Shown here: positions 1 through 64,000 of the stretch, piece after piece
Layout of the letters: every line of letters starts with the position of its first letter
Position numbering within the stretch: position 1 is the stretch's first letter
Source of the DNA: Candidatus Hydrothermales bacterium
GTDB taxonomy: Bacteria; Hydrothermota; Hydrothermia; Hydrothermales; JAJRUZ01
Assembly (NCBI GenBank): GCA_039630575.1
Contig: JBCNUW010000002.1
Location: 64,001 to 128,000, forward strand
Length of the DNA: 64,000 nt
Direction: 5' to 3'
Program-made: the position numbers and the translations under genes
Notes under the pieces: model-generated
The model's input: the letters and a program-made list of their open reading frames with translations, nothing else
The model's database searches: none
Told to the model about the DNA's origin: nothing

Positions 1-2134
1 CTATGAAAATTGAAATCTCTGACTCTTGTGGCTTTCCTTTATAATCGTTAACCTTTACTTTAATCTTTGCTTTTTCCTGCGGTAAATACCTTTTCTTTTC
101 GAGCTCAAAAGTTATATTTAATCTCTTACTTTCAGAATTTACTTTGATTTCCTTTTTTGCTTCATAAAAATTTAATTTTCTGTTTCCTGAAATACTTATA
201 TGGAAGTTTGGGATGTGAATTTCTTTGATTTTAAACTCAATAATTCCAGTATTCTTTTCAATCCTTACAACTCCAACTTTTTCAATTCCGTAATTTTCAA
301 TTGTATAAAATAAGTATCCTCTTTCAAAGGGTGAAAAGATAATTGCCTTTAATCTTTCACCAGGTATGTACTCTTTTTTCTCAGTTATAATCTCAATTCT
401 ATTCTCTTCATATTCAAAAGTGTATCCTTCTTCATAGACATAAACATTAGCATGACTAGATAATAAAAATTCCTTTTCATCTTTAAATTCCATGGCTATT
501 TTAAACCAACCTGCTTTAACTGCTTTTACCTTTAGAATTCCTTTTCCTTCTTTAATTTTTATGTCATACTCTTTTTCAAAAATTTTAATTTTTACATTCC
601 CTTCTTTTAATCCCTTACCTTCAAGATCTATAACATTAGCGTATATTTCAATTTCTTCTCCCTTTTTATAGCTATATTTATCAGTAGTTAAAAAAGTGTA
701 ATATTTGCTTCTTCCTGCTTTAAAAAATCCCTTTTCTCTTTGTTCAAGACCACTTTCATCTTCAAGAGATACATCAACTATATAAGTGTAATATCTGTCA
801 ATCTCCTGAATTTCGTATTCATGAACAAGTTCACCTCTTTCATTCAAATTACCTTCTATTTCATCTAAGAATTCCTGTTCCCATGTATACTCATAAAATT
901 CATGGTCATAGTAAAAGGGTCTTCTTGAAATTTTTAACTTAACTTTGCCTTGTGAGACAGGTGCCCCAAAGAAGTATTCTCCCTTTATTTTAATTTTTGC
1001 CTTTTCACCTGTTGTCAAAACCTTTGGTTCTACATCTACTTTTACTGAAAATTCAGGTTTTCTATATGCTTCAACTTTGAATATTTGAGAAAATTCTTTG
1101 TCTTTAAAATTTGCGTTTATTCTATAAGTCCCAAGATTTGCATTTTCTGGCAAAATGAGTGAATCATAACATGTGCCAAATTCGTTTGTGTTTAATTCTT
1201 TGTCATATAAAATATTATCCTTAGGGTTTAAAATTTTTACTCTTAAAGAACCTGTATAGGATCTGTAATTTTCTTCTTCTAAAATTCTTGCCACTATCTT
1301 GAAAAAAACTTTGTCATTTGGTCTATACAGTGGTCTATCTGTATAGATATAAATTCTTTCAGGTGGAAATTCTGCCCAAGGAGCATAAGATGTTGAAAGT
1401 GCTATACTTCCATTATAGGAGAGAATAACTTGAAAATCGTGAGCACTCTGTACTTCTTTCATTTTAAAATAGAAAATTCCGTTCTCGTCAGTTTTCCCTT
1501 CCTTTAATGTTTTTTCATTTAATTTTATACATACATTTGCTCCTTTTAGCGGTTCAGAAGTAAAAAGGTTTTGAGCAAAAAGATAGAAATTTTCTCTATC
1601 TTGTTTTGTTATAAATCCAATATCAGTTATTATAAGTGGTATGAATTTTCGTGAATAAGCGTTTGATACTTCTACAATATATACTCCTTTTTTGTACACA
1701 TTTATTTCAATATCCTTACTTATCCAAGTTTGTCCAAAGTCTTCTATCCATTCTTCAATAAGTTCATATTCTTTTAGAGGAGACGGAAATTTCAAGACTT
1801 CTTCTTCCAATTTTTTGATCTTGAAATTTTCTGTAATTTCCCTTCTTTCTTCTGTTTTTATATTTCTTCTAAAGTAATTTCTAATTTTTTTTCTAGCTTC
1901 TTTTATTCCTTTCTCAATACTCTCAAAAGTATTAAAAATTTTTCCCTTTTCTATTATGGTGGGATATAGTATGGAACTTGATTTTTTAAAAAATTCATAG
2001 CCATGTGGAACTTCATAAACCCTTATAATTGCTCTACCAATTCCGTATCCACTCAAATTGATCTTTGGCTTTTCGCCTACCAGATTAATTGAACTTTTTA
2101 AGTAAACATAAATAAAAAGTAAATTTACAAGCAT
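1..2134 (-). CDS. Alpha-2-macroglobulin family protein (MG2 domain, YfaS/YfhM-like), 3' end outside window
   Basis: Not in the ORF track because it runs off the edge. ATG at 2134 with GGAGG SD; in-frame IYIYTDRPLYRP (about 1320-1355) and FKVEAYRKPEF motifs typical of bacterial A2M; next to a DUF1175 gene. Confidence 0.88.
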   Translation of the reverse strand, partial: MLVNLLFIYVYLKSSINLVGEKPKINLSGYGIGRAIIRVYEVPHGYEFFKKSSSILYPTIIEKGKIFNTFESIEKGIKEARKKIRNYFRRNIKTEERREITENFKIKKLEEEVLKFPSPLKEYELIEEWIEDFGQTWISKDIEINVYKKGVYIVEVSNAYSRKFIPLIITDIGFITKQDRENFYLFAQNLFTSEPLKGANVCIKLNEKTLKEGKTDENGIFYFKMKEVQSAHDFQVILSYNGSIALSTSYAPWAEFPPERIYIYTDRPLYRPNDKVFFKIVARILEEENYRSYTGSLRVKILNPKDNILYDKELNTNEFGTCYDSLILPENANLGTYRINANFKDKEFSQIFKVEAYRKPEFSVKVDVEPKVLTTGEKAKIKIKGEYFFGAPVSQGKVKLKISRRPFYYDHEFYEYTWEQEFLDEIEGNLNERGELVHEYEIQEIDRYYTYIVDVSLEDESGLEQREKGFFKAGRSKYYTFLTTDKYSYKKGEEIEIYANVIDLEGKGLKEGNVKIKIFEKEYDIKIKEGKGILKVKAVKAGWFKIAMEFKDEKEFLLSSHANVYVYEEGYTFEYEENRIEIITEKKEYIPGERLKAIIFSPFERGYLFYTIENYGIEKVGVVRIEKNTGIIEFKIKEIHIPNFHISISGNRKLNFYEAKKEIKVNSESKRLNITFELEKKRYLPQEKAKIKVKVNDYKGKPQESEISIFI

Positions 2135-2180
2135 ATTTTTTACCTCCTACTTATTATATTGCTTTACTTAAATATTAAAA

Positions 2181-2741
2181 TTAATCCTCAAAATATTTCA
2201 ATCTAAAAAATCCAAGAAAGTTTTCATTTGAAGGAATAGGATACCATATAGGATCGGGGTGTTTAAAAATTAGATTATATTTTATCAGTTTAAATTCACC
2301 TTTTTTTCTCTCAGATGGACCTGTATGATAAATCAAATATTCATCATTTTCTATTCTTAGATAAACAATTGAATGATAGGGAAATTCTTGCTTTGGATTA
2401 TAATAGAACAAAATATCACCAGATTCTAAATTTATCCTCTCTTTATTTTTTCCAAGAAAGATAGTATTATATAAAATTAAATTTTTAACATCCGCAAAAG
2501 AAGAGTAAATAAAATCTCCTTTCTCTTTAACTAAAAAGGGATTTTTTTTATTTATATTTAACTTTATACCTTTAAAGTCTGACAAAGCTTTAATAAGAGC
2601 CATTCTTATGAAATGAGCACAATCCACAATATTAGTATCTTTTTTTAAAAATATATCTATGAGATTTTCTACAAATTTTTTCCTTAGAATTTCTCTATCA
2701 CTGAGTACACCTACTGTCAAAAAAAATATAAAAGTCATCAT
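2181..2741 (-). CDS. DUF1175 (YfaT-like) family protein
   Basis: DCAHFIR, YHTGP and HPDPIWYP..N.NFLGFFRL motifs; yfaT normally lies beside the A2M gene yfaS. Confidence 0.8.
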   Translation of the reverse strand: MMTFIFFLTVGVLSDREILRKKFVENLIDIFLKKDTNIVDCAHFIRMALIKALSDFKGIKLNINKKNPFLVKEKGDFIYSSFADVKNLILYNTIFLGKNKERINLESGDILFYYNPKQEFPYHSIVYLRIENDEYLIYHTGPSERKKGEFKLIKYNLIFKHPDPIWYPIPSNENFLGFFRLKYFED

Positions 2742-2750
2742 TTTGAAAAA

Positions 2751-4550
2751 TTAGAATTTTTTGTAAATTACCTTTTTATCTTTTGTTTGTACAGGGATAT
2801 TTATCCCTGAAATTTTTTCACCAGGTAAAATTTTAATCAAAATTGGGGGAGACAAAACTATATTTATAATAGGGACAGAGAGTATTTTTATTTCGTAAGT
2901 TCCAGGAATTAAGGCATTTAAATGAAATTTTCCATTTTCATCAGTGATACTTGAATTTCCGTTCACCAAAATTACAACATCCCTTAATCCATCTTCATCA
3001 TTATCTTTTTTACCATTTTTATTTTTATCCAAAAAAACAATTCCTTCAATTTCACCAAGGGAAACAAGAGGTATGTAAAAATTTTTAACTCCGAAGATTC
3101 CAATCTCAAATTCTATCTTCTCACCTAAACTACTACCAACTTCTTTTGGAAAAGCTCCGTATTTTATTTCAATTTTATGTATACCTGGTTTTAAAAATGA
3201 AAAATTAAATTTTCCATATTCATTAGTTATTAATTCCCTTTTGTTATCAATAACTACTTTTATATTCTTTGCAGGTTTTTCTCCTGGGTCATATTTAAAA
3301 TTGCCATTTTCATCTATAAATATGAATCCGTAAACTCTTCCAAAACCAACTTCTTGAGTTAAAAATGCTCCTGATAATGAAAAGGATAGATTTGCGTAAC
3401 TTTTATCATTTACTTTTGTTATTACAAATGAGGTTAAGATGTTAAAACTTAAGTAGTTTAACCTAAAGGAAGAACTATATAATTTATTACTCTTTTCCCT
3501 TCCAAACGCTATAGAAAAATAAAAATTGTTTTTTAAATTATAGTCTAATAAAAATCTAAAATAATCTTTTTTTGAAATAGCAAATTCATAGGAAAAAGGA
3601 CTTTTTCTAAATTCAAACCTTAAATGATTTCTTTCTTCTCTTAACTTTCTGTGATTAAATGTAACATTTATATACTTTTTACTATAAGAAACTTCAAATC
3701 CTCTTACAAATAGAATATTTTTGTTAATTTCGAAACCTCCCATTAAGGTTATTATAGGTAAAAACTTAAGGTTTATTTTTATATCATTCTCGTTCAAAAA
3801 ATTAAAGGAGTTTGAATTAAAGTAATGAAACTTTCCAGTGTAAGTTAGAAAGGGTTTTATCCGTAAAAATGATGAGGAAAAAATTCCCAAATAATAATCT
3901 TTCGAATCATAGAAAGTTCCGTATTTTTTTGTTTTTAATTTATAAACAAGATTAAACCCTCTATTTTCTTTTAAGTGACTAATTCTAGCTTCAGTAGCAG
4001 CACCAAGATAAAAGTCTACTAAGGAAAAACCTATCGCTTTTTCAATATCAAAATAACTACTTGAATATTTAACATAATTTGAAAATAAAATTATTGCATT
4101 CTTATTAAAATCTTTCTCAACTAAAAAAGAAAATTTAAAAGGAGAAAGTGTTTTTAAAAAAAGGTAATCAAAATAGATTAGATATTCATTTTTAGTAAAA
4201 TCGGGAATAACCTCACCAGTATTTCTTCTTTTTCCAATTAAAAAAATAAAATTTTTATCAGAAAACTTTAATCCTCTTAAATACTTATTTACACCAAAAG
4301 GAGAGTATAGATAAAAATTTAAATCAAAGATAGAAATCTTTTTTTTATTTAATAAAAAATTTAAATTTAGATTGTCAAGATAAAAAAAATTGTTAGTTTT
4401 TATAAATCTTAATGAAAGATCAAAATCTTTTTGGGAATAAAAAGAGGAAAAGTAATAACTTTCTCCATAATAGGAAGGGTAGAATTGATTCTGTGAGTAA
4501 ATTGAAAAAGAAAAATATCTTAAAAGGATTATATAAATTATCAATTTCAA
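2751..4550 (-). CDS. Putative outer-membrane usher-like protein with two C-terminal SdrD-B-like domains
   Basis: Aromatic-rich alternating beta-strand N-terminal region; two G.vf.D.N.NG..D..E repeats at the C-terminus. Confidence 0.55.
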   Translation of the reverse strand: MKLIIYIILLRYFSFSIYSQNQFYPSYYGESYYFSSFYSQKDFDLSLRFIKTNNFFYLDNLNLNFLLNKKKISIFDLNFYLYSPFGVNKYLRGLKFSDKNFIFLIGKRRNTGEVIPDFTKNEYLIYFDYLFLKTLSPFKFSFLVEKDFNKNAIILFSNYVKYSSSYFDIEKAIGFSLVDFYLGAATEARISHLKENRGFNLVYKLKTKKYGTFYDSKDYYLGIFSSSFLRIKPFLTYTGKFHYFNSNSFNFLNENDIKINLKFLPIITLMGGFEINKNILFVRGFEVSYSKKYINVTFNHRKLREERNHLRFEFRKSPFSYEFAISKKDYFRFLLDYNLKNNFYFSIAFGREKSNKLYSSSFRLNYLSFNILTSFVITKVNDKSYANLSFSLSGAFLTQEVGFGRVYGFIFIDENGNFKYDPGEKPAKNIKVVIDNKRELITNEYGKFNFSFLKPGIHKIEIKYGAFPKEVGSSLGEKIEFEIGIFGVKNFYIPLVSLGEIEGIVFLDKNKNGKKDNDEDGLRDVVILVNGNSSITDENGKFHLNALIPGTYEIKILSVPIINIVLSPPILIKILPGEKISGINIPVQTKDKKVIYKKF

Positions 4551-5278
4551 GGTAAATCTATATCTTTTTCTCCTAAAAGAATTTCAGAACCACCGTAGTC
4601 AATTTCACAAAAAAGGGTGTATTTTCCTTTTTTTATATTTTCTTTTATCTCAAAGGAAAATTTTCTTTTTTTAAGTGGTAAGATCACGAGGTCTTTAAAT
4701 TCTCTTTCAAAAACATTTTCCTTTTTTTCATCTAAAATATACACCTTGCCTTTTGTTCTAATATGCACAGGTAATGGATTCTCAATTATAAAATAAATTA
4801 CATTTTTTTCTTTTCCAATATCTATTAAACTTGGAGGGAAAATTGAAAAACCATTTTTAACCATAGCATAGATAGGGACCCCAATTTCACCAACAATCCG
4901 AACCTGTGCAGTTTTTTCAAGTTTTGGATAAGCTTTTATTATTACCATACACCACTTTTCATAAGATTCCATGGTGTCGGGTAATGTAAACAAGACTCTT
5001 ATTTCTTTTTTTTCATTTTTTTCGATATCAAAACTCCTAGGAATAATTTTTACAAATGGAGAAAGAGAAAACTTAAAAGTACCAGGAGGTTTAAACTCCA
5101 CTTCTCCATTTTCGTTAATATTAAAATCTTCAACAAAAATTTCAATATGAGAAGAAAAGTTATGTGCTTCAATTTCTAAGACCTCTACATATTCTTTTCC
5201 CTTCAAATAGAAATTTTCAATCCGTGGAGGCTCTACAAAAATATTAACTTGACTAAAAAATATAAACATTATGTTCAT
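4547..5278 (-). CDS. Putative PapD-like/fimbrial periplasmic chaperone
   Basis: N-terminal V.PPRIE strand, P.SF.I..NEKKEIRV and IENP..VHIR..G segments, two Ig-like halves; lies between subunit-like and usher-like genes. Confidence 0.55.
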   Translation of the reverse strand: MNIMFIFFSQVNIFVEPPRIENFYLKGKEYVEVLEIEAHNFSSHIEIFVEDFNINENGEVEFKPPGTFKFSLSPFVKIIPRSFDIEKNEKKEIRVLFTLPDTMESYEKWCMVIIKAYPKLEKTAQVRIVGEIGVPIYAMVKNGFSIFPPSLIDIGKEKNVIYFIIENPLPVHIRTKGKVYILDEKKENVFEREFKDLVILPLKKRKFSFEIKENIKKGKYTLFCEIDYGGSEILLGEKDIDLP

Positions 5279-5769
5279 AGCGCAAAAAATCTAAAAGAAA
5301 CTGTAGTTTTAAATTCACCTGACTCGTCGTCAAAATCAGCCATAAATAAAAAATCCTTATCATACCTCCTCCACCTGGGGATAGGCCTTGTTCCAGAATC
5401 AAGTACTTTGTATTCGGTTGAAATTTGTATCCAGGGATAAGAGGGAAAACTACCCTCAGGAGGTGGAGGTGTACCAGAAGGTGCAACCAGAAGTTGAGTT
5501 AAGGTAATTGAAGAGGAAAAATCATAACCTCCTTTTATCATCAAATACCATGTGTTCCAATCACCTGGCCTTATAAAAATCTCAACAACAAGACCCCTAG
5601 GATTTAATAAACTTGCTTCGTTAGGATAATAGTAAGAAGGAAATAAATAAGGAGGATAAGTAAAAGAGGGACCAACTGGATTCTTTAAATCAAAAAGTAA
5701 ATTTGAGTCTACATATAAGCCTAATGCCCCTGTTTGAGATATTATAAAAAGTAAAGTTGAAATACCTAT
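5275..5769 (-). CDS. Pilin/fimbrial subunit-like protein, paralog 2 (164 aa, probable ATA start)
   Basis: Frame is open from 5769, right after the upstream TAA, to 5275. LGLYVDSN, TYPPYLFPSYYYPN, QLLVAPSGT.PP.EG and TVSFRFFAL align with 5770..6378. The ORF track captured only 5275..5544. Confidence 0.7.
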   Translation of the reverse strand: MGISTLLFIISQTGALGLYVDSNLLFDLKNPVGPSFTYPPYLFPSYYYPNEASLLNPRGLVVEIFIRPGDWNTWYLMIKGGYDFSSSITLTQLLVAPSGTPPPPEGSFPSYPWIQISTEYKVLDSGTRPIPRWRRYDKDFLFMADFDDESGEFKTTVSFRFFAL

Positions 5770-6378
5770 TTACTGAGCATAAAGTCTGAAAGAAACTGTT
5801 ACACTATAATTTCCTGGTTCATCGTCTTCATCTGTCACAAATAGAAAATCTTTTGGATATGAAGCCCATCCATTAGTTTTCCCTCCAGAATTCAACTGTT
5901 GATACTGTGTAGAAAGAGAAAGCCAAGGAGCAGAAGGTAACTGTCCCTCGGAAGGTGGAGTTGATCCATCAGGAGCAACAAGTAGTTGGGAGATTGGTAT
6001 TGTTGTGTGGAAATTGCCACTTCCTCTAATTTCTAAAAACCATGTCATCGTAGCTGAATTTGAAAAAACTTGTACATAAACACCCTGTGGATTTATTGTT
6101 GAAGCAGTATTTGGATAGTAGTATCCTGGGAAAACTGTAGGAGGATATGTTTGTGAGGGTGAACCTGTTGCAGGAGTATAAAGATCCCATCCGATATTTG
6201 CATCAACATAAAGACCAATTCTTGCTGGAATTCTAAGGGTAGCATTTATGTTTACTATAAGGGTATCCTGGGGAGCAAAACCTCCAAGTCTTTGTCCTGG
6301 TCCTCCTATTATTTGATTTGAAGAAAGAGAACCTATAGAAAAGCTTATTATAAAAATTATTAAAGTTAACTTCTTCAT
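5770..6378 (-). CDS. Secreted pilin/fimbrial major subunit-like protein, paralog 1
   Basis: Classical signal peptide (MKKLTLIIFII), SD AAGGAG, T/S/P/G-rich beta protein ending in VTVSFRLYAQ; first gene of the operon. Confidence 0.6.
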   Translation of the reverse strand: MKKLTLIIFIISFSIGSLSSNQIIGGPGQRLGGFAPQDTLIVNINATLRIPARIGLYVDANIGWDLYTPATGSPSQTYPPTVFPGYYYPNTASTINPQGVYVQVFSNSATMTWFLEIRGSGNFHTTIPISQLLVAPDGSTPPSEGQLPSAPWLSLSTQYQQLNSGGKTNGWASYPKDFLFVTDEDDEPGNYSVTVSFRLYAQ

Positions 6379-7249
6379 ATTTCTCTCCTTTTTATTTTGT
6401 AATTATAACTTCTAAAATATTAATTTTCAATAATACCTTCTTTAAGACATTTATCTTTTATTTTTAGTTCACCTATCTATTTAGTAAAAATTTTTTACCT
6501 TAAGTTTTAATGTTTTTAGATGGAAGATTCATTAACATTAATTTTATGAGTACATTATTTTTGAAAATTCATTCGTGGTAAACTTTCAAGAAGTATATGC
6601 TTAAAATTAAACAAAATAAGTTTTTGATTTCAGTTTAAATAAAGCGTAAAACTTTTGAAATTATCTGTTTATTACTTTTTGATTTATGAATGCCTTTCTA
6701 ATTCCATGGCAAAATGTAAATAATTTCTCACTGTTTTATTTTTAAAGTAAAAAAAATTTCAATTGACGAATAGGATCAAAAATTTATTTAAAATTCAACT
6801 TTAAGCTTCACATAAGAATCTTTAAAATATTAAAAAATCTTCTAAAATTACAGATATTAAAAATTATTAGTAAAGAATTAAAAAATAAATTTTTGATTGG
6901 ACTTCACGTAAGCTTTTTACTTAGATTAAAATCTGATAATGTAATAACAATGTAATCAGTTTTTATAAATCTTTTTTTTCTCTAACTTTTACTTTAAAAA
7001 TAAGAATTAGAACAACATTTGCCCCTTAAGAAAAAGATTAAGAAAATTTTACAATTTTAGTTATTCTCTTTTATTCGTTTTTTTTAAAAAATGAATCTTC
7101 TCAGAATTTGTGAGTTTATCCTTCTTAAAAATTAGATAATTAAATTTAAGAGGTATCACGGAAAAAAACTGAGTAAGGTATTTCACTGGTTGTTTTGTCC
7201 AAAAAATTTACTTTTAAAAATTTGTTAATAACTATTTTAAATATCTAGT

Positions 7250-8681
7250 AGTGGGTATGATACTCGTAGAAGTTAAAAATTCTAATTCCGAAAGCCTTGA
7301 ATATGATGCTGAATCCTAAAAATGATCTTGGCTATATGAGGTTCAGAATTAGATACGAGAAGAAGTTTACCTCCTTTGAAAAGCAATTACTGATAATTCA
7401 ACTTTGAATATATCAGCGATCGTTTCAGTGTCAAGAAATAAAAGAATAAAGAAAATAAGAACTCTGGTAGAGAGATTAAATATGGAACAGATTTGTAAGA
7501 AGTAGAAGTGTTTCTTTGATATGGATACCCTTTACTATTTAGCATATATGCCATAAAGATCAAGCTATGGGGCTTTTATAAGATATGTAACAGGAGCTTA
7601 TTTAGATACAGTATTTCATTATGGTTCTTCAGATGGAATTAACTTAATCGCAAAGCGTCATATTTATGGAGAAGTAAAGGATTTTATATAAAGCAATTTG
7701 AAATTCTTGTGGAAGTGAAAAAAATTTATGCATTCATTGTTTATAATTATGAAGGGACAACAAATACTAAAGCTTTAAGGGTCAGAGGAATTAAAGCAGA
7801 TGGAAATGCTGTAAGTTGGGCTAATATTACAAAACCTATTGATCCAATAGAAAGATTTCAGTTGATATAAATGAAAATCTTTGTTGTGTTTATTTAAAAC
7901 CAGATGGAATTTATACAGAACCTGTTTAATTAAAAGAGGTGTAACTTGGGAAACACCTTTTTTAGTGGCTTCAAAAGACAGAAAGGATCGTGAAATTGAT
8001 TTTAGTACTCGCGAGGTTATTCTACATATCTTATATGGTCTATTATAGAATTATAAGAATTTAATTTATCAAAATAATTATACAAAAATGGAGGAAGAAA
8101 CAGGACATATGGTGTATAGCCATCGACATATTATCCCTATGGAGATATAATTTATCCCTGGATAGATACAGAATTTGACCATCCTTATGTATGTGTTGCT
8201 TTTGGTTAAATCTATCAATCAACCTTTGATCAATAATAACAGCATATGCATCAGTAAATTATCCTACAATATAGTGAGATAGAACTGTCATAAATGGCTA
8301 CAGTGTAATTATATTAATGCCTAGTAAAATTTTAATTAATCTCTCGCTTGTAGGAAAAGTAACTCCTTGTAGCAAGCTACAAGCTGAAGTGTATGGATTG
8401 ACTGGTCCTAAAATGTAGGGGTTAAAGAATTTGTAAAAAGTACTTCTTAAGGTTTTTTAATAATTCCAAAAAAAGGTTATGCAATTTTAAAGTTTTCTTC
8501 ACCATATGAAAAGAATTTGAAGGAATGTATTAAGGGTTATGAGAATTCCGACTCAGGAGGTCATACTTTCAAAATTAAGTTACCCAGTGAAGGAGTTTAT
8601 TTCCTTAAATTACCTGATAAAGAGGCAAAGATTATAAATATAGAGTTATTAAAAAGGGGCGCGAAGAGTTTAATATATTAG
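7250..8681 (+). pseudogene. Decayed T9SS-type cargo gene (Asp-box-like fragments and C-terminal sorting domain)
   Basis: Many stops and frameshifts; fragments YGSSDGIN and RGVTWETP; tail VGVKE...GHTFKIKLPSEGVYFLKL resembles the intact CTDs in this window. 5' boundary approximate. Confidence 0.6.
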
Positions 8682-8812
8682 TGGTACAATATCACCTACC
8701 GTTATTTTTAAAATTTTTGTCCCTACTTAGGCTTTTATAAATATTTTTACATTTATTTTTACTTCACTTACTTTAAATTCTTTAACAATTAAATTGCTCT
8801 ATCAACCTTATA

Positions 8813-9719
8813 TCTATTTTTTACATTTATTTTTTAAAAATGCTTGATTTACAATAATTTTTGAAAACAAAATTTGGGCATGGCACTATGTAAACTTTTC
8901 TTCAATTTAAAAGTCCAAAGAAATTGTTGGTGGATTCTTTATCCTGAGCACTTCTCTATTATCTTACCAGCAACACCTTGACTTTTTAATATAATGCTTC
9001 TAAATCTTGCTTTACTTCTAAAAAAGATATTCTTTTATTTTATGATAAAAAGGTTCCACCATTAATTTGTTTTTTAATTCTCTAAGTATTTTTTCTATAT
9101 ACCTTAAAACTATCTCCTCAGAGTATCTAAAATTAGTTATTTTTTAAAAGACAATATACACCATATCTATCCTCATACTTTCTTTTTCTACTTTTAAATA
9201 TCTTCTAAAAAAGCTTTTTTAATAATCACTTCCTCTCTAATGAAACTCTAACACCTTTTTTCGTTTTCTCTCTTTTTCCTTTTCCTCTTTGTTCACACGT
9301 AAAATATATCTACTCCTCAATCTCATCTTATTTTTATGATATAACTTTATTCCTTCTATATCATCTATTTGGTAATCTTGCAGTTTTCTATATTATCCTA
9401 AACTATTTGAAGGATTAATGGGACTTTGCAACACTAAAAGATTTACAGATCTTTTTCTAAATTGCTGCTTTCTTTTAACTTATCCAACTTTACTGATTAC
9501 ATATAACTCCTTAACTTGCTTTACCGAAACTCTGTATTTTCCATTTTTTGAGTCTTAAAAACATAGTACTATTATAATATTCGAATTTTAATATAAGTCA
9601 AGGAAAGTAAACTATAGATTTTTAGTAGCGTGGCACTATGTTTTTAAAAATTGAAATAAAAAATCCTTTTAAAATAAGGACTTTCACAACTTAAATACCA
9701 AGAAAGTGTAAAAAATGGG
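8813..9719 (-). mobile_element. Internally deleted, degenerate IS1634-family insertion sequence
   Basis: Minus-strand fragments MFLRLKK (ATG 9564), KLDKLKESSNLEKICKS, EEIVLRYIEKILRELKNKLMVEPFYHK, DLEALY, GVAGKII and RI.PTI match the IS1634 transposase layout; tentative IRs TCTATTTTTTACA (8813) / TGTAAAAAATGGG (9707-9719); repeated TGGCACTATGT at 8881 and 9632. Confidence 0.7.
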
Positions 9720-9815
9720 TAATAGGAATAGATGTTGAAGATAAAATTTAGAAAAGATATTTGAGAATTTTTGTATAGGGAAATAAATTTACTCAATAAG
9801 ACTTTTATTTTTTTT

Positions 9816-11548
9816 CTATTTTTTTCTTATTCCTTCTGTATATCCTATCTGTTTAAATACAATTTTCCCATTTTTATCAATTATTAAATGAGTTGGAAGA
9901 AAAGAGATATTCAATTTTTTGTGAAGGCGAGTATCATTGATTGCCATAATATATTTAAAATCTTTCTTTTTTAGAAAATTTTCTATTTTTTTTTCCTTTT
10001 CTCGTGTAACTGCAATGAATATAACTTTCTTATCATTCTTGAATTTTTCAACTAACTCATTAAGTTCAGGTATTTCTTCTCTACAAGGTTCACATCCTGT
10101 ACTCCAAAAATTTAAAACTATTACTTTATCTTTGTTTTCTTTATATCTAAATATACTTCCATCAAGTAAAGTTAATTCAAAATCAGTAACTTTTTTACTT
10201 TTTTAAAGACTTCTTTTTCTAACCTTTTTATTTCCTTTTCATAGTCTTTTCCACAAACTTTTTTCAGAGAATCTATTTGAGATGCTTCACCATGATAAAA
10301 TACTAAATAGGCATAAGCAAGTTTTGATTTTTCAATTTCACCTTTTTTATATGTAATTCTTGCATATTTATTTAAGATCCATGGTTCAACTTGTGTAAAA
10401 TCTTTATTTTCAACTATTTCCTTTATATAAAAATAGGCAGAATCAATCTTATTATCATTAAGATAGAGAGAAGATGCCTCAAAGTATATATCTTTTTTTA
10501 TCTCCTTAATAATTATTTGGTATATTTTTTAAATTCCCTATAAAAATTTTTATGATTAATGGAAGAAAGAGAATGAAAGGCAAAAGATTTCCTTATATAA
10601 CAAGGATCATATAAAAGTTCTTTTGCTTTATGTAACCACTCATATAAAGGTTTATAATCTTTTCCTTTTAAAGCCCACCTTGCCATACTTACATAAGAGA
10701 CAGTCCCTTCTAAATCTTCAAATCCCTCTTTTTCTCTTTCTTTAATCCATTTGATAAGACTTTCAGGTTGAAAATCTGGAAATAGAAGTTTTTGTCTTGA
10801 GAAAACTCTAAAATCTTGTATTAATGGATCAAGTTTTTTGTTTTTAGATATGAAAGAAGTTCATCGGGGTTATTTTTCAAAAGATAATTTATTTTAATTG
10901 CAATTTTGTATTTATCTTCTTTAAGATTTTCAACATTCTTTAAAATTTCCTTCATTAAAATTGAATCTTTTAGAACCCAATTACTTGTAAGGTATGTGGC
11001 ATGTAAAAAAGAAGGATTATTCTTTTCTTTTTCAAGATTATTTATTATTTCATTTTTTATATCTTCAGCTCTTTTCTTTCCAAGTTTCAAAGTGAAATTA
11101 AAGAGATTATCCATAAAATCATAATTTTCTCTGTGATATTTTTTTCTTTTAACCAAAGTGAATCAAATTTTTGAAAATTTGGAAAAAGAGAAGTCTCATT
11201 AAAATAGAAAAAGCCGAGCAATTAAAGAGCATGTGGTAACGGTGTATTTTCTTTATAATAAATTATATAAAAGTTTGGGTCAAAAATAAACTTGCCTTTT
11301 TTATCTTCAAAGAAAAATATAATGAGAGCAGTATTTTTATCAAAGGATGTTAAGGAAATTCTATTTTGGTTATAAATTTTTTCCACATGGGGAATAAGTC
11401 TATAAGGGTCACCACCTGAAATTTCAATCCTCCAGAAATAACCTGAAAATATTTTAGATAAATTTATTGTAATTTTATCACCTGGATTCGGTTTTTCCGG
11501 CTCTATTTGTAAATTTAAATTGAATATCAAAAATATTAAAAAGCTCAA
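9816..11548 (-). pseudogene. Fragmented TlpA/redoxin-domain protein
   Basis: C-terminal VLNFWSTGCEPCREEIPELNE...LPTHLIIDKNGKI thioredoxin-fold segment; upstream pieces 11222..11548 and 10821..11156 are separated by stops and frameshifts. Confidence 0.75.
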
Positions 11549-12019
11549 AAAAATTATAAATTTAAAAAAAAGAGATTTTCAACTCGAGTTAGCTCATCAA
11601 AAATCTAACCGAAATTTTGTTTAAATTAACAAACAGTTCAAAAATGTATAAAAAGAAAAAAGATTTGCGAATAAAAAAATATTATGATAAACAAACACCC
11701 TTATCAAAATATTGTGGAATCACTTCTTATAAAAAATAAAGACCATATTTATCCCATGTTTGCCAACTTAACTTAAAAAAATTTAAGAACAGTCATTTTT
11801 ATTTTTATCTTGTTCCTGCCTAAAAATATTTTCCTTTTTATCTCTTTTTTTAAAAATTAAAAATTATTGAAAAATAAAAGATTTTTAAAATAATAAAAAC
11901 TCAAAAATTTTCATAGTAAAAATGGCAAACATAGGCTAATCAAACAATTTTCTTAACTTTTTTGATTTTAATATTTTCTGATTTATTTATTCTTACCCCT
12001 TTAGTTTGTAAATTTGTAT

Positions 12020-12853
12020 TTATTTGTTTTTTAGATGCTTTAAAAACTCTTTTATCTCTTCATAAATATATATTCTCTTTTCAAATACCTTATTTTTATA
12101 GTATTCAAACCACGGAATCTTTTCTTCCTTTATTTTACCTTTATAAAATTTTAATTTTTCAGTTGAAATGAAGTTGAGAGTTTTATTCTTAAGTACAATC
12201 CATCCGTCCTCACAAAAACACCATTTTGAAAAGTCCACCTCACCTTTTGTGGATAAAAAATATTTAATAAAAGAATATTCTTTAAGTTTCTTATTTTCTT
12301 TGATGAAATTTTTCACCTTATCAAAAGTCTCAATCACCCGTTTCTCTATCTGGTATATTTTAGGAGTTACACTAACTATTAAATCGATTAATTCTACTAC
12401 ATTATTTTTATGAACATTTCTAAAATACTCTACAAATTGAAAAAACAATTCTTGCATCTTAGGTTCAAGAAGAACAAAATTTAAATACTGTGGTAATTTT
12501 AAGTCAATTCCCCCATCTTTTGAAAAAGAAGCAAGTGTATCTTTTCTATTAAAAAAGGAGATCAGAAGTTCAATTTCTACCCATTCTCCTATGGAAAAAT
12601 AAAAGAAACTTCGCTCCTCTGAGCGTATTCCTAACTCAATAGAAGATATTGCTCCTTTTAAGGGTATCTCATATTTAGGAGAAACAGAATCTGCTTTCCA
12701 TTTAATTATTTCTTCTAAAGGAATATTATTTTTTTCTAATAATTCCTTTACTTTTTCACTGTATTTTTTCAACCTCTTTTGCATTTCTTTGGGAGTTTTA
12801 TATACTACAGGTGGCATAAACCCTTTTCTGTGAGCTATCTTAATCCTTATCAT
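12020..12853 (-). CDS. Hypothetical protein
   Basis: 277-aa ORF, SD AGAGG, TTGACA at 12947-12952; no recognisable motif. Confidence 0.7.
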   Translation of the reverse strand: MIRIKIAHRKGFMPPVVYKTPKEMQKRLKKYSEKVKELLEKNNIPLEEIIKWKADSVSPKYEIPLKGAISSIELGIRSEERSFFYFSIGEWVEIELLISFFNRKDTLASFSKDGGIDLKLPQYLNFVLLEPKMQELFFQFVEYFRNVHKNNVVELIDLIVSVTPKIYQIEKRVIETFDKVKNFIKENKKLKEYSFIKYFLSTKGEVDFSKWCFCEDGWIVLKNKTLNFISTEKLKFYKGKIKEEKIPWFEYYKNKVFEKRIYIYEEIKEFLKHLKNK

Positions 12854-12989
12854 TTTTACCTCTTTTTAGTTGAGTTTTTAAACTCTCTTCCTTTGCGGTA
12901 AAAATAAAATGTTATAAATATAACCATAAAGCAATATTCTATAGATTGTCAAAATTATTTAAATTATTTCCTTATTTACCTCTTTTCAA

Positions 12990-15050
12990 TCACAAATAAC
13001 TCGCATAGCCATCGGTATAAAGTTTATAAAGCATTTCTAAAACCTTTCTGGCTGTATGGGGAAATTTAAATTGTATTTTTTCCTTGTGTTGCTTTTCATA
13101 TTTTTCTAAAAATTCATTTATGCCTAAAACATGATTTTTTTCTGTAATTTCCTTTATTTTTTTAATATTTTCTTCTTTTATTTCCTTTGTCTCTGGCTCC
13201 ATACACCAATACAGCACCTTTAAAAGTGGTTCTTCAAGTTTTGCTCTATTTCCATGGAATTTGGGAAGAACTTTCATTAAAATGGCAAGGTCAATTATTT
13301 CTTCGTCATTTTCAAAGGAGATTATACTTTCTTTCTTAGCTTCTATCGCATTTTTATAAAACAAAGCAATTTCGTCAATAACACGATAGGCAAAATGAAG
13401 ACCATAAGGTTCAAGGATTTGAGATAAATTTTTTAAATTTTCAAAATAAGGGAACGCTTCTATCGCTTCTTTTATCCTATTTTTATCTGGATATGCCTTT
13501 AAAAATTTACCATTTAGTATAAAGTCGTCTTTAATTTTTTTGCTAATTTCCGTTATTGATTCCTTTTCTTCTTTTTCCAAATTTTCTTTATATTTATCAA
13601 AATCAACTTCTTTGAATTCAATCGTGAATGCTCTATCTAAAACTTTTGGAGAAAACATAAAGGTTGTTTCATCAATATTTACGGTTCCAATAAAGTATAA
13701 ATTTGGTGGAAGTTTTAAATCTATTATATTTTCTTTTGTGTTATAGCCTGCCTGTTCTAAGAGTTCAAATAGTTTCTTTTGTACTTCTTTTTGTTTATCA
13801 ATATCTTTACCTGAAATTTGGATCTTAATTCCTTCTTTTGTAAAGCCATCTTCATCTCTTCCACTTTCAAGAACACTTAAAAATTCAGCAAAATAATATT
13901 CAACTCTTGCAAGGTTCATTTCGTCAAGGATTACAAAATATGGTAAAGCTTTATCTTTGTTTTCTTTATAATCTATAATTGCCTCCAAAATAAATCTTAA
14001 GAACTGTGTCGGCTCTTCAAATCTATTCATAATTGGATTATAATACCCAAGCAATGATTTTGAATCTTTCCAATCAGGTCGGACGGAGAGGAAGAAAGAT
14101 TTATTACCAAATATTTCAACAAAAATCTGTGCCATTTTAGTTTTTCCTATTCCAGATAATCCAGCAAGGATAACAAATCCTTTTGTTTTTAAGGCAGTGT
14201 AAAAAGAAGAGATTTGATTATTTTGAAAAAGGAATTTTTTACAACTAAAATATTCTTTTAATATGCTATTCCCCATTTTATGGTGATTTTTATTTAAATT
14301 TAATTCTTTAAACACATTTTCAATTGTCCTCAGTATTCTTTCTATTTCCTCTTTTTCTTCTTCCCTTGTTATTGTTTTAAAAAGAGCTTTATGCTTTTCA
14401 ATTGCTTTTCTCAAAATTTTATTAACATTTTCATTATCTATGTATATGAAAGTTTGTTTAACGGATATTTGTTGCTTTTCTTCTTTTTTAGTTTTTGAAT
14501 ATACATCTTTAAAGTCATCTTCATCTAAAAATCCACCATAATGATAAAATCTTATCGCGTTTTCTTTTTTGCATTTCACACACAAAGGGATAGTTTTTAC
14601 ATTCTTTTTTTTCAATTCCGAAAGCCACTCCTTTTCTACTTTTTCAATTTCAATTTCTATCGGTTTTATAAATTGGGGTTCGTACATAAACCCCACAATC
14701 CATTTTCTTTTTTCACCCATATTGAATTTTTCTCTTTCTATTTTAGGTACACCTCCTTGGACAATCCAAAAGAGAATTTTTACTTCTTCTTGAGGTTGTT
14801 TCCCTATTAAATGTTGAGCAAAGCTATATCTAAATCCATCTATCTCTAAGGAAGACGCGAAATTCCAACTTTCAAAAGGAATAGGGGGTTCATATCCTGA
14901 GTATCCAAATCCGCCTGCTGTCCTTTCTGCCTCCTTTTTCAGTTCATCATAGTTATCAGGAAAACCTTCCCATAATTTTTCACCACACCAGGCTATTCGT
15001 ACTACTATTCCCGCCTTTTCCTGCTTATTATTTTTCATCTTATCTTTCAT
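12990..15050 (-). CDS. mcrB: McrB-family AAA+ GTPase (restriction motor subunit)
   Basis: GLSGIGKT Walker A, VRPDW, LDEMNLARVEYYF Walker B, TVNIDETT and FSPKVLDRA; start moved to ATG 15050 (GGAGG at 15056-15060). Confidence 0.9.
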   Translation of the reverse strand: MKDKMKNNKQEKAGIVVRIAWCGEKLWEGFPDNYDELKKEAERTAGGFGYSGYEPPIPFESWNFASSLEIDGFRYSFAQHLIGKQPQEEVKILFWIVQGGVPKIEREKFNMGEKRKWIVGFMYEPQFIKPIEIEIEKVEKEWLSELKKKNVKTIPLCVKCKKENAIRFYHYGGFLDEDDFKDVYSKTKKEEKQQISVKQTFIYIDNENVNKILRKAIEKHKALFKTITREEEKEEIERILRTIENVFKELNLNKNHHKMGNSILKEYFSCKKFLFQNNQISSFYTALKTKGFVILAGLSGIGKTKMAQIFVEIFGNKSFFLSVRPDWKDSKSLLGYYNPIMNRFEEPTQFLRFILEAIIDYKENKDKALPYFVILDEMNLARVEYYFAEFLSVLESGRDEDGFTKEGIKIQISGKDIDKQKEVQKKLFELLEQAGYNTKENIIDLKLPPNLYFIGTVNIDETTFMFSPKVLDRAFTIEFKEVDFDKYKENLEKEEKESITEISKKIKDDFILNGKFLKAYPDKNRIKEAIEAFPYFENLKNLSQILEPYGLHFAYRVIDEIALFYKNAIEAKKESIISFENDEEIIDLAILMKVLPKFHGNRAKLEEPLLKVLYWCMEPETKEIKEENIKKIKEITEKNHVLGINEFLEKYEKQHKEKIQFKFPHTARKVLEMLYKLYTDGYASYL

Positions 15051-16668
15051 TTTTTCCTCCTTTTTCTGGCAGCATTTTACACCATCCAATTCCTTTTATA
15101 TTATTTTTTAAAATTTCTTCTACATATTCCTTCAAATTTTGGAATTTTTTATTTTCTCCATTTTCTTTATAAAAATTGCTTTCTTTACCTGGATATAATA
15201 TTATACATGCCTTTGTTTTTAAAGCATCTTTATAGGCATACATTTTAATTATGTTCCCGGTTTTTGGAAACTCTCCCTCTTTTTCTGCCTCTTCATACTC
15301 GTCTTTTTCATCTCTTTCTATTTGATATTCAAAAGCGAATTTAGCATCAAGAATTAATAGTAGATTTTTATTTTTATATATTGAAAAATCTGGTCTTAAA
15401 GGTAGGGTAGAATAACTTAAGGTGGTATATTGAGATTCTAGTTCGTATTCTTCTCCATTTAAGTCAAATTTAAAATTAAGTCTAAAATTTTCTGGAATCT
15501 TTTTTTGAGGAATTATTTTAATTTCTTTCGCATTCAAAAGATTGCATAACTCCAAAGCGCACCAAAACTCATAAAGTTCATAGACTTTTCTCAAATTTAT
15601 TGCTTCCTCAATCCTTTCAAACGGTTTACTTGCAAAAAGATATTTTAAATAAAGAGTAAATAATTCTCTATAACCATCTCTCATCCTTAAAACTGTTGAA
15701 GTTTGAGGAAATATATAAAGTTCTCCAACTTCTTCCCATAACGGGTCTTTTAAAAAATCATCAATTAACCCCTTTATTTCAATAATTTCTTTAAAGGTTT
15801 CCTTTTCAATTTTTGTAAATAAATTTTCAATATCTTGTGAAAGAATTTTAAGGAAATATAAAATGAACCTATTTTCAGAATTATCAAGAGATTCATATTT
15901 TAAAGGTGATAAAACTTTTATTGGTGCATAATATTTTCCTTCAACTTCAAAACCGTAGCTTTCTGTTTGGTAAAGAAATTGTGGATTTGTTAAAATATTA
16001 TAGATTGTGTCTGCATCAATTTCAGAAACTTTATTTATTTCAACAAATTCTTTTTCTTCTTTTAAAATTCTATAGGGGTTTGCCCTTATTAAATTTAAAG
16101 CACTTTTAAGTTCTTCTTTATTATTTTTTAAAAAGAAAAATGTAAAAAGCGGAGTAGAATGTCTTGAAGAAATATAAGACGAGGGAGCAAAAGTAGGTGA
16201 GATTATATCAAATGGTAAAGCTGCAATATGCTCCCATATTGAAGAAACAATATTCTTATAAAATTTTGGGTAAAAAAGAGGGTCTTGTTCCTCTGTTTTT
16301 AATTTTTTAGAAATAACTTCAACAGGAATTGAAATTTTTTCACTATTTTTCTTTAAAATAATCTCCGATTTTCCAATATAGTTTTTAAAAGGACAGTCTT
16401 TCGTTTTTGTTATTTTATTATTATTTTTATCTCTTACTATTTCAGTATTTCCAAATTTATCTAATTCCCATCCATTACTACTTTCAAACTCATAAATCCA
16501 TAAGTTAGAAAATTTAGGATAATTTTTTAAATTAACTAATTCAATTTTACCTTTTAAAGTCCCGAGTATTTCCCCTTTTTTCTCAATCTCTATTTCATTC
16601 TTAACTCCTTCTTTTCTTTTAAATTTGAAATCATTAAATTCAATCTCCTTTATATTAATTTCCCCCAT
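15040..16668 (-). CDS. McrC-like DUF2357 plus PD-(D/E)xK nuclease
   Basis: DNSENRFI, LYEFWC, LRPDF..ILDAKF and KMYAYKDAL motifs; overlaps mcrB. Confidence 0.88.
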   Translation of the reverse strand: MGEINIKEIEFNDFKFKRKEGVKNEIEIEKKGEILGTLKGKIELVNLKNYPKFSNLWIYEFESSNGWELDKFGNTEIVRDKNNNKITKTKDCPFKNYIGKSEIILKKNSEKISIPVEVISKKLKTEEQDPLFYPKFYKNIVSSIWEHIAALPFDIISPTFAPSSYISSRHSTPLFTFFFLKNNKEELKSALNLIRANPYRILKEEKEFVEINKVSEIDADTIYNILTNPQFLYQTESYGFEVEGKYYAPIKVLSPLKYESLDNSENRFILYFLKILSQDIENLFTKIEKETFKEIIEIKGLIDDFLKDPLWEEVGELYIFPQTSTVLRMRDGYRELFTLYLKYLFASKPFERIEEAINLRKVYELYEFWCALELCNLLNAKEIKIIPQKKIPENFRLNFKFDLNGEEYELESQYTTLSYSTLPLRPDFSIYKNKNLLLILDAKFAFEYQIERDEKDEYEEAEKEGEFPKTGNIIKMYAYKDALKTKACIILYPGKESNFYKENGENKKFQNLKEYVEEILKNNIKGIGWCKMLPEKGGKNER

Positions 16669-16724
16669 TTAAATAAAATTAGATAGGAGAAAAAATTAAA
16701 AAAACAATTATATTTCAAACCTTT

Positions 16725-19451
16725 TTAACTTCTTCCTTCTATCTTCTCAATTCTTACTGCGCATGCCTTAAATTCAGGAATCCTTGCTACTGGATCTAAG
16801 ATAGGATTTGTTAATATATTTGCATTTGTCTCTTTAAAATGAAAAGATATAAAAACAACTCCTTTTTTTGGTCTATCAGAAACTCTTGCATTTATTTCTA
16901 TACTCCCTCTTCTACTTTTTACCCTTATAAGTTCCCCATCCTTTATATTCAATCTTTCAGCATCCTCTCTTGATATTTCTACATAATTTTTTGGTACAAA
17001 GGATTCAAGCGTTTTCACTCTTTTAGTTTCACTTCTTCCATGATAATGATAAAGAATTCTTCCTGTTGTTAGGATAAACGGATATTCTTCACAGGGCAAT
17101 TCTTCTGACTCTATATATTCCACAGGGCTAAATATTGCTTTACCACTTGGTGTTTTAAATTTACCTCCCTCATAAAGTATTTCAGTTCCAGGATGATTTT
17201 CTGAAGGACAGGGCCATTGAATTCCGCCTCTTTCAAGTCTTTTATAGGTAATCCCTGCATAGGAAGGTGCAACCCTTCTTATCTCTTCCATAATTTCAAG
17301 AGGATTTTTATATTCCATTTTGTATCCCATTGCTTTGGCAATTAAAGATAAAATTTCCCAATCGTATTTTGTTCCTTCTGGTTTTTCCCTTGCAGGTCTT
17401 ATTAGTTGAACTCTTCTTTCAGTATTTGTAAATGTTCCATCCTTTTCATAAGCAGATGCAGCGGGAAGTATTACATGAGCAAGTTCTGCTGTCTCTGAAA
17501 GAAATATTTCCTGAACTACAATAAATTCAAGTTTTTTCAAAGCTTTTTCTAAAGTATTTAAATCTGGATGTGTCATTAAAGGATTCCCACCCATAACATA
17601 CATAGCTTTAATTTTTCCTTTTGAAATATAATGAGTAAGTTCTGAAACAAATATTCCAGGACTTGTAGGTAATTTAACATTCCATTCTTTTTCAAATTTC
17701 TCTATAACTAACTGATCTGTTATTCTTTGATTGCCAGGTAAATAAGTAGGTAGAGCTCCCATATCACAGGCACCTTGAACATTTGCCTGTCCCCGCAGTG
17801 GCATAATTCCATTACCCTTACTTCCTATATGTCCTGTTAAAAGTGTAAGGTTTGCAATACTTAAAACAGCATCTGTTCCTGTTGCATGCTGTGTTATTCC
17901 CATTGTATAGAAAATCATTGCTTTTTCAGCACTTCCATAGATTTCTGCTGCTTTTTCTATTAAATCTTTATCAACACCAGTAATTTTTGAAACAAGCTCA
18001 AGATCATACTTTGGAATAACTTTTAAGAATTCTTCAAAACCTTCTGTATTTTCTTCTATAAATTTTTTATTTACATATCCTTTATCTATTATCACTTTCA
18101 TTATTCCATTTAAAAGTGCTACATCTGTTCCCGGATAATGTTGGATGTATATATCTGCATATTCAGCAAGGTTTATTCTTCTTGGGTCACATACAATAAG
18201 TTTTGCTCCATCCTTTTTATGCTTTTTAACTAATTGGGCAATAACAGGATGTGTTTCTGTCATATTTGAGCCTATCACAAACATAACCTCTGTATTTTTA
18301 ATATCTTCAATAGGGTTTGTTGCAGCACCTGCACCGAGCACTTTACTAAGGGCAGCAACACTTGGTGCATGACATAATCTCGCACAGTTATCAATATTAT
18401 TTGTTCCAATTACTGCACGAGCAAATTTCTGTAAAACATAATTATCTTCATTTGTGCATCTTGAAGAACTAAGGAATGTTATTGAATCAGGACCATATCT
18501 TTCCTTAATTTCCTTTAATCTTTTTGCAACATAATTTATAGCCTCTTCCCATTCTATCTCTTTAAAAATTCCATTTTCTTTTATAAGTGGCTTTGTTAAT
18601 CTTTCGTTACTATTTGCATATTCAAATCCGTATCTACCTTTAACACAGAGCCTACCTTTATTAACTGGTGAATCTTCTTTTCCTTTAGCCATAACAATAT
18701 TATTATTTTCATCAGTATAAAGAATAACTTCGCATCCCACACCGCAATAAGCACAAACTGTTTCTGTTTTTTTAAAGTGAAAAATTTTCCCTTTTCTTAT
18801 CCTTGTTTTTTCAATTAAAGCACCTGTTGGGCAAGCTTGAACACATATCCCACAGAACTCGCACTCAGTATCTTCAATTGGTAATTCAAAAGGTGTATTT
18901 ATTTTAGTTTTATAACCTCTACCTACAACGCTTATGGTATTAACTACCGCCATATTCTTACAAGCATTTATGCACCTTCTACATAGGATACATTTTTCAG
19001 GATAAAATTTTATGAATGAATTTATCTCCCATGCTTTTGTTTCTTTATAAAAGATTTTTACTTTTTCAAAAAATCTACTATTTGAAATACTATATTTATA
19101 AGCAAGATCCTGTAAAAGGCAATCACCATCAGCCTCACAGGTTATACATTCGGGTAAATGGATTGACAAAATAAATTCAAGGTTCATTTTTCTTACTTTA
19201 TGAATTTTTTCACTATCTGTAATTATTTCCATTCCATCTTTTATTTCAGTTATACAGGCTCTTTGGAGACTTTTAAATCCTTTTATTTCAACAACACATA
19301 TTCCACAACTTCCTTCTTCTGAAATTTCTTTTAAAAAGCAGAGTGTAGGAATAAAAATCCCTATTTTTTTACAAGCATCTACTATTTTTATGCCTTGAGG
19401 AAAAAGATATTCTTTACCATTTATCTTTACATTTATATATTTTTCATTCAT
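16725..19451 (-). CDS. fdhF: Formate dehydrogenase alpha subunit (Mo/W-bisPGD, Cys type) with N-terminal Fe-S domains
   Basis: IPTLC, CILCRRC, CEFCGICVQACP, CAYCGVGC, NCARLCHAPS, LRGQANVQG and PEFKACAV motifs. Confidence 0.92.
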   Translation of the reverse strand: MNEKYINVKINGKEYLFPQGIKIVDACKKIGIFIPTLCFLKEISEEGSCGICVVEIKGFKSLQRACITEIKDGMEIITDSEKIHKVRKMNLEFILSIHLPECITCEADGDCLLQDLAYKYSISNSRFFEKVKIFYKETKAWEINSFIKFYPEKCILCRRCINACKNMAVVNTISVVGRGYKTKINTPFELPIEDTECEFCGICVQACPTGALIEKTRIRKGKIFHFKKTETVCAYCGVGCEVILYTDENNNIVMAKGKEDSPVNKGRLCVKGRYGFEYANSNERLTKPLIKENGIFKEIEWEEAINYVAKRLKEIKERYGPDSITFLSSSRCTNEDNYVLQKFARAVIGTNNIDNCARLCHAPSVAALSKVLGAGAATNPIEDIKNTEVMFVIGSNMTETHPVIAQLVKKHKKDGAKLIVCDPRRINLAEYADIYIQHYPGTDVALLNGIMKVIIDKGYVNKKFIEENTEGFEEFLKVIPKYDLELVSKITGVDKDLIEKAAEIYGSAEKAMIFYTMGITQHATGTDAVLSIANLTLLTGHIGSKGNGIMPLRGQANVQGACDMGALPTYLPGNQRITDQLVIEKFEKEWNVKLPTSPGIFVSELTHYISKGKIKAMYVMGGNPLMTHPDLNTLEKALKKLEFIVVQEIFLSETAELAHVILPAASAYEKDGTFTNTERRVQLIRPAREKPEGTKYDWEILSLIAKAMGYKMEYKNPLEIMEEIRRVAPSYAGITYKRLERGGIQWPCPSENHPGTEILYEGGKFKTPSGKAIFSPVEYIESEELPCEEYPFILTTGRILYHYHGRSETKRVKTLESFVPKNYVEISREDAERLNIKDGELIRVKSRRGSIEINARVSDRPKKGVVFISFHFKETNANILTNPILDPVARIPEFKACAVRIEKIEGRS

Positions 19452-21126
19452 GTTTTAAAGGGCATTTATTTTCTTTTATATGAAATTCCCATTCTTCTTT
19501 AAATTCTTTAATAATATCTTTGATTACTTTTAAAGAGTTTTGACCAAGAGGGCAAAATGAAGAAAGTTCCATAGTTTCTGCTATTTCAAATAATATGTTA
19601 ATGTCTTTTCTTTTCCCTTTTATTATATTTTTTATGATTTTTGACGCCTCATAAGTCCCAATTAAGCAAGGGATACACTTACCACAACTTTCCTCCATAA
19701 AAAATTCAATTATGTTCTCTGAAATACAAACTGAACACCTTTTATCATTTATTGCAATTATTGCTCCTGAACCAAAGGAAAGATTGGCTCTTGATAAAGA
19801 TTCATAATCCATTTTTATATTAAGATAGGATGGTAATAAAAGATTTCCGGAAAGTCCACCAAGAATTAAAAATTTTAAATTTCCATCTTTTATACCACCT
19901 CCAATTTCTTTTATCACATACTCAAGAGAAGTTCCAAAAGGAATTTCACAAACTCCTTTAAAGTTTAAATCCCCTGAAAGACTTAATAGTATGCTTCCGT
20001 GATTTTTGTAAAAATCTGCTCCTTTTAAAATAATAATAGGTATATTTGCAAAGGTCTCAACATTGTTTATAAGAGTTGGTTTTCCAAAGAGTCCTTTTTC
20101 TGATGGATAGGGAGGTTTTCTTCTTGGTTCACCTCTTTTACCTTCTATTGACTCCATCAAAGCTGTTTCCTCTCCACATACATAACTTCCTCCACCTTTT
20201 ATAATTTCAATATCAAAAGAAAAGTTGCTTCCATAGATATTTTTACCGAGAAATCCCTTTTCTTTTGCTTCATCTATTGCATTTTTTAATATTTTTAAAC
20301 CACTCTCATATTCTCCTCTAATATAAATAAATCCTTTCTCTGCATCAACTGCATATCCTGCAATTATCATCCCTTCAATAACTGAATGAGGATCATTTTC
20401 AATTAAAACTCTATCCTTAAATGTTCCAGGTTCTCCCTCATCGGCATTACATATAACAAATTTTGGTCTCTCTTTTTCCTTTTTTACAAATTCCCATTTT
20501 AATCCTGTTTTAAACCCTGCACCTCCTCTTCCTCTTAAATCTGCTTTTTTTATCTCTTCTATTATAGTTTCTCCTTCTCTTTTTAATGCTATTTCAAGTG
20601 CTTTATAACCTTCTCTTTTTAAATAATCTTCAATACTCAAAGGATTTATTTCGTAAACATTTCTTAAAATAAGTTTTCCATAAGGAGCAGAGATTGGAAT
20701 CTTCAAAGGCATAGGCTCTTTTTCCTTAAATTCTTTAATTAAATAAGGTATTTTTTCACAAGTTACTTTTGGTATAAGAACATCATTTATCATAATTGAA
20801 GGAGAAAGAGAGCAGGCGCCTAAACAACTTGTGTATTCAAGGGTAAATTCGCCATCAGGTGTTGTGTTGCCAATTTCAATTTTAAGTAACTCCTTTAATT
20901 TTGAAATTATTTTATCCTTTCCTTCTAAGTGGCAGGAAAGGCTTTTACATACTCTTATAATATTTTTTCCTTTTGGTTTTGTATGAAATAAACTGTAGAA
21001 AGATAAAAACTCATAAAGGCTTGCTAATTTTTCTTTCCTTTCTTTTGCTATGATTTTTGCTTTTTCTTTTTCTACATATCCTTTTTCTTCATGAATTCTA
21101 TTTATTAAAAATTTATTATCATCCAT
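19444..21126 (-). CDS. Fused NuoE/NuoF-like NADH-binding diaphorase subunit
   Basis: VCKSLSC...CLGAC [2Fe-2S] site, LRGRGGAGF, NADEGEPGTFKDR, YVCGEETAL and ESCGKCIPC. Confidence 0.9.
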   Translation of the reverse strand: MDDNKFLINRIHEEKGYVEKEKAKIIAKERKEKLASLYEFLSFYSLFHTKPKGKNIIRVCKSLSCHLEGKDKIISKLKELLKIEIGNTTPDGEFTLEYTSCLGACSLSPSIMINDVLIPKVTCEKIPYLIKEFKEKEPMPLKIPISAPYGKLILRNVYEINPLSIEDYLKREGYKALEIALKREGETIIEEIKKADLRGRGGAGFKTGLKWEFVKKEKERPKFVICNADEGEPGTFKDRVLIENDPHSVIEGMIIAGYAVDAEKGFIYIRGEYESGLKILKNAIDEAKEKGFLGKNIYGSNFSFDIEIIKGGGSYVCGEETALMESIEGKRGEPRRKPPYPSEKGLFGKPTLINNVETFANIPIIILKGADFYKNHGSILLSLSGDLNFKGVCEIPFGTSLEYVIKEIGGGIKDGNLKFLILGGLSGNLLLPSYLNIKMDYESLSRANLSFGSGAIIAINDKRCSVCISENIIEFFMEESCGKCIPCLIGTYEASKIIKNIIKGKRKDINILFEIAETMELSSFCPLGQNSLKVIKDIIKEFKEEWEFHIKENKCPLKHE

Positions 21127-21707
21127 GAGATTAGAAAGATTAAAATTGAAAAAATAAGTCCGAATTTTTTGTAAAACAAATTCACCTTTTTAATTTCTTT
21201 TGATAAAAAGTAATTATATAGAATTATTGCGAGGTTAAAAGTTATAAGTGAAAGCAAAAAAGCAATACTTCCATTCACAAAGACATAATGAGTAATACCT
21301 GAAATCCCCCTTTTTACCCATCCTGAAACTTTTAAAATATATACTGCTGTAAGGGCAAACCCTAAAAAGCTAAAATAGGTTGAAAATAGAGGAATTAAAA
21401 TACCTCTTAAATAAGGAATTAATGAGAATCCTATTTCAAAGAAAAGGGCTTCTATCATAACAGCAACAAATTGGCAAAAGAATATTTTTGAATGAAGAAA
21501 TTTAAAAGATAAAGCAATTAAACCAGTTATAATAGATATTCCCTTTTTATCATAAATCTTTCTTGATAGAGTAAGAATTAAAATTCCATAGGCAAAAACA
21601 AAAGGAGATTTCATATTTACATTTAAAATTTTTAAAAGTTCCCATATCAAAACTTCTCCTATTCCCCATAGAGAACCTGCCAGGAGAGAAACACTGATAA
21701 AATTCAT
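21105..21707 (-). CDS. Multi-pass membrane protein (possibly ECF S-component-like)
   Basis: 200 aa with about 6 hydrophobic segments; overlaps the nuoEF start. Confidence 0.6.
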   Translation of the reverse strand: MNFISVSLLAGSLWGIGEVLIWELLKILNVNMKSPFVFAYGILILTLSRKIYDKKGISIITGLIALSFKFLHSKIFFCQFVAVMIEALFFEIGFSLIPYLRGILIPLFSTYFSFLGFALTAVYILKVSGWVKRGISGITHYVFVNGSIAFLLSLITFNLAIILYNYFLSKEIKKVNLFYKKFGLIFSILIFLISWMIINF

Positions 21708-21794
21708 AGAAAAATTATAAAGAAAAAAAAGAAAAAATTAAAAATTTTGTATTTGAAACATGATTCCTAAAAAAAATTTGATTATAATATAAAT

Positions 21795-22142
21795 ATGGAA
21801 TTTGCTTTAACATTTTTAGGTTTTGTCGCAGCTCTTTTAGGGATACTTCTTACATACATATGGAGAGCAAACGGAAAGATACAAAAGAGTATAATGGACA
21901 GCGTGAGGGAAATTATGGGGGCTGTAAAAGAAGTTGCCAATATGCAGAAGATATCTACTGAAATGCATAAAACATCTATTGAGATGCATAAACAATCAAT
22001 TGAGATGCACAAAACATCTATTGAGATGCAGAAGGCTGCGATGGAGATCCTTGAAAGAATTGAAAGGGGACAGGAAAGGATTGCTGAAATGTTACTTAAT
22101 CAAACAAAAATTCTTGAGAGGATAGAAGGTAAGATCAAATAG
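21795..22142 (+). CDS. Small membrane-anchored coiled-coil protein with heptad repeats
   Basis: N-terminal TM helix followed by (S[TI]EM[HQ]Kx)4. Confidence 0.75.
   Translation: MEFALTFLGFVAALLGILLTYIWRANGKIQKSIMDSVREIMGAVKEVANMQKISTEMHKTSIEMHKQSIEMHKTSIEMQKAAMEILERIERGQERIAEMLLNQTKILERIEGKIK
21953..22036 (+). repeat. Four tandem 21-bp repeats
   Basis: atctactgaaatgcataaaac / atctattgagatgcataaaca / atcaattgagatgcacaaaac / atctattgagatgcagaaggc. Confidence 0.9.
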
Positions 22143-22151
22143 ATTTATAGT

Positions 22152-22344
22152 AATTACACAAATCCCTGTAATTCAATTTTTTCTTTTAATTTTTTCAATT
22201 CCTTAACAAATTTAGGATGTTTATGTTCAAATTCCTTAATCAATTTTTCAGCAAAAATTTTGAATTTTTCATCGGTTGTGCGAATTCTTGGAATGACTTT
22301 ATTTACAAGTGCGTCGTCGATATTTCCACCATATTTTATATAAA
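22152..22344 (-). pseudogene. 3' remnant of a second McrB-like ATPase
   Basis: Start-less fragment GGNIDDALVNKVIPRIR...KLKEKIELQGFV* resembles the McrB C-terminus (compare DLAILMKVLPKF...LYTDGY). Confidence 0.45.
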
Positions 22345-22583
22345 TTCAAGATAAATTTCCTTTATATAAAAAATTAATTATTTTTAAAATTAAAATTTCT
22401 GTGGCTTCATTGGGTTTCATCACCAGAGATTTCAATATAACCCTATGTTTGTTATTTTTATCTAAAACCTTTTTAGACTTTTTACCATTTTGAAGATCTT
22501 TTGATTTGATTTTTAATAATTTTTAATTTTTAAATGAAAACATTAAATCGCTGAAAAAGAAAATTCACCTCCCATAACTAATA

Positions 22584-24536
22584 TTATCTTAAAATTTCAA
22601 TTTTCCTTTTATCTTTTTCCCCTTTATCACTATTTAATACTAAAAAATAAATTCCTGATTTTAAAAATTTTGTATTCAATAAATATTTATAAATTCCTTT
22701 GTCAAAATCTCTTTCAAATATTTTCAAAACTTTTGAACCTTTTATATCAAAAATTTCAAGAGTTGCTTTTCTTTTTGACGGGATTGAAAAAGTAATTTCT
22801 GCTATTTGAGAAATTATATTAGGTGAAATTTGAAGAAATCCAAACTTTTTTGAAGAATTTGATATTAATGAAAAATTTGGTGGCAATTTTTCTTCTACTT
22901 TAACAGGCTGAATGCTTATCGCATCTTCAAGGATGAATAAATATAAATCAAGGTCATTACCTGTTATACTTGCATCTTCATTAACATCAACCCATAAGGC
23001 AGCCCATAAATCATAGATTCCATAAGGGGCATTATTAGGGACAATAAATTTTCTTGCTCTTGTGCTTGCACCTATAGGTAAAGTTACAAGCAAGTCATCT
23101 GGTGGGTCATCTATAAAACCTACATTGGGATTATAAAGTGAGGCACCGAGTAAGATGTTCCCATGCATTTTCTCACAATAAGAATAAATGATATAATAAA
23201 TTATAAAAGTATCACCGGGTTCAACTTGGTTTTGTGAAACACTAATTGAATTTATTTTCATTGGACTTGCAATATGCATATTCCCCGGTTCATAATAGTG
23301 GTTTATAATCCATTTCCATAATCTTCCTTGATTATATGCCCATCTTCTTGAACCCCATTGACACATTCCCCTTCCATGCCCATAGCAACTTGTTCCTGCA
23401 CAAACAGGGTCTTCTATACATGGCCAGGTTGTCCCTGTCCCACTATATCCATCACCACATCCACAATTATTATTTTCTGCTGAATATTCTGAACGAGCGT
23501 AGTTAGAATTTTTCTCAAGTAAAATTCCATTTGTTATATAAGCAGCAAGTGTGCAACTTGCATAAATATCATTTCCATCCCATACTTGACAACAGGTATT
23601 ATCACATATATCATAATTTGGACTATAAGGATTTATTACATAATAAGTTCCATAACTTCTATAAGGAATTGCACCAGCTCTTAATGTGTGTTGTCCCCAT
23701 GAGGCAATCCATTCATCATCAAGCCCACTTGATACATAATATTCAAGACTCATGACAACTACATTATAACAGGTCCAGCAACTACAAGGTTTACCCACTC
23801 TTATTGTAGGCGGTGGATCCAAAACAGTTCTTAAAATATTCTCTTCTATTTTACCTTCAAACTCACCTCTAAATTCATCTTTAGAAGGTAGATTTTCACC
23901 TGTCCCTTTTCCTCTTATTTCAGGTATTATTTCCTCGCCTATCCCTTTTTTCATTCTTATTTTTAATATTAAATTTTCTGGAATTAAAAGGATTTCTCTT
24001 TTTAAAGTTTTATAACCTTTAAGATTCAAAATTATCGTATCCCTTGGAACATCTTCAGGAGAAAGGTACTCCTTTTCATGTACTTCTACCCAAAATTCAA
24101 ATATTCCTTTTTCATCTGTTAGAGTTTTTAAATTTTTTCCCTTGAATATAACCTCTACATTTTTTAAAGGATTACCTCTTTCATCCGATACATATCCGCG
24201 GATTCCTGTTAATCCTTCTATTTCAGGAGGGAAAATGTTTTCTTTATTCAAAGGGGAAAGATAAACTATAACTTTTAAATTTTCTTTTGGAGTTATGTAG
24301 AAATAAGTTTCAAGAGGAAGGTAATTTTCTGAATTAAATTGGAAACTGTATTTTCCTTCTGGTAAAGAAAAAACATGTTCCCCTTCTGTTTTTATTTTTA
24401 GTTTTAAATTTCCGTTCTTTAAAACTTTTATCTCACAGGGTATTGAATAACCTGTATAAGCATCTTCTATTTTAAAATGTATTATTCCTTCTGGTTGTTT
24501 TATACCCAAAAAGATTAAAATTAAAGATATACCCAT
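22584..24536 (-). CDS. SpoIID/LytB-domain protein with carboxypeptidase-regulatory-like domains and T9SS-type CTD
   Basis: LEYYV..L.DEW.ASW..LRAGAI..RSY, DICDNTCCQV and GHGRGMCQWG; CTD ISPN...IFDIKGSKV...SGIYFL. Confidence 0.85.
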   Translation of the reverse strand: MGISLILIFLGIKQPEGIIHFKIEDAYTGYSIPCEIKVLKNGNLKLKIKTEGEHVFSLPEGKYSFQFNSENYLPLETYFYITPKENLKVIVYLSPLNKENIFPPEIEGLTGIRGYVSDERGNPLKNVEVIFKGKNLKTLTDEKGIFEFWVEVHEKEYLSPEDVPRDTIILNLKGYKTLKREILLIPENLILKIRMKKGIGEEIIPEIRGKGTGENLPSKDEFRGEFEGKIEENILRTVLDPPPTIRVGKPCSCWTCYNVVVMSLEYYVSSGLDDEWIASWGQHTLRAGAIPYRSYGTYYVINPYSPNYDICDNTCCQVWDGNDIYASCTLAAYITNGILLEKNSNYARSEYSAENNNCGCGDGYSGTGTTWPCIEDPVCAGTSCYGHGRGMCQWGSRRWAYNQGRLWKWIINHYYEPGNMHIASPMKINSISVSQNQVEPGDTFIIYYIIYSYCEKMHGNILLGASLYNPNVGFIDDPPDDLLVTLPIGASTRARKFIVPNNAPYGIYDLWAALWVDVNEDASITGNDLDLYLFILEDAISIQPVKVEEKLPPNFSLISNSSKKFGFLQISPNIISQIAEITFSIPSKRKATLEIFDIKGSKVLKIFERDFDKGIYKYLLNTKFLKSGIYFLVLNSDKGEKDKRKIEILR

Positions 24537-24780
24537 TTTAGCCTCCCCTTTAAAATTTTATTTTATAAGTTTTGTATTTTTCTTTTGCCTTTTCTTCTAT
24601 ATTTGGTTAAACTGTTAAAAAAAAATTTGGTTTTGTATTTGTTCCCCTTTCATAAAATTTTCTTTTCTTTCTAAACCTATAAACATTATCAACTGTCCTT
24701 TTAAGTCTTAAATCTTATAAAAAGTGATTTCTACTTCACTTTTTTAATTCATTTATTACTTAATTTTAATTATAACGGAT

Positions 24781-25314
24781 ATGATCAGACATTTTAAAAT
24801 CCTATCTATCTTAATATCTTTTTTTAACTGTATTATTTGCCCAAAAAATTTGTCCAAGATGTAATAATAAAGAATACTCTAAAGAATTTCAATGGTGTCC
24901 AAAATGTGGAATAAAATTTGAACTTAAAACAATAGAAGCTGATATAAAAATAGAAGGTTCAAGAGTAACAATAACTTCAATTCCTACAGGTGCTGCTGTT
25001 TATATAAATAAGACATATAAAGCAAAAACACCTATTACAATAACACTTCCAAAAGGCAAACATACAGTAAAACTTACCCAAGTTATAAGAGCTTTAAAAG
25101 AAATTTTAATTAAAATATCACAAAAATGGAAAAAAACCTTCGGAGTAGTAATTCAGATGAAGGTTTTTCAATCATTCAGACAGAAGATGGTGGATACGCA
25201 ATAACAGGAGAAACAGAATCTTTTGGTGCTGATTATAGTGATGTATGGGTTATAAAGTTAAAAAGAAACTATTTATTTCTTTATTATAAACAAACAATCT
25301 TGCCACAATTGTAG
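24781..25314 (+). pseudogene. Frameshifted, truncated secreted protein (zinc ribbon, PEGA domain, beta-propeller repeat)
   Basis: ATG 24781; shift in a T run; CPRC..CPKCG and ITSIPTGAAVYIN...KTPITI (PEGA); second shift after WKKTFG into [24 protein letters not shown]. Confidence 0.7.
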
Positions 25315-25574
25315 TAATTTTTATCTCAAGTTTTTAAAATCTATCCTCATCAATTTCATTTTCTTCAAACCCTTTTTACTTTTTTTATTTCTTTGCTCAT
25401 CAAACTTTCAATTTGCTTTCAAATAAATAAGTTTTTCTTCAATTTTTTTATCTACCATCTTTTCCCTCATTTCCTGATCTTAAGCTCTTTAGTAAGTGAT
25501 TTTTAAATAATTCCCCGAATCCTTAACTTGATTAGTTTTGCTATGTCTTTATTTACTCTTTTATACTTAATTAA

Positions 25575-26831
25575 ATGTACAATTTAATTTTTTTCCTTTT
25601 TATTCCTTTTGAAAAATCAACTGTAAAAGTTCATCTCTCGAAAAACTATATCCTTTATAACCTTTACTTTGTAAGAGAAAATGAATTTGAAATCTATAAA
25701 CCATTTTATTTTAACCTAAAGGAGTTTTTGTATTTTAAAAAATTCAAGAATAGAATAACTCCCTATTATATTAGATACGATTGGGATATAGGAATATACA
25801 AAAACTTTCCAAAATACTCTGTTAAGTTCTTTTTTAACCATGTTTGTAATCATGGACTTGACAATGAAGGAAAGGACAGAAGACAGTGGAATCAAATTGG
25901 ATTTAAGTTGTCTTTTAAAAAAGAAAAATTTTATCTTTCTAATTCAATCGGTTATGTAACTTCACCTTTCGGACCAAAAAGAATTCACAACAATTATTAC
26001 TGGATTTTTTCACATATTCTTGCTTATAAAAAGGATTATAAAAAACTTTCAATCATTTTTAAACTTGATCTTACTGGATTCTATACATTAAAATCTTTGG
26101 TATATGAAAAAAACATTAAAATTTATCTTCAAAAAAACGAATTTTATTTTGGAGCCAACAAAGAAGTTAAATATGGTCTTTTAGGAAAAAACGATGAAAA
26201 ATTTGTTTTTCAAAATATTTTTTGGGGCATATTTAAAAATATTGATAACCTTCACTTTCTGTACGGCTATTTTTTAAAAAACATAAAACATAGTTTTTTT
26301 TCAAAAACCCTTGTAAAATATAAAATTTTTAAAAATATAAAAATCTTACTTGACATAGAAACAGTTAGTTTCCCCAAAATGCAAAGACCAAGATTTGACG
26401 ACTTTAAAATAGGCAATGAAATTGAATTAAAAAATTTAAAAATTACCCTTTATCACAGAGAAAGAAGGGATGACAATTTATTTGACGGTAAAACAGAAAA
26501 ATATAAAAAACTTAAAATAAACTTTTTAAATCTATCTTTTGGATTTTCATTCGATAGAAAACACTACCCTTTTTACCTATATACTAACTTATTCTTTGAA
26601 AAAAATCTCTACAAAAATAAAATATTCACTATCAAAAATATATCTTACATAACTTTTTTGATAGGAAAAAAAGAAAAAGGCTTTATTTTTGAAAATGGAC
26701 CCTCTATTTCTATAGTTAAAAATAAAATACTCGGACTTTCATTTCTAATTAGAATAAGCACAGAAAACGTTTTCTATAGCTACAGCTTCTTGGAAAAAAG
26801 AATATTTATATTCACTAATATTTTCAATTAA
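25575..26831 (+). CDS. Hypothetical, probable outer-membrane beta-barrel protein
   Basis: 418 aa, F/Y/K-rich alternating strands; TTGCTA-18-TATACT promoter just upstream. Confidence 0.6.
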   Translation: MYNLIFFLFIPFEKSTVKVHLSKNYILYNLYFVRENEFEIYKPFYFNLKEFLYFKKFKNRITPYYIRYDWDIGIYKNFPKYSVKFFFNHVCNHGLDNEGKDRRQWNQIGFKLSFKKEKFYLSNSIGYVTSPFGPKRIHNNYYWIFSHILAYKKDYKKLSIIFKLDLTGFYTLKSLVYEKNIKIYLQKNEFYFGANKEVKYGLLGKNDEKFVFQNIFWGIFKNIDNLHFLYGYFLKNIKHSFFSKTLVKYKIFKNIKILLDIETVSFPKMQRPRFDDFKIGNEIELKNLKITLYHRERRDDNLFDGKTEKYKKLKINFLNLSFGFSFDRKHYPFYLYTNLFFEKNLYKNKIFTIKNISYITFLIGKKEKGFIFENGPSISIVKNKILGLSFLIRISTENVFYSYSFLEKRIFIFTNIFN

Positions 26832-26886
26832 AATTAAATCACAAATTTGAAAAAAAGAAAAAAAATTTTTTAAAATACAAAACAAC

Positions 26887-29800
26887 ATGAGAAAAATTGG
26901 AATTGACATAGGCAATCTATACCTAAAAGCAGTAAAAGTTGAAGATAATAAAATAAAAGAAAAATTAATGATTTTCCATAAAAAAGAGGTAATTCCCATT
27001 CTAAAGGAATTTCTAAAAGACAAAGATTTTTGTATAGGATTTACAGGCTCTTTTATAAAAGAATATCCTCCAGATTTCCCATACTTTGAGGAAGTGAAAT
27101 CGCTTATCTTCTCAGTCAAAAAACTTTACCCTTTTGTAAAGTATATTTTTGATATAGGAGCAAATTCATCAAAAATTATAGAAATTGATGAAAATGGAAA
27201 TTTAAAAAATATTTACAAAAACTATCTATGTGCTGCAGGAACAGGAACATTCTTTGACCAGCAGATAAAAAGACTTTCCCTATCGTATGAAGAAATTGAA
27301 AATTGGAATATTCCTATAAATAACATTCCCCCAATAGCTTCAAGATGCACAGTCTTTGCAAAAACAGATTTAATTAATAGACAACAGGAAGGATATTCAA
27401 AAAAAGAAATATGGGCAGGCCTATGCAAAAGTCTAAGTAAAGGAATTTTAAATTCTCTCTTAAAAGGGAAAAAGATAGACGGTAAATTAATACTTGCAGG
27501 CGGTTTATCAAAAAACAAATTTTTTGTTAACTATTTAAAAGAAGAGTTAAAAGATTTTTTGATAGAAAGTGAACTATCTCCTTTTCTCGGTGCAATAGGC
27601 GCAGCTTTTTTATCAGATATAAAATTTAACAAAGACTTTATTTTCCATTTAGAAAATTCCTTAAAAGAAAAAAAACATAAAAAAATAAGTAGAGCCCCTC
27701 AACTTACGCTTTTGAAAAGTAAACACATAGAAAAAAAAGATTTTCACGAAGAAGAAATTGACGGTGTTGAAGTAAGAATTTACAACATAAAAGAAAACCA
27801 GGAGTTAAACGTTTATTTTGGTATAGATATAGGATCTACAAGTACAAAATGCGTTTTAATGGATGAAAACTACACAATTCTTATTGATCTTTACACAAGA
27901 ACAAAGGGCGAACCTATCAAAGCTACAAAAAAAATTCTTGAAACAATACTAAAAATTAAAGAAAAATTCAATTTAAAAATAAACATCATCGGCTGCGGAA
28001 CAACAGGCTCTGGCAGAAAAATTGTAGGTGAGTTCATTGGTGCCGATATAATTGTAAATGAAATCACAGCCCATGCAAAAGGCGCTTTAAAAGTTCACAA
28101 AGATGCAGAAGTCATATTTGAAATAGGTGGCCAAGATTCAAAATATATAAGACTTAAAAATGGGAAAGTATATGAATGCAACATGAATTACATCTGCTCA
28201 GCAGGAACTGGCTCATTTATCGAAGAAGAGGCAAACAAATTGGGATTTAATATAAAAGAACTGGGAGATCTGCTAAAAGATATTTCTCCACCCCAAATCG
28301 GTGAAAGATGCACAGTATTCATGGATCAAGACATTGAAAAACTTCTTTCTTTAGGTTTTACAAAAGAAGAGGTTATGGGTGCCTGTATATATTCAATTGC
28401 CCATAATTATTTAAATAAGGTTGTTGGAAAGAAATATATTCCAAAAGGAAAGATAATCTTTCAAGGAGCAACTGCAAGAAATAAAGCCCTTGTTGCCGCC
28501 TTTGAAAAAATATGCGACAGAGAAATTGTTGTCTCCCCATACTCTCATATTATGGGTGCCTATGGAACCGCTATAATCTTAAAGGAAAATTTAAAAGACA
28601 AAACAAAATTTAAAGGATTTGAAATAAAAGATGAAGAAGAAAAAATCTGGTATGAAAATTGTATTCTTTGTGAGAATAAATGTAAAATAACCTATTTAAA
28701 AAGTAAAGACAAAGTTGTTTCTTTCGGCTATCAATGTGGAAGAGAACCCGATGATAATAAAAAGAGAGAAAGAGAAGAAATCTCCCTTTTTAATTTTTAT
28801 AAAAACGAAGCTTTTAAACTCTCCCAATCCAAAAACAATTTAAAAATATATATTCCAAGAATTTTATCCTCCTACTCCTTATTTCCACTTTACAAAACAT
28901 TTCTTGAAAATCTCGGATATAAAGTTTTAGTCTCTAAACACCCAGATAGAGAAAGTATTGAAAAGGGAAAAGAATTATCTTCTTCTGAATTCTGTTTACC
29001 TGTAAAAGTTTCTTTTGGACTTATATCAGAAATTCTTGATAAAGATGCTTTAATATTTTTACCTTGGATAATAAACTATCCTTCAAAAGATAAAGGTTAT
29101 AATTATTTTTGTCCCTATGTGGAATCAGGTGCGGGTTATATTTTTTCAACTTTTAAATCAAAAGGTATAAAGGAAGAAAAATTTTTAACACCTGTATTTG
29201 ATTTTCTTTTCCCGGGAAATTTATACAAGTATTTTGAAAAGTTGGGTATTAATAAAAATAAAGTAAAAAAGGCTTTAAAAGAAGGAATTAAAGCTCAAAA
29301 AATATTTGAAGAAAAAATTAAAAGGGAAAAAGAAAAAATTTTACAAGAGATTAGAGATAAAAATAAAAAATTTATTGTTCTTTTTGGTAGACCTTATATA
29401 ATATTCTGTGATAGTTTAAACCTTTTAATACCTTTAAAGTTTGCAAATATGGGCCTAAAAGTTATCCCTTGGAATTTTCTTGCAGGAGAAGAAAGTGAAA
29501 TTCCAATAAAGAATATGTACTGGTATTATGGAAAAAGAGTAATTGAAGTTGCAGAATTCATAAAGGATAAAGAAAATCTTTTCCCTGTTTATCTTTCCTG
29601 TTTTTCCTGTGGACCTGACTCTTTTTTACTTTCTTATCTTGAAGAAATTTTTAAAGATAAACCCTTTTTAATTCTTGAACTTGATGAGCACGGAGGAGAA
29701 GCAGTATTTCAAACAAGACTTGAAGCCTTTTACGATGTGATAAAAGATTATAAACAGGATAAAAAAATCTTTCATATTTCAAAAGAACTTGAGAGAAAAG

Positions 29801-30954
29801 ATATATATTCAAGAACAATATGGATTCCATCTATGCACCCAGAAGGTGCACGTCTATTTGCTGCAAGCTTTAGGAGGTTTGGACTTAAGGCAAAGGCGCT
29901 TCCCTTATCTGATGAAGAACATCTAAATACCGGAAAGAAGTTCTTAAGAGGTTCTGAATGCCTCCCATGTGCACTTACTCTTGGAACATTTATTTATGAA
30001 ATCAAAAAAGAAGAAAATGATAAACACACACTTTTTATGCCAACTTCAAGTGGTCCATGCAGGTTTGGTCAGTATGCAAATCTTCATAAAATTATATTTG
30101 AAAGAGAAAAAATGGATGTAGAAATACTTTCACCAAATTCCTACAATGCCTATGAAGGTTTACCAAAAGAATTAAGAAAATTTTTGTGGACCACAATACT
30201 AATATTTGATTCACTTTTAAAAGCAAGAAATAGAGTAAGACCTTATGAGAAAAATAAAGGAGAAACAGATAGAATTTATTTTGATTCAATAAACAGGATG
30301 GAAGAGATAATTGAAAGTGGAGAAGATCCTTATTTATGTTTAGAAGAATGTTTTAATAATTTTTCAAAAATAGAAAGAGAAAATGTTAAAAAGCCCCTTG
30401 TAGGTATAGTTGGTGAAATATATGTAAGGTTAGATCCCTTTTCAAATGATGATGTTATTCAATCTGTTGAAAAATGCTCCTGTGAAGCCTGGCTTTCACC
30501 GGTTTCAGAGTGGATATGGTATACTGATTTTACAGCAAGATGGAGAGCAAAAAATAAAAGAAATTTGAAAGAATATTTGATAACACTCTTAAAGAATAGA
30601 TTTTTTAGAGAAATTGAAGAAAAAATTTATGAAATAACAAAAGATGTGATAGGAGATAGAAAAGAGCCTGAAATTGACGAAATTATGAAAAAAGTAGAAG
30701 AATTTATTCCTTATAATTTTGGAACTGAAGCACCTTTAACTATTGGAAGAGCGATTATTTTTAAAGAGCAAGGAGCAAAAGCAGTTATAAATGTCTCTCC
30801 TTTCACTTGTATGCCTGGAAATATTTCTCAAGCCTTTTCTCATTTTATTTCCTCTAAAATAAATATTCCGTTTATAAACATTTTCTATGATGGACAAAAA
30901 GGGAGTAACGAAGACCTTGAAATATTTTTAAGAAATCTTGTTACATCTGAATAA
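26887..30954 (+). CDS. 2-hydroxyacyl-CoA dehydratase activase (two BcrAD_BadFG ATPase domains plus DUF2229-type domains)
   Basis: Two GIDIG ASKHA motifs, CAAGTG and CSAGTG, CTVF, CGPDSF, ELDEH, GPCRFGQY and PFTCMP. Confidence 0.9.
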   Translation: MRKIGIDIGNLYLKAVKVEDNKIKEKLMIFHKKEVIPILKEFLKDKDFCIGFTGSFIKEYPPDFPYFEEVKSLIFSVKKLYPFVKYIFDIGANSSKIIEIDENGNLKNIYKNYLCAAGTGTFFDQQIKRLSLSYEEIENWNIPINNIPPIASRCTVFAKTDLINRQQEGYSKKEIWAGLCKSLSKGILNSLLKGKKIDGKLILAGGLSKNKFFVNYLKEELKDFLIESELSPFLGAIGAAFLSDIKFNKDFIFHLENSLKEKKHKKISRAPQLTLLKSKHIEKKDFHEEEIDGVEVRIYNIKENQELNVYFGIDIGSTSTKCVLMDENYTILIDLYTRTKGEPIKATKKILETILKIKEKFNLKINIIGCGTTGSGRKIVGEFIGADIIVNEITAHAKGALKVHKDAEVIFEIGGQDSKYIRLKNGKVYECNMNYICSAGTGSFIEEEANKLGFNIKELGDLLKDISPPQIGERCTVFMDQDIEKLLSLGFTKEEVMGACIYSIAHNYLNKVVGKKYIPKGKIIFQGATARNKALVAAFEKICDREIVVSPYSHIMGAYGTAIILKENLKDKTKFKGFEIKDEEEKIWYENCILCENKCKITYLKSKDKVVSFGYQCGREPDDNKKREREEISLFNFYKNEAFKLSQSKNNLKIYIPRILSSYSLFPLYKTFLENLGYKVLVSKHPDRESIEKGKELSSSEFCLPVKVSFGLISEILDKDALIFLPWIINYPSKDKGYNYFCPYVESGAGYIFSTFKSKGIKEEKFLTPVFDFLFPGNLYKYFEKLGINKNKVKKALKEGIKAQKIFEEKIKREKEKILQEIRDKNKKFIVLFGRPYIIFCDSLNLLIPLKFANMGLKVIPWNFLAGEESEIPIKNMYWYYGKRVIEVAEFIKDKENLFPVYLSCFSCGPDSFLLSYLEEIFKDKPFLILELDEHGGEAVFQTRLEAFYDVIKDYKQDKKIFHISKELERKDIYSRTIWIPSMHPEGARLFAASFRRFGLKAKALPLSDEEHLNTGKKFLRGSECLPCALTLGTFIYEIKKEENDKHTLFMPTSSGPCRFGQYANLHKIIFEREKMDVEILSPNSYNAYEGLPKELRKFLWTTILIFDSLLKARNRVRPYEKNKGETDRIYFDSINRMEEIIESGEDPYLCLEECFNNFSKIERENVKKPLVGIVGEIYVRLDPFSNDDVIQSVEKCSCEAWLSPVSEWIWYTDFTARWRAKNKRNLKEYLITLLKNRFFREIEEKIYEITKDVIGDRKEPEIDEIMKKVEEFIPYNFGTEAPLTIGRAIIFKEQGAKAVINVSPFTCMPGNISQAFSHFISSKINIPFINIFYDGQKGSNEDLEIFLRNLVTSE

Positions 30955-31915
30955 GTTCTTTATTATAAGCAAATATACTGAAGATTCCACCAGTATGTAA
31001 AAATAAAATTTTTTTAAACTCTTTTGACTCATTCAGCATACCATAAAAAGCTTTACCTGTGTAAACAGGATCTAAGATTATTCCGTAATTTTCTGAAATT
31101 TTCTTAATCAATTCAATTTCTTCTTTATAAGGAATTCCGTATCCTTCACCTATATATCCATCTACAAGTTCAATATCTGAAGGGGATATCTCTATTGGTA
31201 AATTGTATTTTTTAATTGCCTTTTCACATATATCTTCAATTTTTCCTTTAAAGAATTTAATAGAATCACAAACAATGATACCAACAAGCCTTATATCTAA
31301 ATTAAGTAGTTTCTTGCCAATTAAAAGACCTGCATAAGTTCCACCTGATCCAACTGCTAAATATATGGCTTCGATTTTTTCTTTTTTAATAAATTCTTTC
31401 ATTTCATCCATACATTCAACATATCCAAGGCATCCAACTTCATTTGAGGCTCCTTCAGGAATTATGTAAGGTTTTTTATCTTTCTTTTTTAAATCTTCTG
31501 CAACTTCTTCAAGTATTTCATTTATCCTTTCTTTATATTCATTGTAACTTACATACTTTATTTTTGCTCCAAAAAGGTAATCAAGAAGTAAGTTCCCTTG
31601 ATATTCCGTAGGTTCTCCTCTTAAAACAAGATGAACCTCAAAACCTTCTCTTTTACCTGCATAAGCAGTAGCTCTACAGTGGTTTGACTGCAATCCACCA
31701 CAGGTAATTAAAGTATCACATTCTTTTTCTTTAGCATCAAATATAGCATATTCAAGTTTTCTTATTTTATTTCCAGAAGTTATAAGTCCTGTATAGTCAT
31801 CTCTTTTAATATACACTTTAGCATTATTCCATAGATTTTCTAACAATTCTATCTTTGTAGGTTTCCATGCAAGATTTATTTTTCGTTTTTTTAATTTTTC
31901 AAAAATCTTTTTCAT
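30941..31915 (-). CDS. D-cysteine desulfhydrase / ACC deaminase family PLP enzyme
   Basis: KRDD..SGNKIRKLEY, QSNHCRA, LDPVYTGKA and FLHTGG; start moved to ATG 31915. Confidence 0.9.
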   Translation of the reverse strand: MKKIFEKLKKRKINLAWKPTKIELLENLWNNAKVYIKRDDYTGLITSGNKIRKLEYAIFDAKEKECDTLITCGGLQSNHCRATAYAGKREGFEVHLVLRGEPTEYQGNLLLDYLFGAKIKYVSYNEYKERINEILEEVAEDLKKKDKKPYIIPEGASNEVGCLGYVECMDEMKEFIKKEKIEAIYLAVGSGGTYAGLLIGKKLLNLDIRLVGIIVCDSIKFFKGKIEDICEKAIKKYNLPIEISPSDIELVDGYIGEGYGIPYKEEIELIKKISENYGIILDPVYTGKAFYGMLNESKEFKKILFLHTGGIFSIFAYNKELIQM

Positions 31916-32389
31916 GGTAATATTATAATCAAAATGTTTTAATTTTTTAAATTTCAATCATGTTAGTTTCTAAATCAAAAAATTTGAAATGGAGAAAGGC
32001 TTTTAGTTTTTTAAATTGTTAGATTCTAAAACAAAAATAATAAAAAACACTTCTCCACCTCTAAAAGTTAAAAAACTTTTCTTAAACTTATGTAAGCTTT
32101 TCTATTATACAAATTTAAATCTTTTAATCAAAATTATCTTTAAAAAAGTGTCTGAAAAAACTTTCAATTTTTAAAATTATTACTATACAATAAAATTTCT
32201 AAAAAATAAATTTAAAAATATGAAAATTAATTTTTGTTTTTGAATATAGCAAAACTCTAAAGAATTAGTTTGAAAAAATTTATGGTTAAAATTTAAAATT
32301 TTTATATATTAAAAACCATGATTCCTAATTGTGAATAAAGAGTAAGCAAATATGATAATTTTAAGCTTATTCTTGTTGAGAGAAAGAAT

Positions 32390-33190
32390 ATGTTTTATTC
32401 ATTATCCACATTTACTTATCTTATAACTCTAATTTTTATTATATCGTTAGTATATTTATATTTGATCCAAAAAATTAGGGAAAAGGGAATTATATTTAAA
32501 TTTTTTTTAGGAATTCTACTAATTGTATATTCTTTCTATACAGGCTTTTTTATAGGGGTTATGGTTTTTTCTCCAGAGGGAGGTTTAAAAATTAGTATTA
32601 TTTTTGGCAACATCCTTTCTTTTTCTATAATTCTCCAAAGAGGAACAGTATTCTTAATAGAATATTTTAAATTTAAAAATGTTTTATCTCACTACTTCAA
32701 AAAAGAAAAAGTTTTAATCTCCTATAACAATTACATAGCAATGAAAAAACTTGCAGAAAATTATGTGAAGATGGGAGAATACGAAAAGGCAAAAAAGATA
32801 CTTAAAGAAACTTTAGAAAACATAAAAGAAGAATCAATTAAAATGAATTTAAATATGGAAATAGATAATCTTGAAGCTTTTTTGAGATCAATAAAATCAG
32901 AGGAAAAAAAGGTTTGTAAATTTTGTAAAAATGAAATTTTTAAAGATAGTATAATATGTAATTTTTGTGAAAAAGTTCAATATCCAATATCACCCTACAT
33001 TTTTTTTAAAGAATTATTTAAAATAAATCCGAGGATTTTTATTGTCATTCCTTTATTCTTTTTTTTCATTTCTCTTACGATTAAATTTTCTTTAGCATTT
33101 TCCTACATATTTCTTTTCCTCGCCTTATATTTTCTGATTTATAATCCATTTGGAGATTTAAAAGTCCCATCAAAAGAGGAATTTGATTAA
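32390..33190 (+). CDS. Membrane protein with TPR-like helix and zinc ribbon
   Basis: Three N-terminal and two C-terminal TM segments; LAENYVKMGEYEKA; CKFC...CNFC. Confidence 0.65.
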   Translation: MFYSLSTFTYLITLIFIISLVYLYLIQKIREKGIIFKFFLGILLIVYSFYTGFFIGVMVFSPEGGLKISIIFGNILSFSIILQRGTVFLIEYFKFKNVLSHYFKKEKVLISYNNYIAMKKLAENYVKMGEYEKAKKILKETLENIKEESIKMNLNMEIDNLEAFLRSIKSEEKKVCKFCKNEIFKDSIICNFCEKVQYPISPYIFFKELFKINPRIFIVIPLFFFFISLTIKFSLAFSYIFLFLALYFLIYNPFGDLKVPSKEEFD

Positions 33191-33487
33191 AATTAAAATC
33201 TATTTATACCCTAAACATTGAGAATTTCCATAAGTGGGTTTATAGATTGGTCTTACCAATAAATTTTTAAAAGTGCTCAATCACCTTCATACCAAAAATA
33301 ATGTTGATTTTCTTCCATGAAATTTTACGTGTTCTTTGAAATTCATGCATTAAATTAAAAATTTATTTAAAGTCCCATAAATTAATAACTCAATTTATAA
33401 ATCCCCTGCGGTTACTTATATGAGTCTTTACGATCCAAATTTAAAAATTTATTTTTCTTAATCATCTTTTTTAAATTAAACTAGGAC

Positions 33488-33516
33488 TTGAAATTTATAA
33501 AAAATTAAATTATAAT
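33488..33516 (+). promoter_or_regulatory. Sigma70-type promoter of the 5S rRNA gene
   Basis: TTGAAA-17 bp-TATAAT ending 4 nt before the 5S sequence. Confidence 0.8.
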
Positions 33517-33520
33517 ATAA

Positions 33521-33640
<120 letters not shown>

Positions 33641-33651
33641 TAAATTTAAAA

Positions 33652-34221
33652 TCAGTTTGGGGGAGTTAGAAATGTATAGATTCCTGCCCCTGTTAAAACC
33701 CAAAGAATTTCGGCTGGAACCCTGCCTAGAAGGAGAGCAAAAATAAAATCCCTTAAATTTACTCCGATAAATCCAGCAAAATAACACAATAGATCCTTCG
33801 GTAGACCAGGTAGAGGAAGTAAAAAAAGTATTGAAAGCCAGAGAAAACTTTTTGATTTTATTTTTTCTCTATATTTCTCTAACCTCTCAAATTTTTTTAA
33901 TTTTAAAAATTTTTTCTCCCCTACTCTACCAAGAAAAAATCCTAAAAGGGACCCCAAAAAGTTTCCAAGAAGTGCAAGAAAAATTCCAGGTATAAAACCA
34001 TAAAAAAAGCCTATAAGAAAGGGAAATATTTGACCAGGTAAAGGAGCAACTATTACCTGAAAAGAGTGAAAAAAAATCAATAGTACAGGACCCAAAACCC
34101 CAGCCCGATTTACTATCTCTATCACTCTTGCTTTATTATAAGGATATAACAAGACCAAAATGGATACTATAAAAATTATAAGGAGTACAGTTGCAAAAAA
34201 AATAAAAAACCTTTTTAACAT
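33652..34221 (-). CDS. TVP38/TMEM64 (VTT/DedA) family membrane protein
   Basis: QVIVAPLPGQ, LPGLPKDLLCYFAG and GRVP motifs. Confidence 0.88.
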   Translation of the reverse strand: MLKRFFIFFATVLLIIFIVSILVLLYPYNKARVIEIVNRAGVLGPVLLIFFHSFQVIVAPLPGQIFPFLIGFFYGFIPGIFLALLGNFLGSLLGFFLGRVGEKKFLKLKKFERLEKYREKIKSKSFLWLSILFLLPLPGLPKDLLCYFAGFIGVNLRDFIFALLLGRVPAEILWVLTGAGIYTFLTPPN

Positions 34222-34331
34222 CTTCTTTAATTAAATAATAAGTCAAAAAATTTTAAAATATCTCTCTAAAGACAAAAATATTTTTAAAAAAGTTAAGATT
34301 TAAGTTATAATAATAAACCCAAAAAGATAAA

Positions 34332-34739
34332 ATGGGCTTTATAAAGTGGGACGAAAAATTTTCTACAGGTGTTGAGCAAATTGATGATCAGCATAAAAAA
34401 TTTGTGGAAATTATTAATGAGCTACACAACGCAATGAAACAAGGAAAAGGAAAAGAAATTGTTAAAAAGATTCTAAATGAGCTTAAAAGCTATTCGGTAT
34501 ATCATTTTAAAACCGAAGAAACTTACATGACTAAATATAAATATCAGGAATATCAAGAACATAAAAATGATCACGAATTTTTCAAAACTAAAGTTAAAGA
34601 ATTATTAGATAAAGATGAAAAAGGGTATCTTGGACTCAGCATTGAAACTTTAAACTTCATGAAGAATTGGCTAATAAAACATATACTCACCACAGATAAA
34701 AAGTTAGCAAATATCTTGTTACAAAAATCGGATCAATAA
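34332..34739 (+). CDS. Bacteriohemerythrin
   Basis: W...FSTGV..IDDQHK, HF.TEE.YM, H...H and WL..HI...DK. Confidence 0.93.
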   Translation: MGFIKWDEKFSTGVEQIDDQHKKFVEIINELHNAMKQGKGKEIVKKILNELKSYSVYHFKTEETYMTKYKYQEYQEHKNDHEFFKTKVKELLDKDEKGYLGLSIETLNFMKNWLIKHILTTDKKLANILLQKSDQ

Positions 34740-35920
34740 GACTTTCTTGTAAAAGAAAGCGAAATTCCTAAAAGAATACTGTTTATAATAAAATTAGTTC
34801 CACCATAGGAGAAAAATGTAAGAGGGATACCTGTTAATGGTAATAGACCTAAAACGCCTCCAATATTTACAAAAAAAGCGTAGAAAATAGACGAAAAAGT
34901 TCCGAGAACAAAAAAAGCCTCAAAGCCTTCTTTTTCTTTACTCAAATTTAAAATTGAGCTAAGTAAGAAAAAGTAAAGCAAGATTAAAAAAAGTGATCCC
35001 AAAAATCCAAATTCTTCAGCAAAGGATGCAAAGGCAAAATCAGAATATGCCTGTGGTAAAAAGGCAAGAGACTTATGTGAACCTTTCAAAAAACCTTTAC
35101 CTAAAATACCACCTGAACCAATGGCGAGCTTGCCTTGCAAAACTTGCCAACCTGCACCTTTTGGATCCTCTGCCGGATTTAAAAAATACTTCAGTCTTTT
35201 TCGCTGATACTCCTTTAAAAGATTATTATACACAAATGGAACTGTTAAACCTGGTAGCAAAATAGCAATCGAGAGTAAAATTCTATCAAATGCCTTAAAA
35301 CTTTTAATAAAAAAAACTAACAAAAGCGATAAAGTAGAAAATATGAAAAAACTTATAAAATTAAGGGAGGAAATAATTGATAAAGACGAAAATATATAAA
35401 ATAATTTCACGCCAACGCTAAAATTCAAAACAAAAATATAAACACCAAAAAGAAAAATATAAAAGAAAGCAGATCCAAGATCAGGTTCTACTAAAACTAA
35501 AGAAAATGGAATAAGGTAGAGAAAAAACATTTTGAATGACTCAAAATAATCTCTCTTTTTAATAAGTGAACAGTTCAATGAATAAAAATAAATCAGAAAA
35601 GGCTTCACTGCATCTGAAACCTGAAATGAAAAATTACCTATACGAAGCCACCTTTTTATACCTTCTTCCTTAACAAGAACTAAAACAAGAAGAAAAATAC
35701 TGATTAAAAAGAATAAATAATAAAACTCTCTCCACTTTGGTAAATTTATCTTGCTAAAAAAGATTAATAAAGAAAAACCAAGTATAAAGTAAACAAGGTG
35801 CCTTAAAAATAAATGTCCTCCAAAAGAACGTGAAATTGAAAAAATATTCAATATACCTAAAAAGGAAATAAGTAAATATATAATTAAAACTCTATTGTAA
35901 ACTTTTAAGATATTTTTCAT
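34733..35920 (-). CDS. rodA: Rod shape-determining protein RodA (SEDS family)
   Basis: EPDLGSA, GWQ..Q..AIGSGG..GKG, FLPQAYSDF and P.TGIPL.F.SYGG; follows mrdA. Confidence 0.92.
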   Translation of the reverse strand: MKNILKVYNRVLIIYLLISFLGILNIFSISRSFGGHLFLRHLVYFILGFSLLIFFSKINLPKWREFYYLFFLISIFLLVLVLVKEEGIKRWLRIGNFSFQVSDAVKPFLIYFYSLNCSLIKKRDYFESFKMFFLYLIPFSLVLVEPDLGSAFFYIFLFGVYIFVLNFSVGVKLFYIFSSLSIISSLNFISFFIFSTLSLLLVFFIKSFKAFDRILLSIAILLPGLTVPFVYNNLLKEYQRKRLKYFLNPAEDPKGAGWQVLQGKLAIGSGGILGKGFLKGSHKSLAFLPQAYSDFAFASFAEEFGFLGSLFLILLYFFLLSSILNLSKEKEGFEAFFVLGTFSSIFYAFFVNIGGVLGLLPLTGIPLTFFSYGGTNFIINSILLGISLSFTRKSY

Positions 35921-37499
35921 TAAGCCAATTAACCACCTTTCCAGCAATTGGAGCAGCTATCTCACCTCCCATACCAATATTCTCAACAATCACATAAACT
36001 GTAAATTTTGGATCATCAAAGGGGAAAAAACAAGCAAACTGAGCATGATCCTTACCAAAGGGATTTTGTGCTGTTCCTGTCTTACCCACAATCTTCAAAC
36101 CTGGAACATAACTCAACCTTCCTGTTCCCTCTTCACCGTGCACCACTTTTAAAAGTGCTTTTTTTAAAATTCTTATGTTCTCCTTTTTGAAAGGTAATTC
36201 AACTTCTTCCACCTTTAAATCCTTTAAAAGAAAAGGGGAAGGTGCTTTCCCATCACAAGCAATTAAAGAAAATAAAAATGCTATCTGTAGTGGAGTCATA
36301 AGAATTTCTCCCTGACCAATTCCAAGATTTAAAACATTCCCCTCACCAAATCCATACTTCCCATATTTTTTAATATAAAAGTTAAAATCTGGCCTAAATC
36401 CATTTTTCTCTTCAAACAAGTCAATCCCTGTCTTTTCAAAGATTTTTAATTTTTCTAGGTAACTTAAAAATCTTTTTAAACCAATCCTTCTTGAAATTTC
36501 ATAAAAATAAACATCACAAGAAACTTCTATAGCCTTAAAGAAATTCACAAAACCATGTCCCTCTTTTTTCCAATCCTTAAAAACTCTGTTACCAAATCTA
36601 TATACTCCATCACAATTTATAGTTTTGTTTGTATCAATTAAATTCTCTTCAAGAGCTATTAAAGCTGTGATAACCTTAAAAATACTACCTGGCGGATATA
36701 AACCCTGAATACACCTGTTTAAAAGTGGATGGAGAGAATCGTTTACAACTTTCGAAAGTTCTTCCTTTTCAGTTTTCCCTGTAAGATAATTTAAGTTATA
36801 TGCGGGTTTTGAATATAAAGCTAAAACTTCTCCAGATTTTGGATTCATAACAACACATGCGCCCTTATTAAAAGGTTTAAAGAGAGAATCAATAAACCTC
36901 CCAAGCTCCATATCAAGATTAACAGTTATATCTCTACCATCGATAGGCTCTAGTGGAGGTCTTGTCTCCCTATTATAAACTCTTCCTTTCACATCCATTA
37001 AAAGAAATTTATAACCATCTGAGCCTCTTAAAATATCATCATAAAATTTTTCCAATCCCACTTTTCCAATCCTTAATAATGGATCTATCCCTCTTTCTAC
37101 ATCCTTTTTATCAGGAAGACCTGTATAACCTATAGTTTGAGCAAAAATATTTTCAAAGGGATAATACCTATATAGTAAAGCATAAACATTAAAAAGTTTT
37201 GAAGAATCAGGATCCTCTAAATATCTAATAACCTCCTCCATTTGAACATCTTCTTTATACAAAGAGTCTCCTTTTAATAATCTGAAGCCTGTTCGCCAAT
37301 AAGATACTATTATTCCGTTTCTATCTAAAATTTTACCTCTTTTGGAAGGAAGTCTTATCTTCTTTGATTTTATCTCAATTGCTTTTTTTTCAAAAAATTC
37401 TCCCTTTAAAACTTGATAATCAAAAAGTTTTAAAAAAAACAAAAAAAATGAAAAAATTAAAAATGAATTTAAAACTTTAATACTAAAATCCTTTTCCAT
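35892..37499 (-). CDS. mrdA: Penicillin-binding protein 2
   Basis: PGSIFK (SxxK), SCD (SxD) and KTGTAQ; mre context. Confidence 0.92.
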   Translation of the reverse strand: MEKDFSIKVLNSFLIFSFFLFFLKLFDYQVLKGEFFEKKAIEIKSKKIRLPSKRGKILDRNGIIVSYWRTGFRLLKGDSLYKEDVQMEEVIRYLEDPDSSKLFNVYALLYRYYPFENIFAQTIGYTGLPDKKDVERGIDPLLRIGKVGLEKFYDDILRGSDGYKFLLMDVKGRVYNRETRPPLEPIDGRDITVNLDMELGRFIDSLFKPFNKGACVVMNPKSGEVLALYSKPAYNLNYLTGKTEKEELSKVVNDSLHPLLNRCIQGLYPPGSIFKVITALIALEENLIDTNKTINCDGVYRFGNRVFKDWKKEGHGFVNFFKAIEVSCDVYFYEISRRIGLKRFLSYLEKLKIFEKTGIDLFEEKNGFRPDFNFYIKKYGKYGFGEGNVLNLGIGQGEILMTPLQIAFLFSLIACDGKAPSPFLLKDLKVEEVELPFKKENIRILKKALLKVVHGEEGTGRLSYVPGLKIVGKTGTAQNPFGKDHAQFACFFPFDDPKFTVYVIVENIGMGGEIAAPIAGKVVNWLNEKYLKSLQ

Positions 37500-37873
37500 G
37501 GTATCGAATGAACAAAGGAAAATAATACAAAAGTGAAAAAAAAGAAATAGAAGCCTTTTAAAAAGATTAACGGACTAAATATTAGAATATTTCTTAAAAG
37601 TTGCGTAATGAAAATTGTAAAATTAATCTTATTTTTAAAGTAGTAATATAACATAAAAGTTACAATTAAAAAAAAAGTTAAAGGAACTTCTGAAAAATAA
37701 TCATAAAAAACTCCAAAAATAAATAAATAAATAAAACTTAATGGTCTAACATCATCAATAACTATAAGAAACATAACAATTAAAGAAATATCTAAAGGTA
37801 AGTAAGGAAAAAAAATTTTTGATACAGGTAGTATGAAAAAAAGATTAAAAACAAAAATTAAGAAATTAATCAT
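37469..37873 (-). CDS. mreD: Probable MreD (divergent)
   Basis: Hydrophobic 134 aa with G..YD motif, between mreC and mrdA. Confidence 0.6.
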   Translation of the reverse strand: MINFLIFVFNLFFILPVSKIFFPYLPLDISLIVMFLIVIDDVRPLSFIYLFIFGVFYDYFSEVPLTFFLIVTFMLYYYFKNKINFTIFITQLLRNILIFSPLIFLKGFYFFFFTFVLFSFVHSIPWKRILVLKF

Positions 37874-38529
37874 GGTCTAGGTGGAACAACATAATAAAAA
37901 CAATACTTTTCCGGTTTCCATAAAGGAGATACATATATTTCAAAAAAAATTTCTCCCTTTTTTTCTACTATACTATCTACAATAAAAGCTGGTATACCAC
38001 TAGGAAAATTTTCTGTAATACCACTTGTATATAAAGTATCACCTTTGTTTATCTCACCCCAAGAAGGATAAAAATAAACAATTCCAAACCTCCCACCGGT
38101 TCCCTGATATATTGATAAAATGTTATACTTTGAAATTAAGGAACACTTAAAATCCTCATTGAAAACAGTTTTAACTTTTAAAAAGTTTTTGTTAACCTCC
38201 AAAACTTTACCAACTAAAGCACCTTCTGTTACAACTACATCTCCCTTTTGCCCCTCTCCCTTTAAGATAAGATTTTTTGGATAGGGAAAATCATCATAAT
38301 AAACCGGAAAATTAACAAAAAGGGGAACCTCATGTTTTTTTAATTTAAATTTTAAACCCTCGAGTTTTTTCTCTCTAATATATAAAAAGGAATGAATTTC
38401 GTTATAAATATAAAAGTAAGGATAATAAATATAATTCTCAATTTTTTCATCAATAAAGGTTCTAATTTTTTTATTAAATGTCAAAAGTGAAAAAAACAAT
38501 AAAAAGAAAAAATAAAGAAACTTACTCAA
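37870..38529 (-). CDS. mreC: Rod shape-determining protein MreC
   Basis: GALVGKV and GDTLYTSG..FPSGIP; follows mreB. Confidence 0.85.
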   Translation of the reverse strand: MSKFLYFFFLLFFSLLTFNKKIRTFIDEKIENYIYYPYFYIYNEIHSFLYIREKKLEGLKFKLKKHEVPLFVNFPVYYDDFPYPKNLILKGEGQKGDVVVTEGALVGKVLEVNKNFLKVKTVFNEDFKCSLISKYNILSIYQGTGGRFGIVYFYPSWGEINKGDTLYTSGITENFPSGIPAFIVDSIVEKKGEIFFEIYVSPLWKPEKYCFYYVVPPRP

Positions 38530-39574
38530 ATATTCTTTTTCTTTCTCTTAAAAGAACCTTCTCATAAATTTCAAGGTTGTCAATGATTTTTCCTGCTCCC
38601 CTCACTACACATGTCCTTGGATCATCCGCAACTCTTACAGGAAGACCTGTAGCCTCCTGAATTAAAATATCTAAGTTCCTAAGTAAAGCACCACCTCCTG
38701 TTAGATAAATTCCTCTATCGATTATATCTGAAGAAAGCTCTGGTGGCGTCTTGTCAAGAGCCTTTTTTGTTGAATCTATTATTTGAGCAAGAGGTTCTTT
38801 TAGAGCCTCTCTCACCTCGCTAGATGTTATCTTAATAGTCCGAGGAATTCCCTTTACTAAATCTCTTCCCCTTACTTCCATCTCTCTTTCATCGCCAATT
38901 GGTAAACAGTTCCCAATTTCAATTTTAATTCTTTCAGCAGTTTGATCACCAATCAAAACATTATATTTCTTTTTAACATACTCTATAATCGATTCGTCTA
39001 ACTCATCTCCAGCAACTCGTGTTGAAACATTTGAAACAATTCCATTTAGAGCAATCACAGCAATCTCAGTAGTTCCACCTCCAATATCTATTACCATATT
39101 TCCAACAGGCTCTGAAATAGGAAGACCAATTCCAACTGCTGCAGCAATCGGTTCAGCCACAAGAAAAACGTCCCTTGCACCTGCATGAATTGCTGAATCC
39201 CTTACTGCTCTAATCTCTACCTCAGTTATCCCAGATGGAACACATATGAGAATTTTTGGATGCAAAAATAAAGACTTTTTAGTTACCTTAGTTATAAAAT
39301 AATGAAGCATCTCCTGAACTAAAGCAAAATCTGCTATAACACCATCTTTCATCGGTCTTCTAGCAACAATCTCACCTGGAGTTTTACCTAGCATCTTCTT
39401 AGCCTCACTTCCCACAGCTATGACTTTTCCTGATTCTTTCTCAACAGCAACTACCGAAGGTTCATCCAAAACAATTCCTTTTTCTTTTAAATAAATCAAA
39501 GTAGTTGCAGTACCAAGATCAATAGCTATCTCATTACCAAGAAAAAAATCAAAAAACTTGAAAAAATTTTTCAC
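38522..39574 (-). CDS. mreB: Rod shape-determining protein MreB
   Basis: AIDLGTA, RPMKDGVIADF, DIGGGTTE and LTGGGALL. Confidence 0.97.
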   Translation of the reverse strand: MKNFFKFFDFFLGNEIAIDLGTATTLIYLKEKGIVLDEPSVVAVEKESGKVIAVGSEAKKMLGKTPGEIVARRPMKDGVIADFALVQEMLHYFITKVTKKSLFLHPKILICVPSGITEVEIRAVRDSAIHAGARDVFLVAEPIAAAVGIGLPISEPVGNMVIDIGGGTTEIAVIALNGIVSNVSTRVAGDELDESIIEYVKKKYNVLIGDQTAERIKIEIGNCLPIGDEREMEVRGRDLVKGIPRTIKITSSEVREALKEPLAQIIDSTKKALDKTPPELSSDIIDRGIYLTGGGALLRNLDILIQEATGLPVRVADDPRTCVVRGAGKIIDNLEIYEKVLLRERKRIFE

Positions 39575-39586
39575 GTTAATTAATAT

Positions 39587-39787
39587 TTAATAATTTTTTC
39601 CAAATTTTTCCCTTAAAATTGTTTTAACTCTCGCAATATCTCTTTTAAATTTTCTAATCTCAGTGGGCTTCTCAATACTACCCAACACCTTCTTTGTTCT
39701 TAACTCAAATAATTTCTCTTTTAATTCTTTTAAAATTCTTAATAGTTCTTCTTGATCAAGTTCTCTAAGTTCAGAAGCCTTCACCAT
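39587..39787 (-). CDS. rpmC: 50S ribosomal protein L29
   Basis: KASELRE...[12 protein letters not shown]. Confidence 0.95.
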
Positions 39788-40200
39788 CCTCCCTCCCTTT
39801 GAGTAACAAATCTTGTTTTTATTGGCAACTTATGAGAAGCCAGTTCGAAAGCCCTTCTTGCAACATCCTCTGAAACACCAGCAAGTTCAAAAAGAATCCT
39901 ACCTCTTTTTACAACAGCTACATAATGATCAACATTTCCCTTACCCTTTCCCATCCTGGTCTCTGCTGGCTTTTTGGAAACGGGTTTATCAGGAAATATC
40001 CTTATCCACAATTTACCACCTTTTTTTAAATACCTACCAATAGCTAACCTACATGCTTCAATTTGATTTGCTTTAATCCAGGCAGACTCAAGTGCTTTTA
40101 AACCATACTCTCCAAAAGCAAGATAACATCCATCAATCGCTTTTCCTTTCCTCCTTCCTCTATGTTGTTTTCTATATTTCATTCTTTTAGGTTGAAGCAT
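39781..40200 (-). CDS. rplP: 50S ribosomal protein L16
   Basis: [15 protein letters not shown] and RMGKGKG. Confidence 0.97.
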
Positions 40201-40202
40201 AT

Positions 40203-40859
40203 TTAAACCTCCTCAATTTCAGGTTTTTCAAGAATATCACCTTTATATATCCAAACTTTAACACCTATTGTTCCATACCTTGTAAAAGAAGTAGAAAAAC
40301 CATAATCAATATCTGCCCTTATAGTCTGTAAAGGAACTCTACCCTGCATATACCCTTCCTTTCTTGCCAATTCTGCTCCTTGAAGTCTTCCTTTACATTG
40401 AACTTTTATTCCTTTTGCCCCCATTCTTAAAGCCTGTGAAACAGCCCTCTTCATGGCTCTCCTGTGAGAAACCTGCTGCTCTATTCTCCTTGCAATACCA
40501 TCCGCAACAAGCTGAGCATCTAGTTCCGGAACTCTTATTTCCTGAACATGAATAGTTATATTTTCGTTTTTTAAAAGTGTGGAAAGTTCTTTTTTTACAA
40601 GTTCTATTTCCTTTCCCTTTTGTCCGATTACCATACCCGGAGAAGCAGTATAAACTGTGACAGTTATTTGATCACCAGCTCTATCAATGATAACATCAGA
40701 AATTCTTGCATCCTTATATCTCTCTCTTAAATAAGTCCTAATTTTATTATCCTCATCAAAATATTTCACATACTCAGCTCTCCTATCTGCAAACCAGTGT
40801 GCCTTCCAATCTTTATTTATACCAAGCCTAAAACCATAAGGATGAACTTTTTGACCCAT
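40203..40859 (-). CDS. rpsC: 30S ribosomal protein S3
   Basis: [13 protein letters not shown] and [14 protein letters not shown]. Confidence 0.97.
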
Positions 40860-41212
40860 TACTTTACCTCCTCCACCACAACTGTAAAATGAGCTGTATG
40901 TCTTCTTGCAATTCTTGGTGCTCCTCTAAATCCTGGTCTTAGGATTCTCCAAGTGGAACCTTTATCAACTTTACAAACTTTAACCATCAAGTTATTAAAA
41001 TCAACGTCATCAAACTTTATACCCTTTTTTATTGCCCAGGAATTGCAAGCAGATTTTACTGCTTTGTAAAGTAATTTTGCCGGTTTTTTTGTAAGAAAAT
41101 ACAAAGTATCTAAAGCCTCTTTAGCAGTTTTTCCTCTTATAGCTTCACATATCCTCTTTGATTTTTTAAAAGATGTTCTCAGATACCTTATCCTGGCAAC
41201 TCCCTCAACCAT
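40859..41212 (-). CDS. rplV: 50S ribosomal protein L22
   Basis: Start moved to ATG 41212 (MVEGVARIRYLRTS); operon position. Confidence 0.93.
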   Translation of the reverse strand: MVEGVARIRYLRTSFKKSKRICEAIRGKTAKEALDTLYFLTKKPAKLLYKAVKSACNSWAIKKGIKFDDVDFNNLMVKVCKVDKGSTWRILRPGFRGAPRIARRHTAHFTVVVEEVK

Positions 41213-41213
41213 T

Positions 41214-41501
41214 TTATCCCTCCTTTTTTGCTTCCTTTTCCCTCTGACCCTTGTGTCCTCTAAATGTGCGTGTTGGTGAAAACTCACCAAGTTTATGACC
41301 AACCATTAATTCTGTTATATATACTGGAATGAACTTCCTTCCATTGTGCACCTGTATTGTTAAACCTACCATCTCAGGAATAACAGTGCTTCTTCTTGAA
41401 TATGTTTTTATGGGAGTTACATCACCTTTTTGTTTTGCTTCCAAAATTTTTTTTAAAAGTTTTGGATCAACATAAACTCCCTTTTTACTTGATCTGGGCA
41501 T
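41214..41501 (-). CDS. rpsS: 30S ribosomal protein S19
   Basis: [15 protein letters not shown]. Confidence 0.97.
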
Positions 41502-41503
41502 AA

Positions 41504-42325
41504 TTATTTTCTCCTTTTTATTATGAATCTACTTGAAACTTTTCTTGGATTTCTTGTTTTCTTACCTTTTGTGATTTTTCCCCACGGAGTTTTTGGAATT
41601 TTCCCTTTTGTTCTTCCTTCACCTCCACCATGAGGGTGATCACATGGGTTCATTGCTGTACCCCTCACATGAGGTTTTTTACCCATCCATCTAATTCTAC
41701 CTGCCTTACCTATTATTATGTTTTCATTATCAAGATTTGAAACTCTTCCTATGGTAGCTAATGATTTCTGATTTATAAGTCTTATTTCTCCCGAGGGTAG
41801 TTGAACATGAGCATACTTTCCCTCCTTTGCTAAAATAATAGCAGCACTTCCGGCAGATCTTACTAATTTACCACCCCTACCTGGAATAAGCTCTATGTTG
41901 TGAATTTCCATTCCCTCTGGAATTTCTGAGAGTGGTAAAGCATTACCAATTTTCAAAGGAGAACCTGAACCAGAAACCACCTCATCACCGACCTTTAAAC
42001 CTTCTGGAGCTAAAATATATCTTTTTTCACCATCCTTATAACATAATAGTGCTATTCTTGCCGTTCTATTAGGATCATACTCAATACTTAAAACCTTCGC
42101 AGGTATACCAAACTTTTCTCTTTTAAAATCAATAATCCTATATTGCCTTTTGTGACCACCACCTCTAAACCGAACCGTTATCCTACCATAATTGTTTCTA
42201 CCAGCTTTCTTTTTAAGTGGTAAAGTTAAGCTTTTTTCAGGTTCTGTTTTTGTAATCTCCTCAAATGTATAACCTGTCATAAACCTCCTTGAAGGTGTAT
42301 AAGCTTTATACCTTTTTATACCCAT
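41504..42325 (-). CDS. rplB: 50S ribosomal protein L2
   Basis: IEYDPNR and [13 protein letters not shown]. Confidence 0.97.
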
Positions 42326-42337
42326 ATCACACCCCCT

Positions 42338-42631
42338 CTACATTCCTTCATATAAAGGTATTGTTTCACCTTCTTTTAATTTTACATACGCCTTTTTCCA
42401 TGAGGATGTTCTACCGTATAGTCGATGTCTTAGCCTTTTTGGCTTAGATTTAACATTGAGAGTTCTTACTTTTTCAACTTTTACCTTATATAAATTTTCA
42501 ATTGCCCATTTAATTTCTTTTTTATTTGCATCTTTCCTTACTTTAAAAATATAGTAATTAGATTTTTCTCTTAAAAATGTTCCTTTTTCAGTTATAAGCG
42601 GTGAAATTATAATATCATAAGGACTTTTCAC
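42338..42631 (-). CDS. rplW: 50S ribosomal protein L23
   Basis: PLITEK and WKKAYVKL. Confidence 0.95.
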   Translation of the reverse strand: MKSPYDIIISPLITEKGTFLREKSNYYIFKVRKDANKKEIKWAIENLYKVKVEKVRTLNVKSKPKRLRHRLYGRTSSWKKAYVKLKEGETIPLYEGM

Positions 42632-43262
42632 TTTTTAATCCTCCTCTTACTTCTAAAAATTCATTTAGACCTTCATCTGAAAAAATTATATATTTAGAAT
42701 TTAATACATCATATGCGTTCACATCTTTTGCTCTTTTGCATTCAACTTTTTCAATATTTTTAAATGCTAAAAAACTTTTCCTTTCAGAATCAGCAAACAA
42801 TAAAATAACCTTTTTATCAGTCAACCCAAGACTGTTTATTACTTTTTCCCCTTCTTTTGTTTTTAGTGTTAAATCCTTAACACCAGTTAATACTTTAACT
42901 CTCTCATCCCTTGCTCTATCACTTAAAGCAATATACAGTGCTTTTAATTTAACTTTATAAGGTAAACTTATTGAAAAATCCCTTGGTTTAGGACCAAAAA
43001 CAACTCCTCCCTTTCTCCATATTGGGGATCTAATTGAACCATGCCTTGCCCAACCTGTATGCTTCTGTGGCCAAGGTTTCCTCCCGCCTCCACTCACTTC
43101 TCCCCTTGTCTTTGTATTTGCAGTACCTGCTCTCTTCCTTGATAAGTAATACCTTGTTACAAGCCAAAGTAAATGCAAGTTAGGTTTTAAATTGAATATA
43201 TAAGATGGTAACTCTCTTTCACCAATTTCTTTTCCTGTTATGTCAAAAACCTTTGCCTTCAT
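42615..43262 (-). CDS. rplD: 50S ribosomal protein L4
   Basis: TKTRGEVSGGGRKPWPQK and GGVVFGPKPR. Confidence 0.96.
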   Translation of the reverse strand: MKAKVFDITGKEIGERELPSYIFNLKPNLHLLWLVTRYYLSRKRAGTANTKTRGEVSGGGRKPWPQKHTGWARHGSIRSPIWRKGGVVFGPKPRDFSISLPYKVKLKALYIALSDRARDERVKVLTGVKDLTLKTKEGEKVINSLGLTDKKVILLFADSERKSFLAFKNIEKVECKRAKDVNAYDVLNSKYIIFSDEGLNEFLEVRGGLKSEKSL

Positions 43263-43906
43263 TTCTGTTTTACTCTTTTAGGACTCCTAATAATAACTAT
43301 TGATCCATTAGGACCAGGAACCGATCCCTTTAATCCTATTATCTTATTTTCTGTATCAACATATACAACCTTTAAGTTATGAATGGTCTCTCTTTCATTT
43401 CCATAATGACCAGCCATCTTTTTCCCTTTCCAAACTCTCCCGGGATCTGTTGTTTGGCCAATTGAACCAGGTCTTCTATGAGACATTGATCCATGAGAAG
43501 CTGGACCACCAGCGAAATTCCATCTTTTCACTACACCAGAAAAACCTCTACCTTTGGTAAATCCAATAACATCTACAGTCTCTTCAGTCTGAAAGATTGA
43601 AGGTGATAGTTCAGAACCAACTCCAAAAATTTGTGAATCAAATTCACCCCTTATCTCTTTTATCAATTCAGCAGGATATTCCTCTCTATCCCCAAAAACT
43701 TTTTTTAATTCACCTAAAAGAGGTCTTTTTATCCTTTTAACCTTCTTTTTACCAATACAAAGCTTTACTGCTGAATAACCATCCTTTTCTTTAGTTCGAA
43801 CTCCCAGAACATATACGTTATCTACATGTAAAAGTGTACATGGAATGATACTTTCCTTATAAGGAATTCTTGTCATTCCAATTTTTCTTGCCAAAAGAGC
43901 TTTCAT
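43259..43906 (-). CDS. rplC: 50S ribosomal protein L3
   Basis: KIGMT, KGRGF.GVVKR and HRRPGSIG. Confidence 0.96.
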   Translation of the reverse strand: MKALLARKIGMTRIPYKESIIPCTLLHVDNVYVLGVRTKEKDGYSAVKLCIGKKKVKRIKRPLLGELKKVFGDREEYPAELIKEIRGEFDSQIFGVGSELSPSIFQTEETVDVIGFTKGRGFSGVVKRWNFAGGPASHGSMSHRRPGSIGQTTDPGRVWKGKKMAGHYGNERETIHNLKVVYVDTENKIIGLKGSVPGPNGSIVIIRSPKRVKQK

Positions 43907-44226
43907 TTTTCAACACTCACTTCAATTTTTACATCAACACCAGCTGGGAGATCAAGCTTTGACAGCTTCTCAACTGTTTCCTGAGTTGGATTTATTATCT
44001 CTATTAATCTTTTATGGACAGAATAAAAAAACTGTTCTCTTGAGGTTTTATGAACAAAGGGACTTCTTATTACACTTATTAATGTTTTCTTTGTAGGTAA
44101 TGGAATGGGACCCCTAACATCAGCTCCTGTTCCCCGAGCTGTTAAAGCAATCCTTTTTGCTGATTTTTCAATGAGCCTAGGGTCAAAACTCTTTAACTTT
44201 ATCCTTATCTTTTCAGTTAATGGCAT
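43903..44226 (-). CDS. rpsJ: 30S ribosomal protein S10
   Basis: IRIKLKSFD, GPIPLPT and LPAGVDV. Confidence 0.96.
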   Translation of the reverse strand: MPLTEKIRIKLKSFDPRLIEKSAKRIALTARGTGADVRGPIPLPTKKTLISVIRSPFVHKTSREQFFYSVHKRLIEIINPTQETVEKLSKLDLPAGVDVKIEVSVEK

Positions 44227-44232
44227 ATCTTC

Positions 44233-45447
44233 TTAATCTATGATATCTGTTATTACTCCTGCACCAACTGTTTTTCCGCCTTCTCTTATAGCAAACCGAA
44301 GTTCCTTCTCCATTGCAACAGGGTACATAAGCTCAACCTCAAGATTAACATGATCACCAGGCATAACCATTTCTCTCCCTTCTGGAAGTTTTATTGAACC
44401 TGTGACATCTGTTGTTCTAAAATAAAATTGAGGCTTATAACCTGTAAAGAAAGGAGTATGTCTTCCTCCTTCCTCTTTTGTAAGAACATAAACCTGTGCC
44501 CTAAATTTTGTGTGGGGTGTAATAGTGTTGGGTTTTGCAAGAACCATTCCTCTTTCAACCTCGTCCTTACCTATTCCTCTTAAAAGAATACCCACATTAT
44601 CTCCTGCTCTTGCCTCATCAAGTACCTTTCTAAACATTTCAACAGATGTAGCTACGGTTTTTCGAGTGGGTCCAAAACCAACAATCTCTACCTCATCTCC
44701 AGGCTTTAAAGTTCCTCTTTCAACTCTTCCTGTTACTACTGTTCCTCTACCAGTAATTGAGAAAACATCTTCAATAGCCATTAAAAAGGGTCTATCTATT
44801 TCTCTTATAGGATCTGGAATATAATTATCCATTGCATCTATTAACTCCCAAATTTTACCACAATGTTCACATTCCCTCTTACCACATCCACACCTCATTG
44901 CATTTAAAGCACTACCTCTTATAACAGGAACCTCATTTCCTGGAAACTCGTATTTTTTCAAAAGATCTCTCACCTCTTCTTCAACAAGATCTACTATCTC
45001 AGGATCATCTACTGCATCTACCTTGTTAATAAATACAACTATATAAGGCACGTTTACCTGTCTTGCCAAAAGAACATGTTCTCTTGTCTGCGGCATAACT
45101 GAATCAACAGCTGAAACTACCAAAATAGAACCATCCATTTGAGCAGCACCTGTTATCATGTTCTTTATATAGTCATGATGACCAGGACAATCGATATGGG
45201 CATAATGTCTTTTCTCTGACTCATACTCTACATGAGCAAGATTAACGGTTAAAATCTTAGTTTCATCCCTTCTAAAAAGCTTAACATCAGCCTTTGCTAC
45301 CTGCTCATACTCCTGCTCAACAGCAAGACCATGCTTGGAAAGTACTTTTGTAATAGCAGAAGTCAAAGTAGTCTTACCATGGTCAATGTGACCTATCGTA
45401 CCCACATTAACATGCGTCTTCTTTCTTTCAAATTTAGGTTTACTCAT
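44233..45447 (-). CDS. tuf: Elongation factor Tu
   Basis: MSKPKFER start at 45447; [17 protein letters not shown] and FAIREGG. Confidence 0.97.
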
Positions 45448-45467
45448 TTTAAAAATATAACTTTCCA

Positions 45468-45480
45468 GGGATTTGAACCC
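45468..45480 (-). promoter_or_regulatory. T-loop-like leader motif GGGTTCAAATCCC upstream of tuf
   Basis: Core ends 21 nt before the tuf ATG; recurs upstream of rpsL, mdh and 59470. Confidence 0.6.
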
Positions 45481-45532
45481 ATTGGGTCCTTTCAAAATAA
45501 TTTTAAAATTTTAAAATAATAATTTAATTATT

Positions 45533-47581
45533 TTAATATAAAAATTCTTTTTTTTCAAGTTTAGCTTCTCTAAATGAACTAACCTTCATCCAAATTCCTG
45601 CCTTTCCTTTTGTGTGTGATCTTAAAACAGTAACATATCCAAAAGTATTTTTAAGGGGCATCTCAGCAACTATTTTTATAATGTCAAAACCTTGTAAAAT
45701 ATCCTTTTCTATTATTTCTGCTTCTCGCTGCATGAGATCCTGAATCACATTCCCGATAAATTCGTGTGGCACAGTTATCTCTAAATAAGAATAGGGTTCA
45801 AGTAATACGGGTTCCGAAGTTTTTATCAATTCTTTTCCAGCCTCATGTATTGCTAATCTCAAACCTAATGGAGTTGTTCTTTCTATATTATATACTCTTT
45901 TAAGAATCATTTTTACATCTATTAACGGGTAACCTGCTATTACACCAAAATCAAGAAGCTCTTTCATAGAGCTATAAGCCACTTCTTTCAACTCTCCTTC
46001 TAAATTCAAGTTTTCATCTATCAAAATTTCGTTTCTCATAGAGCTTCTTATTGGTTCAACTTTTAATAGTACTTTACCGTACTGTTCCTCTCCACCTATA
46101 TTTTTCTTGATTTCTTTTATAATTTCTCCACTTATACTTATACTCTCCCTATAATGAACCTGAGGTTTTAATGCTCTAAAATCTAATTTATGGTCTCTTT
46201 TTAACCTATCCAATATAATCTCAAGATGAAGCTCTCCCATTCCTGATATTATAATTTGACCGGTTTCCTCGTCAATTTTTAAATTAAAGGTTGGATCCTC
46301 TTCTACCATCCATTTTAATCTTTCCTCTATTTTTTTGAAATCTTTTGAAGAAATTGGCTCTATAGCCTGTGAAACTACGGGTTCAGGAAAAAGCATCTCT
46401 TCATATAAAATTGAGTGTTCATGTGAACAAATAGTGTCTCCAGTCTTTATTTCTTTTGGACCTACTATTCCAACTATTTCACCACATATAGCTTCCCTTA
46501 TTGCGTTTTTTTTATTTGCATGAAGTCTGTAGAGACGTTGAATTCTTGTAACTTCATTTGTTCTTGGATTATATATCTTCTCCCCTTGAGAAATTTTTCC
46601 TGAATATATTCTTACATAACACAACTTACCCATATCTTCAAAAATTTGAACCTTAAAAACAACTCCACTAAAATGGTCATTTGGATCAGGATTTCTAAAA
46701 ATTTCATTTCTAGTTAAAGGATCTATCCCTCTTATTTTTCCTCTATCAATTGGAGATGGCAAATATTCACAGATTGCATCTAAAAGTGGTTGAATACCTT
46801 TGTTTTTTAAGGCTGAACCAATCAAAACTGGTAAAAATCTTTTCTCTAAAACTCCCTTTCTTATCGCATTGTTAACTTTAAAAGAGTTTACAAAGCCCTT
46901 TTCATAATATTCATCTGCAATACTCTCATCTATTTCCGAAAGAGTTATAATCATATCTTCATAATAATTTTTAGCATCTTCCTTTAGACTATCTATCGGT
47001 AAAAAAGAATATTCGATTCCTAATTCATCTTTATCCCAGAGTATTTTTTTATTTTCAACAAAGTGAAAAACACCTAAAAATTGAGTTTCCAAACCAACTG
47101 GCCATTCAAGTAAAAGAGGTTTAATTTTAAATTTTTTTTCAATTTGATTCAAAACTTTTAAGTGGTCAGCACCCTGTCTATCCATTTTATTTATGAAAGC
47201 TATTCTCGGTACATTAAACTTTTCAGCTTGTCTCCATATTGTCTCAGATTGTGGTTCAACTCCCTCTACTGCTGAAAAGATTATCACAAGACCGTCAAGA
47301 ATTCTCATAGACCTTTCAACCTCTACTGTAAAATCTACATGTCCAGGTGTATCAACAATGTGTATTAGGTAATTTTTCCATTCGCAAAAAGTTGCAGCAG
47401 CCTGAATTGTAATTCCTCTCTCTTTCTCCTGAATCATATAGTCCATTGTGGCTGTACCCTCATCCACCTCACCCATTCTATGTATCCTATGAGTATAAAA
47501 AAGAATCCTCTCAGTAGTTGTAGTTTTACCTGCATCTATATGAGCAGCAAAACCGATATTACGTATTTTACTTATGTCCAT
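45533..47581 (-). CDS. fusA: Elongation factor G (divergent domain IV)
   Basis: AHIDAGKT, RGITI, DTPGH, NKMD and GMGELHLE; str operon position. Confidence 0.93.
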   Translation of the reverse strand: MDISKIRNIGFAAHIDAGKTTTTERILFYTHRIHRMGEVDEGTATMDYMIQEKERGITIQAAATFCEWKNYLIHIVDTPGHVDFTVEVERSMRILDGLVIIFSAVEGVEPQSETIWRQAEKFNVPRIAFINKMDRQGADHLKVLNQIEKKFKIKPLLLEWPVGLETQFLGVFHFVENKKILWDKDELGIEYSFLPIDSLKEDAKNYYEDMIITLSEIDESIADEYYEKGFVNSFKVNNAIRKGVLEKRFLPVLIGSALKNKGIQPLLDAICEYLPSPIDRGKIRGIDPLTRNEIFRNPDPNDHFSGVVFKVQIFEDMGKLCYVRIYSGKISQGEKIYNPRTNEVTRIQRLYRLHANKKNAIREAICGEIVGIVGPKEIKTGDTICSHEHSILYEEMLFPEPVVSQAIEPISSKDFKKIEERLKWMVEEDPTFNLKIDEETGQIIISGMGELHLEIILDRLKRDHKLDFRALKPQVHYRESISISGEIIKEIKKNIGGEEQYGKVLLKVEPIRSSMRNEILIDENLNLEGELKEVAYSSMKELLDFGVIAGYPLIDVKMILKRVYNIERTTPLGLRLAIHEAGKELIKTSEPVLLEPYSYLEITVPHEFIGNVIQDLMQREAEIIEKDILQGFDIIKIVAEMPLKNTFGYVTVLRSHTKGKAGIWMKVSSFREAKLEKKEFLY

Positions 47582-47649
47582 TTGGCCAATTTTTGGAATT
47601 TAATTTTAAAAAAATTAACTTTTTCTTTTAAAAAAAAATTTTATACTTT

Positions 47650-48117
47650 TTACCATCTAAAGTGTGCAAAGGCTCTGTTTGCCTCTGCCATTTTGTGGGT
47701 ATTTTCTCTTATCTTAACTGCTCCGCCTTCATTATTTGCAGCACTTATTAACTCCTTTGCCAACTTCTCTATCATTCCTCTTTCTCCTCTCTCTCGCGCT
47801 GATTTTATAATCCATTTTATAGCAAGAGAAACTTGCCTTTTCGGTCTTACCTCAACTGGCACCTGATAGGTAGCTCCTCCAACTCTCCTCGGTCTCACCT
47901 CAAGAGTAGGCTTTACATTCTCTATTGCTTTTTCAAAAACTTTTAATGGATCTTCACCTGTAAGATCTTGAATTCTCTTCATTGCATTATAAAATATTTT
48001 CATCGCAATACTTTTTTTACCATCCCACATCAAGTTGTTAATAAACTTCATAACAAGGGGTGAATTATAAATAGGATCTGTTGGTATTTTTCTTTCAGGT
48101 GCTCTTCTTCTTCTCAT
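47650..48117 (-). CDS. rpsG: 30S ribosomal protein S7
   Basis: [11 protein letters not shown] and [13 protein letters not shown]. Confidence 0.97.
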
Positions 48118-48122
48118 ATTTT

Positions 48123-48503
48123 TTAACCCTCCTTCTTTTTCCTTTTAGTACCATAAAGACTTCTTGAACTTGCCCTATTTGCCACACCTGCACAATCATA
48201 AACTCCTCTAACTATATGATACTTTACTCCAGGTAAATCTTTTACTCTCCCTCCTCTAACAAGAACGACTGAGTGTTCTTGAAGGTTGTGCCCTTCTCCC
48301 GGTATGTAGGCAATCACCTCTCTACCATTCGAAAGTCTCACTTTAGCTACCTTCCTTAAAGCTGAGTTTGGTTTTTTGGGGCTAGTTGTATATACACGTA
48401 TACAAACTCCTCTTTTTTGTGGACATGATTCAAGAGCAATACTTTTAGATTTTTTTCTCTTCTTTTTTCTTTTATGTCGTATAATTTGGTTTATAGTAGG
48501 CAT
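48123..48503 (-). CDS. rpsL: 30S ribosomal protein S12
   Basis: [16 protein letters not shown] and RVKDLPGV. Confidence 0.97.
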
Positions 48504-48532
48504 TAATTTTTTTAAAATGCTATTTTTATTAT

Positions 48533-48543
48533 GGATTTGAACC
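48533..48543 (-). promoter_or_regulatory. T-loop-like leader motif GGTTCAAATCC upstream of rpsL
   Basis: 29 nt before the ATG, downstream of TATAAT/TATATT boxes. Confidence 0.6.
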
Positions 48544-49017
48544 GAAATTTAATATAATTATAAAAGTTAAAAAGAAAAAAATCAAATAATTTTATAATTT
48601 TATAACATTTTAGACTGATTAAAATATTACTTTAAAGGTTCGTAATGTATAATTCCTTAAACATTTAAAACTTTTTTAAAGAACATGATAAATTAACATT
48701 CACAATCTTACTTTGTAATAAATAAACAAAAACAAATTTTTCCTAATATGAATCTACAGATTACTTTCTCAACTCTTACATAAAACTTTCTTTGGATTTA
48801 ATTAGATTATGATCATTAAAAACTATGATCTATTTTCATACAAAGTTTACAAGGTAACATCTTAAACTCATCTCATCTAACTTTTTTTACTTTCCTATCT
48901 TTGTCGGAGTTCTATCAGCGATTTTTACACTTCAGAGTTCGAATAAAATATCTAAAATAAGTAAGTTCCCTTTAACTTTTGACTTACATCATTCTTTTAT
49001 TATAAACATCAAAACAA

Positions 49018-49046
49018 TTGAAAATTCTGAAAATTTCATTTATAAT
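49018..49046 (+). promoter_or_regulatory. Sigma70-type promoter of the tRNA-Thr/tsaC/purM unit
   Basis: TTGAAA-17 bp-TATAAT. Confidence 0.75.
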
Positions 49047-49054
49047 AGAAAACT

Positions 49055-49127
49055 GCCCGCGTAGCTCAGGCGGTAGAGCACTTCCTTGGTAAGGAAGAGG
49101 CCGCCGGTTCGAGTCCGGCCGCGGGCT
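49055..49127 (+). tRNA. tRNA-Thr(GGT), CCA not encoded
   Basis: Acceptor stem GCCCGCG/CGCGGGC, D arm GCTC/GAGC, anticodon arm CTTCC-TTGGTAA-GGAAG, T arm GCCGG-TTCGAGT-CCGGC. Confidence 0.97.
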
Positions 49128-49140
49128 TTTAAATTAAAAA

Positions 49141-50226
49141 TTGGAACTGAAAACTCCCAAGAAAAGCTTTAGAAAAGCTCTTGAAGTACTTAAAAAAGGA
49201 GGAGTTATAGCTATACCAACTGACACAGTTTCAGGACTTGTAACACCATATTGGTCTCAAGAGGGAGTTAAAAGAATCTTTTCTATTAAAAAAAGAGAAA
49301 GTGAAAAAACTCTTGGTCTTTTTATCTCTCAATCAAAAGAACTTAGACTCTTTACAAAAAACATAACAGAAACAAGAAAAAGATTGATACATAACTTGTG
49401 GCCAGGATCTATATCTCTTTTATTTAAAGCAAAAGAAAATTTACCTGAATATATTGTCCATAGAGAAAAAAAAACAGTATCTGTTAGAATCCCAAATCAT
49501 CCTGTTCCACTTTCCCTTTGCAGTTTAGCAGGACCTCTTGTACAAACTTCAGTTAATATCTCTGGTCATAAAGAAATAAATGATTATGAAGAGATTGAAA
49601 AAAAATTTGGTAAATATGTTGATTTTGTTTATCCTCAAAACTCTTATGGAAATTCTGCCTCAACAATTCTTGACGTATCCAAATATCCCTTTTTGTTATT
49701 ACGAAAAGGACCTATAGGTATAACTCAGATTGAAAGTTTGCTTTTAAAAAAAATAAAAATTTCAAAATCCATCAAAACAAACATCCTATTTGTTTGCAGT
49801 GGAAACACATGTAGATCTCCAATGGCTATGGGTATAATGTATTCACTTTTAAAACAAAATCTAAGGGATTTGGTAAATATTAAATCAGCAGGAGTTGACA
49901 CAATAGATGGACTTTTAATTGCTGAAAATACACTTAAAGTACTTGAGAAGGTATACAACTTAGATCTCAGTTACTATAGAACTAGGAAACTAAAAAAAGA
50001 TGATCTTGAATGGGCAGACTTCATTTATGTTATGGAAAAAAAACACTTAAGAGAAATTCAAAAAATGGGATTTTATGAAAAAGCAAAACTGTTAAACCTC
50101 ATAGATGGATTTAAAGATATACCTGACCCATTCGGTAAGGACTATAGCTACTATCTTTATGTATCAAAACTAATTGAAAAAAATATAAAATTGATTGTTA
50201 AAGAAATAGAGTATAGATACTCATGA
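49141..50226 (+). CDS. tsaC: TsaC/Sua5 threonylcarbamoyl-AMP synthase fused to a low-molecular-weight protein phosphatase
   Basis: IPTDTV.GL, KKR, VRIPNH and TSVN.SG, then FVCSGNTCRSPMA and DIPDPFG. Confidence 0.88.
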   Translation: MELKTPKKSFRKALEVLKKGGVIAIPTDTVSGLVTPYWSQEGVKRIFSIKKRESEKTLGLFISQSKELRLFTKNITETRKRLIHNLWPGSISLLFKAKENLPEYIVHREKKTVSVRIPNHPVPLSLCSLAGPLVQTSVNISGHKEINDYEEIEKKFGKYVDFVYPQNSYGNSASTILDVSKYPFLLLRKGPIGITQIESLLLKKIKISKSIKTNILFVCSGNTCRSPMAMGIMYSLLKQNLRDLVNIKSAGVDTIDGLLIAENTLKVLEKVYNLDLSYYRTRKLKKDDLEWADFIYVMEKKHLREIQKMGFYEKAKLLNLIDGFKDIPDPFGKDYSYYLYVSKLIEKNIKLIVKEIEYRYS

Positions 50227-51188
50227 GGTATAAAGAAGCTGGGGTAGATCTTAAAAAAGCCGAAAGTGTTTCAAAAATTTTTAAAATAATAACAAAACAA
50301 AAGGAAAGATTTTCAGGTATATTTGATCTTGGAGACTATTTTGTTGCTGCTACATGTGATGGAGTAGGTACTAAAACTCAAGTGGCAAGAATTGCCCGTA
50401 AATTTGAAGTTCTTGGTGAAGATATAGTGAATCACTCGGTAAATGATCTTTTATGTCAAGGTGCAAAACCTATTTTTTTCCTAGATTATATTGCTTCATC
50501 AAGCCTTGATTTGAGAGTTGTAAGAAAAATAGCAAAAGGAATATTAAAAGCCCTTAGAGAGAACGGAAATATAGCACTTTTAGGTGGAGAAACTGCAGAA
50601 ATGCCAGACATATATAATAAAAACGAGTGGGACATAGTTGGTTTTTGTGTTGGGCTTTTAAAAAAAGAGAATCTATTACCAAAAAAAATCAAAAAGGGAG
50701 ATTTACTTTTAGGCTTACCATCAAATGGACTTCATACAAATGGGTACTCACTTGCACGTAAAGTTCTTTTAAAAAAATATGATTTAAATAAAAAATTTGA
50801 AGGAAAAACACTTAAAAGTCTTTTACTTAAGCCACATAAAAGTTATTTCAAGATACTTTATCCTCTTATAGAAAAAAAACTTATAAAGGGTTTAGCTCAT
50901 ATAACTGGAGGTGGTATAGAAGGAAATCTAAAGAGAATTTTGCCAAATAGCTTAGGTTTTGATATAGATATAAGAGATGTAGAAAAACCCATAATTTTTG
51001 AGATAATTCAAAAAGAAGGAAATGTTCCTTATGATGAAATGCTAAAGGTATTCAATTTAGGAATAGGAATGATTGTAGTTATAGATGTAAAGGAATTAGA
51101 AAATATAAAAAATTTTTTGATAAAAAAAGGGGAAAAATTTTACATAATTGGTGAAATAACAAAAGGGAGAAAAAGAGTTATATTTTGA
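50223..51188 (+). CDS. purM: Phosphoribosylformylglycinamidine cyclo-ligase
   Basis: YKEAGVD, DGVGTK, GGETAEMP, SNGLHTNGYSL and HITGGG. Confidence 0.96.
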   Translation: MRYKEAGVDLKKAESVSKIFKIITKQKERFSGIFDLGDYFVAATCDGVGTKTQVARIARKFEVLGEDIVNHSVNDLLCQGAKPIFFLDYIASSSLDLRVVRKIAKGILKALRENGNIALLGGETAEMPDIYNKNEWDIVGFCVGLLKKENLLPKKIKKGDLLLGLPSNGLHTNGYSLARKVLLKKYDLNKKFEGKTLKSLLLKPHKSYFKILYPLIEKKLIKGLAHITGGGIEGNLKRILPNSLGFDIDIRDVEKPIIFEIIQKEGNVPYDEMLKVFNLGIGMIVVIDVKELENIKNFLIKKGEKFYIIGEITKGRKRVIF

Positions 51189-51212
51189 GAATTATAAAAA
51201 AGGAGGAAAAAA

Positions 51213-53636
51213 ATGACTGAGAGGCTGATTAATGCACCTATAGAAGAGGAAATGTCAACAAGTTATATCGACTATGCGATGAGTGTAATTGTAGGTAGAG
51301 CTCTTCCTGATGTGAGAGATGGATTAAAACCTGTTCACAGAAGAATTTTATACTCAATGTACGAATCAGGTCTTTTACCAACAAAACCGTTCAAAAAAAG
51401 CGCAACAGTAGTTGGTGATGTACTTGGTAAATTTCATCCCCATGGGGATATGGCTGTTTACGATGCTCTTGTAAGAATGGCACAAGACTTCTCACTTAGA
51501 TATCCACTGATTGAAGGTCAGGGAAATTTCGGTTCTATTGATGGAGATCCTCCAGCAGCATATAGATACACTGAAGTAAGGCTTTCAAAGATAGCTCTGG
51601 AAATGCTTAAAGATTTAGATAAAAACACTGTTGATTTTGTGCCAAATTTCGATGGGAGGTTAAAAGAACCTGTTGTTTTACCATCACTTTTACCAAACTT
51701 GCTTGTAAATGGCTCAACAGGAATAGCTGTAGGAATGTCAACTAATATACCACCCCATAACTTATCTGAAACCGTTGATGCACTTATATATTTAATCGAC
51801 AACCCAGATTGTAAAGACGAAGATCTATTCGAAATTATAAAAGGACCCGACTTTCCTACAGGAGGTTTGATATTAGGTAAAAAGGGGATACATGATTACT
51901 TTAAGATTGGAAGGGGACAAATAGTAATTAGAGGTAAATACTATATTGAAGAAAAGGGCAGAAAGAAAATTATATTTACTGAAATTCCTTATCTTGTAAA
52001 CAAAGCAAGCTTACTTGAAAGAATTGCAGATCTTATAAGAGATAAAAAAATAGAAGGTATACAGGATTTAAGGGATGAATCAGATAGAGATGGTTTAAGA
52101 ATTGTAATTGAACTTAAAAAGAACATTTCTGAGAAACTTATCTTAAATCAACTTTTTAAATACACACAGCTTCAGGATAGATTTAATGTAATTATGTTGA
52201 GCCTTGTTGAAAATGAACCAAAAGTTTTATCTTTAAGAGAAATTTTAAACTACTATCTTAGACACAGAGAGGAGGTTACAAGAAGGAAAACAGAATTTTT
52301 ACTTAAGAAAGCTCAGGAAAGAGCCCATATTTTAGATGGTCTTAAAGTTGCTTTAAAAAACATCGATGAAGTTATCAAAATAATTAAACACTCAAAAGAT
52401 CCAAAAGAAGCAGGTGAAAAGTTGAGAAAAGTTTATAAACTTACAGAATTACAGACTCAGGCAATATTAGAAATGAGACTACAAACTCTTACAAAACTCG
52501 AAATTTCAAAAATTGAGGAAGAGTATGAGAAAATAATTAAGGATATTCAGAAGTATAAAAGAATTTTAGAGGAAAGAAAAATTCTCTTTGAGGAAATAAA
52601 AAAAGAATTAATTGAACTAAAGGAAAAACACGGAGATAAAAGAAAAACAGAGATCTTAGATCAGGAACCAGAGGAAATTGACATCGAAAGTTTAATCAAA
52701 AAAGAAAAAATTCTTATTTTACTTTCAAAAAATGGTTATATAAAAAGGATACAAGGTTCATATTTAAAAACAAAGTCAAGGGGAACTCAAGGTCAAAAAG
52801 GAGTTCTGTTAGATGAGGATGACTTTCCGGAGGATGTTTTTTATTCTTTTTCCCATGATTATGTGCTTTTTGTATCAAATAAAGGAAAAGTTTACTCTTT
52901 AAAAGCCTATGAAATTCCTGAGAGTGGGTTAAGAGGTAAGGGAAAACCTGTAAATACAATTCTTAATTTACCAGATGGAGAGAAAATTGTCGATATGATC
53001 CCAATATCAGAATTCAAAAAGGGTGTTTATCTTTTTCTTATAACAAGAAAAGGTATAATTAAAAAAACTGACATTGAACTTTTTAAAAATGCTGGAAAAA
53101 GAGGTATCACAGGTCAAATCCTAAAGGAAAAAGATGAGACAATAAAAGGTTTACTTGTAACAGATGAAGATGAAGTTATTCTCTTAAAGGAAAACGGTCT
53201 TGCATCGAGAATAATATCAAAAGCAGTAAGACCCATGGGAAGGTCGAGTTATGGAATAATAGGAATAAAAACCAGCGATGCCGAATGTATATCAGGAGCT
53301 GTAATAAAGGAAAATACCACCATTCTTGTTGTAACAGAAAAGGGTTACGGTAAAAGATTTAAACCAGAGGAAATTCCAGCAAAAGGAAGAGGTGCTAAGG
53401 GTGTAATTGTACAAAAGGTAAATGAAAAAACTGGAAAAGCTATTTGGTTAAAAGCCTTTGATGATAAAGATCATCTTGTATTGCTAACAAGTTCATCAAA
53501 ACTATTAAGACAAAAAGTAGAAGAAATTCCTTTAATTTCAAGAGCAACAAGAGGTGTAAGGCTTATAAAAGTAGAGAAGGAAGATAAGGTTGTTGGTTGT
53601 GCAAAAATTCCTTATGAGGAGGAAATGGATGTTTAA
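51213..53636 (+). CDS. gyrA: DNA gyrase subunit A
   Basis: [29 protein letters not shown] and AAYRYTE; beta-pinwheel CTD. Confidence 0.93.
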
Positions 53637-54246
53637 CATAATTACTTTTTTTCTATTATCGATTAGCCCAATTAGAGGTGCTCTTTTATCTTTAATTGTT
53701 CCTGGTCTTGGACTTAGGCAAATGGGCGAAGATAGGTTGTTTTTAAGTATGGTAGCTGGAGAATTGACGCTATTTTCTTTCTACATTTATGATTTTAAAA
53801 CTAAAGGAGAAATAAGAGAAAGTTACAAGAAATTTGCCTATGAAAATGCTTCAGCTTTCCCTGGAACCGATGATGAAAGGTATTGGAGTGCTGTTGAAAA
53901 TTATTATAGTTATGAATTCTATTACGAATATCTTTTAAGAGAAGCAAGATCTTTGTATCCTGATGAACCTTTAAGGTGGGAAAATTATGCTAATGCCAAT
54001 TCTGTTGCATACAAATGGGCTTGGAAAGATACAACTTCATGGGATGCATTTCTGCATAAAAGAGAAAAAGAAAGAAGAATAGAATCGAGAATGAAAATTC
54101 TTCAGGGATTTGTAATTACCTACCACTTATTTTCTGCGATATACACTTTTGTCTATATTAAGAAAAAGAAAATAAACTTTCAAATAGAGGGAGAAATCGA
54201 GCCATCACAAGATAAGGCCTACCTAAAATTTACTTTCAAGTTCTAA
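53629..54246 (+). CDS. Hypothetical exported/membrane protein
   Basis: Start moved to ATG 53629 (SD GGAGG); A.LSL.VPGLG motif. Confidence 0.7.
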
Positions 54247-54250
54247 AGAT

Positions 54251-54796
54251 TTGTATTACATAAAAAGGGAAGAATGGTTAAAAAAAAGTATAACAGAAAG
54301 GATAAAGAATGTTAATATAAAACCTATTGTTATCATTCACCATACAGCAACACCAAAAAAGGAATATCAGGGGGATATCAATTATTTAGATAGGATTCAC
54401 AGAGAGAAAGGTTTCATAATGATCGGTTATCATTTTATTATAGCTCCTGATGGTAAAGTATTTGAAGGAAGAAAGATTAACGAGGAGGGAGCTCATACAA
54501 AGAGGTTTAACAGCTTTTTAGGAATTGCATTAATTGGAAACTTTGAGGAAGAGGAAATGGAAAAAAGGCAGTTATTTTCCCTATTAAATTTTATGAGTTA
54601 TTTAGAAAAGATTTTTTTTATAAATAAATTTTCTTTTCACTTTATGCTGAATGAAAAAACTTTATGTGGAAAAAAAATTTTTGACAAGTTAGTGAAAAAT
54701 AGAAATAAAAGAGTGTTTAAATTTCCAGATGATTTGTTTTATAATTTAATAGGTTCAAATCCATTTACAGAAGATTTTAGTAAAAGGAGGGACTAA
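54251..54796 (+). CDS. N-acetylmuramoyl-L-alanine amidase (Amidase_2/PGRP-like)
   Basis: IIHHTA, IGYHFII..DG.VFEGR, GAHT and GIALIGNF. Confidence 0.88.
   Translation: MYYIKREEWLKKSITERIKNVNIKPIVIIHHTATPKKEYQGDINYLDRIHREKGFIMIGYHFIIAPDGKVFEGRKINEEGAHTKRFNSFLGIALIGNFEEEEMEKRQLFSLLNFMSYLEKIFFINKFSFHFMLNEKTLCGKKIFDKLVKNRNKRVFKFPDDLFYNLIGSNPFTEDFSKRRD
54752..54762 (+). promoter_or_regulatory. T-loop-like leader motif GGTTCAAATCC upstream of mdh
   Basis: 6 nt after TATAAT (54740-54745) and 35 nt before the mdh ATG; lies within the amidase 3' end. Confidence 0.55.
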
Positions 54797-54797
54797 T

Positions 54798-55733
54798 ATG
54801 AAGGAAAAAGTATTCATAATAGGAGCAGGCTATGTTGGAGCTGAGTGTGCAAATGATTTAGCACTTAAGGACTTCTGTGATATAGTTTTGATTGACATTC
54901 TTGAGGGGATCCCTCAGGGTAAATCTCTTGATATGACCCATTCAAACCCTATCAGGTATGTATCACCAAATATAAGGGGTCAAAATAGTTACGATGGAAT
55001 AGAAGAAGCAAAAGTAGTTGTTATAACAGCAGGAGTTCCAAGAAAGCCCGGAATGACAAGAGAAGAATTACTTGATATCAATTTTAATATTGTTAAAAGT
55101 GTTACAGAGGAAATAAAAAAAAGAAATAAAAAAGCAATATTAATAGTAGTTACAAATCCACTTGATGCAATGACCTACGCAGCTTATAGAATTTCTGGGT
55201 TTGAAAGGGAAAGAGTGATAGGAATGGCTGGTGTTCTTGATTCAACAAGGTTTAGAGCTTTCATTGCTATGGAACTTGGAGTTGCCTATGAAGATGTTTC
55301 TGCAATAACACTTGGGACACATGGTGATTTAATGGTTCCTCTACCAAGGTATGCAACAGTAGGAGGAATACCTGTGAGTCATTTAATACCTAAAGAAAAA
55401 TTGGATTCAATCGTTGATAGAACAAGAAAAGCTGGAACTGAAATTGTATCTCTTTTAAAAACAGGTAGTGCTTATTATGGTCCTGGAACCTCAACAGCTA
55501 TAATGGTTGAATCAATAATCAAAGATAAAAAAAGAGTACTTTCAGCATCAGTTCTTTTAAAAGGAGAATATGGTATTAATGATATTTTTGTTGGAGTTCC
55601 TGTAATTTTAGGAGAAAAAGGAGTTGAAAAGGTTATTGAAATGAAACTTGAACCAGAGGAACTTGAAGCTCTTAAAAAATCTGCAGAACATGTTAAAAAA
55701 ATGCAGGAAGAAATTGATGCTAAATTGAAATAG
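54798..55733 (+). CDS. mdh: Malate dehydrogenase (LDH-like)
   Basis: IGAGYVG, TAGVPRKPGMTREEL, NPLD, GMAGVLDSTR and HGD.MVP. Confidence 0.95.
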   Translation: MKEKVFIIGAGYVGAECANDLALKDFCDIVLIDILEGIPQGKSLDMTHSNPIRYVSPNIRGQNSYDGIEEAKVVVITAGVPRKPGMTREELLDINFNIVKSVTEEIKKRNKKAILIVVTNPLDAMTYAAYRISGFERERVIGMAGVLDSTRFRAFIAMELGVAYEDVSAITLGTHGDLMVPLPRYATVGGIPVSHLIPKEKLDSIVDRTRKAGTEIVSLLKTGSAYYGPGTSTAIMVESIIKDKKRVLSASVLLKGEYGINDIFVGVPVILGEKGVEKVIEMKLEPEELEALKKSAEHVKKMQEEIDAKLK

Positions 55734-55837
55734 CTTTAAAAACTTAAAAAGGGGGTAAATTAAATTTTCAGCTAAAATCTAGAAGATTAACTTTTTTATA
55801 AGCATTCTTGAATTTATCTTATATAATTAATTTCTGC

Positions 55838-56014
55838 CTATTTAAACTTAAAGAGAAGTCCAAAAGGTATTAGCACCAGATAACCTAAAACAAGAAATAT
55901 TACCGAAAATGTTTTATCTCCAAACCAGAGAAATATAAATCCTATTAAGGCAGAGATTATACCTAAAATGATAAGAATGTAATTTTCTTTTTTATAAGGT
56001 AATGTATTTTTCAT
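55838..56014 (-). CDS. Small two-TM protein, DUF3098-like (58 aa; below the ORF-track cutoff)
   Basis: MKNTLPYKKENYILIILGIISALIGFIFLWFGDKTFSVIFLVLGYLVLIPFGLLFKFK. Confidence 0.75.
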   Translation of the reverse strand: MKNTLPYKKENYILIILGIISALIGFIFLWFGDKTFSVIFLVLGYLVLIPFGLLFKFK

Positions 56015-56046
56015 TTATTTATTTTAAGCAAAAAATAGTTAATTTA

Positions 56047-57672
56047 TCAAAATTCAATAGGTTCAAATTTTTTTCCTTTAATTTTATAAAACTTTATATT
56101 TTCTATACTTTTTCCAAAGAGGTAAAATTTGAAAGATCCTTTAAAATATGTTAAATTTTTTAAAAAATTTATTAAAGCGAATGATCCTGTTATGTTTTTT
56201 TCAAGGGTATAATTTAAAATGCTTCCAATATCGTAGCCAATATAGGCAGTTTCACTTGGGTAATCACCATATTTTGATTTAAATTCAAGAATAAACTTTT
56301 CAGATACCGAATTATCCCATATTCCGGCACTGGCAAAAATTACCCTTTCTTCAACATATCTATTAGATTTGATGGCAAAATCTTCTGTTGTAAACTTTCC
56401 AGTTGTCAATATTTTTGACTTTAATCCCTTAAAAACAATCTGAGAAGAAAGAGAGAGAAGTGACTCTTCTGTTCCTGATGGGAAAACAATAACATCAGGT
56501 CCAAGTGTATCCTGAAAAAAATTAATAATTTGATCAATTTTACTCTGAAAATCGAGTGAATCAATTGAAAAAAAAAGATAAAAGACTTTATTCCTTTTCT
56601 CAAATAAGTCTATTAATAAAGAAGTAATACTCTCCCCTTCTTCAGTAATGGGCAAAAGAGCACATATTTTATTTATATTGTTAGGAATAATATACCTTTC
56701 TATAATCGCTTTTATCTCAAGATAAAGTGAATTTGAAAGAGTTATTATATTTTCACCGTATTCACAGGCTCTTATATAAGAAAGTGCAGGAACTATAAAT
56801 ACTTTATCCCTTTTTTTTGCAAAATAAGGAAGAGCCAAATAAAAACTTTTGCTCAAAAGAGGCCCTATCAGAATCTTAAAATCATAATTATAACCAATAT
56901 GATCTTCGAGTAGTTTATATGTATATAATGGATCCTCTCTTGTATCAAAAACATTATAGTTTTTGTATTTAAAGGATAGTTCAAAACCTCTTAAAAATTC
57001 TTTTCCCAATAAACTGTCTGGTCCAGATAGGGGAAGATATATAAAAATTTCTTTTAATGTTCTCGACTTAAAAAAAGGATCCAATCTTTTTTTTGTGTAA
57101 ATTTCTTCAATTTCTTTAGTTTTTTCATGTTCAGGAACCTCTTCTTTCAAAATTTCAAAAATTTCTTCTTGAGCCTTTACATCTCCCTCTTGTCTTGCCT
57201 TTTCAAAGGCTATAAAAAGGATATTTGGATAAATTTCAAGATCTTTAAGCTTACTAATATTTTTTAATATTTCTCTGAGGGACAATTTTTTCGAAAGTTC
57301 AAGGATTTTATTCTCAGCTTCCTTAAAATAAGGAGAATCTCTAAATTTTAAAATAGCTAAATAACTTTCGAAGGCTCTCACTAAAAAATTAATTTTTTCA
57401 TAACTTTTTGCAAGCATATATAGAACTTGCACTCTATACTCGCTCTCATGGTAATTACTAAGGAATATATTAGAATAAACAATTACAGAATCACTTTTTT
57501 CAAGAGAATATAAAACATAGATAAAAAGATAATCAATCTTTTCACTCTTTTCACCTTTTCTAATCAAATTTCTTATTTCTTTTTCTGCTTCTTTCATTCT
57601 ATTTGCCTTGATCAAATCAATAATTTTAAACTCACTTTGATTTAAAAGTAATAACAATAAAAAAGGTATCAT
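56047..57672 (-). CDS. TPR plus periplasmic binding-fold protein (LpoA/LppC-like)
   Basis: TPR-like N-terminus; LPLSG..LG.EF.RGF, IGPLLS and F...YG.YP...AY.GYD. Confidence 0.75.
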   Translation of the reverse strand: MIPFLLLLLLNQSEFKIIDLIKANRMKEAEKEIRNLIRKGEKSEKIDYLFIYVLYSLEKSDSVIVYSNIFLSNYHESEYRVQVLYMLAKSYEKINFLVRAFESYLAILKFRDSPYFKEAENKILELSKKLSLREILKNISKLKDLEIYPNILFIAFEKARQEGDVKAQEEIFEILKEEVPEHEKTKEIEEIYTKKRLDPFFKSRTLKEIFIYLPLSGPDSLLGKEFLRGFELSFKYKNYNVFDTREDPLYTYKLLEDHIGYNYDFKILIGPLLSKSFYLALPYFAKKRDKVFIVPALSYIRACEYGENIITLSNSLYLEIKAIIERYIIPNNINKICALLPITEEGESITSLLIDLFEKRNKVFYLFFSIDSLDFQSKIDQIINFFQDTLGPDVIVFPSGTEESLLSLSSQIVFKGLKSKILTTGKFTTEDFAIKSNRYVEERVIFASAGIWDNSVSEKFILEFKSKYGDYPSETAYIGYDIGSILNYTLEKNITGSFALINFLKNLTYFKGSFKFYLFGKSIENIKFYKIKGKKFEPIEF

Positions 57673-57679
57673 TTAAATT

Positions 57680-57719
57680 AAAAGCCCCTCCCAAGAAGAA
57701 ATAAAGGGAGGGGCCTTTT
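57680..57719 (-). terminator. Intrinsic terminator hairpin after the T9SS cargo gene
   Basis: GCCCCTCCC/GGGAGGGGC 9-bp stem (57684-57714) flanked by A and T runs. Confidence 0.75.
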
Positions 57720-57745
57720 ATAAATCTCTAAACTTCTGCTATTTT

Positions 57746-59470
57746 CTATTCAGTAACAACAAGTTTTAAATTACCCTGGATATCTCCCTTATATTTCAAG
57801 AAGTATATTCCAGATTTGAGGTTAGAAACCTTTATTTCGTTATTTCCTTCTTTAACGGATACGGTTTTAGATGTAATTCTCTTTCCTGATACATCAAAAA
57901 TATCAAATACCATTTTTCCATTTAAAGGTGATACAAATCTGATAGCTCCTTTATCAAAAACATTTCCATTAAAGGTTAGCTTGTTCAAAACTAATTTATC
58001 CTTTGAGCTTTCGAAAATACTCGTAACTGGAATATAACCTGTTAAAATATAAGTAGGTACTGTTCCGCCAAGTGCATAAGTGTTATAATGAATATCAAGT
58101 CCCGCATTTGCACCATCCCATGCTCTTGGAACATTGAAGAGAAGCCATAATTTATAATCATTTGAAGGAGTAAATACATGCTTTATTGTGTGAACTTTAT
58201 GTTCAATCTTATCATCTGTAGGTTGATTTGCCTCGTCTCTTGTAATGTTATATGGCGCAGACCAAGTAGCTCCACCATCAAGTGAATATTTTACATAGAC
58301 ATCAGTCCACCCATACCTACGATTAGGAACATAATCAATTGTATGGTATGCAACATAAGTAACGAAGAGTATGTTGCGAACATGATCAATTGTAAGTTCA
58401 ATATTTGCAAAAAATGTTAAATCATCAGGGTCTATAATTGTATAGGTTGCTGTAGGTGTAACAAGATAAGCACCATTCCCAGAGACAAATGTATCAGTCC
58501 CAAAAACTATCGGATTTGTAAAGTAACATGTAGTTGTCAAAAGTGCCATAGGTGTTGTTGAATTAAGAAGGGCAAAATCCCAGTAATTTACATACCAAAG
58601 ATAATCAACAATATAATCTATTCCTTGAAATCTAAAAGTATCAACTGGGACATTAAAATAAAGGGGAATACTTGTCCATGTAGCTCCATCGTCATTAGAT
58701 ACTTTAACAGTATCTGGTCCTACAAGAGCTGCAAGTGTCCCACCCAAATAATCCATTAGCCATACATCTCCAGGGTGGTTTGGGAAAAGTGTAGCTGGAG
58801 GGTCAGGATCAATAAAAGCAAGTCTCCACCACCAATGAGTGAAGTAGTTATTATCTTGACCTACAAGAAAATTAACAAAATTTCCCATATCGTTTGAGGC
58901 ATTTCCAAAACTCCTATATCCTACAAATCCAGGAGTCTGAATGAAGTAGGTATAAATATTTCCTTGTGGTAAAGCACCATCAGATGGAACTGTAGAAATA
59001 GCACCTTCATAAGGTGTTCTAACTGTAGAGTATGTTAGAATAAAAGTGTCACTGTTACCCATCCATGGACCTACATTCGGATATCTTCCGGCTCCATCTA
59101 TATTGTATGGCCATATTCTTGTCCAAGTGTTCCCACCATCTTGAGAAAAAACAAGAGCTAAACGTCCTGTTCCAGGATAAGCAGGGTTATCAGATAATCT
59201 TCTATAAGTGAAAAATACACAGGATTGATCAGGTGATGTATTTATTGGTTTTGGTGCTGTATACAAAGTTGAATACTGATTGGGCATAGTATCTATATAA
59301 GCAATAGGTATTGTAGGATACGTCGGAAGTGCGGAAGGATAGATATCTGAAGTATTTTTAAAATCCTCCCGATCAATTATTAAATGATCCTTTACAATAG
59401 GTCTTATGGTTCCTGCAAACAGAAATCCTACAAGAAAAACAGTCAGTAGTACTTTTTTATTTTTACTCAT
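57746..59470 (-). CDS. Secreted BNR/Asp-box beta-propeller protein with T9SS-type CTD
   Basis: Signal peptide; SQDGGNTW, SNDDGATW and SLDGGATW; IFDVSGKRI...LKSGIYFLK. Confidence 0.82.
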   Translation of the reverse strand: MSKNKKVLLTVFLVGFLFAGTIRPIVKDHLIIDREDFKNTSDIYPSALPTYPTIPIAYIDTMPNQYSTLYTAPKPINTSPDQSCVFFTYRRLSDNPAYPGTGRLALVFSQDGGNTWTRIWPYNIDGAGRYPNVGPWMGNSDTFILTYSTVRTPYEGAISTVPSDGALPQGNIYTYFIQTPGFVGYRSFGNASNDMGNFVNFLVGQDNNYFTHWWWRLAFIDPDPPATLFPNHPGDVWLMDYLGGTLAALVGPDTVKVSNDDGATWTSIPLYFNVPVDTFRFQGIDYIVDYLWYVNYWDFALLNSTTPMALLTTTCYFTNPIVFGTDTFVSGNGAYLVTPTATYTIIDPDDLTFFANIELTIDHVRNILFVTYVAYHTIDYVPNRRYGWTDVYVKYSLDGGATWSAPYNITRDEANQPTDDKIEHKVHTIKHVFTPSNDYKLWLLFNVPRAWDGANAGLDIHYNTYALGGTVPTYILTGYIPVTSIFESSKDKLVLNKLTFNGNVFDKGAIRFVSPLNGKMVFDIFDVSGKRITSKTVSVKEGNNEIKVSNLKSGIYFLKYKGDIQGNLKLVVTE

Positions 59471-59490
59471 TTAAAACCTCCTTTTTTTTA

Positions 59491-59503
59491 GGGAATTGAA
59501 CCC
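59491..59503 (-). promoter_or_regulatory. T-loop-like leader motif GGGTTCAATTCCC upstream of the T9SS cargo gene
   Basis: Between TATAAT and SD AGGAGG; core ends 21 nt before ATG 59470. Confidence 0.6.
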
Positions 59504-59525
59504 TTCTTTGTTTTTTATATTATAT

Positions 59526-60386
59526 CTAATCATTCATAAGCTCTTCAATCTTTAAAAGAATTTTCAGATGTGAAGATGGGTCAAAAGGGTCATCAGGATA
59601 ATCTATCCAACCTGATAACTTTAACACATCAACTGCATTTGCGTAAAGTCCTTCTTTAAAGTAAACATAAGCAGCTGCTCCAAGTATGTTAGTGAATTTA
59701 ATAAAAGGATAGTGAGGAAAATAGAAAGCCCTACTTCTTTTTGCAAGTGAATAGAGATATTCAGCAGACAAAGATCTTTTATCTTGAGCAAGATAAATCA
59801 AACCAATCCCTGCCCATGCCCAGAAGAATATATCGTCTGTTGGACTTTGAGGTTTATAATAGGTATAGTCAATATAAGTTACAGTATCAGGTGGTGTCCC
59901 TTTAAAATAAACAAGAGTATCATCAAAATAAATTGGGCTGTGAACATCAGCTGGTGCTTCGATAACATTTGCGATCCATACTATATTCCTCTTTTTTGTC
60001 TTTATCGCCCAAGTGGCTCCGTAAGGTAAAGACTGTGGCCTTATAACAGTAGCTACTTCCTTAAACCTTCTCTCGACAAGAGATATTCCGTCAATTGCAA
60101 GTATAAGAGAAAAATAAGAAAGAGCCGAAGATAGATCATAATCCTTTTTTGAAATTAAAGTATAACCTTTACCAAGTAAAGCTTCTCTATCACGTAGATT
60201 CAAAGTTATAAGAGAATCAAACCAGAATTCTGCAACATCAAATTCTCCCCTATCATAATAATCCCAAGCCCTCTGAAGTATAAGATCCCTCGAGGGTTCT
60301 GCCTCAAATTCAGGTTCTTCTTTCTTACATGACATAAGAAAATATATTATTGAAAAAAACACAAAAAGATATTTTATTTTTTTCAT
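59526..60386 (-). CDS. TPR-containing lipoprotein
   Basis: Start MKKIKYLF at 60386 (SD GGAGG); lipobox FLMSC; TPR-like AWDYYDRGEFDVA..F. Confidence 0.78.
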   Translation of the reverse strand: MKKIKYLFVFFSIIYFLMSCKKEEPEFEAEPSRDLILQRAWDYYDRGEFDVAEFWFDSLITLNLRDREALLGKGYTLISKKDYDLSSALSYFSLILAIDGISLVERRFKEVATVIRPQSLPYGATWAIKTKKRNIVWIANVIEAPADVHSPIYFDDTLVYFKGTPPDTVTYIDYTYYKPQSPTDDIFFWAWAGIGLIYLAQDKRSLSAEYLYSLAKRSRAFYFPHYPFIKFTNILGAAAYVYFKEGLYANAVDVLKLSGWIDYPDDPFDPSSHLKILLKIEELMND

Positions 60387-60396
60387 TTTCCCCTCC

Positions 60397-63300
60397 TTAT
60401 TTTGTATCAAAAACTATAAGCTTTTTCTTTATCACTGAAAAGCCCTTTATATCAGCCTTTATAAAGTACACTCCATGTGAAGGAAACATTAAGTTAAACT
60501 CATAAATTCCAGGTTCTCTTTCTCCATCAATTATATCATAAACTTTTCTTCCCGTTGAATTATAAATTGACAATTTTACATCTGTCTTTATGGGGACATA
60601 AAGCAAAACTTTACCCTCATCCCTTTTCAAAAGATGATCTACTTTCAATATTGGATAGCTCTTTACACTTCCGCCAGTCCTTACCTGGTAAATACCAAAA
60701 GCATTTGTCTCAAATACAAATTTCCCTTCAGATCTCTCTACAAATCCCTCCACAGGAACCCATCCGAACTCCTCATCATATCTAAATATTCCTGTTCCCT
60801 CAGTCAACAATGAAGGATCAATAATTTCTACAACAAAAGTATGAGCCAACTTTTTACCTCTACTTCCTACCATGAAAACATCAGATTTTCCCTCCTTTGA
60901 ACCTGGCACAATAATATCTACAGCCTCTTTGTTAATCTTTGAAAGTGTTAAGAATAAATTATTTACATTAGATGGAAACCTCAATTTCACTGAACCATCC
61001 GAAGAGGCATATACACCACCTCCTTCAACATAATATGTGGGAACTGGAAGAACAACATCAACTCCGTTACCAGTTGTATCTTCAACATATGCAGTAAAAG
61101 TGTAAATTGTCGATTTCCTTAAAAGTTCTTTTGATGTGGTATAAAAGGCTATAGGAGCAGCACCTGCCAAGTTGGTAAGATTCTCATCTCGAATTAGAGT
61201 TCTTCCTGCCTCAGATATTTTAAGAATTACTCCTTCCTCCCTTGCATCCTTAAAGATTTTTCTTCTGTTCCACACATATACATCAACAAAATTGTCAATT
61301 ATTGGATTTTGCAAGACTATCATAATTGGATAAGGAGCTTCAGTATCCCTACCCCTTGCAGTACTGTAAACTCTTCTTGGATCTTTATTTATTACAACTA
61401 TTTTTTGCCTTTTAACTGTTTGGTTGTCACAAAGACATATGGAGTAGATATTTTTAGAAGAGTCAATAGGGAAAAGTCTGTTAACTTCAATTGTAGTATC
61501 AATAATATTACCTTGAGCATCTCTTACAAATACATACCTCACATCATAAACTTCTATATAAGTAATCCAGTTACCTTGCCTATCGTAATAAGAAGCCTCG
61601 TCTGATACACTTAATTTAAGTGTATGTTTTTTAGCATCTGGGTTGTGTCTATAGATTATGTAAGAAAATGGTTCCTGTTGTATAAAACCATACCTTTCCA
61701 AAACAGTAGCTTCCTCACGTGGAAAAGTATTTATTAATCTAAAGTAGTAATCTTTATTGTCTCCAAAGACCCTATCTATAGCATTCGCTAAAGCCCAGGA
61801 AGTTATGTATGGATTAAATCTCTTCCATGTTCTTGATGTATCATCAAAAAGCTCTCTGATTTTTGTTAATCCGTATCTTTCTTTTATATATTCAAAAAGT
61901 GTAAATACTCTTGCTGTGCTAAATTCATTTGCCTCAGGTTCACCAAGTCCATGATACTTTGAAATATTAAACATGTTTACATTTGTTCCTGTCGAATCGT
62001 AATATGAAGAAAGATCAAAAAGTCCGGGAACTCCAGTTATCAAAGGATTATTATAAAGAATAGAGTCTGTCCTTGATTTATAATTAGCAACAAGAAGTGC
62101 AGCTAAAGCTTTTCTTACAAGCTTATCCTCGTTAGGTTTTAAAACAAAAAGTCCCCTGTTAACAAATTGATAATTAAATACAAACTTCTTTGCTATATCA
62201 GTAAGTGAAAGAAAACCACCAACTTTTCCAAGCATTTCAAAACCAACCTTCACATATATGGCATCCTTTAAATCCTGAAGCGGCTCTGAGTGTTTATCAT
62301 GAAGGGTAAAAAGTGTAACAGGCATAATATCTGAAGGTGTGTATGGAGGGCTAGCATGATCATCGGGGGGAGTAACAAGATAAGGATTTATAACAAAATG
62401 AATATAAGATTCTGGGTACTCCCTCCCAAAATAGTTTCTAAACATTGACTTAATTTCCTCTAAGTCTATATATAAAGTATCAGTAAACAAATTTTTAAAG
62501 GAATTCACAAAAGCATTAACAATTTCATCAGCTACATTAACACCTATTAATTTTGAAGATTCTGGATTCTGTGGATCATACTTTTCATCAATTCCAGGAT
62601 TGAAGTTCCAAACATAATTTCCACCACCAATATCCTTTAAATAAAATAGACCAGCCTCACAAGCATACCATAACCTGTTATAGACATCAGGCTCAATATC
62701 AAAACCATTTAAAGCACCGTAATTTTTAAATACATCTAAACCTTTAGTAAAATGATTACCAAGATCATCATATACACCTTCACCTTTAATTACTGCGAAG
62801 TAAGTCCCTATACCAGGATAACTACCACTAGGCTTTTCAGTTACCGAGAGAACATTCTTTCCTGAAAATGAGGTTATAGGTGTAAAGGTTAAACCGTTAT
62901 CAACAGAATAGTATGCACCATCAGTTGTTGCAAGATATATCCTTGCACCCGGTACTCCAGTCCCTTTAAGAGAATTAATTTTATAGTCATTGACCTGTGT
63001 CCAACTCGTTCCATCCCATCTAAAAAGACCTGAAGGAGTAACAGCAAGGATAAAAGAACTTGTTGCATAAAGAATTTTAACCGAATCGTTCAGATTTCCA
63101 ACTCTATTCCATTTTAAATAATACTCTAACCTTCTTTTTACTGTATCCCCCCTCATAAAAACAATAGTATCAAGTTTGCTGAAATAGACTCCTTCAGTTG
63201 TTCCTACGTAAACAAAAGTATCAACCTTACCAACCACAAGGGAAACTGATAGAGTCTTAATTGGATTTTTGACCAATGTGTCAATTAGTGTATTGTAAGG

Positions 63301-63840
63301 TAAAGTATCATTAATGTTATCCTTGAAAACAAAATTCTCCCTTAGTAATGAATCTAACGTTATGCTGTAAATTTTAATTTTTCCATCTGAAGAGACACCA
63401 TATATTAGCTCAGGAGAAGGTATATACACAGCTCCTGTTCTTCTATAAGATAAAGAAAAATCAACAATACCTTCTTCAAGTGGTCTTGAGAAAGCAAGCA
63501 AATTTGTATTATCTAAACTTGCAGTTCTGTAAACACCAAAACCGTCTACAAGCAACCATCCATATTTTCTCTGAGGAAGAGTTCCTGAAATTCTGTTTAT
63601 CTTAAACTTTTTTACCGGAATTTTGTCATAGGGAGTCCATACACAAAAACGTAACTTCTTTAAATCTCCTCCTTCTTCGTAAGTAACTGAATCAATGTGT
63701 CTTAAAATTATGTTATCTTCATAGAAAGCAAGGGTAATTCCCCATCTTAGAAAAATTTGATTCTTACTTTCCCCAGGAGTGTATGAAGCAAAGAGTCCAG
63801 AGAGAAAAAGTGTTAATAAAAGAAAAATCTTATTTTTCAT
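60397..63840 (-). CDS. Large secreted protein with beta-propeller region and T9SS-type CTD
   Basis: Signal peptide; YVGTTEGVY and YLATTDGAYYSVDNGLTF repeats; LSIYNSTGRKV...GVYFIK. Confidence 0.8.
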   Translation of the reverse strand: MKNKIFLLLTLFLSGLFASYTPGESKNQIFLRWGITLAFYEDNIILRHIDSVTYEEGGDLKKLRFCVWTPYDKIPVKKFKINRISGTLPQRKYGWLLVDGFGVYRTASLDNTNLLAFSRPLEEGIVDFSLSYRRTGAVYIPSPELIYGVSSDGKIKIYSITLDSLLRENFVFKDNINDTLPYNTLIDTLVKNPIKTLSVSLVVGKVDTFVYVGTTEGVYFSKLDTIVFMRGDTVKRRLEYYLKWNRVGNLNDSVKILYATSSFILAVTPSGLFRWDGTSWTQVNDYKINSLKGTGVPGARIYLATTDGAYYSVDNGLTFTPITSFSGKNVLSVTEKPSGSYPGIGTYFAVIKGEGVYDDLGNHFTKGLDVFKNYGALNGFDIEPDVYNRLWYACEAGLFYLKDIGGGNYVWNFNPGIDEKYDPQNPESSKLIGVNVADEIVNAFVNSFKNLFTDTLYIDLEEIKSMFRNYFGREYPESYIHFVINPYLVTPPDDHASPPYTPSDIMPVTLFTLHDKHSEPLQDLKDAIYVKVGFEMLGKVGGFLSLTDIAKKFVFNYQFVNRGLFVLKPNEDKLVRKALAALLVANYKSRTDSILYNNPLITGVPGLFDLSSYYDSTGTNVNMFNISKYHGLGEPEANEFSTARVFTLFEYIKERYGLTKIRELFDDTSRTWKRFNPYITSWALANAIDRVFGDNKDYYFRLINTFPREEATVLERYGFIQQEPFSYIIYRHNPDAKKHTLKLSVSDEASYYDRQGNWITYIEVYDVRYVFVRDAQGNIIDTTIEVNRLFPIDSSKNIYSICLCDNQTVKRQKIVVINKDPRRVYSTARGRDTEAPYPIMIVLQNPIIDNFVDVYVWNRRKIFKDAREEGVILKISEAGRTLIRDENLTNLAGAAPIAFYTTSKELLRKSTIYTFTAYVEDTTGNGVDVVLPVPTYYVEGGGVYASSDGSVKLRFPSNVNNLFLTLSKINKEAVDIIVPGSKEGKSDVFMVGSRGKKLAHTFVVEIIDPSLLTEGTGIFRYDEEFGWVPVEGFVERSEGKFVFETNAFGIYQVRTGGSVKSYPILKVDHLLKRDEGKVLLYVPIKTDVKLSIYNSTGRKVYDIIDGEREPGIYEFNLMFPSHGVYFIKADIKGFSVIKKKLIVFDTK

Positions 63841-63853
63841 CTTTTAACCTCCT

Positions 63854-64000
63854 TTAATATATAAAATTTAAAGAAAGTCTATGAACAAAAGGTAATATAC
63901 CCATATCATTGAAAGAATAACTCAATTTTAAAGCTCCAAATTTAATTTTTGTATTAAGACCAAAACCTAAGGAAAATCCACCTTCATCAAACTTCTCCTC
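63854..64000 (-). CDS. PorV/PorQ-family outer-membrane protein, C-terminal end only
   Basis: GFSLGFGL...LKLSYSFNDMGILPFVHRLSLNFIY* matches the PorV-type terminal strands (G.L...HR.SL.F). Confidence 0.65.
   Translation of the reverse strand, partial: EEKFDEGGFSLGFGLNTKIKFGALKLSYSFNDMGILPFVHRLSLNFIY

Follow-up and report, generated by a model that had tools for sequence, protein, structure and literature searches.

The window analysed here, a stretch of 64 kb, raises a simple question: why does a word known from the T-arm of tRNA stand shortly before the start codons of four unrelated genes? The window contains six matches to GGTTCRANTCC, compared with 0.16 expected from shuffles. These comprise four gene leaders, the T-arm of tRNA-Thr, and one match antisense within fusA, which was taken as chance and excluded from the element (Table 1). 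In agreement with the original prediction, the leader words are in sense orientation and lie 21, 29, 35, and 21 nt (from the end of the 11-mer) before the ATG of tuf, rpsL, mdh, and a T9SS-cargo gene, respectively. NCBIfam agrees with the proposed gene identities, and TIGR04183 scores 29.6 bits on the T9SS-cargo protein (cut-off 23). It is also true that tuf, with its A/U spacer, and rpsL have no Shine-Dalgarno (SD) sequence; mdh and the T9SS-cargo gene do have one inside the spacer (AAGGAGG and AGGAGG, respectively). Each word was said to follow a promoter box. A -10-like box is indeed present upstream of all four sites, at 6 to 20 nt, but it does not hold as a general feature, as the spacing from the element to -10-like hexamers is broad genome-wide and many copies elsewhere are without any promoter signal. 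The copy before tuf is itself operon-internal, ~50 nt past the fusA stop. ARAGORN and Rfam searches over the window returned only tRNA-Thr and 5S rRNA, with no family match overlapping the four sites.

Table 1. Predicted T-arm hairpins, associated genes, and other GGTTCRANTCC matches in the 64-kb window
Feature	Position	Strand	Basis or remark
T-arm hairpin GGGTTCAAATCCC before tuf	45468..45480	-	3-bp G-C stem, 7-nt T-loop
tuf (EF-Tu), ATG at 45447	44233..45447	-	NCBIfam
T-arm hairpin GGTTCAAATCC before rpsL	48533..48543	-	2-bp stem only
rpsL (uS12), str operon gene 1	48123..48503	-	NCBIfam
T-arm hairpin before mdh	54752..54762	+	within 3' tail of ORF 54251-54796
mdh (malate dehydrogenase)	54798..55733	+	NCBIfam
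T-arm hairpin GGGTTCAATTCCC before T9SS-cargo gene	59491..59503	-	
T9SS-cargo gene: 574-aa secreted protein, T9SS type A sorting domain	57746..59470	-	TIGR04183
True T-arm of tRNA-Thr(GGT), gene 49055-49127	49106..49116	+	
Sixth GGTTCRANTCC match, antisense within fusA	47253..47263	+	

Linkage to start codons and to one family

Of the 93 copies of GGTTCRANTCC outside tRNAs, 68 have an ATG 16-35 nt downstream, against a background of 1.3%. In a relaxed form, the element precedes 134 genes on the sense strand, and hairpin-bearing genes number 133/1479, a count that takes in tRNA-adjacent copies, versus 0.44 after shuffling; about 8% of genes, roughly one in twelve, carry the hairpin. The proposed check for enrichment before starts is thus answered genome-wide and on the sense strand, where 123/295 copies are start-linked compared with 11/295 antisense. 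The hairpin is positioned 17-36 nt upstream from the start codon, both in first and in internal cistrons, and its lower spacing bound is sharp at 17 nt in counts made without a spacing window. The median spacer is 21 nt without an SD and 26.5 nt with one (p=4e-11). The flanks are A/U-rich, without tRNA sequence, and A is preferred at -3 (69% vs 51%).

In first cistrons, the element follows the likely start of transcription by a few bases. A further 39 copies, situated at or close to an upstream stop, score for promoters much as ordinary gene ends do (p=0.86) and differ in this from 38 divergent copies. Since these operon-internal copies are without promoter signal, the element is not merely a 5'-end feature. 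Hairpin genes are more conserved than others (median identity to G006, a genome of the sister family, 58% vs 47%) and presumably encode ribosomal proteins, translation factors, chaperones, and proteins of central metabolism (most names being read from N-terminal sequence); the host mRNAs are conserved and, as had been supposed, probably abundant.

The element is confined to one family of uncultured WOR-3 bacteria (6 genomes vs 245 others of the phylum), with 67-149 copies per family genome and no more than 31 in each of the others. Orthologous leaders retain the hairpin across genera in 15/16 cases.

A T-arm hairpin within mRNA

To judge from its sequence, the element represents a tRNA T-arm hairpin that stands alone in mRNA. 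A stem of G52-G53/C61-C62, in most cases extended by a third pair, encloses a strict loop of 7 nt in which U54, U55, and A58 are invariant; the G53-C61 closing pair is conserved, and positions 56, 57, and 60 are tolerant. The third pair is Watson-Crick in 85/134 copies (45.7 expected) and, in another family member (G005), in 32/38 (12.7 expected). The double change to A52-U62 is enriched (6/58 vs 0.6 expected), whereas the single change to G52-U62 is not (1/34). Because flanking and outer stem pairs covary, the element can be read as an RNA hairpin with a 7-nt T-loop. The scans of the genome and its relatives and this covariation support the prediction of a cis element that acts as RNA, is built like a T-loop, and extends across the lineage. 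The strict word with a single change at G52, G53, U54, U55, A58, C61, or C62 was never found start-linked (0 each). When the context is relaxed, U54 changes are start-linked in 7/304 cases (2.9 expected) and A58 changes in 0/278, while 10-mer and 12-mer forms are seldom start-linked (4/79 and 3/148, respectively).

The stem is short (2-4 bp in 108/134 copies and at least 5 bp in 26/134; median 3 bp, longest 10 bp), and the predicted hairpin is weak (median -2.0 kcal/mol at 37 C, rising to +1.75 at 70 C). Folds of whole leaders showed no extra stability over shuffles (z -0.7 to +0.3), and no acceptor stem, D-arm, or cloverleaf was found around the leader T-arms. The commonest leader word, that of rpsL, is also the commonest tRNA T-arm in the source genome (20/47 tRNAs).

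Could the word instead act at the DNA level, as a transcription-factor operator, a promoter element, or an integration or repeat scar? The word is near-palindromic and resembles tRNA-derived att cores and the eukaryotic B-box. However, the strand asymmetry, the covarying stem pairs, a spacing that follows the start codon and not -10 boxes, and flanks that contain no tRNA sequence make such a site most improbable. A σ70 promoter element or DNA operator in particular was rejected (no fixed -10 spacing, strand-asymmetric). An RNase P substrate, in which the T-arm is stacked on an acceptor stem for about 12 bp, was also rejected, given the short stems and the missing acceptor stem; RNase P RNA of type A is present.

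PMC7912444 describes T-arm anatomy and gives the minimal TruB/TrmA/TrmFO substrate as a 53-GUUYRANYC-61 loop on a 5-bp stem. A further reading, which we consider very doubtful, is that the marks left by tRNA enzymes (pseudouridine 55, m5U54, and m1A58) themselves carry the function. TruB, TrmI, and TrmFO genes are present, 93/134 copies fit the TruB loop consensus, and bacterial mRNA is modified at TruB-type sites according to PMC13236023. Nevertheless, the consensus is broken in 41/134 copies, including conserved U57 copies before rpsU, and only 12/134 combine it with a stem of at least 5 bp, so that the element was rejected as a minimal TruB/TrmA/TrmFO substrate. In addition, the family has one copy each of TruB and TrmI, without a paralogue, and so do relatives that do not have the element; TrmFO and a gene of RlmD/TrmA type occur in this family and in the sister family. 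The suggestion that recognition by TruB, TrmFO, TrmI, or RNase P is the purpose of the word is weakened by these counts and by the absence of an acceptor-stem mimic.

Exchange with the Shine-Dalgarno sequence

In 99 orthologue pairs, an SD is present in 29 leaders of the source genome and in 84 of G006, where the hairpin is in none of the leaders (0/99); among controls the figures are 257/954 and 364/954, this large-scale comparison being with one sister-family genome and using gene and start calls made in this analysis. For SD-less genes with high-confidence starts, the orthologue has an SD in 48/55 hairpin genes compared with 122/413 others (p=1e-16). The infC gene has the hairpin and no SD in 5/5 family members, and an SD and no hairpin in 5/5 sister-family genomes. 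Mean anti-SD pairing is -3.7 kcal/mol for hairpin leaders versus -11.3 for their G006 orthologues; this value and the 17-36 nt position led us to reject the element as an SD in its own right.

An SD is retained by 36/134 hairpin genes, rpsU keeps a strong one, and most SD-less genes are without the hairpin (697 SD-less control genes). About 27% of source-genome genes still have an SD, and the anti-SD is therefore probably not sequestered. In the 16S rRNA of 3 family genomes, 3 sister-family genomes, and 1 other genome, the anti-SD is intact, with only scattered substitutions and no family-specific insertion; a 16S gene was not found in the source genome itself.

Proposed recruitment of the ribosome and its alternatives

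The T-arm hairpin is likely to recruit the ribosome, in place of or beside the SD. Its source would be tRNA T-arms standing just ahead of genes and then co-opted. The genes that it marks are those with strong SDs in sister-family orthologues. We consider it rather probable that the hairpin recruits 30S and replaces the SD. It likely serves as a translation start signal of a kind without an earlier description, and translational control is the favoured of the three functions originally guessed. Opinion is evenly balanced on a fuller proposal: that this is a second, structure-based ribosome binding site, a T-arm from tRNA used by ~1 gene in twelve and read by a tRNA-elbow-type contact of the 30S initiation complex, which could be made by remodelled S1, by IF3-NTD, or by a small ribosomal protein newly derived from a dead nuclease, with tRNA genes likewise signalling to downstream genes. 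The 17-nt lower bound also fits any bound structure merely kept off the ribosome footprint.

A rival reading is a landmark for mRNA stability or processing, in which the T-loop, either modified or bound by a protein, would shield the cistron behind it or guide RNase Y to cut just upstream, with raised mRNA levels allowing SD decay. The first-cistron copies close behind likely transcription starts, the conservation of the marked genes, and the presence of RNase Y (5/5 genomes searched), TruB, TrmI, and TrmFO are consistent with this idea. We judge it unlikely, however, as a stabiliser does not need a narrow upper distance limit to the AUG, the predicted hairpin is weak, and initiation offers the more direct explanation for the gene-by-gene exchange with the SD. 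Furthermore, the 39 internal copies, whose promoter signal is no higher than that of ordinary gene ends, and the failure to find RNase J or RNase E/G in 5 genomes searched also weaken the 5'-end stabiliser guessed at originally.

If the hairpin recruits the ribosome, the candidates for its reader are, in descending belief, S1 (with a remodelled domain 3), IF3-NTD, a family-restricted 80-aa basic protein, and bS21; no unambiguous family-specific reader was found. Divergence of S1 domain 3 is already seen in the sister family, where the hairpin is absent. IF3-NTD, which is parked on the platform, is known to bind T-loops; the column that we take, from the E. coli sequence, to be the elbow-binding R25 shows no family-wide change. 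In the family, bS21 is extended at its C terminus by ~5 residues (8 sequences compared), while uS7, uS11, bS6, and bS18 look ordinary compared with G006, bS18 also compared with 10 genomes. The 80-aa basic protein is one of 21 genes in 374 kb common to the source genome and G005 and not found in G006. Nothing matched it clearly in fold searches (the best E from Foldseek was 0.08, and the best Z 6.9), a PDB sequence search gave nothing credible, and Atlas matches were <0.9. Its remote homologues resemble minimal PD-(D/E)XK nucleases in scattered hosts, and thus gave no co-occurrence test.

The leader of this small protein has rare hairpin variants in 3/4 genomes, which would suit an operator for a global translational regulator of CsrA-like logic, a diffusible protein switching ~8% of genes with growth state, in contrast to constitutive recruitment of ribosomes. 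The translation-related and metabolic targets would suit it as well, and searches of 5 genomes found no CsrA. Even so, we regard this as quite unlikely: a repressor site does not account for SD loss, the hairpin lies outside the ribosome footprint with no overlap, targets of the opposite regime (ferritin-like, hibernation factor, secreted proteins) also carry it, and the association of the small protein with the hairpin is only putative.

Probable origin from tRNA genes

In 20/30 cases, a real tRNA T-arm is found 20-27 nt ahead of the next start, 19 of these cases being without an SD. In the window, the T-arm of tRNA-Thr is 24 nt ahead of the TTG start (49141) of an SD-less tsaC fusion gene, a geometry equal to that of the leader hairpins. 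The occurrence of true T-arms at the same distance before SD-less genes suggests co-option, and the element was probably co-opted from T-arms just upstream of genes. Some of this spacing is to be expected where genes are tightly packed, and the difference from G006 (20/30 vs 9/23) is not significant (p=0.057).

Comparison with known systems

The known bacterial start signals are, to our knowledge, linear (SD, A-rich Kozak-like contexts) or involve no leader at all. The structured leader of tisB, a standby site, is said to aid 30S docking. In viral RNAs, tRNA-like structures and the IGR IRES imitate either the anticodon arm or the L-shape as a whole. The leader hairpin shares with them tRNA mimicry in mRNA, likely to engage the translation machinery, but is a minimal T-arm in cellular bacterial mRNAs. 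Like the SD, it is start-linked, one-stranded, and present in first and internal cistrons, on genes with a strong SD in the sister family. It occurs alongside SDs and an anti-SD that is intact. Unlike the SD, which is linear and 5-13 nt upstream, it is structured, more distant, and has a covarying stem.

With the tRNA T-arm (part of Rfam RF00005) it shares G53-C61, the invariant U54, U55, and A58, and the 7-nt loop, as given in PMC7912444. It differs in its stem of mostly 2-4 bp, the lack of a D-loop or acceptor stem, and its place in mRNA, where its spacing from the start codon is set. SD-independent initiation in Bacteroidetes (PMC7797042) likewise involves a lineage-wide move off the SD, A/U-rich leaders, A at -3, and an rpsU that retains a strong SD; here, in contrast, about 27% of genes have an SD and a positive structured signal exists. 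In S1-dependent leaders (E. coli rpsO and thrS; PMC3858243), structure upstream of a weak or absent SD also helps 30S docking, through S1 domains 1-3. Those leaders are gene-specific and unrelated in sequence, whereas here one conserved 11-13-nt motif serves about 8% of genes. TRUB1/TruB target hairpins, as described in PMC13236023, are GUUC-containing, T-arm-like, and in mRNA too. They are scattered, with no fixed position; here, many copies fail the enzyme consensus, and position and lineage are, on sequence evidence, under selection.

If correct, ribosome recruitment by the hairpin would be a new cellular initiation mode, using a minimal natural IRES-like element (a 13-nt folded piece of tRNA that takes the place of the SD in one gene after another). 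Such a case would illustrate how a lineage rewires initiation with the anti-SD kept, and adjacent tRNA genes offer a traceable origin. Its small size, known invariant bases, and natural compensatory variant make the element directly testable, and it might provide an orthogonal translation signal for synthetic biology. As predicted, no earlier description was found among the matches listed in open-access main texts (WOR-3 is not mentioned in the available portion of PMC10783764). Should one of the rival readings hold instead, the literature searched still yielded no T-arm element spread through the mRNAs of a genome.

Matches beyond the family

A GTDB-wide scan for the A/U-flanked form before ATG returned at least 114 stretches, 80 of which are among the matches listed. 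No second lineage with the element was found among these matches, and 11/13 genomes checked have only 7-23 copies. Clusters in Halanaerobium and Sphaerochaetaceae look, by eye, like tRNA 3' ends. The matches listed include five WOR-3 loci with an intergenic hairpin ahead of an ORF. One other pre-ORF site recurs in two Clostridia.

T-arm words in front of start codons

The original prediction placed four T-arm-like words in the leaders of tuf, rpsL, mdh and a T9SS cargo gene, and inspection of the window bears out their coordinates, strands and sense orientation (see table). The core word, GGTTCRANTCC, matches six times in the window versus 0.16 expected; the remaining two matches fall in the T-arm of tRNA-Thr and, in antisense, in fusA. 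An Rfam search returned no family at the four leader sites. In the whole genome (G000; 1.89 Mb, 30% GC) there are 136 matches, 42 of which lie inside tRNA genes. Outside tRNA and tmRNA calls the word is enriched on the sense strand before starts, as the proposed genome-wide scan was to check: 68 of 93 copies are followed at 16-35 nt by the ATG of a long ORF (background 1.3%). With a relaxed word, GGTTNNANNCC, G000 shows start linkage for 123 of the 295 copies in sense orientation and for 11 of the 295 in antisense. This strand bias contradicts a site acting at the DNA level, as does the stem covariation described below, and such a reading is barely credible.

Features in the window and elsewhere in G000
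Feature	Location	Strand	Remarks
T-arm word, tuf leader	window 45468-45480	-	21 nt upstream of ATG
T-arm word, rpsL leader	window 48533-48543	-	29 nt upstream of ATG
T-arm word, mdh leader	window 54752-54762	+	35 nt upstream of ATG
T-arm word, T9SS-cargo gene leader	window 59491-59503	-	21 nt upstream of ATG
tRNA-Thr before tsaC	window		one case of a T-arm-spaced start
TsaC/YrdC fused to low-molecular-weight phosphatase domain	window 49141-50226	+	directly after tRNA-Thr; TTG start, no SD
ORF, 181 aa	window 54251-54796	+	residues 1-111 match a G006 protein
5S rRNA gene	window 33523-33639	+
30-aa Lys/Arg-rich ORF (MPCGRKRK...)	contig C20	-	starts 22 nt after a hairpin
80-aa protein, pI 12	contig C89:21786-22028 (= locus L207:1501-1740)	-	homologues in loci L208-L210

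When tRNA-adjacent copies are counted, 133 of 1479 genes have the element in their leaders, versus 0.44 after leader shuffling. The working set used below contains 134 genes out of about 1775 ORFs (called with a simple script; spacer window 16-36 nt). Several short genes beyond this set, including rpmH and the gene for a 30-aa basic protein, also have the hairpin; we take the product of the 30-aa ORF to resemble the bS22/AURKAIP1-type small ribosomal proteins. Counted without any window, copies are nearly absent at 8-16 nt and rise abruptly from 17 nt. The spacer is 86% A/U, shows no frame preference, and has a median length of 26.5 nt when a Shine-Dalgarno (SD) sequence is present versus 21 nt when it is not.

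An RNA hairpin built like a T-loop

Judged from sequence, the element is an RNA hairpin built like the tRNA T-loop, because its stem pairs covary and its conserved bases are T-loop builders. Start linkage is lost on a single change at G52, G53, U54, U55, A58, C61 or C62 (tRNA numbering); positions 56, 57, 59 and 60 tolerate change, and forms with a 6-nt or 8-nt loop are seldom start-linked. PMC7912444 describes these invariant positions as the ones from which the T-loop is made. The G53-C61 pair is invariant. A single change to G52-U62 is not start-linked (1/34); the double change to A52-U62 is, in 6 of 58 copies versus 0.6 expected, one of them upstream of rplS. At the next outer pair, 85 of 134 copies are Watson-Crick versus 45.7 +/- 5.2 in shuffles; of six off-register controls, one is marginal (p=0.049) and the others are flat. 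G005, a family member from a second genus, gives 32 of 38 versus 12.7 expected. By nearest-neighbour rules the hairpin is weak (median -2.0 kcal/mol at 37 C, +1.75 at 70 C), and the organism is inferred to be thermophilic.

The element belongs to no Rfam family and is neither a tRNA nor an SD nor a substrate of RNase P. tRNA-modification enzymes are present and some copies may be modified; that modification is the purpose of the element is very improbable, as loop and stem are both suitable in only 12 of the 134 copies. All seven 16S genes compared (L001-L007) contain GGTTCAATTCG, one base off a common leader variant; this is probably coincidence, since the sequence also occurs in families without the element. 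No 16S gene is assembled anywhere in G000.

The original prediction also set each of the four copies behind a promoter-like box. By a crude consensus count, the promoter score is 14.6 for 38 copies located in divergent regions. Another 39 copies lie at -60 to +8 nt relative to the stop of an upstream gene that homology supports, many of them right after that stop; they score 11.7 versus 11.6 for ordinary gene ends (p=0.86). Because these stop-adjacent copies score like ordinary gene ends, the element is linked to the start codon rather than to the promoter. Such internal copies would first require cleavage if the hairpin were a landmark for mRNA stability or processing; RNase Y is found in all five genomes of the order (G001, G005, G006, G007, G000), RNase J and RNase E/G in none of the five, and this reading is unlikely. 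The mdh hairpin and promoter-like boxes lie within the tail of the 181-aa ORF, a tail that may be non-functional read-through.

Exchange with the Shine-Dalgarno sequence

The element is probably an initiation signal for translation that replaces the SD, and most likely functions like a ribosome-binding site. In G006, from the sister family, the orthologous start can be placed for 99 of the 134 hairpin genes. No hairpin occurs in these 99 leaders; an SD is present in 84 of them versus 29 in G000, with mean anti-SD pairing of -11.3 versus -3.7 kcal/mol. For 954 control genes the SD counts are 364 and 257. Among SD-less G000 genes with high-confidence starts, the G006 orthologue is SD-led for 48 of 55 hairpin genes versus 122 of 413 others (p=1e-16). 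A site for a global regulator, which would leave the SD loss unexplained, is a doubtful alternative. The gene infC has the hairpin and no SD in 5/5 family genomes, and the SD and no hairpin in 5/5 sister-family genomes. The two occur together at rpsA (6/6 family genomes) and at rpsU (G000 and four readable relatives). Three 16S genes from the family retain an intact anti-SD, and about 27% of G000 genes still have an SD.

At rpsU (L366-L370) the gain of the hairpin, shortly 3' of the upstream stop, left a strong SD in place. At infC (L047-L056) both families of the order have an ATG start and an MGRK-type N-terminus; non-ATG starts are apparently used in several other families of the class. The usual start-codon autoregulation by IF3 may have been lost.

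tRNA-gene junctions as a possible origin

For thirty G000 tRNA genes, a long ORF begins no more than 120 nt away. Twenty of these starts fall 20-27 nt after the T-arm, 19 of them without an SD; of 19 starts checked by homology, 17 are supported to within 5 residues. G006 has 9 of 23 tRNA-adjacent starts at that spacing, eight without an SD, a difference from G000 that is not significant (p=0.057); tight gene packing contributes to the spacing. The gene after tRNA-Gly starts at 23 nt without an SD in G000 and at 35 nt with one in G006. Such junctions probably supplied the prototype, and the family would then have spread the isolated arm.

Distribution

GGTTCAAWTCC is present in 67-149 copies per genome in all six family genomes and in 31 or fewer in each of 245 others of the phylum. 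In 374 kb of G005 the hairpin is kept in 15 of 16 orthologous leaders, the exception being a 44% match. The predicted lineage-wide cis element is thus real and family-restricted, and is conserved across genera. There is also turnover: the G000 orthologue falls within the 134-gene set for 15 of 25 G005 hairpin genes in the 374-kb tiles and for 4 of 9 in short pieces. In G006, 16 of 296 copies are start-linked, mostly tRNA-end-like. A GTDB-wide pattern scan gave no second lineage among the matches listed, and a search of the open-access literature gave no description of the element. Two Clostridia (L260, L319), at a single orthologous site, have an A/U-flanked GGTTCAATTCC 23 nt upstream of the same membrane-protein gene, with an SD also there.

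Candidate readers

Within S1, domain 3 has diverged most (0.47 between the family and the sister family versus 0.61-0.67 for the other five domains), and in the sister family, too, it has already diverged (rpsA loci L064-L076, L082, L084). It lacks conserved F, H and W residues across the whole order, with further divergence in the family. In E. coli, S1 domains 1-3 are described as docking structured mRNAs with weak SDs (PMC3858243). The N-terminal domain of IF3 is reported to sit on the platform, close to uS11, ahead of tRNA arrival and to bind elbow bases 55-57 (PMC5037330, PMC9723500). That makes it a pre-existing T-loop binder close to where the mRNA exits. Family IF3 has some private residues. 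There is no family-wide change at the column that we take to be R25. Family bS21 has a short C-terminal extension, a family-specific QEKLKK-type tail.

The 80-aa protein, also a candidate, was found in 4/6 family genomes and 0/25 others; in the two family genomes without it, the neighbour gene is off the contig end in one and was not found in the other. It is not the sole gene common to the family yet missing from G006. Its homologues are 61-68% identical, and its predicted fold is confident. It consists of a Lys-rich tail and the C-terminal half of a small PD-(D/E)XK-like fold; compared with the small PD-(D/E)XK-like proteins to which it is related, it is truncated and the catalytic motifs PD and EVK are gone. 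Its leader has a strong promoter of its own, and rare hairpin variants in three of four genomes. It has the look of a ribosomal or nucleoid protein specific to the lineage. A family of stand-alone proteins of 64-132 aa with YE..A..GGPGxPD..GEVKxW motifs (P0006-P0022), from archaea, CPR bacteria and metagenomes, apparently consists of minimal PD-(D/E)XK nucleases.
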